A stretch of DNA of 64,000 bases, from contig CM000153.2 of assembly GCA_000004695.1 (NCBI GenBank), positions 928,001 to 992,000 of the forward strand, read 5' to 3'. Numbering within the stretch: position 1 is the first letter of the stretch; each line of letters opens with the position of its first letter. A model generated the notes under the pieces. The model was not told the origin of the DNA. It did not search any database and worked only from the letters and a program-made list of their open reading frames with translations. This document shows, piece after piece, positions 1 through 64,000 of the stretch. The position numbers were made by a program, and so were the translations under genes. The DNA comes from Dictyostelium discoideum. Its lineage: Eukaryota.

Positions 1-24
1 ATATATATATATTTATATATTTAC

Positions 25-611
25 TCTTCACCTGGTGATGATAATTGATGGAATAAATAATAAGAGATACAAGTTGTCCAAAAAAAAGTTGATAAGAAAA
101 AGAATTGAATTATGGCACGTAAGATTATACAAGGTGAGAAATGAATTTTTAAATCTGGTGAATAGGGTGTACTATATGATTTTGAATTATTGATTAAATA
201 AGATTGAGAAATGATAATGAAAAATGATGTAAAGAAATCTGCAATTGATAACATGAATATGAGTAAAGGTAATTTCGATGTTGGCTGTTTATAAGTACCA
301 TGTGGTCCACCAATGGCACCAATACCAGTACCATTGCCAGAACCACCACCACCACCTATACCACCATAGTGGGAACTACCATTGCCAATTGTAATTGATG
401 ATGATAATAATCCACCTTTTTCAATCTGTTGCTGTTGTTGTTGAATTTGTTGTTTTTGAATCCTATGTCTTCTAACTTTTTTCCAAATATATGATATTAT
501 AGTTAATGCACTACCCATTAACGATAATGATGATGTTACAATATTTAAAATGTCAACTGACAAAAATTCACGATCTGATGGATTGCAAATTTGACTTTCT
601 TCAATCCCCAT
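25..611 (-). CDS. 5' exon (partial gene, continues beyond window start) of a 7TM receptor of the cAMP-receptor/CRL family. It encodes TM1-TM3 with a Gln/Gly-rich first loop.
   Basis: ORF 21..611 has three hydrophobic helices. TM3 motif FFWTTCISYYLF resembles cAR1 TM3 (WLWTLCLAISIYMLI). 196 aa is too short for a 7TM protein. A GTAAAT or GTGAAG donor lies at the 3' end of the ORF (about nt 25-32), so the gene must continue off-window. Confidence 0.5.
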
Positions 612-771
612 TTTTTTTTTTTTTTATTATTTTTTTTTTATTTTATTATTTTTATCTCTCCTTCCCTATTTCTCTATGTAATTTTATATTTTTTTTAATG
701 AGTTATGTTTTTTGAAAAAAGTAAAAAATAAAAAATAAAAAATAAAAAGAGAAGATTGGTGGAGGTTGGTT

Positions 772-807
<36 letters not shown>

Positions 808-969
808 CAGATTTTTTAAAGTGTAATGGATTTTATTTTATTTTATTTATCTTATTTTATTTTATTTATTTTATTTTTGTAGTTTATGTATGTAGGTATA
901 TAATGCGTTGGATTTTTAATTCAACTTTTTCTGATTCTATTTTTTTTTTTTTTTTTTTTTTTAAAATTT

Positions 970-1009
<40 letters not shown>

Positions 1010-1555
1010 ATTCCCAGTGTAATTGAAAATATCTTTTTAAAGTGTAATGGAAAAAAAAATGAAAAAAATAAAATAAAATAAAAAAATAAAATAAAATAAA
1101 AAAAATAAAATTTTTTTTTTTTTTTTTTTCGAAACTGATCAAATCAGTGGGTTTTGAATTGTAAATTTATCTCCTATGAGGCTATTGGAGAGAATGGGGG
1201 GTGGTAGAGTGAGTGAACTTTCTTTAATTACCCATTATGGGAAATAAAAAAAAATAAAATAAAATTTATTAATAATAAATTAAAACAGTACAAAATATAA
1301 TTTTATTTATTTTTTTTAAAAAAAGTATTTTTATTTTTATTTTTTTTTTAATTTCAACAACTTTTTTTTTTTGAGTTATCCAATTTGACACAATTTTTTT
1401 TTATATCATTATTTTTTTTATTTTTTTTTTATTTTTTTTTTTTTATTTTTAATTATTCTTTTTAATATTTTTCATTTGTTAAAATCATAGTAAAAAAAAA
1501 AAAAAAAAAAAAAAAAATTTAAAAATAGTCAACTGGTGGAACAGAAAAATAAATA

Positions 1556-6081
<4,526 letters not shown>

Positions 6082-6311
6082 ATAAATTAATAATAATAAT
6101 AATAATTTATAAATTTTTTTTTTTTTTTTAAAAATAAAATTTAAGAAAATAAAGAAATAAAAAAATAAATAAAAAATAAATAAAAAAAAAAATATATATA
6201 TATTGTCAAAACCATTAAAAAAACAATTACAAAAAAATGAATAATAAATAATTAAATTCTAAAAAAAAAAAAATCATTTTTGGGTTTTTATTTTATTAAA
6301 ATAAGTCGAAA

Positions 6312-6369
<58 letters not shown>

Positions 6370-6847
6370 AAAAAAAAAAAAAATTGGATTCATATGTTTT
6401 TAGTTTTCAAATAATATTTATTTTTTATTTTTTTTTTTGTTTTTTTAAAAAAAAAAAGATTTTTTTATTTTTTTTTTTTTAATTATTTTTTTTTTTTATT
6501 TTTTTTTTGGGTTCAATATTTTATTTTAAAAAAAAAGTTTTAATTTTTTTTAATTTTTTTTAATTTTTTTTAATTTTTTTTTTTAGTTAGTTTGAAATAC
6601 CAGTTTCGATTGAACTTTTCCTTTTTTTTTTTTTTTTTTTCCCTTACTTTTTTTTTTTTTTTTATAAATTTCATACACTAAAAAAAAATAAAAAAAAAAA
6701 ATCCAGATTAAATGTGTTTAATTAATCAAAAAACAAAAAAAAAATAAAAAAACAAAAAAAATAAAAAAACAAAAAAAAAAAACAAAAAAAATAAAAAAAA
6801 AAAAAATAAAATAAAAAAATCAGAAAGTTCAAAATTTTTATAGATAA

Positions 6848-9361
6848 ATGTCTGAAATTCAATTTTTAAGATCATTATTTTTAAAATTAATTTTAATAAT
6901 AATAATAATAATAACAATAATAATAATTGATAACAATAATAATAAAATAAAATTTGTAAATAGTGCAATTATAAAATGGAATAATGAAACACTTGATATG
7001 GATTTTTTAGATCCATTAGGATGGGAGAATAATATTGTACCAAGTAATGAAGATGATGCAATAATTGATATTAATAATATATTGGTTGTTGGTTTAGAGA
7101 ATGAAATTCATATAAATTCATTACTACTTGAATCAAATTCAAGGATGGCATCAATTCAACTATTTACAACCAAAGATAATATAACCATTGGTATGAACTC
7201 ATTATTGTTATCAAAATATACAAAAGCAAGATTAATTTCAAATTATGGTAAATTCAATGGTCATTATCCAATTTCATCAATACAAGATACAATTGTCAAT
7301 AGTTTTGGTAATGCACAAGTTAATTTCATAAATTCCACTGAAATGATCGCAATAATTGAATCACCTTCAAACTTTTATCAAACTTCTCAAATTAACATTG
7401 AAAATTCAAATGCTTACTTTTATAATACATCAAGTATTAATTTATTCGATCAATCTAAAATCAATTATTTTTCATCATCAATTAGACATATCTCTTTTTC
7501 ACATATAAATTTATATAATAATTCACAATTTTCAATAAATAATTCAACTTTATTAATTTCAAATGGTAATCAATTTAATTTTAATGATAATTCAATTTTT
7601 ATTTCAATAAATAGTGATATTATAATTCAAAGTAATAATAGTATTTTTAAAACTTTTTCTACAACTTCAACTTCAAATTCTTCAAATTCAACAACTATTA
7701 AATTTAATAAAACAAATTTTTATTCAACAGATGGTGGTGAAATTTTAATTTTAAATAGAAATTTATTATTTTTAAATTCATTTTTAATTTCAAATGGTAA
7801 TAATTCAAAAACTACAATTAATGATGGAGAATTTAATATTATTAATCAATCAATAATTTATTCAAATGATGGTGGTGAAATTAATTTTAGTAATAATTTA
7901 AATTCAATTAAAGATACAATAATGATAACTCAAGATGGTGGTAAAATCAATTTATATAAAACTATAGTTACAAAAAATGTTTCAATTGAAATAACCGAAT
8001 TTCAAAGTAATTTAAATTTAAAACCATTCTCAACAATGAATTTAAATGGTGGTTCAAAAATTAAAATTTCAAATGGTGCAAATTTTTTAATCTCTGAAAA
8101 TAGTTTTTTAAATTTAACAAATAGTGAAATCTTAATCGATATAAATGGTAGCCTATTTCAAAATGGTCCAATTTTTTTAAATTCAAATAATAAATTTGAA
8201 AATAGATTTAAATTTTATTTATCTTCAAATATTTTAACAACAAATTTACCAACTTCTTCAACTTCAACACCATCAATAATACCAACAACTACAACTACAA
8301 CATCAACATCAACAACAACATCAACATCAACAACAGAATTAAAATCAATAAAATCAATAAATAATAATTTAATTAATAATAATGGTTCAATTATTATTAA
8401 ATCAAATAAAATAATTTTAATTAATATACCAATTATTAATAATGGTACAATTATTGTTAAATCAAATTGTTTCTTTTCAAATTATCATCAAAATAGTAAT
8501 AATTCAGAATTAATAATTAAAAATGATTCAATTATTGATAGTAATGAAAATATTCATTTAAAAGCTGGTAAAATCTATGGTACTGGTAGAATTAATACTT
8601 CGGTAATTCATGATTATGGTGAATTGGGTTCAAGAAATGTAACTGGTCTTTTAAATATAACTGGTGATTATACATTATCTGCCAATGGCTTGGTAGTGGT
8701 TGTTATAAATTCGTTGACTGATTTCACTCAAATTCGAATCAATGAAACTGCAATTCTAAAAGGTGATATTGAAATTATCGTTTCAAATAAAATTTCAACT
8801 ACAAAGTTAATTCAATTAGATGTTGTCAATTATCATGATTTGGATAGATATAGTATCACTTTTAGAAAGGTTAGATTTAAAACTTTTGATCCTGATACTG
8901 GTTTAGAAATGAATGGTCATGATTGTGCTAGATCAATCTCTACCGATAGATCTTTCTCTGTGGTACTCATTGATTGTCAATCTCCAATTTCAACTGGTGT
9001 TATCATTGGTATCGTTTGTGGTATTGTCTTGATTGTAATTGTTGTTGCTTCTTCTTATCATTTTAAAAAATCTTTATCAAATCGTATAAATAATTCTTCA
9101 ATTCTTATAAAATTAAAAAAATCAAAAACTAAAAATAATAATCAAGAAAATGATCAAGAAAAAGAAAATGAAAATGAATATCAAAATGAAAATCAAAATG
9201 AAAATGAAAATGAAAATCAAAATGAACTTGAAAATGAAAATGAAAATGGAAATGAAATTGAATTTGAAAATGAAATTGAAAATGTTAATGAAATTGAAAA
9301 TGTTAATCAAATTGAAATAACACAAAATAATAATGATAATGAATTTAATGTAAATAACTAA
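6848..9361 (+). CDS. Type I membrane glycoprotein, 837 aa. It has a signal peptide, an Asn/Ser-rich ectodomain with repeated DGGEI/NGG-containing units (beta-helix / Pmp-like repeats), one C-terminal TM, and a cytoplasmic tail of (ENENEN) repeats.
   Basis: Complete ORF. Hydrophobic N-terminus [18 protein letters not shown]. Repeats STDGGEILIL, SNDGGEINF, TQDGGKINLY, NLNGGSKIKI. TM is VIIGIVCGIVLIVIVVASS followed by KK. Confidence 0.7.
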   Translation: MSEIQFLRSLFLKLILIIIIIITIIIIDNNNNKIKFVNSAIIKWNNETLDMDFLDPLGWENNIVPSNEDDAIIDINNILVVGLENEIHINSLLLESNSRMASIQLFTTKDNITIGMNSLLLSKYTKARLISNYGKFNGHYPISSIQDTIVNSFGNAQVNFINSTEMIAIIESPSNFYQTSQINIENSNAYFYNTSSINLFDQSKINYFSSSIRHISFSHINLYNNSQFSINNSTLLISNGNQFNFNDNSIFISINSDIIIQSNNSIFKTFSTTSTSNSSNSTTIKFNKTNFYSTDGGEILILNRNLLFLNSFLISNGNNSKTTINDGEFNIINQSIIYSNDGGEINFSNNLNSIKDTIMITQDGGKINLYKTIVTKNVSIEITEFQSNLNLKPFSTMNLNGGSKIKISNGANFLISENSFLNLTNSEILIDINGSLFQNGPIFLNSNNKFENRFKFYLSSNILTTNLPTSSTSTPSIIPTTTTTTSTSTTTSTSTTELKSIKSINNNLINNNGSIIIKSNKIILINIPIINNGTIIVKSNCFFSNYHQNSNNSELIIKNDSIIDSNENIHLKAGKIYGTGRINTSVIHDYGELGSRNVTGLLNITGDYTLSANGLVVVVINSLTDFTQIRINETAILKGDIEIIVSNKISTTKLIQLDVVNYHDLDRYSITFRKVRFKTFDPDTGLEMNGHDCARSISTDRSFSVVLIDCQSPISTGVIIGIVCGIVLIVIVVASSYHFKKSLSNRINNSSILIKLKKSKTKNNNQENDQEKENENEYQNENQNENENENQNELENENENGNEIEFENEIENVNEIENVNQIEITQNNNDNEFNVNN

Positions 9362-9645
9362 AGAAAACTATTAGAATTAAATTGATATTTTTTAATTCAC
9401 TTTATGCATGCTACTTGTGTTTAGTATTGCATTATATATTAAATATATAAATATATATATAAACCGATTTTTAATTAAAAGGGATTGAAGATTTAAAAAA
9501 AGAGTTTTTTTGTTAAAAGTCTTTCAAATTAAATAAAAAATCCATAATAAAGCAATAATTTATTTAAATAAAACTAATACTACACATCATCCTTTTTTAA
9601 AAACTTTTTATATTATTCTTTTTTAAAAAAAAACAAGAAAACAAC

Positions 9646-9678
<33 letters not shown>

Positions 9679-9902
9679 TAAAGATAAAGATAATTGGAAA
9701 GTTTAAAATAAAAGATACACAATCATTCAAGTTTGCACTTTTCAAAATTTGAATTTATTTAGTTAATTTTATTTTAGTTATTAGTTATTATATTTTTTCA
9801 GTAAAAGCTTCATTAGATAATTATTTTTACTTTTTTCAAAAATAATTAAAGTAGAAATTTAAAAAATAAAATTAATAATTAAACAAAAAATAATATTTTT
9901 AT

Positions 9903-10258
9903 TATTGGAAGACCCGGAAGGGCAGGAAAAAAAGTAAGGTCAAAATTCAACATCTCGCCAATTTAAGGCTCATTTAGTATTGTATTAAAAAAACAAAACT
10001 AACTTTTATACTATCCATTCTTATTTTATATTTAATTTATAGGGTTTAGCAATTTCCTTCTTCAATGAAAAGAATAAACCAGTAGGTGTTTAACTTTTGA
10101 AATTAATGAAAGCATCAAATCAAGATATTCCAGATTGGTTTGAAAAGATGGTACATAACCTTCGTATGTCTAATGGTCCATCAAATTCAAAATCAAAAAG
10201 TCTATTCAACAATAGTCATCACAATGGAGATGATAACCGTGGTGGTTATGGTGGATTT
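9903..10258 (+). pseudogene. Plus-oriented partial copy of the ddx3 3' end: end of the penultimate exon (IIGRPGRAGKK|gtaagg), a diverged intron, and about 200 nt of the terminal exon with an in-frame TAA.
   Basis: Nucleotide identity to 11305..11805 read on the opposite strand. GGTTTAGCAATTTCCTTCTTCAATGAAAAGAATAAACCAGT is shared. The copy has GGTGTTTAAC where the gene has GGTGCTGAAC. The ORF-track hit 10097..10285 starts [25 protein letters not shown], identical to the gene. Confidence 0.8.
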
Positions 10259-10261
10259 TTA

Positions 10262-10335
10262 TTTGAGGGCCAACAAGGTCCCTAAAATGATGGATTTTAA
10301 TCTAAAAAGCACTTAATTTTTTTCTTAGTCTTCCT
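10262..10335 (-). pseudogene. Minus-oriented fragment copying the ddx3 exon-end/intron-start (cacttaa tttttttcttagtcttcc), abutting the plus-oriented copy. This is an inverted junction.
   Basis: Compare 10286..10330 with 11741..11790 (ccctaaaatgatgRgattttaatctaaaaagcactta). Confidence 0.65.
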
Positions 10336-11092
10336 TTCCTAATATTTTTTTTTTTTTTATAAAGATAAAAAATAAAAAGGGTGAGATTTACAAAAAAAAA
10401 AAAATACCAGATTTTGTCATCTTTTTTTTCTTTTTTTTTTTTTTTTTTTTTTTTTCAAAATTTTGTCACATTTTTTTTCATAATTATAATTTCACACTTT
10501 TTTTCAATCTCTTTTTTTATATCTTTTTTTTTGTATTAAATACATCAATATTACCGCCACACCAATGAAAACTCCAACATTCTCTTCATCTTTTAATTTA
10601 TCCTTATAACAATTTTTTTTTATTTATTTTTCTTAGTGTTTTATCTTTTTTTATTTTTTATTATTTTTTATAATATTTAAATCAAATAAATTATTTAATC
10701 TTTTTTTGAATTAATTTAAAAAAAAAAAAACAACCCACATCCAAAATTTGAAATTAAAAAAAAATAAACCAATTCAACCAAATCAATTTTTTTTTTTCAA
10801 TATCCTTTTTAATTGAAATTTATTATTCATAATTAATTATGAAAAAAAAAGGACTTGAAATTTTTTACATTGATCTTGATTTTTCAACCGAAATTTTTGG
10901 ACTTCTGCTTTCTTTGTATTTTAAAAATTCTTATACTTTTTCACTAATCCTTTCTCCAATTTTTTGATATCTATGGAAGGTATTATTTGATTTTTCATTA
11001 AAATTTGGTAAGAAAATGATTGATACTGATTGAAAACGTAATTGTAAGTAGATTAAATGTGAATGTTGATCTTTGAGCTTCCTAATTTTTGT

Positions 11093-11125
<33 letters not shown>

Positions 11126-11127
<2 letters not shown>

Positions 11128-11200
11128 GGAAGAGCAGGAAAAAAATTAAGTGCTTTTTAGATAAAATTCCATCATTTTAGGGCCTAGTTAGCCCTCTAAT
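11126..11200 (+). pseudogene. Third, plus-oriented fragment of the ddx3 exon-end plus the 5' half of the intron, 100 bp beyond the real stop codon.
   Basis: gtggaagagcaggaaaaaaattaagtgctttttagataaaattccatcattttagggcctagttagccctct versus revcomp of 11718..11790. Confidence 0.65.
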
Positions 11201-11304
11201 AAAAATCAAATACAAAAGATACATATGAGAAAATGATTTTAATTCAATATTGAATTAAAATGGATTTATTATTTTTTATTAAACGAATGACATGAGGTGA
11301 ATGT

Positions 11305-13576
11305 TTAATTATATGAACCACCATTGTTGCTAAAGTATGGGTGATGCATTGAGTAATCTGATTTATCTTCTCTTCTATCATTACGGTTGTTACTGTAACC
11401 TCCATTACCACCACCACCACCACCATAACCACCACGGTTATCATCTCTATTGTGATGACTATTGTAAGATTTGTTGAATGGACTATTTGATTTTGAGTTT
11501 GATGGACCTTTAGACATACGGAGATTGTGTACCATCTTTTCAAACCAATCTGGAATATCTTGATTTGAAGCTTTCATTAATTTCAAAAGTTCAGCACCAA
11601 CTGGTTTATTCTTTTCATTGAAGAAGGAAATTGCTAAACCCTATAGTTGTAAACATAAAATAAGTAAGGAAATATACAAATTAAGAAAGGAAAATAAAAA
11701 GGTTAGTAAAGGTTTTTAAAAGAGGGCTAAATAGGCCCTAAAATGATGAGATTTTAATCTAAAAAGCACTTACTTTTTTTCCTGCTCTTCCGGTTCTACC
11801 AATACGATGAACGTAGATATGTATGTCGGTAGGCAAGTCGAAATTGATAACCAAATTAACATTACCGATGTGGAGACCTCTTGATGCAATATCAGTTGCT
11901 ACTAAGAATGGAGTTGCAAAAGAACGGAAAGATTGAAGTGCATTTTCTCTTTCTGGTTGAGTTAAATCACCATGAATACAGGTAGTTGGGAAATTTCTTT
12001 GATTTAAAAAGTAGGTAAGAGTATCACAAGAACGTTTAGTTTCAACGAAAATGAGACAAAGACCATCAGATTTCAAACCACTAAGATAATCTAACAAGTA
12101 ACTGTTTTTATCCTCTTCAACTACGTATTCAATTCTTTGTGTGATATTTTGAGTGGTACCAACAACACCAACTTTTAAGAAGATGTAATTGTAAAGGAAA
12201 TCAGCTGCAAGATTTTGAATTTGTTTTGGGAATGTAGCAGAAAACATAAGAGTTTGACGATCTCTACAACCTGGCATATCAAATTCAGAGATGATTTGAC
12301 GAATTTGTGGTTCAAAACCCATATCTAACATACGATCAGCTTCATCCAAAACCAAGTATTTAATTTTTGAAAGTGAAACACGACCACGCATTAAGAGATC
12401 AACGAGACGACCAGTTGTTGCTACCAAGATATCACAACCTCTATCTAATTCATTGATTTGATGGAAAACTTCTGCACCACCATAGATTACGACCGATGAT
12501 ACTGGTGAACCATAAGAGAATTTGTTTGCCTCATCAAAGATTTGTTGAGCCAATTCACGAGTTGGTGCGAGTACTAATGCACGTGGACAAGCAGCTCTTG
12601 GAACACCTGGTTTATAGGCTGGTGGAGCTTCTGGTGCTCCATCTAATAAAATACCGGAAATGATTGGGAATAAGAAAGCAGCGGTTTTACCTGAACCAGT
12701 TTGAGCACAAGCCATTAAATCACGATTTTTCAAAATGATTGGAAGTGCAGATTTTTGAACTGGAGTTGGTTTGGTGTATTTGGCATGTTTAATATTACCC
12801 AATAAAACATCACCCAAATCAACATCGGCAAATGAATTCAATGGAGCACAAATATGTTCACTGGTTTCAATGGAGATATCATCATCGTCGTAAGCATTGA
12901 AATCGATACCAATGTTGTCATCATTCTTTTTGAAGATTTCTTCGGCTTTGTGTTCTTCGAGATCAATGAATTCTCTTTTCATTTCTGGATGATTTCTTGA
13001 ATCTCTAAAGTTTGACCATCTATCGTAGTAACGATCATTTTTATTGGCTGGTTTACCAAAACTACTGCCACTTCCGCCTCTATTACCATAACCACCTTGA
13101 TTACCACCACGAGAGAATGAATTATTTGGTGAATAAGAGTAACTATTACCTCTTGGTGGGCCTTGTTCTCTTGGACCATTATCCCAACCACCGCTACCAC
13201 TACTACTACCACCACCATTACTATTATTGTTTCTTGAGAATGATGGACTTTTGTAGTTATCTCTACTGTTGTTGTTGTTATTAGAGTTATTTTCCCTAAA
13301 ATTGTTACCACCTCTGTAACCATCGTCACGACGGTCACGATTGAATGGTGAATCACGATTATCACGGTCAGATGGTGATGGATAATCGTCTCTTGATGAA
13401 CCTGAACTATTATTCATCTTGTTTCTACGAGATGGTGGGACATATGGTTCACTAGTTTGTGTTGTTGTTGTTGTTGTGTTGTTGTTTGATGAAGTTGACG
13501 AACTCTTATCAGAGATGGTTAACCCTGAGATATTCAGGGTAGTTCCATCGTTATCTTTGTTATTTCCAATTGGCAT
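11305..13576 (-). CDS. ddx3: DEAD-box ATP-dependent RNA helicase DDX3/Ded1 orthologue; join complement(11305..11640,11774..13576); intron 11641..11773 (GTAAGT...TATAG).
   Basis: Motifs [18 protein letters not shown] ([12 protein letters not shown]), [12 protein letters not shown]-terminal YVPPSRR matches human YIPPHLR. The terminal exon [36 protein letters not shown] matches human [30 protein letters not shown]. The tail is Gly/Asn-rich. Confidence 0.9.
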
Positions 13577-14314
13577 AAAATGACTAATTCTTTAAAAAAA
13601 TTTATCTATATTTATTTTTAATAAATTAAAAAAAAATGAAAATTAAATAATAAAAAGGTAAAAAAAAAAAAAAGTTAATTTATATTTTTAATAAAAAAAT
13701 AAGAAAAAAAAAATTAAAAAACAATTAAAATAATTTTATTAAAAAAAAAAAAAAAAAAAAAAACGGTTTTATTTTATTTAAATTTATTTAATTATTATTT
13801 TTTTTTATTTTTTTTAATAAATTCGTTTATTTTGTGATTATTACTGTTTTACAAAAAAAAAAAAAAAAAAATAATTTGAGAAAGAAGTTCCAACAACAAT
13901 AAAAAAAATAAAATAAAAAAAGATTTACAATTTTATAGATATAATTTAAAAATAATTTTTAAATATAATAAAATATAAAAAAAAAAAAACAATATAAAAT
14001 AAAAAAAAAAAAAGTATTGTATAAATAATTTTTTTTTGAAATAAAAAAAAAAAAATAAAAAAAAATAATAAAAAAAAAATAAATAAATAAATAAAAAATT
14101 TATAATGTTTAATAAAAATAATTAAAAAATTTAAAATAGTTTTTTTTTAACACACACACACACACACATACATTCACCACACAATACTCTTAATATGGTT
14201 TTAATTTTGAGAATTTAAAATAGTTTTTTTTTTTTTTTATAAAAAAATTGCCATTTTAAGTTTGCGATAATTTTATATTTCAACAATTTTTATTTTAAAA
14301 TAAAAATAAAAATA

Positions 14315-14347
<33 letters not shown>

Positions 14348-14536
14348 TGGGAATGAAGTGTAAATTAAGTGAAATAAAAGTAAAAATAAAATATAAAAAT
14401 AAAAAAAAACTAAACGATAAAAACTAAAAATAAAAAAAAATAATAAACGATAAAAAAAACAAATATAAATATATATTTACCCGCGTGGATGAAAATTGAA
14501 AAAAAAAATAAAAAATTAAAAAAAAATTAAAAAAAA

Positions 14537-14575
<39 letters not shown>

Positions 14576-14779
14576 AAAAAAAAGTCGAAAGAAAAAAAAA
14601 AAAAAATTAAAAATAAATTTGAAATTCGTATTTTCTATAAAAAGGAAGTTGGTATAATCTTAAAAAAAAGGTTTTTTTAATTTTTTTTTTAAATTATTTA
14701 AAAAAAATTTATATTTTTTTATATTTTTCTAATTTTTTTTTTTTTTTACCTTTTTATTGTTTAATTTAAATTATAAAAA

Positions 14780-14954
14780 AAAAAAAATTAAAAAAAAAAA
14801 AAGATACTATAAACGATTATATATCTTTCTATTCCATGTCCATTTTTTGTAAATTTTTTTTTTATAAATCTATTATTATTATTAGAAAAAAAAAAAAAAA
14901 AAAAAAAAAAAAGATACTATAAACGATTATATATCTTTCTATTCCATGTCCATT
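14780..14954. repeat. Two direct copies of about 65 bp (A-run + AGATACTATAAACGATTATATATCTTTCTATTCCATGTCCATT) 110 bp apart, about 250 bp upstream of the cyclophilin-40 start.
   Basis: Identical strings at 14802..14844 and 14912..14954. Confidence 0.8.
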
Positions 14955-14985
14955 AATTTTCAAAATCATTATAGGTTATAGTTTA

Positions 14986-15028
<43 letters not shown>

Positions 15029-15185
15029 TAATTTTTTTTTTTTTTGATTTTTTTGATTTTCAATTTATTATTTTTTTTTTTTTTTTTTTATAATTTTCAT
15101 TTCATTATTTTTAATTTAAAATTTTTAAATCGTGTGTGTATTTATTTTTTTAATAAATATTTTTGAGAAAAAAAAAAAAAAAAAA

Positions 15186-15586
15186 ATGACAAGTGAAAAT
15201 AAAAGAGTTTATTTTGATATTGAAATTGGTGGTAATAAAGTTGGTAGAATTGTTATGGAATTATTCTTTGATAAAACACCAAAGACAGCAGAAAATTTCA
15301 GAGCATTATGTACTGGTGAAAAAGGTATTGGAAAGAATGGTAAACCATTATCTTATAAAGGTTCAGGTTTTCATCGTGTTATTAAACAATTTATGATTCA
15401 AGGTGGTGATTTTACAGCTGGTAATGGTACTGGTGGTGAATCAATTTATGGTGAAAAATTTGATGATGAAAATTTCATTGCAAAACATACTAAAGCTGGT
15501 CTTTTAAGTATGGCAAATTCAGGTCCAGGTACAAATGGTAGTCAATTCTTTATTACTACAATTAGTACACCACATTTAGATAAGTA

Positions 15587-15633
<47 letters not shown>

Positions 15634-16382
15634 ATTTTAAAACAATTATTATTATTATTATTATTATTTTAACAATTTTTTTATTATTTATTTTTATTAT
15701 TTATTTTGTTTTTAGTAAACATGTTGTATTTGGTAAAGTTATTAAAGGAATGAGTGTTGTTAGAGAAATTGAAAGTCAACCAACAGGAGCAAATGATAAA
15801 CCAATTAAAGATTGTATTATTATGGATTGTGGTGAATTAAAAGAAGGTGAAGATGACGGTGTACCAGAGAAAACTGGTGATGACAAATGGGAAGATTATC
15901 CACAAGATGATAATGTTGAAGGTAATGAAGCAAACTTAAAAGTTGGTGAAGCCATTAAAAACATTGGTAATGATTATTTTAAACAAGGTAAATCATTAGA
16001 AGCCATAGCCAAATACAATAAAGCATTAAGATATTTAGATTGTTGTAGTAATATCGATGGTTTAAAGAATGTTCAAACCATTTGTTATAATAATATGTCA
16101 CAATGTTATTTAAAGGAAAAAAAAGGTTCCAATGCTTTGGTAGCTGCAAAAAAAGCATTAGAATTATCACCAAATGATATTAAAGCACTCTTTAGAAAAG
16201 CTAAAGCTTTATCTTTAATGGAGGAATATGATGAAGCTATCAAAGATTTCCAAAAAATCATTGAAACCGATTCCGAGAATAAAGATGCAAAACTTGAATT
16301 AGAAAGAATTAAAAAATTACAAAAAGCAAAAGATCTTAAAAGTGCCAAAGCTTATTCAAAACTTTTTTCTGATGATGATTAG
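15186..16382 (+). CDS. Cyclophilin-40-type peptidyl-prolyl isomerase (cyclophilin domain + 3 TPR); join(15186..15583,15716..16382).
   Basis: Exon 1 has [15 protein letters not shown] and [18 protein letters not shown]. The donor is GAT AA|GTAAGT. The acceptor TTTTAG|T restores [21 protein letters not shown]. The C-terminal half has TPR repeats ending ...[12 protein letters not shown], which is CyP40/PPID architecture. Confidence 0.9.
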
Positions 16383-16597
16383 AAAATTTTCTAAAAAAAA
16401 CACAATAAAAAAACAAATAAAAAAAAAAAAAATAAATAAAATTTTTTTTAATAAACAAGTAAAGATAGATTCATTTCATTTTATCTTATTTTTTAATTTT
16501 TCAGAGGAAATAATACGATTTAAAAATTTCAATACCTTCAGGTATTGAACCGATATTGAAATTTGGATTTGATTGTATTAATTTGAAACAATATTCC

Positions 16598-16767
16598 TAT
16601 GCTTTGGTAGCTGCAAAAAAAGCATTAGAATTATCACCAAATAATATTAAGGCACTCTTTAGAAAAGCTAAAGCTTTATCTTTAATGGAAGAATATGATG
16701 AAGCTATCAAAGATTTCCAAAAAATCATTGATTCCGATTCCGAGAATAAAGATGCAAAACTTATATA
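16598..16767 (+). pseudogene. Tandem partial duplicate of the last TPR-coding segment of the cyclophilin-40 gene, about 95% identical to 16131..16300.
   Basis: [14 protein letters not shown][D/N][28 protein letters not shown] encoded twice. ORF 16556..16861 begins in unrelated sequence and runs into A-rich read-through. Confidence 0.75.
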
Positions 16768-17249
16768 TAAGATTAAAATAAAAAAAAAAAAAAAAAAATT
16801 TTATAAAATATTAAAAAAACAAAAAATTTCTACCACACTCAAAATAGTATTACATGTTTGAATGATAATTTTTTCATCACTTTAAACCTTACCAATAAAA
16901 CATAACACCATAAACAAATATATTTTTAAAATAATTAAACCAAATTGCAAAAAGGTGTATTTTTTTTAAATTTTATTTAACCTAAATTTTGAAAAGGAAA
17001 TCAAGTATAGATTTGAATAAAAAATTTAATGGTAGTGTGGGGTGGTTGTAAAACTAATAACCCCAAAAATTAAAATTTTCCAAATATAATTTGTTTTTAA
17101 TAAAAATTAAAAAATAATTTTTTTTTTTTTAAAAAAAGTATTATTATTTTTATTTATCATAATAAATAAAAAGTATAAATAGGATAATTTGAAATTATAA
17201 TTTTATTAAATCAATGATTTGCATAATTTTATTTTATAATCAACTATAA

Positions 17250-17895
17250 ACTTTATCAAGATATTCAACTATTTACTGATAATATTGATCAAAATAAAGA
17301 TGGAGTATTAACTGCAGAAGAAATATATAATTCATTTTTAAAAAGTAAAATATTGAAAAAGAAAAAAAAATTAATATCACACTAATAATAATAATAATAA
17401 TCATAAAAATAATATTATTATACTAACAATTTTTAATTATTTAAAATATAAAAAAAAAAAAAAGAGATGAATGGTAATAAATATGAGGCATCTAAAGCTA
17501 CTGGTATTTTATGTTCAACAATTGATACAGACAAAGATGGTAAATTCTCTCAAAAAGAAATTGGAAAATATCGTTTTAATATTGCAAAAAAACAAATTGA
17601 AGAAAATTCTGATACTGCTGCTATAGCTGATGTTCAAGCATTGTTGTTAAGACTTGATACAGGTAAAATCCATCTGCTTAAATTCTATGTTTAAAAACTT
17701 GGAACATAATACCATAAAAATAAATTTAAACATTTTTTTTAATATAAAAAATCTTTTTCTATATTTATTTATTTTCTTTTTTTTTAAATTTCCTGTTTTT
17801 TTTTTATTTCCAAAATAAAAAACCTATTTTTAAATAAATATTGTTCTACTTTCACTGGATCACATTCTATTGATATTATTGATGTTAATCCAGGT
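17250..17895 (+). CDS. Small EF-hand calcium-binding protein, approximate multi-exon model. Exons are about 17255..17375, 17475..17667 and possibly 17888..17905. The 5' start exon was not located.
   Basis: Two canonical EF loops: [12 protein letters not shown] (about 17300) and [12 protein letters not shown] (about 17530). Donor AAAAA|GTAAAA. Acceptor A-run AG|AGATGAATGG. Donor ACA G|GTAAAA at 17668. Confidence 0.35.
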
Positions 17896-18221
17896 TGTAA
17901 GTGTCATTAAAAAAAAGATTTACCTTTCAAAAAAAAAATTTTTATGTTGATAATGTTTTTTAATTTTAATTTTTGGTCAATGGAAAATATTTAAAAATAC
18001 TTTTAAAATATTTATATATAAAATAATAACTTTTAAAAATTTTTTTTTTTTTTAATTAAAATCCCAAAACTTCAATTATTTTTTATTCCACACAAATTTT
18101 TTTTTTTTTTTTTTCATTTTTTTTTTTTTTTCATTATTTTTTTTTTTTTCAAGTTTATATAAATACTTATTTATTTATTTATTTATTATATATTATTATA
18201 TATTTTTAAAAAAAAAAAAAA

Positions 18222-19244
18222 ATGGAAGAATTAGAAATTTTAAGAAAAAAGTTATATTCAATTCAAAGACAAGATAATACTCAAAAATTATCAGAAAGGA
18301 ATTGTATTGAAATAATAGTTAAAATGATTGATTTGAAAATGATTGATATAATTCATTCATTAGATGGCAAAGAATATATAACACCAAAACAATTAGAGAA
18401 TGAAATTAAAGATGAAATTTTAAAATGTGGTGGTAGAGTTGTAGTTTGTGATCTTCAATCAATACTATCGATTGATATCATTCATATTGAAGAAGCTTTA
18501 GAGAAATTAAAAAAACGTGATAAATCAATTCAAATCTATCAAGGTGAAATTATGACTCGTTATTATTTAGATTCAATCCTACAAGAAATTCAAGAACAAC
18601 TTCAAGAAGTTGGTAAACTTCATATAAATGATTTATCAAATAGATTTTCAATTGGTGTTGATTTTTTAATTAATTTAATTGAACAAAATTTAAAAAAATT
18701 TAACCGTTCATTAAATAATTCAACAAATAATAATAATAATAATAATAATATATTATTAAAAAATATTATATTTGATAATCAAGAAGTACTTTATACTCAA
18801 TCACATATTAATAGACATTATCATAAAGTTATTGGACTATTCTCATCAATTACTCAACCAATTTTAATTAATAATGTAATTAAACAACATCAAAATCATT
18901 ATCAATTAAATGAAAGATTAGTACGTCAACAATTACAAGAATTAATTGAAAATAAAAGAATCAATGGTTTCATTCAAGGTAAAGCTAGTAATGCTGAATT
19001 TATTCCAACCATTTTCTCACAATCTAGATTAAAATGGATTGATTCATTCTATCATCAAAATCAATTCATAACATTTGATTCAGTTTCAAAATTACAAATT
19101 AATGAACCTCAATCATTTTTAAAAAATACTTTTACTGATGGTTTATTATTACATTCTTGTTTTATTCATAAATCTTTAATTGATAAAATTGATGATAATA
19201 TTATTGAAATTATTGAAAATTCAAATTGGTTAGATTTAATTGTA

Positions 19245-19291
<47 letters not shown>

Positions 19292-20449
19292 TTTTAAAAA
19301 AAATTATTATTAACATATATTTATTATTTATTATTTATCAATAAAGCCATTATTACCACCATTAACAGATAAAGATATTTCAATGATTGTTTCAAATTGT
19401 CCAAATATGAAAACAAATAATGCAATACTTTTAGGTAATAGTTTTATAATTAGTAAATCATTTGTTGATCGTTGTTTTACATTACTTCAAAAAACTATTC
19501 AAGAAAGAATGGAAAAACAACAATTAATTTTAGAAAATATAGCTTCTTCAAATATTAAAAAACAACAACAATCAAAATCTGAAATTATTGATCAAAAAAT
19601 TGAAACAACAACAACAACAACGACAACAACTCAACCATCAAAAAAGAAAGATAATTTAATTAATTCAGATGATGATGATAATCAAGATAATAATAAAAAA
19701 TCATCAAAAGGTAAAAATAAAAAATCAAAACAACAACAATCATCCATACAAAAATTAATTAATGATTCAGAAGATGATTATAAAGTTTATAATAAAAAAC
19801 AAGAAAATAATAATAATAATAAAAAAGTTGATCATTTAAAAGAAATTAATCAATTATTAAGTAAATGGTATGAAAATATGGAAGAGGAATTAGTTGAATC
19901 ATTATCACAATATCTTAGACCATTAGTTAATCAATCTTGGGAATCAATGGTTAAAGAAGCTAAAGAGAAATTAGAAAATGAAACACAAAAACAAAGAAAA
20001 CAACAACTTCAACAATTAAATAGTCAATTCTTTTCTTTATATAATAGTTTTTTATTATTTAGAAAGGGTTTACAATCTTTAAACGACGCTGATGATGATA
20101 ATGGAAAAACAATTATAGCATTAGAAAAACATTTATTAAAAACAGTTGGAATAAATATAACAAATCTATTGATTGAAATTAATGCAAACTATCATATGTT
20201 AGATAAAACTACATTTGAAACTCCCTCTGAACGTTCTTTAATCCTTTCACAATTTCCACCACAATTATCAAAAAGTTTTGAAAAATTAATTCAATCTTTA
20301 AATAAATCAACTTTAAATGATTTCATTGATTCATTAGAAAATGTTTGTTCTCAATCTCAAATTAAATTAAAATCTTTAGATAAAAAATTAGAAAAGTAAG
20401 TTATTTTCTATATATATATAGAAACATTTTTAAAAATTAATATTAATTT

Positions 20450-20483
<34 letters not shown>

Positions 20484-20830
20484 TTATTTATTCATTTAGA
20501 CAATTATTAATTGAAAATCAAAATGAATTAGAAGAACAATTTTTAAATGAAATAGATGTCGGTAATCAATTCCAAATTATTGTAAATTTAATGTATATTA
20601 GATATAAAAATAATTACATTTTCTCCCCACCACGTTTAATTGGTAAACTTGTATCAACTTTAGTTATGGACACTTCAATTGATAAAGAAATTATAACAAG
20701 ATTAACAAAACTTCATCAAGAAATTGTAAAGTTAATTACAAATAATAAATTATCAAATCAAGATAATGATAATGATAGTACTGAATTGAATGATCATATA
20801 AAATTCTTTAAAGATTTAATTTTAAACTAA
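18222..20830 (+). CDS. E3 UFM1-protein ligase 1 (UFL1) orthologue; join(18222..19241,19347..20395,20500..20830).
   Basis: N-terminus QKLSERNCIEIIVKMI...SLDGKEYITPKQL matches human QRLSERNCIEIVNKLI...TLDGKEYITP. Intron 1 is LDLI|GTAAGT...AAAG|PLLPPLTD, matching human IAPLLPTSLS. Intron 2 is GAA AA|GTAAGT...TTTAG|A. Confidence 0.9.
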
Positions 20831-21429
20831 TAATAAAAAAAACCAATAAAAAAAATATCCAATAAAATTTACCTTACCCAATATATAAATTAATTTATTT
20901 ATTTATTTTTTTCAAAAAAAGGATATTGAATATGGTAGTGATATTTAAAAAAAAGAAAAGAAGTTATATTTGAAAATATTTATGAAAATATATTTATAAT
21001 ATTATAAATTAATCAAATTTGCAAATTAATAAATTTGGTTTTAATATGATTATTATTTTTTTTTTTTTTCTAAAACGCCAATAGAGAGGAAAGGAAAAAA
21101 AAAAATTGGTGGACCCAAGAAAGAGTTTAGTGATTCCATATTCATAAATAAAAGTTTGAAGTGTTTATTGAGTGACAATAAATGAGTTAGATGAATAAAT
21201 GATTCATTACTTCTTTATCTAATAACCAATTAACTCTTTCCAGTTTAAATAAATAGTTTAAAAAAAAAAAAAAAAAGGAAAAAAAAGAAGGAAAAGTTTT
21301 TGGATATTAATTTTCTTCAATCAATTTATTTAGTTTACACATCTTTTGTTTTTTTTTTAAAATTTTTTTTTTTTTTTTAGTATTTTTTTTTTTTTTTAGT
21401 TTTTTTTTTTTTTTTAGTTTTTTTTTTAT

Positions 21430-22486
21430 TTAACATAATTGGAGTGCTTGGCTAGCATAGAATTTAACATCTTTATCAGTATCTTCATGAAGTTTTACGA
21501 GTAATGGTTTGACTCTTGATTGTACAATTGTGCTATCGAGTAATGGAATAATGGTTTGGAAAGTTTTAGCTACATTAAATCTAATATTTGGAACTTTATC
21601 GGAAACCATTTTGGCCAATAAAGGAACCATTGAACTAGAGATAACATCACCTCCAACAACAGTTGAAAGGGTTGAAATTGAAAATAATGTGGTCATACGA
21701 TAGAGATAGTTTGGATGAGAGTGTAAAGATAAAACTTTTGGAATAATATTATTCTTTGCCCAATCAACTCCAAATACTTCGGTTAATTTCTTCAAATTAT
21801 TAGTTGCTGCTTCACGAATTGAAAATACTGGATCACCTAACCAAGTCATACATAAATTACCAAGTTTTTCATCAAAGAATTCAACACCCTATTTTTTTTA
21901 TAAATAATAATAATAATAATAATAATAATTAGTAAATTAATTATAATAATAATTGTAATAATAATAATAATAATAATAAAATTTAATTTTATAATAACTT
22001 ACTAATTGTGAAGCTAAAAGTGGAATATAATCAATAATTGCTAATCTTACTCTCCATTGATGATCTTCAGCCAATTCAACGATAGCTGGTAATAGAGATT
22101 GTGATAACATTTCAATACCAATTACTTTACTTACTTGATCTAATTTTGAAATGATATTTAAACGAACATCTGGGAAATCATCTTTTAAGAGATGTAAAAA
22201 CAATTCTAAAAGATGAGTTAATGTATCTTCTTTACCATAAATTGGTGCCAATGACATAATGACTTGAGCAAGTGCAGCTCTAACATGTTGTGATGAATCT
22301 GATACCAAATCTTTAACGCATGGAAGAATGGTTTTAATATTCATTTCTTTGGTTAATAATGAACAAACATCTGCAATTCTTAATGATGCTTCTGTACGAA
22401 CTTCTGCTTCTGTATCTTTTAATAATTTAACAAATGCTCCAATTAATTCTGTCTTTGTAATTTCTGTTCCCATTGATTCACATAAC

Positions 22487-22517
<31 letters not shown>

Positions 22518-22876
22518 TTAAAAATTAATTTTAATATATTTTAAATTAAAAATAAAATATAAATATATATATTTAAAAAATATACAAACCTCTTTTAAAA
22601 GACGAGCAACCATATAACGAACTCTCCATGATTTATCTAATGAACTAGCTTTAATAGTTGGTAAAATAAATTGAATGTTTTCTTCATTAGTTAACATTGA
22701 ACCTAATAAAGCACAATTTTCAACACCTAATAAACGAACTGAATCTTGTTCATCAGTTGATAATGATTGAAAGAGTGGAAGGATTTCTGATTTAACTGAT
22801 TCTTTTTCAATTTGTTTTGCAAAACTCTAAAATCATAAATTAAATTTTAAAAAAAAAAAATTGATTAATTAGTTTT

Positions 22877-22913
<37 letters not shown>

Positions 22914-23846
22914 TTAAAAATAGATTTTTTTTTAAAAAAAAAAAACTTACACCTAAATTAGTTGCAGCAGCTCTCTTAACCATTGGTGTATCATCGTGAC
23001 ATAATCCCCCAAAAGTTCTAAAAAAAAAAAAAAAAAGAAAAAGAAAAAGGATTAGAATTAGAATTAGAATATTTTTAAAATAAATAAAAAAAAAATAAAA
23101 TAAAAAGTTAAAAATAGTTTACTTTCTTAAAGATTTCTTCATTTCAGCATTTGCTCTTGGATATGATACAGTGAAAAGTCCACATGCTGATGTACGTGAT
23201 GTAAACCAATCTGCTTTTGATAATGAAAATAATAATGGAAGGAATGATTCTTCGAATGATGATGTTGGGATCTCTTTTGCAATTTTACATAATGATTCCA
23301 CTGCCTAATTATTATTATTATGATTTATTATTATGATTATTTATTATTATTATTTGTATATTTTTAATGTTGAAGGTATTGTATTAATATGATGATCCCT
23401 TTTTTTTTTTTTTAAAAAAAAAAAAAATATTTGTAACATTTAGTTATTTTTATTTTATTTTTTACCTTTTCTCTAACAACTAATTCCTCAGCACCTGCTA
23501 AAATTTGTAATGGTGGTAATAAACAAACAGCATGTTCTGCACCACCAACAAACTCGATTAAATTTCCTAATTCTTCTGATAATACAACTAAAACTTCATC
23601 TTCATCTTCGAGAACAGAGTCTATTTTAAAATTTTATTTTATTTTATTTTATAAATATCTAAATTAGAATGATAATTTTTTTTTTTTTTTATAAAATTTC
23701 CCCTTTAAAAAATAAAAAAAATAAAAAAAACCACACACAGAAAAAAAAAAAAAAATAATCAAAAAAAAAAAAAAAAAAAAAAAAGTGTAACTATTTTGTT
23801 TGTTTTCCCCAAAATAATATATATTATAATCTTTGGACTCTATAAG

Positions 23847-23881
<35 letters not shown>

Positions 23882-24310
23882 CCCTCTTTAATTTTTTTTT
23901 TTCTTTTATTGTCAACCATGATCTGTGATCTTTGTGATCGATTTTAATTTTTTTTTTTTTTTTTTTTTTTTACAAAAAAAATATATAAATAAATTTTATG
24001 AAAATAAAAAAAAAAAAACTTTACCTTGTAAATATGGGATTAATTCTGTACGGGTACGTTCTGGTCCTAATGCTTTTGCAATTGATTGAAGTTTTTTTAT
24101 TGAATTAAGTCTAAGTTGTATATCCTCATTTTTTAATTCATCAATTAAAATAACAATTGGATGATAATCATCCGATTCTGTATTTATAGATGCTATTTAT
24201 AAATTTATATTATTTAAATTAGTCTAAAATTCATTAGGTTCCCTAATCAACCAATTTATTTTTCTTTTTTAATAAAAAAAAAAAAAAATGTCTTATTTGA
24301 ACTTACCCAT
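21430..24310 (-). CDS. pppA: Protein phosphatase 2A 65-kDa scaffold (A/PR65) subunit, 15 HEAT repeats, 8 exons, 584 aa. join complement(21430..21888,22003..22485,22590..22826,22951..23017,23123..23304,23466..23620,24025..24192,24307..24310).
   Basis: Collinear match to human PPP2R1A from [21 protein letters not shown] through [49 protein letters not shown], to [11 protein letters not shown]...[10 protein letters not shown]. Exon 1 is ATGG|GTAAGT. The exon-2 acceptor could be 24192 or 24177. The symbol is from memory and unverified. Confidence 0.85.
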
Positions 24311-24391
24311 TTTTTATATATATAAAAAAATAAATAAACTGAAAAAAAAAAATAATAAAAAAAAAAAAAAAAAAAAAAAAATTGAAAAAAA

Positions 24392-24428
<37 letters not shown>

Positions 24429-24860
24429 CCACTTTTTTTTTTTTTTTTTTTTTTTCCAATTTTAAAAAAAAAATATCATTGGGGTTTTTTTTTTTTTTTT
24501 TTTTATTTTTTAAAAGGGGTTTTTGGCCAAAAAAAAAAAAAAAAAAAAAAAAAAGGTTGTTTTTTTTTTTTTAAAAAAAAAATTTTTAATTTTTTTTAAA
24601 AAAAAAAAAAAGGGCCAAAAAAAAAATTTTTTTTAAAAAAAAAAACCTTTCCTGGAAATAAATTTCCAAAGTTTTTTCCTTTGGACCCCCATTTTTTTTT
24701 TTTTTTTTTTCCATTTTGTGATTCCAAAAAAAAATTTTAACCATTTTTCCACTTATATAGGTTATGGTCGGTTTTTTTTTTTTTTGGGGTTTTTTAAAAA
24801 AAAAAAAAAAAAATTTTTTTTTTGGACTCCCATTTGTGGTGAAAAAAAAAAAAAAATAAA

Positions 24861-24896
<36 letters not shown>

Positions 24897-24922
24897 AAAA
24901 ATAAAAAAAAAAAAAGTTTTTG

Positions 24923-24958
<36 letters not shown>

Positions 24959-24960
24959 AT
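24256..24960. repeat. 700-bp block of A/T homopolymers punctuated by short G/C islands (GGGGTTTTTGGCC, GGACCCCC, GGACTCCCATTTGTGGTG).
   Basis: Direct reading. The track ORFs here are poly-K/poly-F artefacts. Confidence 0.9.
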
Positions 24961-25001
24961 TTCGTCGTAGTCATATTAAAAACTCTATACACACATATAA
25001 A

Positions 25002-25178
25002 ATGTCAAACGCCCTCACCAACATTTTCTATAAATATGTTGCAAGAAGAAACTCCACTTGGATGGCTGGTGCCATTCTTGGTGCTTTCGTTTTAGATTCA
25101 ACTGTTAGCGGTGCTGTTAACACTTTTTTCGATTCAGTAAACAAAGGTGTAAGTAATAATTTGAAAATACAATAATAC

Positions 25179-25227
<49 letters not shown>

Positions 25228-25325
25228 CAATTTTTACTAATCTAATTTATTTTATTTTTTAAAAAAAAAAGAAATTATGGAAAGACGTTTATGCTGAAAG
25301 AGTCAAGAAAGGAATTTCACAATAA
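25002..25325 (+). CDS. Ubiquinol-cytochrome c reductase complex 7.3-kDa subunit (QCR9/UQCR10), 66 aa; join(25002..25148,25272..25325).
   Basis: MSNALTNIFYKYVARRNSTWMAGAILGAFVLDSTVSGAVNTFFDSVNKG|KLWKDVYAERVKKGISQ. It has the single TM helix and the NKGKLWKD signature of yeast Qcr9. Intron is GGT|GTAAGT...AAAAG|AAATTATGG. Confidence 0.8.
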
Positions 25326-25711
25326 ATCTACAAAAAATTCAAGTAATATAATATATACACAAATGGATAAAATTTTTTTGAAAATTTAAAACATAATTAC
25401 AAATCTAAGCATATTTCGATTGCAAATAAAATTAAAAAGACAACTAAAAAAAAAAAAAATAAGAAAATAAAAATAATATTATGTAAAAAAAAAAATTACC
25501 CATATTTATATATCATTTAAAGTTTTATTTTTATTATATATAACACATAAAGTAAAAAAAAAATATATATTATTTGACACCAATTAAGGAAAAAGTTTAT
25601 TTTTAGAAAAAAAAAAAAACAATAGTAGCACTAACTATTGAATTGTTTATTAAGATTTTTTTTTTTTTTTTTTTTTATACTTGAAGTTTATAAATGTTTT
25701 TTTAATTTGGT

Positions 25712-26208
25712 TTAACGATTGAAAGAAAATCGAAGACCTTGTTGAGGTTTACAAATATTTCCTCCATTCCCACATGTGAATTGATAAGGACAACAGTGTT
25801 GCTTATCACTGCAACATTGTGCTAATAACAAAATTGATTTGGTTAGTTTTATAAAAAAACAAAAACTCATTCAATTATAAAAAAAAAAAGAAAAAAAAAA
25901 TATAAATATATATATAACTGATTACCATTTGGAGTTGGACAACATGCATAAGAACCATCACTGGCTGAACAACATGTATTTGAATTTGGACATAAACTTC
26001 CATCAGGACATTTTACTGATCCAAAATCTTGAGTTTCAGTTAACTCTAAACTTTTTTTGGTTTTGTGTTTATTTTCAATATTGTTATTATTATTATTATT
26101 ATTTTTTATTTTAAGATTTTTTAATGAAACACTCTCAACTGTTGATGAAAACAATGCCATTAAAATTAATGAAATAATTCCAAATATAAATATTTTTGAA
26201 TAATTCAT
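25712..26208 (-). CDS. grn: Granulin (single granulin/epithelin module) secreted precursor; join complement(25712..25821,25926..26208).
   Basis: Signal peptide, then VKCPDGSLCPNSNTCCSASDGSYACCPTPNG|AQCCSDKQHCCPYQFTCGNGGNICKP. This is the 12-Cys granulin spacing. Intron is AAT G|GTAATC...TTATTAG|CA. Confidence 0.85.
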
Positions 26209-26401
26209 TCTTTTTTTTTTTTTTTATTGTTTTTTTTTTTTTGATTGTTTTTGATTTTTTTTTTTTTATTGGTTGCGGTTTGAAAAAAAAAAAAAAAAAA
26301 AGAAAAAAATAAAAAAAATGAAAAAATTGAAATTTAATAAAAAATCTAAATTGGATTTTTGTACAAGGATAAAAAAAGAAATAAAAAAACAAACAATATT
26401 A

Positions 26402-26439
<38 letters not shown>

Positions 26440-26932
26440 ATTTATTTCAATCTTTCAATTTTATTTGTTTTTTATTATTTTTTTTTTATTTTTATAAAAA
26501 ATAAAAAAAAAAAAAAAAAAATAAAAAATAATCAAAAACAAATAAAAAATCAATTTTTTTGAGTATACACAAAAAAAAAAAAATAATAGTTTCACACCTT
26601 TTTTTTTTTTTTTTTTTTTTTTTAATTTTATTTTAACTCGGAAATAAATTCGGTGAATGGTAATTAATTACCATGGTTTGTGTATATCTTATTCCAGAAT
26701 AGATTTCTAGCAAAAATATTCCCGAATTTTAAATTTGATCTTCACCATCTTTCATTATTTTTCATTTTTATTTTTTTTTTTATTAAATTTAATTTTTTTT
26801 TTTTTATTTTTTTTTTCATTAATTATTTTTTTTTTTTTTTTAAATTTTATTTTTTTATATATTTCACACACCAACATATATAAATATTATATATATTCAA
26901 ATAATTATATTTATATATAAATAATTAATTAA

Positions 26933-28651
<1,719 letters not shown>

Positions 28652-28820
28652 AAAATAAAATAAAATAAAAAAAAATAAACTAAAATAAATTAATTAATAA
28701 AATTAATTAATTAATTAAATAAATTAAAGTAATTATTAAATTTATTTATTATTTATTTTTTTCTTTTTCTTTTCTTTTTTATTTTGCCAGATCCCATATA
28801 AAGATTTTAAAAAAAAAAAA

Positions 28821-28877
28821 GACAGTTGACGGTAGTTTTTCTTATGAAATGACTGTAGGGTTTGCTGTAAGGTCAAC
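28821..28877 (-). ncRNA. Class I RNA gene (Dictyostelium-specific 55-60-nt ncRNA family), intact copy.
   Basis: RNA sense: GTTGACCTTACAGCAAACCCTACAGTCATTTCATAAGAAAAACTACCGTCAACTGTC + T4. It has the conserved 11-nt CCTTACAGCAA next to a 5'/3' GTTGAC/GTCAAC stem. The DUSE TCCCACAAAA lies on the same strand at 28966..28975. Confidence 0.7.
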
Positions 28878-28965
28878 TTAATTATGTGTTAACTTAAATG
28901 TTTTACACATTTGAAAAAAGATTAAAAAAATTAATTAATTAAGAAGTTTTGAATAAAAAAATAAT

Positions 28966-28975
28966 TTTGTGGGAT
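28966..28975 (-). promoter_or_regulatory. DUSE (Dictyostelium upstream sequence element, [A/T]CCCA[C/T]AA) for the Class I gene at 28821..28877. Equivalent boxes lie at 30371..30380(-), 31731..31740(-), 32408..32417(-, CCCATAA variant), 33511..33520(+), 29435..29442(+) and 32533..32540(+).
   Basis: Exact consensus matches sit 70-95 nt upstream of each predicted RNA 5' end. Confidence 0.6.
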
Positions 28976-28983
28976 AGTTTTGA

Positions 28984-29018
<35 letters not shown>

Positions 29019-29185
29019 TTTTTTATTTTATAATTAAATTTTTCAAGAAATAATTAAGAATTTTTATTTATTTATTTATTTATTTATTTTTTTTTTTTTT
29101 AAACCAATTTTTCCCACCATTAATTACAAATTTATCAAAAAAATCAGATAGACTTGGAAATATTATTAATTGGAAAAAAAAAAAA

Positions 29186-29246
29186 GACAGTTGGTGAAGG
29201 ATCTCTTTGGATGCAGAGAGAGAGATAGAAATGCTCTAAGGTCAAC
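29186..29246 (-). pseudogene. Degenerate Class I RNA copy. The motif is mutated to CCTTAGAGCAT, the 3' stem half to CCAAC, and the DUSE position is mutated.
   Basis: Alignment to the other copies. Confidence 0.45.
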
Positions 29247-29509
29247 TTAATTGTTTTGTTATTCCTTTTCACATAATCAAATAAAATTCAAATTTTGTTT
29301 TTTTTTTTTCAGAATTTATAAACAAAAAAATAATTTGTAGGAGCAACAATAAAACAAAACTTCAATTCTTAAAAAATTACCAAATATTCTATTTTTAAAA
29401 CTTTTTTTTTATTTTTTTTTTTTTCATTTTTTTTTTTTTCAATTACCCATAAAAAGTTTTAATTCACTTAAAATTTGATTAATAAATTAATTTTAAATAT
29501 ATATCAAAT

Positions 29510-29772
29510 GGGCATATCAGGACATCGAGTTTAAAACCTATTCAGACTCCAGAATACAAATTAATTTGAGCGGCAACGTTCATATCAATCTGCACTAAAC
29601 AAATCATTAGAGGAATGATTGCAAAATCAAACCTCTGAAGGTTAAAAAAATGCTGAGAAGTAACAGCATTAAAAAAAACATTTAGACCATAGTTGAGAGT
29701 CTTAAAATCCAACCAGTTAGTAGAGACTAAAAATTTACAAAACCATAAACTCGATCTGATACCTGAAATGCC
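29510..29772 (+). ncRNA. Unclassified 263-nt DUSE-driven RNA, copy 1. It has a long 5'/3' terminal helix and a T6 terminator.
   Basis: DUSE ACCCATAA at 29435..29442, about 68 nt upstream. The 5' GGCATATCAGGACATCGAG pairs with the 3' CTCGATCTGATACCTGAAATGCC. An internal hairpin is TGCTGAGAAGTAACAGCA. It ends GCC+TTTTTT. It is 99% identical to 32597..32859. Confidence 0.55.
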
Positions 29773-29882
29773 TTTTTTATTTTTTAAAATCTTAATGGTA
29801 ATGGAAATAGTGTGACATACCTTTTTACAACAACAATATTATATGATCAGAAACCTACTTACAATAAAAGAAATTTAATAAG

Positions 29883-29921
<39 letters not shown>

Positions 29922-30241
29922 ATAATAACCATAAACTATATAAAAATATAAAATAGAACTTTGCAATAAAACAACAATAATTTATCAATTATAGATAGTA
30001 TTTACATCAAATTATTATTACTAATATTTATTTATAAATTTATTATTAATATTTTAATTATATTTTTAATAATATTATTTATTATTTAGTCATTTAATTA
30101 TTAAATCTTATAAAATATTAAAAAAAACTTAAGTTTTATTTTTTATTTTTTATTTTAATATCGATTAATAAACATATAATCGCTCAAGATTTTTAAAATG
30201 AGAGGTAATGATGGTCATCCATAACAAACAATTAAAAAAAA

Positions 30242-30301
30242 GACAGTTGACGGAAGGTTTTCTTAGAATGAAGGAACTGTAAGATTTGCTGTAAGGTAAA
30301 C
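30242..30301 (-). ncRNA. Class I RNA gene copy (5' stem variant GTTTAC), DUSE at 30371..30380.
   Basis: RNA sense: GTTTACCTTACAGCAAATCTTACAGTTCCTTCATTCTAAGAAAACCTTCCGTCAACTGTCT. Confidence 0.6.
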
Positions 30302-30572
30302 TTAAATGTTTTACACATTTAAAAAAGATAAATAAAATTAATTATTTAAGAAATTTTAAATAAAAAATAATTTTGTGGGATAGTGCCAACCAATAAAAAA
30401 AAAAAAAAAAAAAAAAAAACTCCATTCTCATTGTTTTATCAAAAAAATAATTAGGAATTTTTTTTTTTTTTTTTAATGATCTAGAAACTTATTTTTTTCA
30501 TCAATAATTACAATTTTACCTTTAATAAATTGGAAAATTAGATGATGGACTGGAGATATTATAAATAGAATA

Positions 30573-30603
<31 letters not shown>

Positions 30604-30700
30604 GTTCTGACAAATGATTTGATACCTGAAATGTCTTTTTTTATAATGACAAAAGAAATGGCATTTGTATTGGTAATGGTATTGGTAATGGTGTGACATT
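30604..30700 (+). repeat. Truncated copy of the 3' end of the 263-nt RNA plus its downstream flank (GATACCTGAAATGTCTTTTTTT...GGTAATGGTGTGACAT). It recurs at 31963..32030. A tandem 20-mer (CAGACCTGAAATATTAATATTT)x2.5 is at 30948..31005.
   Basis: Identity to 29752..29820 and 32842..32925. Confidence 0.6.
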
Positions 30701-31087
30701 CATAATAAATATTAAAAAAATGACTTCAGAAACTTGCCAACTCTTTTTAATTATTTCCCAAAAATTATGAAAATTAAAATTTATAAACAAACTATTATAG
30801 TTTTTTTGCCTTAATGTCCAACCTCTGATTAATCAATAAAAAAAAAATAGAAACTTAGTTCCAATATAAGAAGTTTGAGGAGTGAAAAAAAATACATTTT
30901 GTTTTATTGTTTTTTTTTTTTTTTTTCAGAAATAAAAATTATTAATATTTCAGACCTGAAATATTAATATTTCAGACCTGACCATTCTTATATTGGATGG
31001 TTTCTTAGATTTTTAATTTTTTAAAGAATAAATAATTAATTTTTTTTTGATAAAATACACCACCTAGGCTTTTTAATGATATAAAAA

Positions 31088-31146
31088 GACAGTTGATGAA
31101 GGTTTCTTTGAATGTAAGGAAATTTTAGATTTGCTGTAAGGTCAAC
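31088..31146 (-). ncRNA. Class I RNA gene copy without a recognisable DUSE (possibly inactive).
   Basis: GTTGACCTTACAGCAAATCTAAAATTTCCTTACATTCAAAGAAACCTTCATCAACTGTC. Confidence 0.5.
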
Positions 31147-31188
31147 TTTAATGTTTTTCACATTTTCTTAAAATGGTTTAAACATACA

Positions 31189-31247
<59 letters not shown>

Positions 31248-31584
31248 ATAATAACCATAAACTATATAAAAATAATAGAACTTTGCGATAAAACAACAAT
31301 AATTTATCAATTATAGATAGTATTTACATCAAATTATTATTACTAATATTTTTTTATAAATTTATTATTAATATTTTAATTATATATTTATTTAAAAAAA
31401 TTAAAAAAATTATTTATTATTTAATCATTTAATTTTTTTAAATCTTATAAAATATTTAAAAAAAACTTGAGTTTTATTTTTAATTTTATATTTTTTTTAA
31501 TATCGGTTAATAAACATATTATGGCTCAAGATTTTAAAAATGAGAGGTAATGATGGTCATCCATAACAAACAATTAAAAAAAAA

Positions 31585-31644
31585 GACAGTTGACGGAAGG
31601 TTTTCTTAGAATGAAGGAACTGTAAGATTTGCTGTAGGGTCAAC
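31585..31644 (-). ncRNA. Class I RNA gene copy (motif variant CCCTACAGCAA), DUSE at 31731..31740.
   Basis: GTTGACCCTACAGCAAATCTTACAGTTCCTTCATTCTAAGAAAACCTTCCGTCAACTGTC. It is a paralogue of the 30242 copy within a 1.35-kb tandem duplication (29.88-31.2 kb vs 31.2-32.3 kb). Confidence 0.6.
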
Positions 31645-32278
31645 TTATTTATGTGTTAACTTAAATGTTTTACACATTTAAAAAAAGATAAATAAAATTA
31701 ATTATATAAGAAATTTAAAATAAAAAATAATTTTGTGGGATAGTTTCAACCAATAATAAAAAAAAAAATAACTCTTTTTTTTATATTCTTATTATATTAT
31801 CAAAAAAATTTGGAATTTTTTTTTTTTATTTTTTTTTTTAATTCCTAAAAACTTATTTTTTCGTCAATAATTACAATTTTTCTTTACTAAATTGGAAAAT
31901 TAAATGGTAGAGATATTATAAGTAGAAAAAAAAAAAAAAAAAGATAGCCAACAAAGCATTTAATACCTGAAATGTCTTTTTTTATAATGACAAAGGAAAT
32001 GTTAATGGTAATGGTGTGAAATTCATTAATAAATCTATTAATTTTTATTTCCTGTAAAATCAATATTAAAAAAAAAAAAAAAAAAAAAAAATGTCTTCAG
32101 AAACTTTGGATGGCTCTTTTTAATCAATATTAAAAAAACCTTAGAGTTTTTTAAAGAATAAATAATTAATTTTTTTTTTTTTTTTTTTTTTTTGATTTTT
32201 TTTTTTTTACCTAAAAGCGGTGTATTTTTTTTTTTTTTTTGATAAAACACCTCCTCGGCTTTTTAATGATAAAAAAAT

Positions 32279-32338
32279 GACAGTTGACAAAGGTTTTCTT
32301 TGAATGTAAGGAAATGTTAGATTTGCTGTAAGGTCAAC
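32279..32338 (-). ncRNA. Class I RNA gene copy, intact stem, DUSE variant ATCCCATAA at 32408..32417.
   Basis: GTTGACCTTACAGCAAATCTAACATTTCCTTACATTCAAAGAAAACCTTTGTCAACTGTCA. Confidence 0.65.
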
Positions 32339-32596
32339 TTTAATTTTTTTCACATTTTCTTTAAATCTAAACATATAAAATTGAAAACATTTAAATTAAA
32401 AATAGAATTATGGGATTTGATCATCCTAAATTCTTATTTTCATATGAAATTAATAAAAAATAATTAATTTTGTTTGGAGATTCTTTTTTTTTTTTTTTCT
32501 TTTTTTTCTCAATTTTTTTTTTTTCCCAATAACCCATAAAAAGTTTTAATCAAATATCAATACCATTTTTAAATTTGAATTAAATATATTTTTGAT

Positions 32597-32859
32597 GGGC
32601 ATATCAGGACATCGAGTTTAAAACCTATTCAGACTCCAGAATACAAATTAATTTGAGCGGCAACGTTCATTTCAATCTGCACTTATCTAATCATTAGAGG
32701 AATGATTGCAAAATCAAACCTCTGAAGGTTAAAAAAATGCTGAGAAGTAACAGCATTAAAAAAAACATTTAGACCATAGTTGAGAGTCTTAAAATCCAAC
32801 CAGTTAGTAGAGACTAAAAATTTACAAAACCATAAACTCGATCTGATACCTGAAATGCC
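32597..32859 (+). ncRNA. Unclassified 263-nt DUSE-driven RNA, copy 2.
   Basis: DUSE AACCCATAAA at 32531..32540. Same sequence as 29510..29772 with 2-3 substitutions. Confidence 0.55.
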
Positions 32860-33591
32860 TTTTTTTTATTTTTTATAATCTTAATGGTAATGGAAATCGA
32901 AATGGAAATGGTAATGGTGTGACATACCTATTTATATCAACAAAAACAGTATTTTGTCTACAGAAACCTACTTGCAATAAAAGAAGTTTAAGAAGAAAAA
33001 AAATAATAATAAAAATTAAGTTAATTTGTTATAAAAATAAAAATAATAATTTAATTGATAATAATAAATAATATGTACATCATATTATTAAAAATAATAT
33101 AAATATTTATTTATTTACTAAATTATTTATTAATATATTTAATATTTTAAATTAAAAAAAAAATTATTTATTATTTTTTTTTTTTAAAATTGATTAATCA
33201 GTGTTTATCCATTAAAGGAAATAAACAATAGTTAAATAGTATTATGTATTTTATTTTTTAAGAAATTAGTTATAAAAAATTTCCTCAGGCCAGGATTATT
33301 TATTATTTAATCATTAAATTTTATTTTTTAATTATTTAATCTAAAAAAAACATATTATTGCCCATGAGTTTTTAAAATGAGAGACAATGACTGTTATCCT
33401 AAATAAATAAATTAAATAATTAATTAATTAAAAAAAAAGATAGTTTGGAGGAAGGTATTCTTAAATAATTATCAAAGAATTAGAGTTTTTAATTTTTTTT
33501 TTTTATTGAAATCCCACAAAATTATTTTTTATTCAAAATTTCTTAAATAATTAATTTTTTTAATCTTATTAAAAATGTGTAAAACATTTAA

Positions 33592-33651
33592 GTTGACCTT
33601 ACAGCAAATCCTGCAGTTCCTTCATTCTAAGAAAACCTTTCGCCAACTGTC
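33592..33651 (+). ncRNA. Class I RNA gene copy in opposite orientation (3' stem GCCAAC gives one A.C mismatch), DUSE ATCCCACAAA at 33511..33520.
   Basis: GTTGACCTTACAGCAAATCCTGCAGTTCCTTCATTCTAAGAAAACCTTTCGCCAACTGTC + T6. A degenerate minus-strand remnant is at about 33425..33480. Confidence 0.55.
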
Positions 33652-33785
33652 TTTTTTATAATTAATCATTTATTTTGGATAACCATCATTACCTCTTGTA
33701 TTTAATTCTTTAGCAATAAAATATGTTAATTTAAGTTTTTTTTTTAATATTTTATTATTTGTTTTTGTATTACTATATCAATTAC

Positions 33786-33820
<35 letters not shown>

Positions 33821-33971
33821 AAACCAAAGAATAAATAAAATATTATTTAACCATGATGATACATAAAAATTCTTTTTTCATATTTTAAATACCAACCTAT
33901 TTATTTGAAAGTAAACAGAAAAAACAAAATTAATTTATTCAACAATAATTTAAAGAAAAATTTTATTTAAA

Positions 33972-35150
33972 TTAAATTAAAAAAAAAACAATTGTAAAAG
34001 AAAAGATAATAAAAGAAAAAAAGGTTATTGAAATTTTACCACTTGAATTTGATTGAGTAGCTATTAAATTATCTTCATGGGTTGATTGACTCCCACTAGG
34101 ATCACTTTCACTAGAATATCCTTCAATAAGATTTGGATCTGGTGTTTTAGCTTCTTCAATAGAACCTGTAATTGTTGGTTCTTCAGTTTCTTCTGGTTCA
34201 TCATCATCTTCATCATTGTCTTCGTCATCAATATTTGGTTTTCCTTTATTCTTATTCTTATTTTTATTTTCATCTTCATCTTCATCTTCATCATCATCAT
34301 CTTTATTATTGTTATTATTTCTATGATTATTATTTTTATTATTATCATTATTATTTAATCTAGTTGGTTTTTTTGTTTCGTCATCATCATCATCATCATC
34401 AATATTTATTGGTTTATGAGTACGAGTTGGTGTTTTAGTTTCTTCTTCTTCTTTATCATCAGTACCAGCACCTGCTGGTCTACCATCACCATAAAAGAAA
34501 TGATGAGATTGTTGGGATGGAGATGGTGTTGATATTTGATGTTGGGTAATTGCTGGAGTAGTTTGAGATTTTGGTGAAATAGTTTCTGGTGGTTGAGTTG
34601 TTGGGGGAAGAGTCTTTTTAGGTTCTGGTTCAACAGGTTTTCTTGTTGTTGGTAAAGTTGGTTCAATTGATGGTTTTAGTGGTAAAGTTGGTTTTTCAGT
34701 TGGTTTAGTTAACGATTGTGAAAAGGTAGGTTTATTAGTTTCAACTATGACATTTGGTGTTACCTCATCAATACTAATTCCAACATTGATATTTTTTGGA
34801 ATTGAAACACCTTGTTTATAAACTGGTGCCGTTTCATCCAAATCATTTGAAGTTTGTTGGTAATAATTTTGATTGGAATAATAATCTTCATTATATGGAT
34901 TTTGTCTTGATCTTCTTTCACTACCATAACGACTATTGTGTCTATTACGTTGACGTGATTGTGGTTGTTGTTGATATTGTTGTTGGTGTTGGTGTGGTGA
35001 AGACCGAGTATATTCTCCAGTTTCCAAATTATATCCAAATCTTTTATAATATTCAATTTCTGATTTTGAATATGTTGCAGTTGAAAATTGTATTATTATT
35101 AAAAATACAAATATTACCGACATAAAAAAAAATGAATTATTTAATTTCAT
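33972..35150 (-). CDS. Secreted Pro/Thr/Gln-rich acidic mucin-like protein, probably GPI-anchored, 392 aa.
   Basis: N-terminal signal [27 protein letters not shown]-rich (PTLP/KPT) region. (D/E)-rich and NKNKNK repeats. C-terminal SSGKIS + hydrophobic tail [18 protein letters not shown] (omega-site-like). Confidence 0.6.
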
Positions 35151-35494
35151 TTTTAATATTAAAAAAATAAAAAAAATCTTTATTTTTATATTACAGAATA
35201 AATTAATTTATTTTTTAATTTTTTTGAATTGGATAGATTCAATTAATTAATTAAATTTTTATTTTTATTTTTATTTTTAATTTTTTTTTTTTTTTTTTTT
35301 TTTATTTGTATAGAAAATTATAATTATTTATGTTATAAAAAAAAAATTTTTAAAACAACCAAAAGTATTTATATAAAACTAAACAATGTAAAAATGAAAA
35401 AGTTGTTGAAAAAGAAAATTACAACCACACAACCACTCTCACCCACTACTATTCCTCTTGTCAAAATCAAGTTCAACACATAAACTAATTTTGG

Positions 35495-35536
<42 letters not shown>

Positions 35537-35620
35537 AATGAACCCTATTTGTTTATTTATTTTTTTATTATAATAAAATATAGTTTTTAAAAATAAAATG
35601 AATTTTATCATTAAATTGGG

Positions 35621-35656
<36 letters not shown>

Positions 35657-35798
35657 TTTTCCCCGGAAAAAATTTTAAATTTTTTTTAAAAAACCTTTTT
35701 TTTAAAAAAAAAGGGGGGTTTTTAAAAAAGTTTTTTTTTTTTTTGGGGAAAAAAATTATTTTTTAAACGGATTTTTTTTTTTTTTTTTTTTTTAATTT

Positions 35799-35864
<66 letters not shown>

Positions 35865-35962
35865 TTTGTTTTTTAAATTTTATATTTTTTTATTTTTATT
35901 TTTTTTTTCTGATTTTACATACCCTCCCTCACATTACAAAACAAACAAATAAACTTTTTAAA

Positions 35963-36287
35963 ATGAGCTCAACAGAAGAATTAAATGATAAATTGAAACA
36001 AGATTTGAAAATTGATGAAGAAAAATCAAATGATAAAGAAACTTCAACAACAGGTGAAATTAAGATTCAAGAGATTAAATTAAAAGATAAATATAAAACC
36101 AATAATGATGATTTAAAAGAAGCAAATAATTTAAAAGTACTTGGTAATAAAGCATATACAGCAGCTGAATATCAAAATGCAATTAATTATTATACTGAAG
36201 CAATTTCAATATTAAAAAAAGAAGATGACAATAATAATGATAATAATAACAATAATGATACCACAAATAATGATAGTGATAATGAAG

Positions 36288-36345
<58 letters not shown>

Positions 36346-36844
36346 AAATATAAATAAAACAAAAAAAGTTAATAAAATCATTGAAATTAGAGAGAATACA
36401 GAAGAAGATATAATATCATGTTTTGAAGAATTATCAATTCTTTATAGTAATAGATCAGCATGTTATTTATCAATTAAACAATATGATTCAGTGATTAAAG
36501 ATTGTAACATTGCATTAGAATTTGAACCAACACCAACAACAATTAAAATTAAAATTTATCATAGAAGAGCTCAAGCTAGAGAACAATTGAATAAATTAAA
36601 AGAATCATTAGAAGATTATCAAGAAATCATTAAATTGGATCCATCATTTCCACAAGCTCAACAAGCTTTAAAAAGATTACCACCAAAAATAAAAGAAAAA
36701 GAAGATAAAGAAAGAGAAGAAATGATGGGTAAATTAAAAGATTTAGGTAATACCATCTTAGGTAAATTTGGTATGAGTACTGATAATTTTCAATTTGTAA
36801 AAGATCCAAATACTGGTGGCTATTCTGTTAATTTTAAAAAATAA
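35963..36844 (+). CDS. ttc1: Tetratricopeptide repeat protein 1 (TTC1/TPR1) orthologue, 293 aa.
   Basis: TPR repeats (ANNLKVLGNKAYTAAEYQNAINYYTEAI; SNRSACYL; IYHRRAQAREQLNKLKESLEDYQEI). The C-terminus [58 protein letters not shown] matches human [50 protein letters not shown]. Confidence 0.85.
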
Positions 36845-37062
36845 AATAAATAAAATATATAAAAAAATAAAAAAATAAAAAAAAACCCTTATTATTCTTA
36901 AATTACTTTATTTATTTGTTATTACATTTGCATAAGTTATTTTTTTTTTTTTTTTTTTTTTCCTAAAAAAAATTGAAATTATTCTAAAATTATTTATATA
37001 AATATATTGATAATTTCTTTTTTTTTTTTTTTTTTTTAAATTTTTTAAATTTTTTTTTTTTT

Positions 37063-37798
37063 TTATTTACAACAACTTGGACCAGTTGAAGTTGGTTGTG
37101 GTTGTTTATTGAGATCGCCTGGTTGAATTGTACCTTCAATTGGTTGATTTCTTCTAACATCATTCTTTAAGATATGATCAACCAAGAAACGTGCTGCTTT
37201 TTCAATATTCATATTTTCTTTAGCACTAGTTTCGAACCAACCAATGAAACCATTATCTTTACAATATTTATCCATATCGTTTGCAGTCTTGATGAATGCA
37301 TCTTTACCTAAATCACATTTGTTTGCTAATAAAACTACTGGAATTGGTTTTTCATCTGCACCATAAGTTACTTTAGAATCAATATCTGCTTTCCATTTAG
37401 CAACTGCTTCAAATGTACTCATTCTAGTAACATCAAATGTAATCATTGCTCCAACTGCTTCTTTATAATAAACTCTTGTCATTGATCCAAATCTAATAAA
37501 TAATAATAAATAATCAAAAATTAATAACAAATAAATAAATTTGAATATAATATTAATAAATAAATAAATACCTTTCTTGACCTGCAATATCCCATAATTG
37601 TAATCTAACTTCGGTTTTTGGATCCCAATTAATCACTTTTAATGCAAAATCTACACCAATGGTTGATTTATAATGCATAGAGAATATATTATGAACAAAT
37701 CTTTTAATAATTGAAGTTTTACCAGTACCAATATCACCAACAACTAAAATTTTATATAAATACTCATTATATCCTTCATCATCAGCTGGGTTGTTTGA
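37063..37798 (-). CDS. Rab32/Rab38-subfamily GTPase; join complement(37063..37492,37572..37798). The start-codon exon was not identified (5' partial model).
   Basis: [59 protein letters not shown]|[22 protein letters not shown]...[20 protein letters not shown]...SCCK is collinear with human RAB32 ([36 protein letters not shown]...[23 protein letters not shown]). Donor is GAA AG|GTATTT, acceptor TTATTAG|A. Confidence 0.8.
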
Positions 37799-37968
37799 CT
37801 AAATAATAATAAAAAAATAATAAAAAAAAAAAAAAGAATTAATAATTTATTTGATAAAAAATAATAATAAAATATTTATAATTTAAAATTATTATAATTG
37901 TTATTGATTTATTATAATTAAAATAAATTTTAATTTATATTTAGTTATAAATTATTTATTTATTATTT

Positions 37969-38001
<33 letters not shown>

Positions 38002-38296
38002 TTTGCAAATATCCATATAAATATTTTTTTCATTTTTTTATTTTTATTTTTATTTTTTTGCAATGAAACAAACCACCACCACACAAATAATTTAAAAAGT
38101 TTATTTTTATTTTGTCATTTTTATTATACTATCACCCTTTTTTTTTTTTATATATACTAAAAAATAATAATAAAAATAATTATCATACCATTTTATAGTT
38201 TATTTATGAATAAAATCTTTTTTTAAGATTTGTTTAATATTATTTTTTTTGAAAAAAAAAAATGTTTAACGTTAGAAAAAAATGATTTTATTTTTT

Positions 38297-38330
<34 letters not shown>

Positions 38331-38733
38331 GGAAGAAAAGGGTTGTTTTTTTTAAAATTAAAAAAATTTTAAAAAAAAAAAAAAAACTTCTTTTGAATTT
38401 TCTTTTTTTAAAAAATTTTTTTTTTATTTTTTTTTTATTTTAAAATAATTAAAGTGTTGGTACCTAAAAAAAATATGAAAATATTAAAAAAAAAAAAATG
38501 GTTAAAAAAAACAAGGAAATAAATTTTTTTTTTTTTTTTTTTTTCTTACCACTACAACAATCGATCCATCATTTTTTTTATTTTTTTATTTTATTTTTTT
38601 TTTTAATCAAAAATAAATGAAAATCGATTTTTCTAATTATATCTTACAATTTTAACCTTTATCTATCCTGGTGAAGAGATCCAGTTTCTCTATCCTAATA
38701 TTTTTAGAATACTTCAATTTTCAAAACAAACAC

Positions 38734-38785
<52 letters not shown>

Positions 38786-39090
38786 GAAAAATGAGATTAT
38801 TAAAATTAAAATTAAAATAACAAATAAATAAGTTTTTAATCTAATAACAACAGCAAAGCAAAAGAAAAGAATTTTTTTTTTTTTGTACATATTTAAAATA
38901 TATTTTTTTTTTATTATTATTATTTTTTATTTATTTTTTATTTGTTTACAAAAATATAAAACATAACCAATAGGAAGTGGAATTATATTATTACTATTGA
39001 TATTTTGGGTTGGTGAGGGTTTTTTTTTTTTTTTTCTTTCCTTTTTGCTATTGTTTTTTTTTTTTTTTTTATTTTTTATTTTTTATTTTT

Positions 39091-39966
39091 TTATTGACCC
39101 ATCATAATATCTTCAATAACTACTTTAGTTGATAAAGGTGCAATATCTTGTTTTAAAACTGGAGTAGTACCTTGCTTAAAGATGTATGGATTATTTCTAA
39201 ATTTACGTTCATTTGGAGTTTGGTAATTTCTTAAAACTGTAACACCACTTGGCTCAATTACGGTAACATCAACATTACTACCAGAACCTAAATCATTAAA
39301 AATACCACTTGAAATTGCTTCTGCTACAAGTGCAATTGCCTCTTCTTTCTATAAAAATTAAATTAAAAAAAATAAAAAAAAAAGTTAATAAAAGATGTTT
39401 TGATGGTGATTATTTATTTTTTTTTTTTTAAAAAATAATAACTTACAGTCATATCATTTTTATATTTTGCTTCAAATACTGCCATAGCAGCTAAAGAACC
39501 AGAACCCATAGTGACGTATGGTAATTGATCAGTGCTACCATGTGGATAGATAGTGTGTAATGATGGACCATTGATATCGATACCACCGAGAATGAGTGCA
39601 GCACTAATGTGACCTTGATATTTGAATAACATTTGTTTTAACATTGTCAAAGCGGTGATGACACGAGTTTGTTTACCAGTTGATAATTTATGTAATTTTA
39701 ATTTTGAACTGATTAATGCTGTTGCACTCTCGGTATCTGCAGCGGTACCTGCACCACAACAATAGATATTGTCTGCAATGTAATGAATCTTTTCACAATT
39801 TTTATCGGCAACAATTGGACCTTCTGTTGCACGAGTATCTGCTCCTAAAACAACACCTCCCTTATATACAACACCAACAATTGTTGTACCTGTCTTCATA
39901 AATCCTTTCATTCTTAATCCTGTCTTTTCTAAAACATTATTTCTAAATAAAATAATTAATTATTTA

Positions 39967-40050
<84 letters not shown>

Positions 40051-40259
40051 TTTTTTTTAATTCAATTGATTATATAATTCATTTTGATAAATATTATTTT
40101 TATATGTATATATAAATATTTAATATTATTTGTATATTATATTTAAAATTTGTATTAGTATTAAATAGGTAAATATTAAAAATATTATTACTTTTAAAAA
40201 TATATATATTACCTGTTACAGAGATCAAAATCAAAGCCACCTCTATTTAAATTTTCCAT
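39091..40259 (-). CDS. psmB7: Proteasome subunit beta type-7 (beta2, trypsin-like); join complement(39091..39348,39447..39942,40213..40259). The 270-nt intron 1 contains an (ATT)28 microsatellite.
   Basis: [15 protein letters not shown]|R|[41 protein letters not shown]...[11 protein letters not shown]...[24 protein letters not shown]|[27 protein letters not shown]. Collinear with human PSMB7 including the propeptide cleavage site (R/K)TGTT. Confidence 0.9.
39968..40050. repeat. (ATT)n microsatellite. Other (ATT)n tracts lie at 44741..44786, 45621..45727 and 57335..57398. An (AAT)38 tract at 2847..2960 is coding poly-Asn.
   Basis: Direct reading. Confidence 0.95.
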
Positions 40260-40567
40260 TTTTAATAATTTGTTATTTGTATTATAAATATATATATATG
40301 AACTGAGAAAAAAAAATAAAAAAAAAAATTAAATTAAAAAATTTTGATGAAAAAAAAAAAAAAAAATAAAAAAAATTAAATTAAAAATTGTGTGAAGTTG
40401 ACAAAAAATTTTTTATTTTTTAATTTTTTTTTTTTTTATTTTTTTTTTTTATTTATTTTTTTTTTATTTTTTTTTTTTATATTTTTATTTTTTCCAAAAC
40501 TACAATTATAATTATTTTATTTATAATAATATTTATTATTCACTAAAGTGATCAACTATAATTATCA

Positions 40568-40615
<48 letters not shown>

Positions 40616-40948
40616 ATAAAAAATAATATTTTTAAATATTTTATACTTTTGTTTTGATCAAGACAAAATTAATTAATTTTGTTTCCAAATTACTGCTTAG
40701 GCATTTATTTAGTTGTTAAAAAATAAATAATTTTAAAAAATAAAATTAAATAACCTTAAAATAAATTTTGAAAAAAAACAATAATAAATAAGAAATATAC
40801 TCTGGATAATTGACAATTCCTTTTTTTTTTTTTTTTTCTTTTTTTTAATATTATTTATTTATTTATTTAATTATTTTTTTATTTTATATTTTATTTATTA
40901 ATTTATTTTATTTATTATTTTATTTTATTTTATTTTATATATAGTAAT

Positions 40949-43451
40949 TTATCTTGAAGCAACACCAACACTTGAAGTGTTAATACAATTTTGACAGGTT
41001 GGAGTTTGATTTTTATTAATTGTAAAAGGTGTGTTGTGTCTAATTACAACATGACAAGTTGAACATTTGAAACATTTTGGATGATAGTTTTGACCCATTG
41101 CCAACATTGATACACCCAAAATTACACCATGACAATAAGCACATTTATCAACTCTACCACTGTGTAAACAAGTATTACAACAATAGTTACTTGAAGTTGA
41201 TGTCATTTGTTCTCTACTAAAATTATTTCCTCTAATAACTTCCTTACAAGATGAACATTTAAAACATTTATTATGATATTTCTCTTTATCAATTACAATA
41301 ATATCTATAGACATAATAATTAAAAAAAAATAAAAAAAAAATTAAATTAAATTAATATGTGTGTGTTAAATATTTAATAAAATAATAATAATATATTATA
41401 TAATTACCATCTTCTTCAGTTAAAAATTTATAACATGAACAACAGAAACCTAATGAATCTCTTTTTGGTTTTGCTAAATCATTTAAAACGATTTGACATT
41501 TTGCACAAAAGATTTTATTTGTTGATGGTTCAGTGAAATATGGATCAACTATTGATGAGAAACAATTTGAACATTTGAAACATTCTGGATGATAGGTCTC
41601 TTGTAAATGATTTATTAATGTATTACCAAATATTTCAAGTTTACATCTTTTACAATTTTTACCTGATGAAACAATTGTTGTAATTGTTTGTGTGTATACT
41701 TTTTCTTTTGGTCTTTGTGGTGGTAAACTATCAACTTTAATTTGTTGTTGTTGTTGTTGATATGGTTGATGTTGATGATGATGATGTTGATGTGAATGAT
41801 GTTGATGTGAATGATGTTGATGTGAATGATGTTGATTTTGATTTTGATTTTGATGATAATTTGGATCATCAGTAATAAATGTTTTTGAATAACTTTTAAT
41901 ACCATCTCTACCATTATTATTATGTAAATTATGACTATGGTGAGTTGAATCTTCAATTATTAAATTATTATTATTATTATTATTATTTTGAATTGATGAT
42001 TGGGGTGGTTTGTATTGTGTGGTAGTTGTTTTTGTTGTTTCTTGAACATGTTGTTGAACAATTGGTTCATCAGAATGAGAAGGATGCTGATGTTGATGCT
42101 GATGATGAGAATTTTTGATATTATGAGAAACATGATGTTGAATTGGAGAATCAATATGCTTATTTTCAATATGTTGGTGTTGAATACTAATTGGTTGAGA
42201 ATGAGTATGGTGGTGATGTTGGAGAGGTTGATGTTGGTGTTGATTATGATCAAATGAGTGAGGTTGAGAGTGAGAATGTTGATGATGATGGTGATGTGAT
42301 GGAGTAGCATTATGTGGGTGAACAACAGTTGAAAGTGAATGTTGTTGTTGTTGTTGTGGTTGCACTGTAGTTGTTGGTTGTGAGTGTGCATGTGAATGGG
42401 AGTGAGATTGGTGTGGATGAGAATGAGGGTGTTGTGGATGAGAATGAGGATGTTGTGGATGAGAATGGGAATGGGAATGAGAATGTGATTGATGTGGGTG
42501 AGAGTGTTCAAGTGGATTTGGATGAGCATGGTGATCATTTTCTTTTAATTTTGCTGTATGAATATCTTCAACAATCATTGTTCCTGATGGATTTGAAATT
42601 GATAAATCAGAACCAGCTTGAACACCTTTATCAACATATTTAACTTTTGCTTGTTCTTCTTCAGCATCATCATCATGTTCTTTTTGTTGTTGATGGTGAT
42701 GTTCTTTTTTACCAAATGTAAAATCAACATCTAAATGAAGACCACCTTTCTTTGATTTTGATTTATCATCAGGGTTTTCATTGTCATTATCAATAACAAC
42801 AGCAGCGCCACCACCACCAACTTCATGATTATGAATATGGTGACCTTGTCTATGTTTTAATTGTTTTTGTTGTTTTTTCTTTTCTTTTCTAGCTTTACGT
42901 TTTCTTTCATGGTCAGATTCATCTTCACTACTTGATGATGAATCATGTACAGAATCGTCTTCACTATCTGAAGAATCTGACGATGAATTATTATTATCAT
43001 CATTTTGATGGTCATGACCATGTAGATGGTTGTCATTATCTTTATTTGGTAAAGTTTTTGTTGTACTTGTGGTGGTTGTAGTAGTGGTTGTAGTAGTTGG
43101 TTGAGTTGATTTTCCAACATTTGGTGTTGGTTGATATTGATTTAAATCTAATTGAGATTTAGTTCTTGGTGAATTTGATCTATGATCTCCAATTACAACA
43201 GGTTCACTTGGATCAGATGATTGACTATTATTTCCATAAGCAATATTCCCTGGTTTTAAATTATTATTATTATTAGAGGAATAAATTGCAACTGATGGTT
43301 TACTTGGTTGATATGAATCATTTACTTCATTACATTTGTTAATTTTAATATCAACTTGTTCATCTAAATTTTCACCACCTCCAATATGTGGTTGCTTTTT
43401 ATTTGAATTATTTTGGTTATTTTCACCATTATTATTATTATTATAATTATA

Positions 43452-43508
<57 letters not shown>

Positions 43509-44236
43509 TTCGTTATGTTTTTTTAATTGAATTTCTTTGAATTTTTCATCATCTTGAATATTGAAAACATTTGAACCAGTGCTTACATTATTCTTTGGTA
43601 TCATTTCCATTGACGAGATAATATCATCTAAAGAGTCGCCAAAAGAATTTGATCTCTTTGCGTTGGTTGGGTTTTGACCTTTATCAGATTCAACAACAAC
43701 AAATTGATTGACCACCTCTGAAGAAGGAGATGGGGTTGCATTGTATTGAGTAGAGTTATTTGGAACACCAGTATTGGAGTTTGATTTTGATTTTGTTGAA
43801 TTGTTTCCATCATTAATTAAACTACCATGTTTTGGTTCTATTATTTGATTTTCAATTGAAGCTGAATAAACATTTACAGGAGTTTGTTTATTATCACTAT
43901 CATTACTATTATTATTATTATTACTATTGTTATTGTTATTACTATTATTATTGTTATTATTATTGTTTTTATTAGTTGAATCTAAAACAACAGGAATAGA
44001 TTGTTGATCAGCACCATTCTTTTCCATGTACATTAATTCAGGATTACCACTACCACTACCACTACCGCTACCACTGCCGCCACCACTAGAAATACCATTT
44101 GAAGATTTCAAATTGTTTTCAACACTAGTACTTTTTTTAAGATTATTTGAGCCAAAACTAGTTAATGGATTATAGTTGGGTTTTGAATTATTATTGTTGT
44201 TATTATTACTATTATTTGTAGTATTATTTAAATTAC

Positions 44237-44282
<46 letters not shown>

Positions 44283-44603
44283 TGAATTATTACTATTATT
44301 ATTATTAATGTTATTATTATTTGTTGGTTTTACACTATTATTCCAGGTTCTTGGTAAATTTGAAGCATCAACTGGTTTTGAAAATGGTTTTTTCTTTAAC
44401 ACTGGAACATTTGTTGGGTCACCTGGTCTTGGTTTTTTGTAATCCAATTCACAATATGGTAATTTATCAATTTCAAAATAGACATCTGATAAACTACAAT
44501 TGCAACTAACACAAACAAAACAATTTGGATGGTAGTGATATCCAAATACAAATATTGTTTCACCTTCAACTCTTGTGTTACACTTTCTGCAAATAAATAG
44601 CAT
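40949..44603 (-). CDS. Large multi-LIM-domain protein, about 1180 aa; join complement(40949..41304,41408..44603). It has one N-terminal LIM, long poly-N/poly-Q/Ser-rich spacers, a His-rich ([13 protein letters not shown])n block, and 3-4 C-terminal LIM domains.
   Basis: LIM signatures: [34 protein letters not shown]; [34 protein letters not shown]...CAKCQ; [11 protein letters not shown]...[47 protein letters not shown]. Intron is GAT G|GTAATT...TCTATAG|AT (phase 1). Confidence 0.75.
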
Positions 44604-44738
44604 TTTTTTATTTTTGGAAATATTTTTTTTTATTTTATTTTATTTTTTATTTTATTTATTTTTTTTTTTCCAGATATTAAATTGTGTGTAGAAAAAAAAT
44701 AAAAATAAAAATTTTAAAAATAAAAAAAAGGTGGTATG

Positions 44739-44787
<49 letters not shown>

Positions 44788-45618
44788 ATTTAATGTAATG
44801 ATTAATTTTATTTATATAATTTTGATTATGATTATTAAACACTAAAAACAAAGAAAACAGTAGTGGAAAAATAATTTTAAAATTATAATAATAAAAAAAA
44901 AAAAATTAGAAAATAAAAAAAAAAAAAAAAATTTATATGTTAAGATGGATACAAGAATGTGAATTTTTTTTTTTTTTAATTATATTATTATTTTTTTTTT
45001 TTTTTTTTTTTTTTTTTATGAGTGTTCAAATTTATTATTATAAAAAAATAATAATTATATTTTTTTTATTAAAAAAAAATATGTATTAAATCATTTTGAT
45101 ATATATAACACCCAGCAAAAAACAACCAACCACCAACAAACACAAAATCGCCACTCTTGAAAAAAAAAAAAATTTTAAAAATAGATACACATATAAATAC
45201 ATTCAATAAAAAAAAAAAAAAAAAAAAAAACCAAAAATTTACAAATAAAAAAAAAACATATTAACACACACACACTTACTTAAAAAGGTATTTAATATTT
45301 TTTTCCTTTCAAACATTACAATACTGCGAGATTTAGGAAGATTAAAATTTCTTAAAAGTAATAATAATAATAATAAAAATAATAATGATAATAATTAAAA
45401 TGATAATAATTATAATAATAATAATATAATAATGCTCACAGTGGTAATTCAACATTGTTGGAAAAAAAAAAAAAAAAATTTAAAATTAGAAAACAGATTT
45501 AAAAGGGTCAAATCTATTTTTAAATGTTTATCAGTTATAAGAAAAGAAAATAAATATTCATTATTTTTAATTTTATTTATATATTTTTTTTTTTTTATTT
45601 ACAATGTTAAATTCTCTC

Positions 45619-45730
<112 letters not shown>

Positions 45731-45797
45731 TTTTTTAATAATATTATTAATCATAAATTAAATATTATTATTTTTCTATTTTTTTTTTTTTTTTTTT

Positions 45798-46264
45798 TTA
45801 ATTAGTAGTTTTTAATTTCTTTTTTGGATCAGTTGGAACTTCAAAATCAGAAGAATCTTCAGATGATGCTCTTTGTTCTTCAATTTCTTGATCTTGATCT
45901 TTTTGAATTTGATCTTTTATGATTTTCTTTTGTCTTTGTAATTCTTCTCTTCTATCTTCTTCATAATCACTTTCTTCACTATCAGGTTCACTCTCTTCAC
46001 TTTCACTTTCTTTTGAAGATTTTCTTCTTCTTTTCTTTGGTGTAGTTTTTTTAGTTGGAGAAACAAATTTTAATTGTTGTTTTATTTTCTTACCACCTGA
46101 AGTTTTTCCAGAAGGTTCAAGATTTTGAATAGTTTGAAATTCAATAGTATTATTAATTTTATTAATTAAATCAATATGTTGGAAGTCATCACTAAATATT
46201 ATTCTTTTTTTAATACTGTTTTTTTTAAATAGAAAATAAAATAAAATAAAATTAGTAATTAATT

Positions 46265-46336
<72 letters not shown>

Positions 46337-47231
46337 CATACAATTCAATTGAAGATTTTTCAGAAAGTTTTGAACCTAAGAAATCCAAGATTTCTAATAA
46401 TTCTTCTAATTTTTCAGCTTGTGGATTCTTTAAAGCATAATTTAAAAAGTGTTCAATTACACCTCTGAGAGTATCAGGATGTTTAATAAAGTCAGTTACT
46501 AACCATTGACAAAGGGAACGGAATCTTGAAAACATATGATGTTGGAAATCGGCATTTGAAGCGACATCCTCTTTAAGGCAAGTTGATTGGAATGAATTGA
46601 TAAGATCAATGACAACTTCCATTTCAAATTTACCAGACTGAATTGGATATTTTCTAAAGAAATCTCTAATGATATCTACTGCTCTCTTTGAAGATGATAA
46701 TGCAATCTGTTTCAATAATGATCTAAACAATTGAGTTGATTGTGTTACAAATGAATATTTAATACAATTACAAATGGTAGTAACTAATTCTACTGCTCTT
46801 TCACCAAATTGTTGATCTGGTATAAAGTCATTCAATAATTGAAGATCATCTTCTTTGATTTTTTGTTGTTGTTGTTGATTTGTATCAGTTTCATGATCAG
46901 AAGTTTCCTTTTCAGAGTGTGATGTTACCTCTTCTTCAGAAGTTGCACCAGCACCAGTTGATTTTTTACTACCACCACTCTTTCTCTTTGATTTATTAAT
47001 TCCTGCCAACTTCTTTTTCTCTAAACTAATTTGTTGATTCTTTATAAATTCTACCTTTAAATATGTCAATGAATATTCATTTTCTTGTGAAAATAATGAT
47101 GAAATATTTTTAAGTAATAAATTTTCTGATGGTAAACTAATATCATATACTGTCATATTTGTTAAATTTAAAACTGGTGAAAATAATGAACGTGTTTCAA
47201 TAAAAGTTGTAAACATCTATATAAAAATATA

Positions 47232-47262
<31 letters not shown>

Positions 47263-50136
47263 TATTAGTAAATTTTTTTTTTTATTTTCCTTTTTAATAA
47301 TGATAATAATAAAAACTTACAAAATGTCTTAATCTATGAGTAATTTCATCATTTTTTAAAGTTGAAATAACTCTTGAAGATAAAAGATAAAACATTTGAA
47401 GAATATTAACATTCATTGGATCGATTTGATAGAATTTTGAAGGAATTGCAGAAAATAATGACCACATTAATAATTGAGAGTATATACTTGTTGAATGAAT
47501 GATAATTGTATCTGAATCATCAATGGTTTGAATTGGAATACCATTAACACTACCATCTGTAAATTTAAAAATCATACTTGCAAACTTTTCATCTGAAAAA
47601 TTAAACTGTTTACATAAACTTTCCAATTTATATAATGTACTAATTACTGGGAAAACTTGACTTTCTTCTTCATTATTATTATTATTATTATTATTATTGC
47701 TGTTGTTTGTTGTATCTGATTGTGATGATGAAGAATGTTGTTGTTGTTGTTGATCTTGACTATTTGCTATTGAATCTTGAGATTGTTGTGATGATTGTTG
47801 TTGTTGTTGTTGTTGTGGTGGTTGTTGAGTAATTTTTGTTAAACGAAGTGTATCAATTAATTCAGTGAATAAATTATGAAGTGCAGCTTTTGATGCAGTT
47901 TCTAATTGTGATGGAGTTTTACCATTATTTAATAAATTTTCCAATGTGACTGATATGGTATCGATAAGTTGGGTTTTTGGTTGAGAAGTGAATATATCGC
48001 TAATTGCCTCCAATAATGCTGTATATTTTGATTGTAATCTAAGGGTTACATAGCAATCTAAAACAAAGTAACGAGCAATTTCAATTAAACTTTGACAAAC
48101 AATTGTATTTGCACGATATAATACAAGTAACTCTGGTAAGATAATAATAAATTGTCCTGTAATTTCACGACACATACTCTCATTAATTGAATCTGATTTT
48201 TCATCATCTTCATCTTGATTTTGTTCATTAGTTTCATCATCATCATCATCGTTATCTTCATCCTCTTCATTTTGTTGCTTAGATTTTGATTGTGATTTTT
48301 GTTTTTGTTTAGGAGCAGCAGTAGTAGCAGATTTTCTACCTCTTCTTTTTGTGACTGGAGCTTGTTGAGTTGTTGTAACCTCCATTTCACCATCTGTATT
48401 AATTGTCATTGGAGCTGCTGTTGTTGTTGAAATTGTTGCTGAAGAATGTTCAGCACGGTATTGAGCTAAATGATGTAATTGAGGTGGAGTGAATATATTT
48501 ACTTTATCATTAACAGCGATTCTAATGGAAGCACTTAAAAATTTACAAATCATACCCATTTGCTTATCATTGATATTTTTACTTTCAATAGATTCTAAAT
48601 AATCCACCCAAAATGGCCAATCAATAAAGAATGATTTACCATTGGTTGACCAAAGTGATTGAACCAAATAATAAGGTTCATCAGGTATAACTGTTTTATC
48701 TAAAAATTCCAATAGTGCATTCAATTGAGTTTCACGATGATGATAAATTTGTGAGCTAATTTGTTGTTGTTGTTGTTCATCTAAATCTGCAGATGTGAGA
48801 TTAGTAGTTTTTGATTTCTTTCTAGCATGCTGACCTGACGTGGTGGAAGCGGCTGAAGTTGAATTTATAATATTTGACAAAGTTGTATCGATTTTAGTTT
48901 GAGTGGATAAAAGATACTTTGAAAATATTAAACCACCAGCTGCTTTGGATATCTCTGGTTGATCAACTAGATAGAGTGTACATATCTTTTGAACATCCGA
49001 TTCATCCAATAGATCCAAAGTAGACATTATACTAACCAAACGAATTGCCTCAACAGCAATGGATGGAGTTTTATCAGAGAATGCAATCTCCACAATTCTA
49101 TGTTTAAAACATTGAGTGAACGGATCCAATTGATTGATGTAATTCTCGTTGGAATATAAAATACAAAGACCACTAATTGCCGCTTGACGAGGCTCATTCG
49201 AATGGTCACCCAATAGCCAGCCAATGAATTTCAAATTTTGATGATTCAACAATTGAATTGGGTATTCCAATATCCAATTGCAATAGGGTATAACGCAAAG
49301 GGCCCTCATCTCTGGCAGACTGTCTTTGAAACGTGATGAAAACACCCCAGTGAACAATCTCACGATCAATATGGATTCCATCGATTTCAATCTATTAGAT
49401 GTCTGTAATTGATTATCCTTGAGTTGTTTCTGACGTGAGCTATTCTTTGTCTCACCCGCCAATTGTCTAGTGGTAACATTTAAATCCTTTCTCAAATCAT
49501 TGCAAATCGATATCAACGATGACGTAATTTGAATGGCAGCCTGAGTTGCAACATGACGAATACCACGCTTTGCTGCGAACGACAACTCATGCAACCATAG
49601 GGCAACCATGTCCAATAGGTAGTTGTCAAATATTATGGACTTTTTGCATTTCTCTACTAACTCACTCCAAAATTGATTGAAATTCTCTATCAATATCTTT
49701 GATCTCTTATTACCCAATGGATAATGTTGTGAATCACTTTGTTCAACAATTGATGTTGCAGCAACTCCAATATCTAAATCTTTAAAATCTTTAAATGTTA
49801 TATTTGTATCTGCACCACCACATTCAAATAAAAATACTAATAATTCCCAAACTGCTTTTTCTGGATCTTGATCTGTATATCTATCAATCCAATCATCTAA
49901 AACTCTTTGTAAATTACATTTCTTTTTTATTGATTCTATAAAGAAAAATAATAATTATAAAATTAATTAATTAATGAATGAATAATCTTTTTTTTTTTTT
50001 TTTAAAAAAAAAAAAAATACTAACCAAATAAATCTGACTGTTTTTTCTTTCCTTTTGAAACTGGTTTTTTCTTTATTATTGGTGTTGTATTTTCTTCTGT
50101 ATTTTCTGAATTCCTTGATTTTGACGATTTTGCCAT
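45798..50136 (-). CDS. Cohesin subunit SA/SCC3 (STAG) orthologue, about 1340 aa; join complement(45798..46215,46342..47216,47321..49935,50025..50136).
   Basis: Stromalin conservative domain: FKDSLPEMRALCVIPYCNWILEYPIQLLNHQNLKFIGWLLGDHSNEPRQAAISGLCILY. The N-terminal region VLDDWIDRYTDQDPEKAVWELLVFLFECGG matches human STAG2 [29 protein letters not shown]. Exon 1 is MAKSSKSRNSEN...DLF with donor G|GTTAGT. Exon 3/4 junction is TT|GTATGT...ACAG|T. The tail is acidic and Ser-rich. Confidence 0.75.
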
Positions 50137-50426
50137 TTTTTATATATATATAATTTTATATTTTTTATTATTTAAAATAAAAATAAAATTTATGAAAAAA
50201 AAATAAAAAAATAAAAAATATTGTTTGTTAATTTTTTTTAAAAAAAAAAAAAAAAAAATTTAAAAAAAAGGCGCAAAAAAAAAAAAAAAAAATTCTTGTA
50301 AAAAATAAAATTAGACGCAAAAAAAAAAAAATATTCTGGGTTTCATTTCCATTAAAAAACAATAAAAAATAAAGAAATAAATAAATAAATAAAATACCGC
50401 AAAAAAAAAAAAAAACTTAATTCCTT

Positions 50427-50466
<40 letters not shown>

Positions 50467-50467
50467 T

Positions 50468-50910
50468 TTATTTCCATCTAAAAACTAATTTCTTTTCTCT
50501 TTTTAAAGAATCGATATTTTCTGATAAAATTTCATAAATATCATCTTCATCTTCTTCATCATCTTCATTATTTTCTTGTTCATTTTTAGATAATTCTTTT
50601 TCTTCTTGTTGTTTTTGTTTTTCTTGTTCATTAGCTAATTGAATCTCATCTTTTTCTTCATTACCTGTTAATTCTAATAATTTTAAAGAGGTAGAATCAC
50701 AATTTTCAAGTAAAAGCTTTGAGATTTCAAAAATGTCTAAAAATTTCATACCAACATTATTTAATGATAAACATTTCAATTGAGTGATTTTATTTGATTT
50801 TATCCAATCGACAATGATTTCTTTAGTTTCACGACCAAATATATTAAAACTAACATCTAAATATTCAATAAAATGTAATGGTTTACTACTATTATTATTA
50901 TTACTATTAC

Positions 50911-50949
<39 letters not shown>

Positions 50950-52033
50950 CAATAACTACTAAACTTTTTAAAGCAATTAATGATTCTATACTAAGTTTAT
51001 TATATGCAACATCCAATAGATTTAAATTTGATAAAATTCCCATAGAAATTGCATTCATAATTGATTTTACACCTTGATCACCAATAAAACAACCACGTAA
51101 TGATAAATGTTTAATATTATTTGAATATGATGACGATGATGATAATGATAAATTTAACCAAGAACTTGTTAAAGATGACCCCATTAATGAATTACCAGTT
51201 GCAGTGAATGAAGTACCTCTCCAATTTAATAATGATTCACCAAATGTTTTACATGATTTTTCATTTAATTCACAATCATTCAATTCAATCTCTTTTAAAC
51301 TATTTGATTCCAATAATAATTTTGAAAGATGTTTACCAACAGAATCAGTGTCACTATCTTGATCACTCTCTTTCAATGGATTTGCACTTAATACTAACTT
51401 TTTCAATTTCTTTCCATTATCAACTATAGATTGTATGAATGAATCTGTGAATTTTGTAATTTGATTACCACCAATATTTAAAAATTCTATATTTTCATTT
51501 GATTTAATTATACCCTCTAAATATAATAACGATTCTGAATCTAATTGATTCTCTCCAAAATTTAAATAACTAATTTGATTTTCACTTTTATTATCATTAT
51601 CATTATCATTATTATCATTTTTAAATATATCATTAATAATTGATAAACTTTTACTATTTATTGATTGTTTTGAAAAGTCAATATTTCTTAAAGTTTTTGA
51701 TTTTAGTACATTGGTTAAGAGTGATTGTAATCCAATTAAATTTAAACCAATTTCTGAATTACCAATTGAAATAGTTTTCAAATTTGGATGATTTCTAATA
51801 CTTTTACCAATTTCAATTAATCCTTGTTCTCCTAATTCATGTCCATGCATATATAATTCTGTTAATGAAGTATTCATTGATAATCCTTGTGAGAATTCCA
51901 TAACATTATTTTCACTGATTGGAATAAATGTTGGTATTAAAAATAATGATTCTGTACTATTCTCTTTTAATTGTTTAATTGTATTATTAAATAATGATGA
52001 TCCATTATTACTATTAACTTGTCCCCAAACCAT
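50468..52033 (-). CDS. Leucine-rich-repeat (ribonuclease-inhibitor-like LRR) protein, 521 aa, with poly-N insert and acidic C-terminus.
   Basis: About 28-residue repeats LxxLxLxxNxIg..g (LTELYMHGHELGEQGLIEIGKSI..., LKTISIGNSEIGLNLIGLQSL..., LEFLNIGGNQIT...). Single ORF. Confidence 0.7.
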
Positions 52034-52286
52034 GATTTTTTTTTTTTTAGATTATATTATATTATGATTTATTTCTTTTTGTGTGTTTGTGGGTGTGAAG
52101 GGTGAAAAAAAAAAAAAAAAAAAAATTTTAAAAAAACTAAAAATAAAAAATAAAAAATAAAAAAAAAAAATAAAATAAAAAAAAAAAAAAATCGAAAAAA
52201 AAAAAAAAAATAAAAAAAAAGGAAAAAAAAAAAAAAAAAAAACGATTATCTCATTTTGACCCAATTACAAATAAACAAATAAAAAA

Positions 52287-53275
52287 ATGAAAATTAAAAG
52301 ACAAAAATTATATAAAAAAACAATTCAATTTTATAAAGCAAATTATTCATATAAAGAGCCTTTCTCTGTTTTAAGTAAGAATTTATTTATTTTTTTATTA
52401 TTATTTAATTTATTATGAAAACCATATATACTAATAATTATATTTACCTTTACAGTGGACCCAGGTTTCATTAAAAAATGTCTAAATATGAATATTTTCT
52501 TTAAAGAAGCGTTACCAAAAATATTAGAATCAAAAGTTAGTTTTTGTATGTATTTTTATTTTTAATAATGCCAAGAAGGGGTTTCCAAAGTTGGCTAAAA
52601 AAAAAAAAAAAAAAAAAAATTTACCAAAAAAAAAAAAAAAAAAAAAAATTTAAAAAAAAAAAAAATTAAAAATTCAATACACATATTTTTATATATATAT
52701 AAATATATATAAATTATGTATATAATATATAGTTATAACACCATGTTGTATTGCAGAAATGAAAAGAAAACCAAGAGAATATTCAAATGATTTAATATCA
52801 ACATGTAAAAGAATTGAATATTTTCAATGTGACCATAAACATTCAGCAGATGAACAAAATATGGTTCAAAAATGTTTTGAAGATATTAGTATTAAACAAT
52901 CAAATACATTCTTTTTCGCAGTTCAAGATCATGATCATAGATTATTATTAAGAAAGAATCCTGGTATTCCAATTTTATTCGTTTTAACCAATTTAATCAT
53001 TTTAGAGAAACCTACAACTTCTTCATATCAAACAATGATTAAAACTCATAAAGCAATCACTCAAATTAATCCAAGAGAAAAACAAATGTTATTAAAATTA
53101 AAACATGGTGATAATTATAATCCTGAAATTCATAATACAAAATCTAAACAACAACCATCATCATCACAAAAACAAACTACCACTACCACCACCACATCCT
53201 CAAAACAAATACCAACTAAACAAACCAAATCTACAACTACACCAAAACAAAAACAACAACAAATACCACAAACAG

Positions 53276-53317
<42 letters not shown>

Positions 53318-53874
53318 CTACTTCTACAGCAACATCAAGTATTGAACCAAAGGAAGAGGAATCTAAGAAAATTGAACAACCAAAAGAAAAAAATAATAAA
53401 AAAGATAAAGAAGAAATCAAAAGTGAAGAAAAGATTGTTGAAAAACCAAATTTAAAGAGAAAATTAGATAGTTTCGATAATGATAAACCAATTTCTGCAA
53501 ATGTAGAAGCAACAACAGCAACACCAGTTACAACAACAACAACACCAGTTACAACAACAAATGAAAATGGTAATAGTGATAATAGCAAGAATACAAAACA
53601 AACAAAAAAATCAAAGAAAGATGAGAAATTAACACCAGAGGAGATTGCATTAAAAAAAGAAAGACTAGAATTAACTGCAGAGGAAAAAGCTAAAAAGAAA
53701 CAAAAATGGGTTGAAGAGAGAAAGAAATTGAGGGAAAAGAAATTAAAGAAAAAAGAAGCAATTAAAAAAGCAATGGAAATTAGGAAAAAGAGAATTGAAA
53801 GTGGTGATACTCATAAAAGAACCAGAAGAAAGAGAAGTAAAACTCTTAAAGTAAAAAAAACTCAAGAAAAATAA
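52287..53874 (+). CDS. rRNA-processing protein UTP23 homologue (PIN-like N-terminus, lysine-rich C-terminus); join(52287..52374,52456..52545,52733..53874).
   Basis: Exon 1 MKIKRQKLYKKTIQFYKANYSYKEPFSVL matches human UTP23 MKIKRQKQAKKTLSFYKYNFGFREPYQVL. Exon 2 is MDPGFIKKCLNMNIFFKEALPKILESKVSF. Exon 3 is FITPCCIAEM..FFFAVQDHDHRLLLRKNPGIPILFV, matching YFVATQDQNLSVKVKKKPGVPLMFI. Donors are A|GTAAGA and T|GTATGT. The exon 2/3 junction is the least certain. Confidence 0.65.
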
Positions 53875-54028
53875 AAATAACAACATTAATAACAATCAAG
53901 CAATTCTAAAAATAAATAATTTATTTAGTATAAAAATCATAATTTTCTAAAAAAAGAAAAAAAAAAAATTTATTTTAATTTTATTTTTTTTTTTTTTTAA
54001 TTTTTATTTTTATTTTTTTTTTTTATTT

Positions 54029-54070
<42 letters not shown>

Positions 54071-54438
54071 AAAAAAAAAAAAAAACCAACTCTAAAAAGT
54101 TTTTGTGGTATTTTCATAAACAAAAAAAAAAAAAAAAGTATATATACACATATTAATAATAAATATCAAATTACAAAAACAATTATTAAGTAATTATTAT
54201 TATTATGACAACAAATGATTTGGATGTTGATGCGTTATTAGAAGAGTCTATTAATAGAGTATTTATTAATTAAAAATAAAATTAAAAATAAAAATATATA
54301 CATATAAATATAAACATAAATATAAATATATTAATATAAATATAAATATAAATATAAGTATAAGTATAAATAAAAATATTAATATAAATTTTCTTTTTTT
54401 TTAAATTTTTTTTTATTTTTTTTTATTTAAAATAGGAA

Positions 54439-56735
54439 ATGTCAAATAGAGATAGAGAAATAAATGAAAAGAAAAGAAGTGAACCAGATGATTCTCAAGA
54501 TTTAGATTTACTACGCTCAAATGATGAGAAAAGAAGGAGAAGTAGTAGTGAAAGAGATTATAGAGATAGTAGAGATTATAGAGATAGTAGAGACTATAGA
54601 GATAGTAGGGATTATAGAGACAGTAGGGATTATAGAGACAGAGATAGAGATAGAGATTATGGTGGTGGTGGTAGTGGAAGAGATAGAGACCGTGATAGAT
54701 ATGATAGATATGATAGAGACCGTGATAGATATGATAGAGATTATGGTGGTGGTGGTAGAAGTAGTGATAGATACGATAGAGAATATGGTGGTGGTAGTGG
54801 TAGAAGAGATAGTGGTAGGGATTATAGGGACAATAGAGATAGTAGTAGCAGAGACAGTAGAGACAGTAGAGATAGCAGAGATCGTAGTGATAGGGATCGT
54901 AGATATAGTTCAGAGAGTAGTAGTAGTAGGGATAGACACAGTGAAAGCAATGGAAATATCAATGGTAGCAGTGGTGGTTCCAATAGGGACAGCAAAGAAA
55001 AGCAAAAAGATTTACAAAATTCACCAACTACTTCAACCTCTTCTACTTCTTCAAGTAATACTACAACAAACAAAGAATCATCATCATCATCGATTTCGAC
55101 ATCTACACCACCAACATCATCATCGACAACATCATCATCATCAACATTACCAGAACCAGATGAAGAAAGTGATCAAAGAACAGTTTTTGTATCGAAATTA
55201 TCACAAAATATTGTTGAAAAGGATTTAAGTGATTTATTTTCACAAGCAGGTACAGTATTGAATGTAAGATTGATAACGGATAAAGTTACCAAGAGAATGA
55301 AGGGTGTTGGATATGTTGAATTCTCACAAAAGGAAATGGTAGATAAAGCCATAGCTCTTAGTGGTAGTGTATTGGATGGTCAACAGATTTTGGTTCACTC
55401 AATTCAACCAGAGAAAAAGGTTATAAAGAGTAATAGTACAGGTAGTTCTGGTGGTGAGAGTAGAATTTACGTGGGTTACATTCATCTCAGTGTTGCAGAG
55501 GAACAAATCAGAGTGATCTTTCAACCCTATGGTGATATTGATTTCATTAATATTCACACCAAACCTGGTATTTCAAAATATGCATTTATCCAATTCAAAA
55601 CTCAAGAGTCTGCAAAGAGAGCCATCACCGAATTGAATGGTTATGAACTTATGGGAAAGAATTTAAAATTAAATATGGTTAGTCAAGAAAAGAACTCTAA
55701 TGGCACTTATATTCAAATTCCACAAATTAATAATATCATTCATCATAATTATGCACCAAATCAACTTTATAATGCACAAGCCGCTGCTCATATTCATCAA
55801 CAACAGCAACAACAACAACAACACTATAGTTCATTCATACAACAACAACAACAACAACAACAAATGATGATGATGCAACAACAACAACATCACCATCATC
55901 ATCATCAGCAGCAACAACAACAATTTAATTCACAACTTCAACAACAACATCAATTCCAAGCACAAATTCAAGCACATTTACAAGGTACAAACCCTAATAA
56001 CAATAGTAATCAACATACTTTTAAGGAAAATAATGCTTTATCTTCTTTAGATGAAGATGACGGTGGTATACCTTTAACGGCACATGGTAGAGCCTTGTTA
56101 ACTGCAAAATTACAAGGAAAAACTCTTACACCTCCTTCTAATAATTTAAATAATAATATTAATAATAATAATAATAATATTAATAATTTAAATAATAGTA
56201 CTCATACAGTTATTAATCCAAGTTTAGCTTCAACTGGTATCATTACTCCTTATACTCAACTTCCACATTTCGCTTTTGTTTCAACTTGTTTAATTTTAAG
56301 AAATATGTTCGACCCTGAAACGTATGTAGTATTCATTTATTTTATTTTGACAATAATAATAATATCCCTTATTAATTTTTTTTTTTTTTTTTTAAATATT
56401 TTATAGTGAAACTGAAGAAAATTGGGACCAAGATATTCTATCAGAAACTCATGCAGAATGCTCAACTTTCGGTAAAATAATGCACATTTATTTAGATAAA
56501 AATACAAAGGTAACTAGTTTTATGATTGGTAAATAATTAAAAAAAAAAAAAAAAAAATACTAATTTAAAAAATTTTTACTTAAATAATTTTTAGGGATGT
56601 ATTTATATTAGATATGATAATAATGAGTCACCATTGAAGGCAATTCAAAAACTTCATGGTAGATGGTTTTCAAAAAAACAAATTATTGCTGAACTCGTTC
56701 CAGAGCCAGTATATAAATTACAATTCCCATTTTAA
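54439..56735 (+). CDS. RBM39/CAPER-like splicing factor (RS/RD-rich N-terminus, two RRMs, poly-Q, C-terminal UHM); join(54439..56321,56407..56509,56595..56735).
   Basis: (RDYRDS)n and RDRDRD repeats. RRM1 is RTVFVSKLSQNIVEKDLSDLFSQAGTVLNVRLITDKVTKRMKGVGYVEF. RRM2 is RIYVGYIHLSVAEEQIRVIFQPYGDIDF..KYAFIQF. UHM exons are LILRNMFDPET|ETEENWDQDILSETHAECSTFGKIMHIYLDKNTK|GCIYIRYDNNESPLKAIQKLHGRWFSKKQIIAELVPEPVY, matching human RBM39 SNMFNPQTEEEVGWD...HIYVDKNSAQGNVYVKC...LHGRWFAGKMITAAYVP. Confidence 0.85.
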
Positions 56736-57330
56736 TTTTATATAATAATAATTAAAATAATAGGTAGTTTTATTAGGTGATTTTAACAATTATGTATTTC
56801 AAGTTATTATATAGAACTATTTATTTTGTCCAAACTCAATTTTCCTAAAAAAAAAAAAAAAAAAAAAAAAAACAAAAAAAAACTAAAAACAAAAAAAAAA
56901 AAAAAAACTAAAACCAAAACAAGTATACCAATTGATTAAATATATTTTTATCATCTTAAAAATATTTCTTTTTTAACCTTTTAAATCTTTTTTTTTTTTT
57001 ATTGAAATCCTAATTAAAAAATACCAAATAAAAAAAAAATAAAAAATAAAAAGCATTACTAAATTACTAAATAGGTTATATCAAATTCAAAAATTTTACC
57101 CTTTTTTTTCTTTATTATTATTATTATTTTTAAATTTATATAGGATTTTAAACTAATATATATATAATAAACAAAATTTTAAAAGTTGTAATAATTAATT
57201 TTAGATGGTTTGGTGATTAATAAAATATTTACATTTTTTAAATTTATTTTTTATTTTAAAATGTTATAGGATTCTTTTCCCAAAAAAAAAAAAAAAAAAA
57301 AAAGTTTCTCTGTTTAACAAATCATTTTTA

Positions 57331-57401
<71 letters not shown>

Positions 57402-57670
57402 AAATAAAAATAATATAAAAAATAAATAATTATTTTTTCCTTTTAAAATTATAATTTCATTTTAAAATCAATAACTTAAAAGAGTAATAATTATAAAAAT
57501 TAATTTAAATATGGTAATTATATTACAATAAAGTTAATATGTTTAGAAACCAATTATATTTAATTATATTTAATTTTATTTAATTTTATTTAATTTTATT
57601 TAATTTTAACTTTATTTAACTTTATTTAATTTTAAAGGATTTTTTTTTCTTTTTATTTAAGCAGGAAATA

Positions 57671-58213
57671 TTATTTAAATTTTGCCATTTTACAATAATA
57701 TTCATCAGAATCACCAAGAATAGACCAGTTTTTTAAGTATTTTGAATTACCGTAATAGATTTCAAAGTAGTATCTAACAAGGTTAATTGATTCTCTTGAA
57801 AATTTGATAATATTCTCTTCAAAATATGGGTTTTCCAAACCATTTGAATGAAATAAAAAAGTTTGCTGTAAATTATTACCATGGTTGTGGTTGTGCTGTG
57901 GAATTAAACTATCATAGAGACCATATTTTGATTTGGCAATAAAGGTAATTTTATGAAGTTTTAAATCTCTATAATTGTACTTCATTTCAACAAATTGATC
58001 ACGAATACAAACTGCATAAAAAGAGGCCAATTCTTCAAAAGTGTGTTCTTCTCCATCATGAATATTACACCACATTTCAACATTATCTCTATTATTCTCT
58101 CTTTTTAATTCCTTCCAATTAAAACTATTAAAATAAAGGCTTGTTTCTTCTCCTACTTCTCCTACTTCCCCCACTTCTACTCCTCCATCTAAATTATCTA
58201 TTGTAGTTGACAT
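57671..58213 (-). CDS. Hypothetical 180-aa protein with no recognisable domain.
   Basis: Complete M..stop ORF of normal amino-acid composition (MSTTIDNLDGGVEVGEVGEVGEETSLYFNSFNWKELKRENNRD...) in an otherwise gene-free 2-kb interval. Confidence 0.4.
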   Translation of the reverse strand: MSTTIDNLDGGVEVGEVGEVGEETSLYFNSFNWKELKRENNRDNVEMWCNIHDGEEHTFEELASFYAVCIRDQFVEMKYNYRDLKLHKITFIAKSKYGLYDSLIPQHNHNHGNNLQQTFLFHSNGLENPYFEENIIKFSRESINLVRYYFEIYYGNSKYLKNWSILGDSDEYYCKMAKFK

Positions 58214-58874
58214 ATTTCTTTCTAATATATAAAAATATTAAAAAAATAAATAATAAAATAATTCTATTAATTTTGTTTATATATTACCACACCAAAAAAA
58301 AAAAAAAAAATAAAAAAAAAAAAATAAAAAAACAAAATAAACAAATTAAAAATAGAAAATAAAAATAAAAAAAATAAAAATAAAAATAAAAGAATTAATA
58401 TAAAACAAAAATAGTAAAAATCACTATAATATTTTTTTTCACTGTTTTGATATTTACACTTTTTAAAGATTTCAAGGCAACAAAATCTTCATAAAAAAAT
58501 AAAAATAAAAATAAAAATATAAATAAAAAAAAATATGTATTGATCTTAAAAATAAAAAAAAAAGGAAAAAAAAAAAAATTAAATTAGTATCAATATGATC
58601 ATATTCATATTTTTTTATTTTTTCATTTATTTTTTTATTTATTTAATTATTTTTTTTTTTTTTAAATGATATATCAAATAAACACAGAATATTATGTACA
58701 TTGGGAATGTTTTTTTTTTTTTTTGTTTTTTTGTAAAAAGGGGGTAATTTAATTGAATATTTAATTTGTTATTTATTTTTTTTTGTATATTATTTTTGTA
58801 TATTATTTTTGTTATTATTTTTTTCAAAATATTTTATTACCCAAAATTTTTTTTGGAATAAATTTTTTTTTTTT

Positions 58875-58906
<32 letters not shown>

Positions 58907-58986
58907 CTTTTATTATTATTATTATTATAGTGTATTAGGATAATTACTTAATAATTTAATTTCTCAAATCTGGATATTAAAAAAAA

Positions 58987-60231
58987 ATGAAATTGTTTAA
59001 GATAATATTCTTATTAATTTCAATAATTTATTTAATTGAAAATAGTTATGCAAATACCTTGTTTAAAGATCAAAATAATGCTGCTATTGAAATTATAAAA
59101 CATATTTATGGTGGAGAAGATATAATTAATCCATGCAATTATAAACCTGATCCAGACACTCCTCCAATCTTTGTTTGTAGAGCTTCAATTGAAAGTGAAT
59201 CACTTAGTGAATTAACAGTAAAATCAATTTCAATCATTGTTTTTAACGAGAATCCAAATAGTCAAATCATAGAAATTTCAAATGATTTAACCATTTTCAA
59301 AGATGTCCAATCCATAGATATTCAAGGTGTATCAATTCCATCCGAAACAATCAATAATTTATATAAATTAGAAAGTTTAAAGGATGCGTATGTATATTAA
59401 TATATTTATATATTTATATATTTATTTAATTCATCATTTAACAAATTATTTTTTAAAAAAAAAATATATATATTTTGTAGGGTATTTTTTAAACATTCAG
59501 ATTTTCCATTAATTGATGATGATTTGATTTTACCAAAAAAAATAGAATCATTAGGGTTTACATTTTTTGGTGGGTTGGTTGGTAGAGGATTTTTTGAATC
59601 TCCAACATTGAGAGTATTAGAAATTGTAATACCATCTGATGGTTATAGAATCACCACTGATGAAATACCATTCAATGATCAATTACAATCTTTAAAATTA
59701 CCATTGACTGCAAGTAGTTCAAATCAAGCTGGTGTTACTGGAATTCATGAAAATTTAATTTCAAATTTAAGAGAATTAATTCAATTAAAGTTAATGATTT
59801 TTAATCATTTTGATGGAAAAAGATTTGAAAATCCAATTTCATTTCCAAAATATAATTCAAAATTAATTTCATTGGAGCTTTATTTCCAAGATTCCGTAGC
59901 AATACCATTCCAAGATAAAATTGTAAACTCTAATGATATTCAATTCTTTAATCTTCCATCAATTAATAAAGATATTAAATATTTAACAATTTCTGGAAAT
60001 GGTTTATATTTAGATAAAACTATTGGTTTCACTGATTTATCTAATGCAAATGATGGTTTAGAAATGTAAGTTTTAATTTTATAATAAAAAAAATATATAT
60101 TAAAAAATTAAAAATTATTAAATAACTTTTTTATTTTATATAGTGCAATTGAAGGAAATTGTAAATTTATTACAGATTGTATTGGAAGACCATGTATTAA
60201 ATTCCCATTACAAACAAAATTGTTGGTATAA
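58987..60231 (+). CDS. Secreted hypothetical protein; join(58987..59387,59481..60065,60144..60231), about 357 aa.
   Basis: Signal peptide MKLFKIIFLLISIIYLIENSYA. Junctions are GAT GC|GTATGT...TTTTGTAG|G (Ala preserved) and GAA AT|GTAAGT...TATAG|T. Terminal exon is IAIEGNCKFITDCIGRPCIKFPLQTKLLV. A further open exon-like segment at 60364..60513 could belong to it. Confidence 0.5.
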
Positions 60232-60314
60232 AAAATTTTAAAATATTATTTTGGATACTATTAATTTTTTATTTTTCATTTGTTAATTATAATATTATTA
60301 TAAATATAATTATA

Positions 60315-60346
<32 letters not shown>

Positions 60347-60610
60347 TATTATTAAAAATTAATAGGAGTTTATTTGATACAGAGGTTGACTTGCAAAAAA
60401 TTGATTTGTCAAATATTTCATCGTTATCAGTTCTTGGAAATGCCCAACCACAACCATATCCTTCTGATATTAATGTCAAGTCATTAGAAAAGATAGAAAT
60501 AAGAGACTCAAGTGTAAGTTTTTTTTTTTTTTAAAAAATATTTAATTTTGTTTTGTTTTTTGTTTTGTTTTTTTTTTTTTAATGGTAAATATATATAAGT
60601 ATTGACTAAT

Positions 60611-60656
<46 letters not shown>

Positions 60657-62290
60657 TTTCAAATATAGTTTTATGGAAATATCCCAAAATCCTACCAAAA
60701 AATAGATAGGAACGCTTTGGTATATATTGAATAAGAGGACCATGAATAAATGATTTATCCCTTAATATAATTCAATTATAATTGATATTATAATAATGAA
60801 AAAAATAAGAATCTTAAAAAAAACAAAAAAAAAAAAAAAAAAAAAATGGAAATATACATAAACATACAAATATCTTTAAAAAAAATAAAAAAATAAAGGC
60901 CAATGTTTTAAAAAACCAATTGGAAAGGGCCAATGTTTTTTGGAAATAAGAAAAAAAATTAAGAAATCGTTTTAAAATTAAAATTTATTATTTGTTTATA
61001 ATTAATAATACTATATTTTAAAATAATTTTTATGAGAATTACATTTTTTAATTAAATATTAAAAAAATAGTTTGTTAGTAATCTATTTATTTAACAGTTG
61101 AAAAAAAAAAAAAGTAATTTAAAAATGGTTATTTAACATTAGAGTACCTTTTAAATTTTTGTTTTTTTTTATAAAATTAAAATTTTAAAATTAAAAAATA
61201 ATTTTTATTTTGATTGGCTTTTTTAAATCTGTAAAAAAATTTTTTCTAAATTTCAACACTTATATATATTTTATAGGCGATTTTTATTTTATAAAAGAAA
61301 AAAATAAAACACACACACAAAATTAAATTATCGAATTATTAATATACTATCTAAAACCAGTTATATTAATTAATCACTATTAGTTATTTACTAAAAGGAA
61401 ATAAAAAATAAATAAAAATTAAATAAAAATAAAATAAAATCTTGGGATAAAAAAAAAAATTTGTATAAATTGAAATGAAAAAAAAAAATTGAAAACCATC
61501 TTCATTTCAAATACAAATACAAATTTAAAAAAAAAAATAATTTTAAAAATCAATTCAATTTCAAAAAAAAAAAAAAAAAAAACTTTTTTAATTTAAAATG
61601 TTATACAGTAAATATTTAATAAAAATTTAAAATTAAAAAATAAAATAAAATTACTAATAAAAAAAAAAATAAAAAAAAAAAAATAAAGAATCAATCTCAT
61701 CATTAGGTAATGTTAAATCAAGCCAAAACAATTTGAAATCAGTAAACCAATTGACCAACCATACTCAACAAAGTACAAACAATGTTCAATATACTCCATT
61801 AATTAATCTTTCTGCTAATATCCTTGGTCTTGATATTGAATTACACCTTTAAAGGGGTTTTTTTTTTTCAATCAATTGAAACATGATCATTTGAAATTAT
61901 TTTTATATATTATCACCCATCTTTTGGGTTAATTTTAAATAAATAAAAATTTTCAATCTTTTTATTAAAAAGTGTGTTTTTTGAATTTTCATCTTTTTTT
62001 TTTAAAAATAGATTTCCAAGATGTTTTTTTTTTTTTTTTTTTTTTTTTGGTGATTGTTGCAAAAAAAAATAATAATTGTCATCACACACACACTCACAAA
62101 AAACGTTAATCTGAATATTAATTTTCAAAATAACTTTTTTTTGAACAATGATCAATTTTAAAACAATTTTTTTTTTTTTATTTTTAAAAAACAACATTAT
62201 AAAAAAAAAAAAGAATAATTTAAAAAAAAATAAAAAATAAAAAGTATTAACTATTTAATATATTCAAATAATAATTTCCAATTTTAGAAA

Positions 62291-62579
62291 ATGCTTGCAC
62301 GAGGTAATTTTAAAATTATTAATAAAAATATAAAAAAAAAAAAAAAAAAAAAAATACTGACTTGATTCATTTTATTTATTAAAAAAATAAAATAAAACAA
62401 AAGGTTTATTTAGTCCTGGAATTTATCAAACTGTAATTGATGGAACAATAGTGGTAACAAACCAACAAAAACAATTACAATCAACATCTCTATTTGGATA
62501 TTCACCAGCTCCAATTACTGTCCCATTTCCACCATCCATTCCTAATCCAATCAATGTTGCTCCTCCTCCAAATAAATAA
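62291..62579 (+). CDS. Possible small (64 aa) Pro-rich protein MLARGGLFSPGIYQTVIDGTIVVTNQQKQLQSTSLFGYSPAPITVPFPPSIPNPINVAPPPNK; join(62291..62303,62404..62579).
   Basis: ATG CTT GCA CGA G|GTAATT micro-exon. Acceptor CAAAAG|GT restores Gly. The downstream exon is open to TAA. Confidence 0.3.
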
Positions 62580-62707
62580 AATAAGTCCTTAATTGAAACA
62601 TATCCAATTTGTATACTACTACTACTACTACCGTCACTACAAAAAACAAAGTCAATAACATTACATTTGAAATTTTAAATTAACACAAAAATAAATTTAT
62701 TTAAAAA

Positions 62708-63998
62708 TTAATCTTTATTATTATTATTATTATTATTTTTATCAAGAGTATTTTCACTAGTGGGTAATGGAGATCCTTCATGTGAAGTAGTTGGATTTTC
62801 TTCTTTGTTTCCAAATAAAAAGAGTAATAATGAATTATTAACCTTTTCAGTGATTGATTTAATAATTGTATTTGATTTTTTAAAATCATCATGAATTGGG
62901 CAATTATTTTCAGGATTTTGGCATATGAATCCCTCTTTTGTTAGTCTTCCACATTTCATAAACATTTTTAATGATGGTGAAAACACACCAACATCTTGTT
63001 CTTTTTCTTGTTCTTTTTCTTCCTTCTCATCTTGGTTATCATCAATCTCCATGCCTTCTGTCCTTTCATTTTCATTTTCATTTTCATTTTCATTTTCATT
63101 TTCATTTTCATTTTCATTTTCATTTTCATTTTCATTTTCATTTACATTTTCATTTTCATTTACATTTTCATTTTCAATTTCTTCTTCAATTTCTTCTTCA
63201 ATTTCTTCTTCAATTTCTTCTTCAATTTCAATTTCTTCTTCAATTTCTTCTTCAATTTTATTTTCAATTTCAATTTCTTCTTCAATTTTATTTTCAATTT
63301 CTTCTTCAATTTCATTTTCAATTTCAATTTCTTTTTCAATTTCTTCTTCTGCATTTTTAATTTCATTTGTATTTTCAATTTCTTCAACAATTTCTTCTAG
63401 ATTTTTAATTTGTTCATGTACATTTTTATTTTTATATTTTTCTTTTTGATTATTGATTATTCCATTTTCAATTTCTTTATGTTTATTATAATTTTCAGAA
63501 GAAACTCTTAACTTTTTGGTAATATTATTATTATTAAGTATTGGTTTTTTATTTGATTGATTCTCATTAAAGTTTCTCTTATTTGTACTTTTGTAAGTAT
63601 TAACAGATTCTATATTTTTTATAATATCTCTAAAACACTCTATTCTAATTTTTTGGGGTAAATCATTAAATGACTTTAATAATGATTCTGCTTCATTTTT
63701 AGCTATTGATCTTAAATTAATTGCTTATGTTAATTATTTAATATAACAATAGAAATATTATGTTTTAATATATAATTAAAAAAAAAAAAAAAAAAAGTAT
63801 ACAAACCTATTTAAATAATCCTCATTTATATTTTTAATAATAGATTCACGATCTGATAATTTGGAGAGGAGAAAGAAAAAAAATAAAAATAAAAATAAAA
63901 AAAAAAAAAAAAAAAAAAAAAAAAGTGAATAAACTAATTTTGAAAAATAAATTTGAAAAATAAATTTGGAAACCTACATTCAAAAACATCGATTTCAT
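62708..63998 (-). CDS. Acidic repeat protein (about 357 aa); join complement(62708..63710,63807..63852,63974..63998). The middle is encoded by the minisatellite at 63060..63360, (GAAATTGAAGAA)n and (GAAAAT)n, giving (EIEEE)n and (EN)n. A Cys/His-containing C-terminal segment (KCGRLTKEGFICQNPENNCPIHDDF) follows.
   Basis: Exon 1 is ATG AAA TCG ATG TTT TTG AAT GTA G|GTTTCC. Exon 2 is AT CGT GAA TCT ATT ATT AAA AAT ATA AAT GAG GAT TAT TTA AAT AG|GTTTGT. Exon 3 starts TTTAAG|A TCA ATA GCT. The frame was verified through the repeat. Confidence 0.5.
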
Positions 63999-64000
63999 CT

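Follow-up and report, generated by a model that had tools for sequence, protein, structure and literature searches.

Inverted partial copies of ddx3 beside the parent gene in Dictyostelium discoideum are probably non-functional unprocessed pseudogene fragments

The 3′ end of the Dictyostelium discoideum helicase gene ddx3 is accompanied by three partial copies of its last exon-intron region, here termed A, B and C. Judging from sequence comparison, these copies are probably non-functional unprocessed pseudogene fragments, the remains of small inverted duplications nested at the 3′ end of the gene. What the locus shows appears to be genome decay of an ordinary kind, made slightly more interesting in evolutionary terms by the apparent conversion of fragment sequence into the intron of a functional gene.

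The ddx3 locus and its three fragment copies

The stretch of DNA analyzed here (the window) covers 64 kb of chromosome 4 of D. discoideum AX4 and has a G+C content of 21.7%; all positions given below refer to this window. Analysis of open reading frames and splice reconstruction placed ddx3 (DDB_G0283661) on the minus strand at 11305-13576. The gene consists of exon 1 (11774-13576), a terminal intron of 133 nt (11641-11773, GTAAGT...ATAG) whose 3′ half contains a 22-nt tandem duplication, and a terminal exon (11305-11640) ending with the stop codon TAA (11305-11307). The spliced product is a DEAD-box helicase of 712 aa and is identical to Q54QS3 / XP_638950.1, annotated as “Probable ATP-dependent RNA helicase ddx3”. 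Reading along the plus strand, the 3′ end of a neighboring gene of 837 aa (at 9361) is followed by copy A (plus strand), copy B (minus strand), a spacer of 784 nt, copy C (plus strand), a 3′ flank of 100 nt and ddx3 itself (minus strand). In this order, the block formed by A and B is the mirror image of the block formed by the ddx3 3′ end and C, with A/gene and B/C as the paired arms. Reading of the sequence also revealed AATAAA signals 27-40 nt past the ddx3 stop codon and upstream of C.

Copy A was located by repeat detection and self-BLAST at 9903-10258 on the plus strand, as the original prediction had it. This copy comprises an exon end (9903-9933), an intron of the alpha type described below (9934-10042) and a truncated terminal exon (10043-10258). 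Repeat detection aligned 10038-10212 of A with 11471-11645 of the gene (94% complementary, 175 nt) and 10209-10254 with 11420-11465 (98%, 46 nt). The perfect matches between A and the gene were 46, 41, 28, and 22 nt long, and in self-BLAST a palindromic alignment spanning 9903-11804 reached an E value of 1e-162. The homology begins at 9903, and the upstream exons of ddx3 are missing from the copy. The alignment spans the exon end, the intron and the terminal exon, which means that the intron and the splice junctions were kept and that A is not a retrocopy. The in-frame TAA (10091-10093) and the R-T to R-P change that had been noticed in copy A were confirmed, as were its intact AG acceptor and the ddx3 reading frame. 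Besides the premature stop codon, copy A carries a 9-nt deletion and is truncated at 10258. Decay of this kind suggests that the fragments lack a function, and copy A in particular appears to be a dead fragment.

Copy B (10256-10341, minus strand) contains the exon end and the first ~60 nt of the intron, and was 83% identical to 11713-11798 of the gene over 87 nt (E=4.5e-16). Copy C (11126-11205, plus strand) is an inverted exon end with the start of the intron, and 11128-11205 matched 11713-11791 of the gene with 91% identity over 79 nt (E=2e-20). Both copies were detected by repeat detection and self-BLAST, both span the ddx3 exon-intron junction, and both have TT instead of GT at the former splice-donor position. 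B and C, separated by 745 nt, are 85% complementary to each other over 79 nt. The significant self-BLAST matches demonstrated that B and C are real, whereas the idea that they are simple copies of the present gene did not hold, since their sequence is of an old type (beta, see below) that has diverged. Copy C lies 100 nt past the ddx3 stop codon, as anticipated. The junction between A and B (GGTGGA|TTTTTAT) had been described as head-to-head; it is actually tail-to-tail, with the 3′ ends facing each other. The spacer between B and C (10342-11125, no strand assigned) was analyzed by comparison with relatives and ORF look-up. Its positions 10498-10695 are orthologous to sequence beside copy B in one wild relative (L007), the rest of the spacer had no match in the other lineages compared, and an A30 run occupies 11096-11125.

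The similarity between the copies and the gene exceeds what low-complexity sequence would yield, as had been claimed. Core motifs of 22 and 27 nt occurred 3 and 2 times, respectively, in the 64 kb, as compared to 0.14 and 0.00 expected from shuffled sequence, and within the window these motifs were confined to the ddx3 locus; the E values, down to that of the palindromic alignment, point in the same direction. The ORF of the neighboring 837-aa gene was then used to reach chromosome CM142510.1 of the assembly GCA_054883475.1, which was 99.7% identical to the window over 19.4 kb. Between 9400 and 12000, this assembly differed solely in the homopolymer lengths at 9647, 10392, and 10431, and A, B and C were the same base for base. 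Its accession series and near-identity to the window suggest that this assembly is one of the Nanopore+Illumina assemblies produced de novo by Holland et al., 2025 (PMC12745789), probably that of AX2-214. An assembly artefact, i.e., chimeric or collapsed reads in the AX4 reference, would be suggested solely by the a priori risk inherent in AT-rich palindromic DNA. Because the same structure was found in an independent de novo long-read assembly, and orthologous fragments were found in the assemblies of four wild isolates (L002, L006, L007, and L008), the copies are not a product of misassembly, a risk which the original prediction had acknowledged and which now has a negligible probability.

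Fragments and sequence types in related lineages

The ddx3 loci of relatives were obtained from a homology search and a cluster listing, and those of L004, L005, L008, and L009 were read directly and searched for sequence patterns. The D. discoideum complex was represented by AX4, by L006 and L007 (“D. discoideum”) and by L002 and L008 (“D. cf. discoideum”), and D. citrinum (L004), D. firmibasis (L009) and D. purpureum (L005) served as outgroups. All five lineages of the complex carry a C-like fragment immediately behind the stop codon, at orthologous positions. Copy A was found in AX4, L002, L006, and L007, in a different form in each. The L002 copy is inverted, lies 3.1 kb from the stop codon, is the longest of all and is not accompanied by B. 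This copy continues past the point where A joins B in the other lineages, and the sequence upstream of it is also different; it may have arisen by a separate duplication instead of descending from the old A. In L007, copy A is inverted, located 5.3 kb away and 5′-truncated, and shows exactly the A|B junction of AX4. In L006, a unit of flank, A and B is found 7 kb away in direct orientation; B abuts A, and A is 3′-truncated, being cut after GAAAAGATG. L006 and L007 also have orthologous counterparts of the sequence flanking A and of a portion of the AX4 spacer. Moreover, the A copies of AX4 and L007 share derived substitutions (5/127 differences between them, vs. 12/212 between the AX4 copy and the AX4 gene), and copy A is therefore old.

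No inverted A was found within 10 kb of ddx3 in L008. Instead, this lineage has a recent direct tandem duplication of 516 bp that includes the 3′ half of the intron, the terminal exon and the UTR (2/221 differences). The three outgroups have a single copy: no A-like second terminal exon was detected within 8-10 kb of ddx3, and reading of the 3′ flanks in D. citrinum and D. purpureum revealed no obvious C. D. purpureum and D. firmibasis have no intron at the site of the terminal intron. Within the complex, a fragment of some kind persists near ddx3 in four of the five lineages, a persistence that a purely neutral view does not strongly predict.

The five lineages of the D. discoideum complex display five different arrangements, and A, B and C are seen in different states of neutral-looking decay across AX4, L002, L006, L007, and L008. 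These lineage-specific structures suggest that the ddx3 3′ end is a site of recurrent micro-duplication. The turnover of the fragments appears to be that expected of unconstrained DNA.

Alignment of the exon end together with the intron start distinguished several sequence types. The alpha type (81-96% identity) comprised copy A of AX4 as well as both the gene and copy A of L002 and of L006. The beta type comprised the AX4 gene, copies B and C of AX4 and copy B of L006, and a decayed “old C” type was represented by copy C of L002 and of L006. L007 combines an alpha gene with an old-type C and a beta B. The AX4 gene is of the beta type solely across the exon-intron junction, where the first ~75 nt of its intron correspond to the type of B and C, whereas copy A of AX4 is of the alpha type, as are the functional genes of three other lineages. 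In L008, the gene junction and the lineage's own C are both beta-like and 84% identical over 90 nt; the gene intron is 85% identical to that of the AX4 gene vs. 75% to the alpha type, and TT occupies the splice-donor position of the gene. Splicing of this intron in L008 (the ACTFIZ isolate) is predicted to use the donor TTAA|GTACAA and the acceptor TTTAG|CAATTTC, with GKKLTISFF as the product; the TT may instead be a sequencing error.

Paralogous sequences were thus closer to each other than orthologous ones. Over the exon end and intron start, the gene and copy A were 96% identical within L002 and 96% within L006, as compared to 84% between the A copies of these two lineages; this too suggests conversion, with a separate duplication as the alternative for L002. 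Likewise, the gene and C shared 91% identity in AX4 and 84% in L008, the whole gene introns of the two lineages being 85% identical. Such homogenization within a lineage was not seen for the terminal exon of AX4, where copy A grouped with that of L007.

In AX4, the intron start of copy A is ~64% identical to that of the ddx3 intron, and the exon is 94-98% identical. Selection on the exon of A was suspected from this contrast (94% in the exon vs. ~64% at the intron start) and was rejected, because the contrast is due to the beta intron of the gene: the AX4 gene carries an intron of the fragment type, and A has retained the type that is functional elsewhere.

The distribution of the alpha and beta types implies that sequence moved between the fragments and the gene, most likely by gene conversion, and it seems that any history of the locus needs such a transfer. 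The most parsimonious history would start from an ancestor with an alpha gene, an alpha A, a beta B and a beta C. In the AX4/L008 haplotype, copy C would then have acted as the donor of a conversion at the gene junction, and on grounds of parsimony the direction was presumably from the fragment to the gene. The alpha and beta types could not be rooted with D. citrinum, whose intron has diverged too far (z about 1-3). An old alpha/beta polymorphism followed by lineage sorting is an alternative to a single conversion event. It is suggested by the beta intron haplotype shared by AX4 and L008, as this includes the 22-nt duplication, which lies outside the extent of C. The AX4 gene has an intact GT donor, so that no defect results from the apparently acquired tract.

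Origin of the fragments and alternative explanations

The observed arrangement may be explained by four steps. An initial fold-back (template-switch) event would have placed an inverted copy of the exon end and the intron start ~100 nt past the stop codon, giving rise to C, which would then have diverged into the beta type. Subsequently, a larger inverted duplication of the segment containing C, the 3′ UTR, the terminal exon, the intron and the exon end may have produced the mirror block of A and B, and a deletion would have joined the truncated exon of A directly to B. Finally, the lineages would have diverged by further truncation, insertion, inversion or loss, while the short repeats may also have traded sequence by gene conversion. 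The junction GGTGGA|TTTTTAT is common to AX4 and L007; its simplest reading is that of a secondary deletion, and the primary junctions appear eroded. A fold-back inverted duplication had been proposed originally. The mirror order A(+)B(-)|C(+)gene(-) fits this proposal, which needs to be amended inasmuch as the copies are old, decaying and specific to lineages.

The AX4 reference proteome lists two small ORFs of this region as gene models, and one or both could accordingly be regarded as genuine small protein-coding genes. Exact sequence look-up identified them as DDB_G0283657 (Q54QS5; hypothetical protein of 59 aa, 10106-10285, plus strand, also present in the ORF list) and DDB_G0283659 (54 aa, 10931-11095, minus strand, in the B-C spacer). 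However, DDB_G0283657 is merely the ddx3-derived C-terminal frame of A after the premature TAA, continuing into copy B, and the orthologous A copies of L006 and L007 have different truncations. The region of DDB_G0283659 has no counterpart in L002, L006, and L007. Moreover, neither of them is called as a gene in the AX2-like assembly (GCA_054883475.1), and a coding function is highly improbable.

A regulatory role of the fragments is possible but unlikely on the basis of the available sequences. The fragments might be a source of hairpin RNA or endo-siRNA regulating ddx3, with Dicer-like processing and siRNA feedback on the gene. A ddx3 read-through transcript or a transcript of DDB_G0283659, running on the minus strand via B, would contain the antisense of A, which could pair with the terminal exon in trans or, through a loop of ~1.2 kb, as a hairpin in cis. 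The arms of 175 nt (94%) and 46 nt (98%) have a predicted duplex energy of -322 kcal/mol, their runs of perfect complementarity (46, 41, 28, and 22 nt) extend over at least 21 nt, and a copy of A is kept in four of the five lineages. The RNAi machinery of D. discoideum is functional, and antisense RNAs of 21 nt are known for some of its mRNAs (PMC2175303; PMC6161686). However, the inverted geometry is not conserved. A conserved hairpin function is difficult to reconcile with L006, where copy A is in direct orientation and 7 kb away, and with L008, where it is missing; in L002 and L007 the arms are 3-5 kb apart with other sequence between them. None of the three outgroups has A either, and it is truncated differently in each lineage that carries it. 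Since the AATAAA signals follow the stop codon so closely and precede C, read-through is not expected to be common. The literature searched contained no mention of DDB_G0283657, DDB_G0283659, DDB_G0283661 or Dictyostelium ddx3 small RNAs, and no small, antisense or long non-coding RNA was reported for these genes. The lncRNA supplements had no entry for the locus, and the Dictyostelium small-RNA and miRNA literature, including PMC2175303 and PMC6161686, contained nothing for it. A scan of 8000-15000 against Rfam (E<=1) gave no relevant match. Altogether, an siRNA source at this locus is unlikely. The B/C element was separately considered as a snoRNA or class I RNA and was rejected, as no D box and no class I motif were recognized by eye.

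Long-range pairing within the ddx3 pre-mRNA was considered as well, whereby C would hide the last splice donor and tune splicing or 3′-end formation. C corresponds to the exon end and 5′ splice site over 79 nt with 91% identity, and for AX4 the duplex is predicted at -106 kcal/mol. Similarity between the gene junction and C has been kept in AX4 (91%) as well as in L008 (84%), despite the divergence between these two lineages, and the position of C is the same in 5/5 lineages. On the other hand, the pairing is not conserved, the junction and C being about 52-54% identical in the alignment of the family for L002 and L006, with L007 counted alike. C is also located beyond the likely poly(A) signals, and gene conversion between close inverted repeats explains the likeness of the gene junction and C without selection. 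A function of this kind is very unlikely. The two ideas may be combined into a negative feedback, in which a read-through ddx3 transcript would fold onto the antisense of A, or C would pair with the last 5′ splice site; the transcript would be diced or mis-spliced, and conversion would keep the arms matched. Such a feedback is likewise quite unlikely.

Finally, B and C resemble the terminal inverted repeats of a small DNA transposon or MITE with captured ddx3 sequence, as they form 79-nt inverted repeats (85%) around a segment of 745 nt. This candidate was rejected, because no further copies were found within the 64-kb window and the flanks showed no target-site duplication at 10256 or 11205. 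Furthermore, the repeats hold ddx3 exon sequence, a short exact beta motif was found solely beside ddx3 fragments in the relatives' loci examined, and copy B of L006 and L007 occurs without the spacer-plus-C arrangement of AX4. It is extremely unlikely that B and C delimit a transposon.

Implications and comparison with known systems

If the copies are indeed remnants of nested inverted duplications, DDB_G0283657 (Q54QS5) is better flagged as a ddx3 pseudogene fragment than as a hypothetical protein. Because of the perfect identities of 22-46 nt to A, probes for the ddx3 3′ end, RNAi constructs, CRISPR guides and short-read mapping can cross-match 9903-10258, and the inverted repeats may destabilize knock-in constructs. 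As an example of micro-duplication recurring at the 3′ end of one gene, the locus is both compact and dated, with five lineages and five structures. In addition, dead fragments seem to trade sequence with an essential gene here, and in one wild isolate (L008) the splice-donor position is included. Should the fragments make small RNAs, they would constitute a rare amoebozoan regulator born by inverted duplication of its target.

Inverted partial copies of genes are known from hpRNA and endo-siRNA loci such as the Drosophila hpRNAs and the pseudogene siRNAs of mouse oocytes. Young plant MIR genes were reportedly described by Allen et al. in Nat Genet in 2004 as being born by inverted duplication of the target gene. 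Small RNAs of rice pseudogenes are the subject of another report (PMC2708354). Similar to hpRNA and endo-siRNA loci, ddx3 has a near-identical inverted part-copy nearby in a host with Dicer, RdRP and Argonaute. In contrast to hpRNA and MIR loci, the inverted arrangement at ddx3 is not conserved, and no transcript or small RNA has been reported there.

The arms of the ddx3 locus also flank a unique spacer and appear to be homogenized within lineages (gene and C in AX4 and L008, gene and A in L002 and L006), as do those of larger palindromes. The palindromes of the human Y chromosome are fold-back inverted duplications with arm-to-arm gene conversion. In comparison to these, the ddx3 arms are tiny (80-360 nt), decaying, patchily homogenized and not conserved between lineages. 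Conversion from a pseudogene into its functional gene is known in humans from CYP21A1P to CYP21A2 and from SBDSP to SBDS. In the same way, ddx3 seems to have gained a tract from a nearby defective copy, and in L008 this tract includes the TT at the donor position. Unlike in CYP21 and SBDS, the ddx3 tract is mostly intronic, the GT donor of AX4 is intact, and the direction of the conversion is suggested by parsimony.

As in unprocessed pseudogene fragments in general, the ddx3 copies retain introns and exon boundaries, lack a promoter as well as the upstream exons, and are situated beside the parent gene, and they exhibit a premature stop codon, an indel and truncations. They differ from the usual unprocessed pseudogenes in forming a set of three nested fragments in mirror order, one of which is annotated as protein-coding.

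Terminal-intron donor of ddx3 in a wild locus

An altered start of the ddx3 terminal intron was found at positions 11780-11930 of L008, the locus from D. cf. discoideum ACTFIZ (GCA_054859235.1). In this locus the intron begins with TTAAGT in place of GTAAGT, and the TT at the donor position is the same as that in B and C, two of the fragment copies of the ddx3 3' end. The deposited L008 gene model (P0124, 778 aa) bypasses the TT donor: it omits the exon segment encoding helicase motif VI (HRIGRTGR) and runs into a 516-bp tandem duplicate. Three readings are offered for the TT: conversion damaged the donor and cryptic sites rescue it, the TT is a sequencing error, or the locus is a pseudogene.

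The interval between copy C and the A/B unit

The DNA separating C from the A/B unit was compared among AX4 (window 10342-11125), the D. cf. discoideum locus L002 (10380-13370) and the D. discoideum loci L006 (12370-19317) and L007 (12386-17342). Its size and content are wholly different in each of the four, with 0.8 kb in AX4 versus 3-7 kb in the other three, and in L006 and L007 it contains a predicted gene of 987-1041 aa. The interval looks like a rearrangement hot spot with ddx3 fragments at its borders.

Repeats and duplications around ddx3

In the ddx3 3' UTR, AATAAA signals are directly followed by a perfect 26-nt palindrome, ATTTTAATTCAATATTGAATTAAAAT (window 11236-11261), which is mostly kept in L002, L006, L007 and L008 and may form a 3'-end hairpin. 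The divergent intergenic (promoter) region between ddx3 and its neighbour, a cyclophilin/TPR gene with coding sequence at about 15132-16382, carries a 75-nt direct repeat (14770-14844 and 14881-14954, 96% identity, period 111 nt); a long run of A stands before both copies.

A second 3'-end micro-duplication, less than 5 kb from that of ddx3, affects the cyclophilin/TPR gene: 16127-16341 recurs at 16594-16807 (plus strand, 90% identity) in direct orientation, about 250 bp beyond the stop codon and with the frame kept. The cyclophilin/TPR model comprises 417 aa in the AX2-like assembly (GCA_054883475.1) versus 354 aa in relatives, and the former seems to have taken in the fragment copy.

The 837-aa ORF (6848-9361) ends in a coding repeat of 12-nt period, AATGAAAATCAA... 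(9137-9330), which yields an N-E-N-Q low-complexity tail and varies in length between AX4 and L002 (ORF of 837 versus 852 aa).

Position of the ddx3 intron in group-4 species

The ddx3 intron position is not constant among group-4 species (D. firmibasis L009 11740-11900; D. purpureum L005 9840-9870; D. citrinum L004 9770-9875). An intron follows ...GRAGKK in D. discoideum and D. citrinum; at this site D. purpureum has none, and D. firmibasis instead has one about 60 nt upstream.

Follow-up and report, generated by a model that had tools for sequence, protein, structure and literature searches.

The RNA gene array at ~956.8–961.7 kb of chromosome 4 is almost certainly the published DdR-21/DdR-22 Class I RNA cluster of D. 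discoideum AX4, a known cluster for which the literature already gives the name, map position and read counts of every gene. Within the window, by which we mean the whole stretch of 64,000 nucleotides analysed (window coordinate = chr4 coordinate minus 927,999), an initial annotation had described seven Class I RNA units with DUSE promoters, six on the minus strand and one on the plus strand. The class, the promoters and the strands were borne out, and the seven units are six genes and one dead copy. In a covariance-model search with RF01414 (Dicty_Class_I_RNA), where membership was defined by the gathering score of 41.5 bits and a full-length match, six units scored 43.1–55.6 bits and covered model positions 1–56 of 56. 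All six are letter-for-letter identical to DdR-21, -49, -50, -51, -22 and -52 of D. discoideum AX4, and the spacings between them (1421, 846, 497, 694 and 1311 nt) are those of the published chr4 coordinates; the repeat length of about 650 bp given in the initial annotation describes them only loosely. The PGI protein flanking the cluster shows 100% identity to D. discoideum AX4. The genes and their promoter boxes are located as follows.

28823..28877, minus strand: DdR-21 (55 nt), RF01414 45.4 bits, exact match to published chr4 956821-956877
28906..28912, minus strand: TGTG box of DdR-21, sequence AAATGTG, first base 35 nt ahead of the mature 5′ end (Kjellin Table S2)
28967..28974, minus strand: DUSE TCCCACAA of DdR-21
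30244..30301, minus strand: DdR-49, 45.4 bits, exact match, stem variant GTTTAC
30314..30320, minus strand: TGTG box of DdR-49
30373..30380, minus strand: DUSE TCCCACAA of DdR-49
31090..31146, minus strand: DdR-50, 48.1 bits, exact match, intact gene without DUSE
31159..31165, minus strand: TGTG box of DdR-50, kept despite the missing DUSE
31587..31644, minus strand: DdR-51, 45.1 bits, exact match, motif variant CCCTACAGCAA
31673..31679, minus strand: TGTG box of DdR-51
31733..31740, minus strand: DUSE TCCCACAA of DdR-51
32281..32338, minus strand: DdR-22, 55.6 bits, exact match
32351..32357, minus strand: TGTG box of DdR-22
32408..32415, minus strand: DUSE TCCCATAA of DdR-22
33512..33519, plus strand: DUSE TCCCACAA of DdR-52
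33573..33579, plus strand: TGTG box of DdR-52
33592..33649, plus strand: DdR-52, the sole plus-strand member of the cluster, 43.1 bits, exact match, 3′ stem variant GCCAAC

The six RNAs are 55–58 nt long, within the 42–65 nt of the Class I criterion, and carry the 5′-terminal G, the stem of ~6 bp between the 5′ end and the 3′ end and the 3′ terminus ...CUG that define the class. Directly after the 5′ stem half stands the motif CCUUACAGCAA, which is exact in five units and has one mismatch in DdR-51 and two in ddi_can_2, the seventh unit. The 11-mer CCTTACAGCAA occurs exactly five times in the window, always within 28.8–33.6 kb, together with single copies carrying one mismatch (CCCTACAGCAA at 31629) and two mismatches (CCTTAGAGCAT at 29231). 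With at most one mismatch, the 16-mer GTTGACCTTACAGCAA was found six times in the window, against 0.00 expected from 100 shuffles. The variants of stem (GTTTAC, GCCAAC) and motif claimed by the initial annotation are present in DdR-49, DdR-52, DdR-51 and ddi_can_2.

Promoter elements were found at fixed positions relative to the genes. Another Class I criterion is a DUSE ([AT]CCCA[CT]AA) that precedes the start site or TGTG box by ~60 nt. WCCCAYAA boxes lie on the gene strand 77–97 nt upstream (start to +1) of five units, the same number as previously noted at 70–95 nt; this distance arises because the known TGTG box sits ~60 nt downstream of the DUSE. No WCCCAYAA box was found upstream of the units at 31090 and 29188. 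The 8-mer by itself shows no enrichment in the window (12 copies against 9 expected); what carries meaning is only its constant placement with respect to the genes. At the 3′ end, each unit has CTG followed by TC and a T-run. Each gene would be driven by its own upstream DUSE, of which the position is seen here and the dependence comes from published expression data, and the T-run after ...CUG would end transcription.

The DUSE-to-TGTG spacing is 58–62 nt in DdR-21, -49, -51, -22 and -52, whereas the distance from the TGTG box to the mature 5′ end is either 19 or 35 nt, the longer one being due to a 16-nt insertion. Because the first spacing is fixed and the second is not, the TGTG box is probably where a short 5′ leader, trimmed afterwards, begins. 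Alternatively, the TGTG box could be a proximal promoter element, with transcription starting at the mature 5′ G and no leader processing. This reading is left open by the literature (PMC7919456), and DdR-50, which has kept its TGTG box but has no DUSE, still yields some reads. We nevertheless regard it as rather unlikely: in other Dictyostelium ncRNA genes the DUSE precedes the transcription start by ~60 nt (PMC7919456), element X (see below), which has no TGTG box, begins 65 nt after its DUSE, and the constant spacing fits a start site at the TGTG box better.

It is hardly conceivable that the units of CCTTACAGCAA plus stem are terminal or flanking parts of a transposon or another selfish repeat instead of RNA genes. 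It is true that the DNA around them is repetitive and includes fragments that are truncated or fused. However, a transposon signature is absent, as the 5.3-kb interval holds no ORFs and no tRNA targets, and no copies of the units are dispersed elsewhere in the 64-kb window. A promoter box at a set position and a T-run also accompany each unit, the units match an Rfam gene family, and exact identity shows them to be named genes that are expressed and have been studied experimentally. The interval had been called protein-free, which agrees with our finding: from the PGI stop (28651) to the next gene (33972–35150, minus strand) there is neither a substantial ORF nor a tRNA.

For expression of the genes, we took the published RNA-seq read counts (Kjellin et al. 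2021, Table S2) of precisely these genes. All six genes are covered by reads. DdR-21, the founding, most highly expressed and best-studied Class I RNA, has 0.8–1.8 million reads and DdR-22 has 0.30–0.58 million, followed by DdR-52 with 16,734–160,110 reads, increasing through development, DdR-51 with 1369–8213 and DdR-49 with 209–2872. DdR-50 has 69–117 reads, and some of these ~100 reads may have been cross-mapped from family members that are nearly identical. No reads were counted for ddi_can_2 in six libraries. DdR-22, with a DUSE, and DdR-50, without one but with its TGTG box, are paralogues in duplicated segments of 88.8% identity, and their reads differ more than 3000-fold. The series of intact, variant and dead copies postulated by the initial annotation thus matches the published counts, in which the copy without a DUSE falls 10^3–10^4-fold below its duplicated counterpart. 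That annotation had also described two copies with a missing or mutated box as decaying. The status of both boxes was correct, but the copy at 31090 is intact and lacks only the DUSE. The annotation had overlooked the TGTG boxes, an eighth, degenerate remnant and a DUSE-linked element of 264 nt that is present twice. Degenerate copies and fragments of Class I genes are listed here.

29188..29246, minus strand: ddi_can_2, dead Class I copy with motif CCTTAGAGCAT and 3′ stem half CCAAC
29335..29342, minus strand: mutated DUSE TCCTACAA of ddi_can_2, read from the sequence
33431..33493, minus strand: eighth, degenerate Class I remnant, 3′ half recognisable, 11-nt motif lost
30592..30639, no strand assigned: fusion remnant, Class I 3′-end fragment GACAGTTCTGAC (minus sense) with an X end and T-run

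Copy ddi_can_2 corresponds to a published candidate (chr4 957188-957246) that Kjellin et al. 2021 did not accept among the Class I loci. We consider it dead because it scores only 14.4 bits on RF01414, below the gathering score, its DUSE is mutated, a TGTG box is absent and RNA-seq reads are lacking. That all seven units, or eight including the remnant, are functional Class I genes is very improbable. The seventh unit retains the 5′ GTTGAC, 9 of 11 motif positions, the 3′ CTG and the T-run, and it reached 38–45 bits in early covariance models (Kjellin et al.). Against this stand the features just named and a score of 27.1 on the final published model, and the eighth remnant is without the 11-nt motif. 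The latter aligns to the DdR-49 region with a local score of 50 (shuffle mean 21, 0/500), and homology is also seen in the flank (33314–33419 to 30129–30239). In the fusion remnant, the Class I fragment is joined to the final 24 nt of X (plus sense); its Class I part is marginal, as 8 of 500 shuffles scored as well.

Much of the array consists of duplicated DNA. Self-BLAST aligned 29865–30674 with 31193–32015 (83.5% over 856 nt) and 31040–31198 with 32232–32387 (88.8% over 161 nt). The tandem block previously given as 1.35 kb is therefore a real duplication of 1.3 kb with 84–89% identity.

29865..31198, no strand assigned: duplicated block, first copy, carrying DdR-49 and DdR-50
31193..32387, no strand assigned: duplicated block, second copy, carrying DdR-51 and DdR-22

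The array most likely grew by local duplication of units and of the 1.3-kb two-gene block, with later divergence, and the copies without their DUSE are near-silent (DdR-50) or dead and decaying (ddi_can_2 and the remnant at 33.43–33.49 kb). Homopolymer runs of A24–A60 break up the locus and AT-rich repeats are difficult to assemble, so that one might think of an assembly artefact, with a smaller cluster and collapsed or mis-joined copies. The chance of this is minimal: the independent chromosome-scale assembly L001 (GCA_054883475.1) reproduces the same genes in the same order with 0 substitutions over 5.4 kb and only eight differences, all in homopolymer length, and the repeat copies are 73–89% identical instead of fully identical.

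Each of the six small, independent genes encodes an RNA of 55–58 nt in which the first six and the last-but-two six bases can pair, and the paired ends would leave the invariant CCUUACAGCAA motif unpaired beside the stem. In the covariance-model alignments, complementarity of the terminal stem is 6/6 in DdR-21, -51 and -22 and 5/6 in DdR-49, -50 and -52. The folding check proposed in the initial annotation gave a divided result. Single-sequence MFE folding recovered the terminal stem in only three of seven units (DdR-21, DdR-51 and partly ddi_can_2) and not in the others, and only DdR-51 folded significantly better than shuffled sequences (z -2.2). Support for the stem therefore comes from complementarity, from the covariance model and from covariation and probing in the literature; it does not come from thermodynamics. 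Most likely, the 11-nt motif is a platform for protein or RNA binding that is held out by the stem. As cited in PMC7919456 (Avesson 2011, Aspegren 2004), Class I RNAs are abundant, located mostly in the cytoplasm and regulated during development; DdR-21 has the RRM protein Rnp1A/CIBP as a binding partner, and disrupting DdR-21 upsets early development and gives more, smaller fruiting bodies. In view of this phenotype and binding partner, the earlier statement that the function is still unknown was too strong.

Between the Class I genes, we found two copies of an element, X.

29445..29452, plus strand: DUSE ACCCATAA of X1, 65 nt before X1, start to start
29510..29773, plus strand: element X1, structured candidate ncRNA of ~264 nt, then a T-run
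32532..32539, plus strand: DUSE ACCCATAA of X2
32597..32860, plus strand: element X2, 98.5% identity to X1 over the body, with diverging flanks

The plus strand of X1 is suggested by the DUSE and the T-run. With Class I, X shares the DUSE, a 5′ GGGC start and a 5′/3′ terminal stem, which in X comprises 21 pairs in three segments. On the other hand, it has no TGTG box, no CCUUACAGCAA motif and no RF01414 match, and its ~264 nt compare with 42–65 nt for Class I, or up to ~140 nt for DdR-66/67. Among the Rfam families searched (SRP, RNase P/MRP, U3, snRNA, snoRNA and others), the best match was IMES-2 with 24.2 bits (gathering score 54.7), and all others were at or below 21 bits, even with just 296 nt searched. 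An anonymous single-exon lncRNA of Rosengarten et al. 2017 (chr4:957505-957898; PMC5295588, File S4) overlaps X1; on the left it ends at window 29506, 4 nt away from where the conserved X body begins (29510). The entry gives this lncRNA a length of 393 nt and the minus strand, whereas X is ~264 nt and probably plus-strand, and it notes no structure, promoter or paralogue. The ID column of File S4 is inconsistent with another file of PMC5295588. We tentatively propose that X could be an undescribed family of DUSE-driven, highly structured ncRNA genes of ~264 nt, confined to the D. discoideum species complex, whose DUSE-less copies decay, as in L003_Xa.

Comparison with other genomes showed that the cluster is structurally polymorphic across the D. 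discoideum complex, a new but minor point. Strain L004 of D. discoideum carries a DdR-24-identical gene within the cluster, D. citrinum has only a truncated relic, and in three other species the syntenic site has no cluster. DdR-50 is identical in sequence to DfiR-12 of D. firmibasis. The position of DdR-21 beside PGI is a stable anchor, while the rest of the cluster turns over between strains. Anchor, strain turnover and D. citrinum relic add little. A second chr4 cluster (~1.66–1.68 Mb; DdR-23A/B/C, DdR-24A/B, DdR-26) is likewise a local two-strand array of close relatives and has the same two types, DdR-22/23/50 and DdR-24/26/49/51. It contains identical copies (23A=B=C, 24A=B), whereas no two genes of the present cluster are identical. 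D. discoideum snRNA gene pairs also have the DUSE ~60 nt upstream and close relatives in tight pairs (PMC7919456), but snRNAs, unlike Class I RNAs, are universal spliceosomal RNAs.

For the six genes, sequence, order, spacing, strand, DUSE and TGTG boxes are identical to those of the published cluster, and with all of them already catalogued the array as such matters little. Also present in the window are ddi_can_2, another remnant and element X. That the leader comes in two lengths (19 and 35 nt after the TGTG box) is relevant to whether this box is the start site, and the DdR-22/DdR-50 pair provides a clean natural comparison of the presence and absence of a DUSE. If the proposal for X is true, the ‘Class I cluster’ would be a mixed array of two ncRNA families, and its duplication unit would be a divergent Class I/X gene pair.

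The 11-nt motif that marks Class I RNAs, CCTTACAGCAA, occurs in five exact copies in the 64-kb window, every one within 28.8-33.6 kb, and one copy with a single mismatch and one with two mismatches lie in the same segment. For the 16-mer GTTGACCTTACAGCAA, allowing up to one mismatch, six matches were observed in the window compared to none in 100 shuffles. The interval is bounded by the stop codon of the glucose-6-phosphate isomerase (PGI) ORF (26966-28651, plus strand) and by a minus-strand gene (33972-35150). Scanning from the PGI stop codon to 33972 revealed no substantial ORF and no tRNA. The initial annotation had placed seven Class I units here, five of them with a DUSE promoter box ([AT]CCCA[CT]AA); the boxes, the T-runs, the strand of each unit and the variants of stem and motif were all re-found in the sequence. 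The covariance-model search that it had proposed, performed with Rfam 15 at gathering thresholds, yielded six matches and no more across the window, each full-length and each to RF01414 (Dicty_Class_I_RNA), with scores of 43.1-55.6 bits (cut-off 41.5 bits). When compared with the D. discoideum Class I gene set curated by Kjellin et al. 2021 (PMC7919456; supplementary FASTA and BED files), these six units proved to match DdR-21, DdR-49, DdR-50, DdR-51, DdR-22 and DdR-52 exactly and in the same order. The seventh unit is the published candidate ddi_can_2. A 7.5-kb search with E<=10 still found no RF01414 match to it, and searched alone it scores only 14.4 bits; it reached a final CM score of 27.1 in Kjellin et al. 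2021 and was not accepted there as a Class I locus (PMC7919456). Permissive Rfam searches of the 7.5-kb region, of ddi_can_2 alone and of element X (see below) alone showed no additional families.

Class I units of the cluster. All except ddi_can_2 are RF01414 matches (Rfam 15) and exact matches to published genes. Read ranges, DUSE and TGTG box (AAATGTG) are from Table S2 of PMC7919456, which gives classifier features and RNA-seq counts per unit at 0, 4 and 8 h in duplicate (six libraries).
28823-28877, minus strand: DdR-21; 811,952-1,789,186 reads; DUSE TCCCACAA; TGTG present
29188-29246, minus strand: ddi_can_2 (chr4 957,188-957,246); 0 reads in all six libraries; DUSE mutated, TCCTACAA; TGTG degenerate, AAATTTG
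30244-30301, minus strand: DdR-49; 209-2,872 reads; DUSE TCCCACAA; TGTG present
31090-31146, minus strand: DdR-50 (48.1 bits); 69-117 reads; no DUSE; TGTG kept
31587-31644, minus strand: DdR-51; 1,369-8,213 reads; DUSE TCCCACAA; TGTG present
32281-32338, minus strand: DdR-22; 300,526-575,264 reads; DUSE TCCCATAA; TGTG present
33592-33649, plus strand: DdR-52; 16,734-160,110 reads, increasing through development; DUSE TCCCACAA; TGTG present

The inter-gene spacings of 1421, 846, 497, 694 and 1311 nt equal the published chromosome 4 spacings (DDB0232431: 956,821-961,649), so that subtracting 927,999 from a chromosome 4 position gives the window position. PGI, the flanking protein, shows 100% identity to its D. 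discoideum AX4 counterpart. An independent, chromosome-scale D. discoideum assembly (GCA_054883475.1) carries the same cluster, the 5.4-kb interval differing by eight homopolymer-length changes and no substitution, which excludes an assembly artefact. These homopolymer differences include positions 28985, 30395, 31194-31246, 32068, 32170 and 33790 (for example, 24 fewer A at 31194) and could be sequencing or assembly noise or true length polymorphism. The observation of a Class I array is thus accurate and its interpretation supported, but both the literature and Rfam already list the locus in full, and there is nothing new in the gene array itself.

The proposed series of intact, variant and dead copies agrees with the published read counts per unit. 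One assignment within it has to be changed: the copy at 31088, which had been described as decaying, is DdR-50, whose sequence is intact and identical to that of D. firmibasis DfiR-12. DdR-50 is promoter-less, not decaying. Its paralogue DdR-22 lies in the other copy of a duplicated block, the segments that hold the two genes being 88.8% identical, and the read counts of DdR-22 (with DUSE) and DdR-50 (without DUSE) are more than 3000-fold apart. This contrast agrees with the published conclusion that the DUSE is required. The annotated distance of 70-95 nt from DUSE to RNA is accounted for by a known element that the description lacked, the TGTG box, which in Class I genes of D. discoideum follows the DUSE at ~60 nt (PMC7919456). 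All six Class I genes of the locus carry it, with a DUSE-to-TGTG distance of 58-62 nt (start to start). The spacing from TGTG to RNA takes two values, 19 nt (DdR-49, -50, -22 and -52) and 35 nt (DdR-21 and -51), the longer one due to a 16-nt insertion. In other Dictyostelium ncRNA genes the DUSE lies ~60 nt from the start site (PMC7919456). We infer that the TGTG box may be the start of a short 5′ leader that would later be trimmed; this reading is favoured because the DUSE-TGTG spacing is fixed, the downstream spacer is variable and the DUSE-to-start distance of other ncRNA genes is similar.

Folding of each copy, also proposed in the initial annotation, recovered the terminal stem only in part. 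By single-sequence MFE prediction it appears in DdR-21, DdR-51 and ddi_can_2 (4 bp in the latter) and not in the remaining units, and the z-scores of the seven units range from -2.2 to +0.6, with DdR-51 alone being significant. Such poor recovery is expected when only 6 bp close a loop of ~45 nt. Support for the stem comes from direct complementarity (6/6 or 5/6) and from the RF01414 covariance model, and PMC7919456 reports in vitro probing of DdR-21 as well as covariation among Dictyostelia. Citing Aspegren 2004 and Avesson 2011, the same paper describes Class I RNAs as abundant, chiefly cytoplasmic and developmentally regulated, with direct binding of DdR-21 to the RRM protein Rnp1A (CIBP); when the DdR-21 gene is disrupted, early development is disturbed and fruiting bodies become smaller and more numerous. 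Most likely, the stem exposes the 11-nt motif, invariant and unpaired, as a putative binding platform.

Self-comparison of the window re-found the annotated tandem duplication of a ~1.3-kb block, in two segments: 29865-30674 versus 31193-32015 (83.5% over 856 nt) and 31040-31198 versus 32232-32387 (88.8%). Each block contains one DdR-24/26-type gene (DdR-49, DdR-51) and one DdR-22/23-type gene (DdR-50, DdR-22). The units of DdR-21 (28812-29089) and DdR-51 (31576-31843) align with each other at 81%. A repeat length of about 650 bp, as annotated, is only approximate, with gene spacings of 497-1421 nt. A degenerate eighth Class I remnant lies back to back with the DdR-52 DUSE; neither its 5′ stem nor its 11-nt motif is preserved, and its alignment to the DdR-49 region scores 50 (shuffle mean 21), a value reached by none of 500 shuffles.

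Outside the description given by the initial annotation, the interval contains two copies of a ~264-nt conserved sequence (element X), each with a ACCCATAA DUSE 65 nt upstream. The bodies begin with GGGCATATCAGG and finish with CCTGAAATGCC, followed by a T-run. They differ from each other at four positions; the spacer between DUSE and start and the 3′ flank are divergent, with indels. Both copies lie within a further repeat (29402-30087 versus 32487-33176, 80% over 719 nt).

Element X, its fragments and the Class I remnant in the window.
29510-29773 (29445-29776 with DUSE), putatively plus strand: X1, ACCCATAA DUSE at 29445
32597-32860 (32532-32863 with DUSE), putatively plus strand: X2, ACCCATAA DUSE at 32532
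30616-30639 and 31963-31980: 3′ fragments of X (last 18-24 nt and T-run)
~33431-33493, minus strand: eighth Class I remnant, 3′ half aligning to the DdR-49 region
29797-29825, 30668-30700, 31995-32020 and 32894-32925: GGTAATGG/GGAAATGG runs

The fragment at 30616-30639 adjoins a short sequence, GACAGTTCTGAC, resembling the 3′ terminus of a Class I gene on the minus strand, and the fused stretch covers 30592-30639. This adjacency suggests a divergent Class I/X pair as the original unit of the repeats, with a deletion derivative of it being duplicated afterwards; the deletion across the pair would then be older than the 1.3-kb duplication. A microsatellite-like GGTAATGG/GGAAATGG run, ending in a conserved GTGTGACAT, is found 3′ of every X copy or fragment.

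X is predicted to fold with -65 kcal/mol (z = -6.0 and -5.7) into two GCAA-capped hairpins and a terminal stem whose 21 pairs fall into three segments. No Rfam family was assigned to it, even with a search space of only 296 nt; matches to IMES-2 and SAM-II were far under the gathering scores and are taken as chance. An origin as a SINE or from a tRNA was rejected, as no tRNA-like match, A-tail or dispersed copies were found. The only ORF is a 56-codon minus-strand frame without ATG (TTG start, bacterial code), and indels between copies and strains are not multiples of three, which argues that X is non-coding. Covariation is sparse (a double change in 1 of 72 pairs), because the copies are 82-100% identical. 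X may have been described previously in Aspegren 2004, Hinas 2006 or Avesson 2012.

A curated single-exon lncRNA (chr4:957,505-957,898, minus strand; Rosengarten et al. 2017, PMC5295588) corresponds to window 29506-29899, so the region of X1 is transcribed. The left end of this lncRNA lies ~60 nt downstream of the DUSE, 4 nt away from where the X body starts. The libraries of that study were strand-specific and restricted to unique mappers (PMC5295588). Predicted folding is similarly strong on the two strands of X (z = -6.0 and -5.6), and the asymmetry of G-U versus C-A pairs shows each strand's predicted structure favouring its own wobbles, with 2-3 versus 1-3 for the 33 common pairs. Our putative assignment of X to the plus strand rests on the position of the DUSE and the T-run, against the published minus-strand listing. 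In supplementary files 15 and 19 of PMC5295588, CUFF_3634_1 is tied to chr4:957505-957898 and, in the other table, to chr4:3512767-3514108; the ID and DDB_G labels of the lncRNA table appear to be scrambled relative to the coordinates.

Syntenic loci from seven further genomes were located through PGI orthologues. The gene order granulin, PGI, low-complexity gene, TPR protein, Arf/Ras is kept in the five closest genomes (L002-L006); D. firmibasis has one additional gene call between PGI and TPR, and the D. purpureum contig stops short of the TPR gene. The PGI-to-TPR interval spans 3.4-9.4 kb across genomes. Among these loci, Class I genes at the Rfam gathering score were found only in the D. 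discoideum complex, with three in L002, six in L003 and four in L004. The DdR-21 orthologue is always the first gene after PGI (exact in L004, 52/55 identical in L002 and L003) and is tandemly doubled in L002. Beyond it, the cluster (11690-19000 in L002-L004 versus 28650-33970 in the window) varies in gene number, orientation and type. Genes identical to DdR-24 and DdR-25, both located elsewhere in AX4, are part of the L004 and L003 clusters, respectively. Copies lacking a DUSE occur at 16996 in L003 and at 16119 in L004. Judged from these sequences, the complex shows structural polymorphism of the cluster, whose number of Class I genes varies from 3 to 6. X is present in every D. discoideum-complex locus examined, in 1-3 intact copies that all have a DUSE and all lie inside the cluster, and was not found in the loci of other species nor elsewhere in the window.

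Copies of X and a Class I relic in other genomes.
L002 12911-13174: X
L003 14409-14672, 16462-16726 and 18600-18863 (minus strand): X
L003 12288-12538, plus strand: decayed X, DUSE mutated, ACCCTGAA
L004 12363-12626 and 14604-14866: X
L005 (D. citrinum) 11940-12075, minus strand: truncated relic of the DdR-21 orthologue (exact-motif scan)

The decayed copy in L003 is the sole X copy with a mutated DUSE and the most diverged one (82%), and holds 11 of the 22 broken pairs. The D. citrinum sequence keeps the DUSE TCCCACAA and, 78 nt on, GTTGACCTTACAGCAAATCTTA, followed by A-rich sequence that replaces the 3′ half; it has no 3′ stem and stays below any Rfam threshold, and is thus a truncated relic. 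Rfam and motif scans showed nothing of Class I at the syntenic site of D. dimigraforme, D. firmibasis and D. purpureum. No Class I gene lies within 10 kb of PGI in CM069766.1, a chromosome-level sequence of D. firmibasis, so DfiR-12 is not at the position syntenic to DdR-50, a question that Kjellin et al. could not assess (PMC7919456). In three assemblies, automatic protein gene models (L001, the second D. discoideum assembly, 15870-18116; L003 13636-20417; L004 12395-17674) stretch the downstream low-complexity gene over the ncRNA cluster via long ‘introns’ and are probably annotation artefacts.

The locus comparison agrees with the published picture of fast Class I turnover and little synteny, and is new but minor. 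Strain-to-strain turnover of the cluster is one of the remaining points of interest, and element X is part of the residual interest of the locus. Additionally, the locus supplies natural comparisons of genes with and without a DUSE and of short and long leaders.

Follow-up and report, generated by a model that had tools for sequence, protein, structure and literature searches.

Non-coding RNA (ncRNA) genes of Dictyostelium, both of the Pol II and of the Pol III type, are preceded by a promoter element known as the DUSE, which is defined as [AT]CCCA[AT]AA and located about 60 nt upstream of the transcription start (PMC3188802; PMC7919456), and a T run is read in these genes as a sign of Pol III transcription (PMC7919456). 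The catalogue of D. discoideum small RNAs comes largely from cDNA libraries of 50–150 nt (PMC7919456). Because the founding cDNA survey was confined to this size range and annotation is Rfam-based, an RNA of 263 nt would escape the catalogue. Among the described genes, those of the Class I RNAs (RF01414) share several traits with the units analysed here: a DUSE is located about 60 nt before them and a T run follows, they are richer in GC than the AT-rich spacers around them, and they are organised in multi-copy clusters with a fast turnover between species. However, Class I RNAs are 42–65 nt long, whereas the unit measures 263 nt (245 nt in its type-2 form). They have a 5–6-bp stem and a CCUUACAGCAA motif beside the 5' stem, whereas the unit lacks this motif and is predicted to form a terminal helix of about 20 bp and six hairpins, and the Class I covariance model gives no score on it. 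Moreover, Class I RNAs occur in all Dictyostelia, and the unit was found only in the D. discoideum complex.

A second point of comparison is provided by the Y, vault and snaR/BC200-type RNAs, which are lineage-restricted Pol III scaffold RNAs. The unit would resemble them in its paired 5' and 3' ends, a 3' oligo-U tail and multiple gene copies, and also in rapid birth and death, copy-number variation and a function that is not deducible from sequence. Nevertheless, these RNAs contain internal A/B boxes whereas the unit has an upstream DUSE, the unit is 2–3 times longer than Y or vault RNAs, and none of these RNAs shows sequence or covariance-model similarity to it.

As far as can be judged from sequence, the two near-identical units described here are probably functional, transcribed copies of a lineage-restricted family of DUSE-driven, Pol III-type structured ncRNAs. 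The family is absent from Rfam 15, and it is of a known kind, that of the DUSE-driven Dictyostelium small RNA genes. In the searchable literature, no description of the 263-nt RNA was found by sequence, DUSE/SRP, thug elements or DdR names. A prior listing as an uncharacterised candidate is quite possible, e.g., in dictyBase or in the screen of Larsson et al. 2008, which is said to have been a genome-wide search based on the DUSE and on composition.

The two units and their setting in the window

Both units lie in the window, i.e., the whole stretch of 64,000 nt that was analysed, at a locus flanked by the phosphoglucose isomerase (PGI) gene (26966–28651), whose protein is identical to that of D. 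discoideum AX4; the PGI locus is found on the 5.58-Mb chromosome record GCA_054883475.1 CM142510.1. The first-pass annotation had placed the units inside a Class I cluster, and this cluster is real, with six Class I RNA genes called by Rfam within 28823–33649. The same annotation regarded such a placement as unusual, which does not hold, as it is the rule for the family in the loci examined. The units had also been described as near-identical, and indeed only 4 of their 263 positions differ (Table 1). The GC content is 33% in the unit body versus about 10–15% in the intergenic flanks. Copy B has a divergent Class I partner. The corresponding position beside copy A is occupied by a decayed Class I-like relic in which CCTTAGAGCA stands where CCTTACAGCA is expected, and on which the Rfam Class I model gives no match even at E≤1. 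The partial 3' copies previously noted at 30604 and 31963 were recovered as truncated copies, each followed by a flank common to the full-length units.

Table 1. Coordinates in the window of the two units, their regulatory elements, remnants and Class I neighbours.
Feature	Position	Strand	Basis or remark
RNA body, copy A, 263 nt	29510..29772	+	Fold and alignment
RNA body, copy B, 263 nt, 98.5% identical to copy A	32597..32859	+	Alignment
DUSE ACCCATAA of copy A	29445..29452	+	57-nt spacer to the unit's first G
DUSE ACCCATAA of copy B	32532..32539	+	57-nt spacer to the unit
A/T element TAAATATATAT	29494..29504	+	−16 to −6; possibly TATA-like
T6-A-T6 run after copy A	29773..29785	+	Putative Pol III-type terminator
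T8 run after copy B	32860..32867	+	Putative Pol III-type terminator
Terminal helix of copy A	29511-29521/29762-29772 and 29524-29533/29746-29755	+	Predicted fold
3' remnant of unit, GATTTGATACCTGAAATGTC + T7, then common downstream flank	30616..30642	+	30616-30720 vs 32840-32945, 73%
3' remnant of unit, ATACCTGAAATGTC + T7, then common downstream flank	31963..31983	+	29865-30674 paralogous to 31193-32015
Class I RNA gene, divergent partner of copy B	32281..32338	−	Rfam, 55.6 bits; part of ~1-kb duplicated module
DUSE of copy B's Class I partner	32408-32415	−	Motif search
Decayed Class I-like relic, in the divergent-partner position of copy A	29186..29247	−	blastn homology to Class I gene regions

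A DUSE precedes each unit, as annotated, although the distance of about 68 nt given before is not correct: the element starts 65 nt upstream and is separated from the body by a spacer of 57 nt. The DUSE 8-mer pattern by itself is not enriched in the window (21 observed versus 22.7 expected), and the weight of this element comes from its spacing, which is constant at 56–57 nt across all 13 copies of the family detected in this and other genomes. ACCCATAA occupies this position in 12 of them, and a decayed copy has ACCCTGAA there. The family therefore agrees with the published DUSE-class arrangement, in which [AT]CCCA[AT]AA precedes the start by about 60 nt. The spacer keeps its length while its sequence drifts, except that TTAAATATA is kept in most copies; the A/T element at −16 to −6 is possibly TATA-like.

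The bodies of both units end in GCC followed by a T run, as had been noted, with T6 at 29773–29778 in copy A and T8 in copy B. A run of T6–T20 lies directly 3' of all 13 copies and none of them contains an internal run of T4 or longer, and the copies thus have the sequence arrangement of Pol III genes, i.e., a terminal run of at least 4–5 T and none inside. The lack of internal T4+ runs is not significant for the base composition of the unit, since 51% of shuffles are equally devoid of them. It does contrast, however, with seven A4+ runs in copy A and with a mean of 5.8 T4+ runs per 263 nt in the intergenic background. The 23-mer at the 3' end of the unit did not occur in any of 100 shuffles of the window.

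Downstream of every unit or remnant there is a (GGTAAT/GGAAAT)n microsatellite, with a conserved GTGTGACAT(A/T)C block 3' of it (29786–29830, 32880–32930, 30650–30700 and 31995–32030). This block resembles the published Class I 'TGTG box', in this case in a position downstream of the unit. The ncRNA cluster also contains a long-hairpin candidate at 30860–30997, an imperfect 28-nt inverted repeat (30860–30887/30970–30997, 79% complementary) that holds a tandem 22-nt repeat, AATATTAATATTTCAGACCTG, at 30937–30980.

Copies in other genomes and their divergence

The syntenic window locus was taken from seven other assemblies via orthologues of the flanking isomerase gene. It contains two copies of the unit in D. 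discoideum strain L008, one intact and one 5'-truncated copy in D. cf. discoideum L006, and three intact copies on the opposite strand together with a decayed one in D. cf. discoideum L007. At the same site in D. citrinum, D. dimigraforme, D. firmibasis and D. purpureum the unit is absent, and the spacer is short and without Class I genes. A second locus, beside a COBRA1-like gene and a prolyl-tRNA synthetase gene, was found because an annotated 'hypothetical protein' (P0121) turned up in a homology search with a 98-codon frame, itself spurious, that crosses the unit. In strain GCA_054859355.1 (L014) this locus holds two copies of the 263-nt kind (type 1), both with a divergent Class I gene 246–258 nt upstream, and a 245-nt paralogue (type 2), which has a duplicate of the GCAA hairpin and lacks about 57 nt of the 3' domain; all three copies are accompanied by a DUSE and a T run. 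The window's own genome contains a type-2 copy at the second locus, about 720 kb away (L016 4688–4934), and this paralogue keeps the DUSE spacing and the T run in two strains. The D. citrinum site at the second locus is an empty spacer of 390 bp from which the unit is absent.

Altogether, six D. discoideum and D. cf. discoideum assemblies yielded 13 copies, which are distributed over two loci separated by about 720 kb, with a copy number of 1 to 4 per locus and with orientation and domain content that vary among strains. An nhmmer profile of all copies and blastn retrieved nothing further in any fetched locus, sister species included. Metagenome scans with two conserved words gave no match for one of them and, for the other, five chance 20-mer matches in contigs of 42–44% GC. 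When the spurious frame was used in an exhaustive profile search, a single further match was obtained, P0251 (449 aa), which appears to be a spurious gene model of 449 aa over the L008 cluster. Among the loci fetched, the family is so far restricted to the D. discoideum species complex.

Some peculiarities of the second locus are worth recording. The type-1 copy at L014 10356–10679 (−) carries a pure poly(A) expansion of about 55 nt in the A8 linker that follows the AGAAGUAA hairpin; Pol III would not stop at an A run as it does at a T run. The far side of the locus in the window's own genome is occupied by a gene of 734 aa (L016 774–2978, +) with VapE-like/DUF5906 (primase-helicase-like) domains, which was not seen at the equivalent place in L014 or in D. 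citrinum L015 and may be an insertion derived from a virus or mobile element. Furthermore, the Class I genes nearest to the COBRA1-like gene run in opposite directions in L014 (9097–9154, −) and L016 (5531–5588, −) once the loci are co-oriented, which suggests a local inversion or non-orthologous copies.

The divergence of the copies is unevenly distributed. Paralogue bodies are 98–99% identical, against 70–88% in the 57-nt spacer and 58–75% in the 150 nt downstream. Between copies A and B, identity amounts to 62% from −200 to −66 and 70% over the 57-nt spacer, rises to 98% within the body and falls back to 64% over the next 150 nt, and the three L007 copies have bodies that are 99% identical between flanks of 58–88%. 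Over all copy pairs, the body reaches 92–99%, the near upstream spacer 70–89%, the farther upstream region 62–80% and the downstream flank 58–78%, with an abrupt shift at the body edges. Orthologues from different strains are 92–96% identical, and paralogues in one genome are more alike. This pattern is reminiscent of snRNA gene families and, at the level of sequence, points to concerted evolution (gene conversion) or to selection confined to the putatively transcribed segment. A copy with a mutated DUSE and a promoter-less copy have decayed to 82–84%. The between-strain divergence of the body is 4–8%, compared with 6.4–11.4% at PGI fourfold sites; since it is only somewhat below the fourfold-site level, constraint could be weak, and the contrast between body and flanks could arise in part from gene conversion.

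The association with Class I genes extends beyond the window. There are ten full-length type-1 units, and 243–282 nt upstream of seven of them Rfam calls a Class I gene that is divergently oriented. Homology between the two loci extends over 982 nt (82.7% identity), and over about 700 nt within the window. The 982-nt segment takes in both genes, i.e., the Class I gene and the unit, with their divergent promoters, and continues for about 320 nt downstream of the unit. Because this homology reaches far past the inverted termini of the unit, the duplicated segment is a two-gene module of about 1 kb.

Predicted fold and comparison with known RNA families

The predicted minimum free energy of copy A is −63.6 kcal/mol, compared with −36.6 ± 3.8 kcal/mol in 200 dinucleotide shuffles (z = −7.05), and the type-2 z-scores are −4.65 and −3.77. 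The ends of the unit, which the first-pass annotation had recognised as complementary, pair in the predicted fold as a closing helix of about 20 bp composed of GGCAU/AUGCC, UCAGG/CCUGA and AUCGAGUUUA/UAAACUCGAU. These segments of 5, 5 and 10 bp are separated by one A.A mismatch and an internal loop of 2x6 nt. Six hairpins are enclosed by this helix in copy A, with the loops AGACUCCA, GCAA, GCAA, AGAAGUAA, GUCUUAAAA and GACUAAAAA, which correspond in the consensus fold to the AGACUCCA-loop hairpin, the long GCAA hairpin, the central GCAA hairpin, the AGAAGUAA hairpin and two small 3' hairpins. The AGAAGUAA hairpin has a 7-bp stem and is the internal hairpin reported before, AAUGCUG-AGAAGUAA-CAGCAUU, found at 29649–29670. 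The central tetraloop is GCAA in copy A and GAAA in some other copies, being GNRA in either case, and the AGACUCCA and AGAAGUAA loops are invariant among copies. The paired state is retained in 97% of the alignment cells. Compensatory series occur at two pairs only, one at the end of the terminal helix (GC/GU/AU) and one in the GCAA hairpin, where UA switches to AU, and covariation in the alignment of copies does not exceed the shuffle control because the sequences are too similar.

Several specific assignments were considered and discarded. A kink-turn or box C/D reading of the terminal internal loop fails on inspection, as there is a register conflict and the xxGAUA loop bases are variable. 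In a U2-like pairing of UAUCAG with CUGAUA, changes at the second base of CUGAUA are not compensated, and a candidate telomerase template, CCUCU, becomes AAUCU in three intact copies and is thus not conserved between copies.

All 4227 families of Rfam 15 were searched, with the gathering threshold for the window and for 10 loci and permissively (E≤10) for sequences of 266–501 nt from both subtypes (copy A at 276 nt and 501 nt, and the type-2 copy). At the gathering threshold, only Class I genes were detected in the window and the 10 loci, and the units gave no match. RF01414 (threshold 41.5) matches six neighbouring Class I genes and never the unit. The permissive scans agree with the earlier statement that snRNA, U3 and RNase P signatures are lacking. 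The covariance-model comparison that had been proposed (SRP, RNase P/MRP, U3 and others) identified no family for either subtype. RNase P and MRP (RNaseP_nuc and RNase_MRP, with CR-I/CR-V forming P4) gave no match at E≤10, and neither did 7SK, Y, vault, telomerase or spliceosomal snRNA models in either subtype. Matches to unrelated snoRNA, miRNA and U7 models on either strand were at chance level (12–18 bits, E about 1–10) and none was common to both subtypes; neither a box C/D nor an H/ACA snoRNA was recognised. IMES-2, a marine metagenome motif, scored 24 bits against a threshold of 54.7 bits, and SAM-II matched the type-1 unit weakly; neither match was repeated in the type-2 paralogue.

SRP (7SL) RNA, or more generally a housekeeping RNA, had been the favoured identity in the first-pass annotation. 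SRP RNA does resemble the unit in its size, its Pol III-type terminator, a long helix that includes the 3' end and tetraloops of the GNRA/GNAR type. However, Rfam includes a dedicated Dictyostelium SRP model, and no model of the SRP clan matches the unit at E≤10. Unlike in SRP RNA, the 5' end of the unit is predicted to pair directly with its 3' end, there is no Alu-domain pair of hairpins, the content varies between paralogues, and the unit is not conserved in sister species at the loci examined, its gene being absent from their syntenic sites. As for the helix-8 signature that had been suggested as a check, the GCAA tetraloops formally fit GNAR, but the SRP54-binding loops of helix 8 are absent. 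The proposed identity was therefore abandoned.

Relations between the unit and the neighbouring Class I RNAs were also considered. RNAduplex predictions of the unit against six Class I RNAs were not significant (best z −2.6, with unrealistic loops), and direct base-pairing with these RNAs is thus not supported by the modelling. A strand of a unit hairpin, UAACAGCAUUAAAA, resembles the Class I motif UUACAGCAAUUAAA. What suggests a link with the Class I pathway is the genomic association, i.e., the co-duplication, together with this short resemblance. At 29657–29680 and 32744–32767, the 3' strand of the AGAAGUAA hairpin and its linker (UAACAGCAUUAAAAAAAACAUUU) likewise resemble the Class I signature UUACAGCAAUUAAAACA of the Rfam consensus, with an ACAGCA core expected, on a rough estimate, about 0.05 times per unit. 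The likeness of both UAACAGCAUUAAAA and UAACAGCAUUAAAAAAAACAUUU to Class I sequences could be due to chance.

Proposed expression and alternative readings

In the model that we favour, transcription would be directed by the DUSE located 57 nt upstream and by the conserved TAAATATA-like element at about −16. Because of the published usage of the DUSE and the T run, Pol III is the polymerase most likely to transcribe copy A, starting at about 29510 and stopping at the T run that immediately follows ...AAUG(C/U)C. The product of about 263 nt would end in a 3' oligo-U that may be bound by a La-type protein. Both RNA ends would be locked in the helix of about 20 bp that closes a multi-branched fold of six hairpins, from which two GNRA tetraloops and the invariant loops AGACUCCA and AGAAGUAA would be offered for binding. 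Since these invariant loops, and likewise the single-stranded stretches of constrained sequence, resemble binding surfaces, the favoured interpretation of the modelled structure is a stable scaffold RNA that is bound by protein and acts in an RNP. The family would have spread by segmental duplication of modules of about 1 kb, each with a divergent Class I gene, and the copies of one genome would be kept alike across the transcribed part only. A more far-reaching and doubtful proposal is that the 263-nt RNA and its divergent Class I partner constitute a functional two-gene module born in the D. discoideum lineage, in which the large RNA is a new cytoplasmic or nuclear RNP scaffold of the Class I developmental pathway; for example, the ACAGCA-containing hairpin might bind or buffer Class I-binding proteins of the Rnp1A type. 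If true, this would represent a regulatory RNA of recent origin that is linked to multicellular development.

Other readings of the same data have to be weighed against the structured ncRNA family. The species-complex restriction, the variable copy number and the frequent decayed or truncated copies are also what would be seen if the unit were a young and effectively neutral by-product carried along with Class I duplications, maybe transcribed but without a function of its own, and a between-strain body divergence near that of fourfold sites and the lack of significant covariation fit this as well. Such a by-product is nevertheless unlikely to account for bodies that are 98–99% identical within a genome while adjoining DNA is at 58–88%, for a DUSE spacing and a T run present in 13 of 13 copies and kept by the type-2 form in two strains, for folding energies far beyond those of shuffles in both subtypes, or for the faster decay of promoter-less copies. 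A highly diverged housekeeping RNA (SRP/7SL, RNase MRP/P, 7SK, telomerase, vault or Y RNA) would suit the size, the Pol III-like terminator, the DUSE, the long terminal helix and, formally, the GNAR-type tetraloops. We consider it very improbable, as none of these families was detected at E≤10 in type 1 or type 2, the telomerase variant lacks a template conserved between copies, and the unit is missing from both D. citrinum syntenic sites and from the window-locus site of three more sister species. Its copy number of 1 to 4 per locus and a natural variant without about 57 nt and with a duplicated hairpin, of a kind that essential RNAs rarely tolerate, also speak against this identity. In addition, the SRP RNA of D. 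discoideum is already known and serves as a northern probe (PMC2175303).

The near-perfect terminal helix of about 20 bp could alternatively be a Dicer substrate in a precursor that is cut into small RNAs, and D. discoideum miRNAs indeed arise from intergenic hairpins (PMC6161686). However, known Dictyostelium pri-miRNAs are capped Pol II transcripts with T tracts preceding their start sites and no described DUSE (PMC6161686), and the unit is predicted to be a closed multi-hairpin RNA rather than a simple hairpin, which leaves little probability for a precursor of this type. The least credible reading, to which we assign almost no weight, is that of a non-autonomous DNA transposon (MITE-like) whose terminal complementarity reflects terminal inverted repeats, an explanation that the first-pass annotation had kept in reserve. 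Like MITE-type elements, the unit is short, has complementary ends of about 20 nt and occurs in several copies in both orientations at two loci. Unlike in such elements, the duplicated segment is far wider than the inverted repeats: homology between copies runs about 1 kb beyond them, the 982-nt inter-locus homology is not bounded by inverted repeats, and identity falls sharply at the body edges, yet homology goes on. Moreover, the flanks of the copies, when aligned, show no evident target-site duplication, and every copy found lies within a Class I cluster instead of being dispersed.

If expressed, the structured ncRNA family would add to the DUSE-dependent RNAs of Dictyostelium a family with a defined fold, concerted evolution and copy-number variation among strains, and with a physical linkage to the Class I RNA genes, which are important in development. 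It would constitute a tractable case of recent birth of a structured-RNA gene and is an easy knockout target, with two type-1 copies and one type-2 copy in the reference-like genome. A further implication concerns genome annotation, as these RNA clusters are overlaid by very probably spurious protein-coding models in the current NCBI annotation of several new Dictyostelium assemblies. Multi-exon 'hypothetical proteins' are annotated over the ncRNA clusters at L014 10001–11721, L008 12395–17674 and L007 13636–20417, with models of 113, 449 and 536 aa, and these protein models across the unit and Class I clusters are almost certainly spurious.
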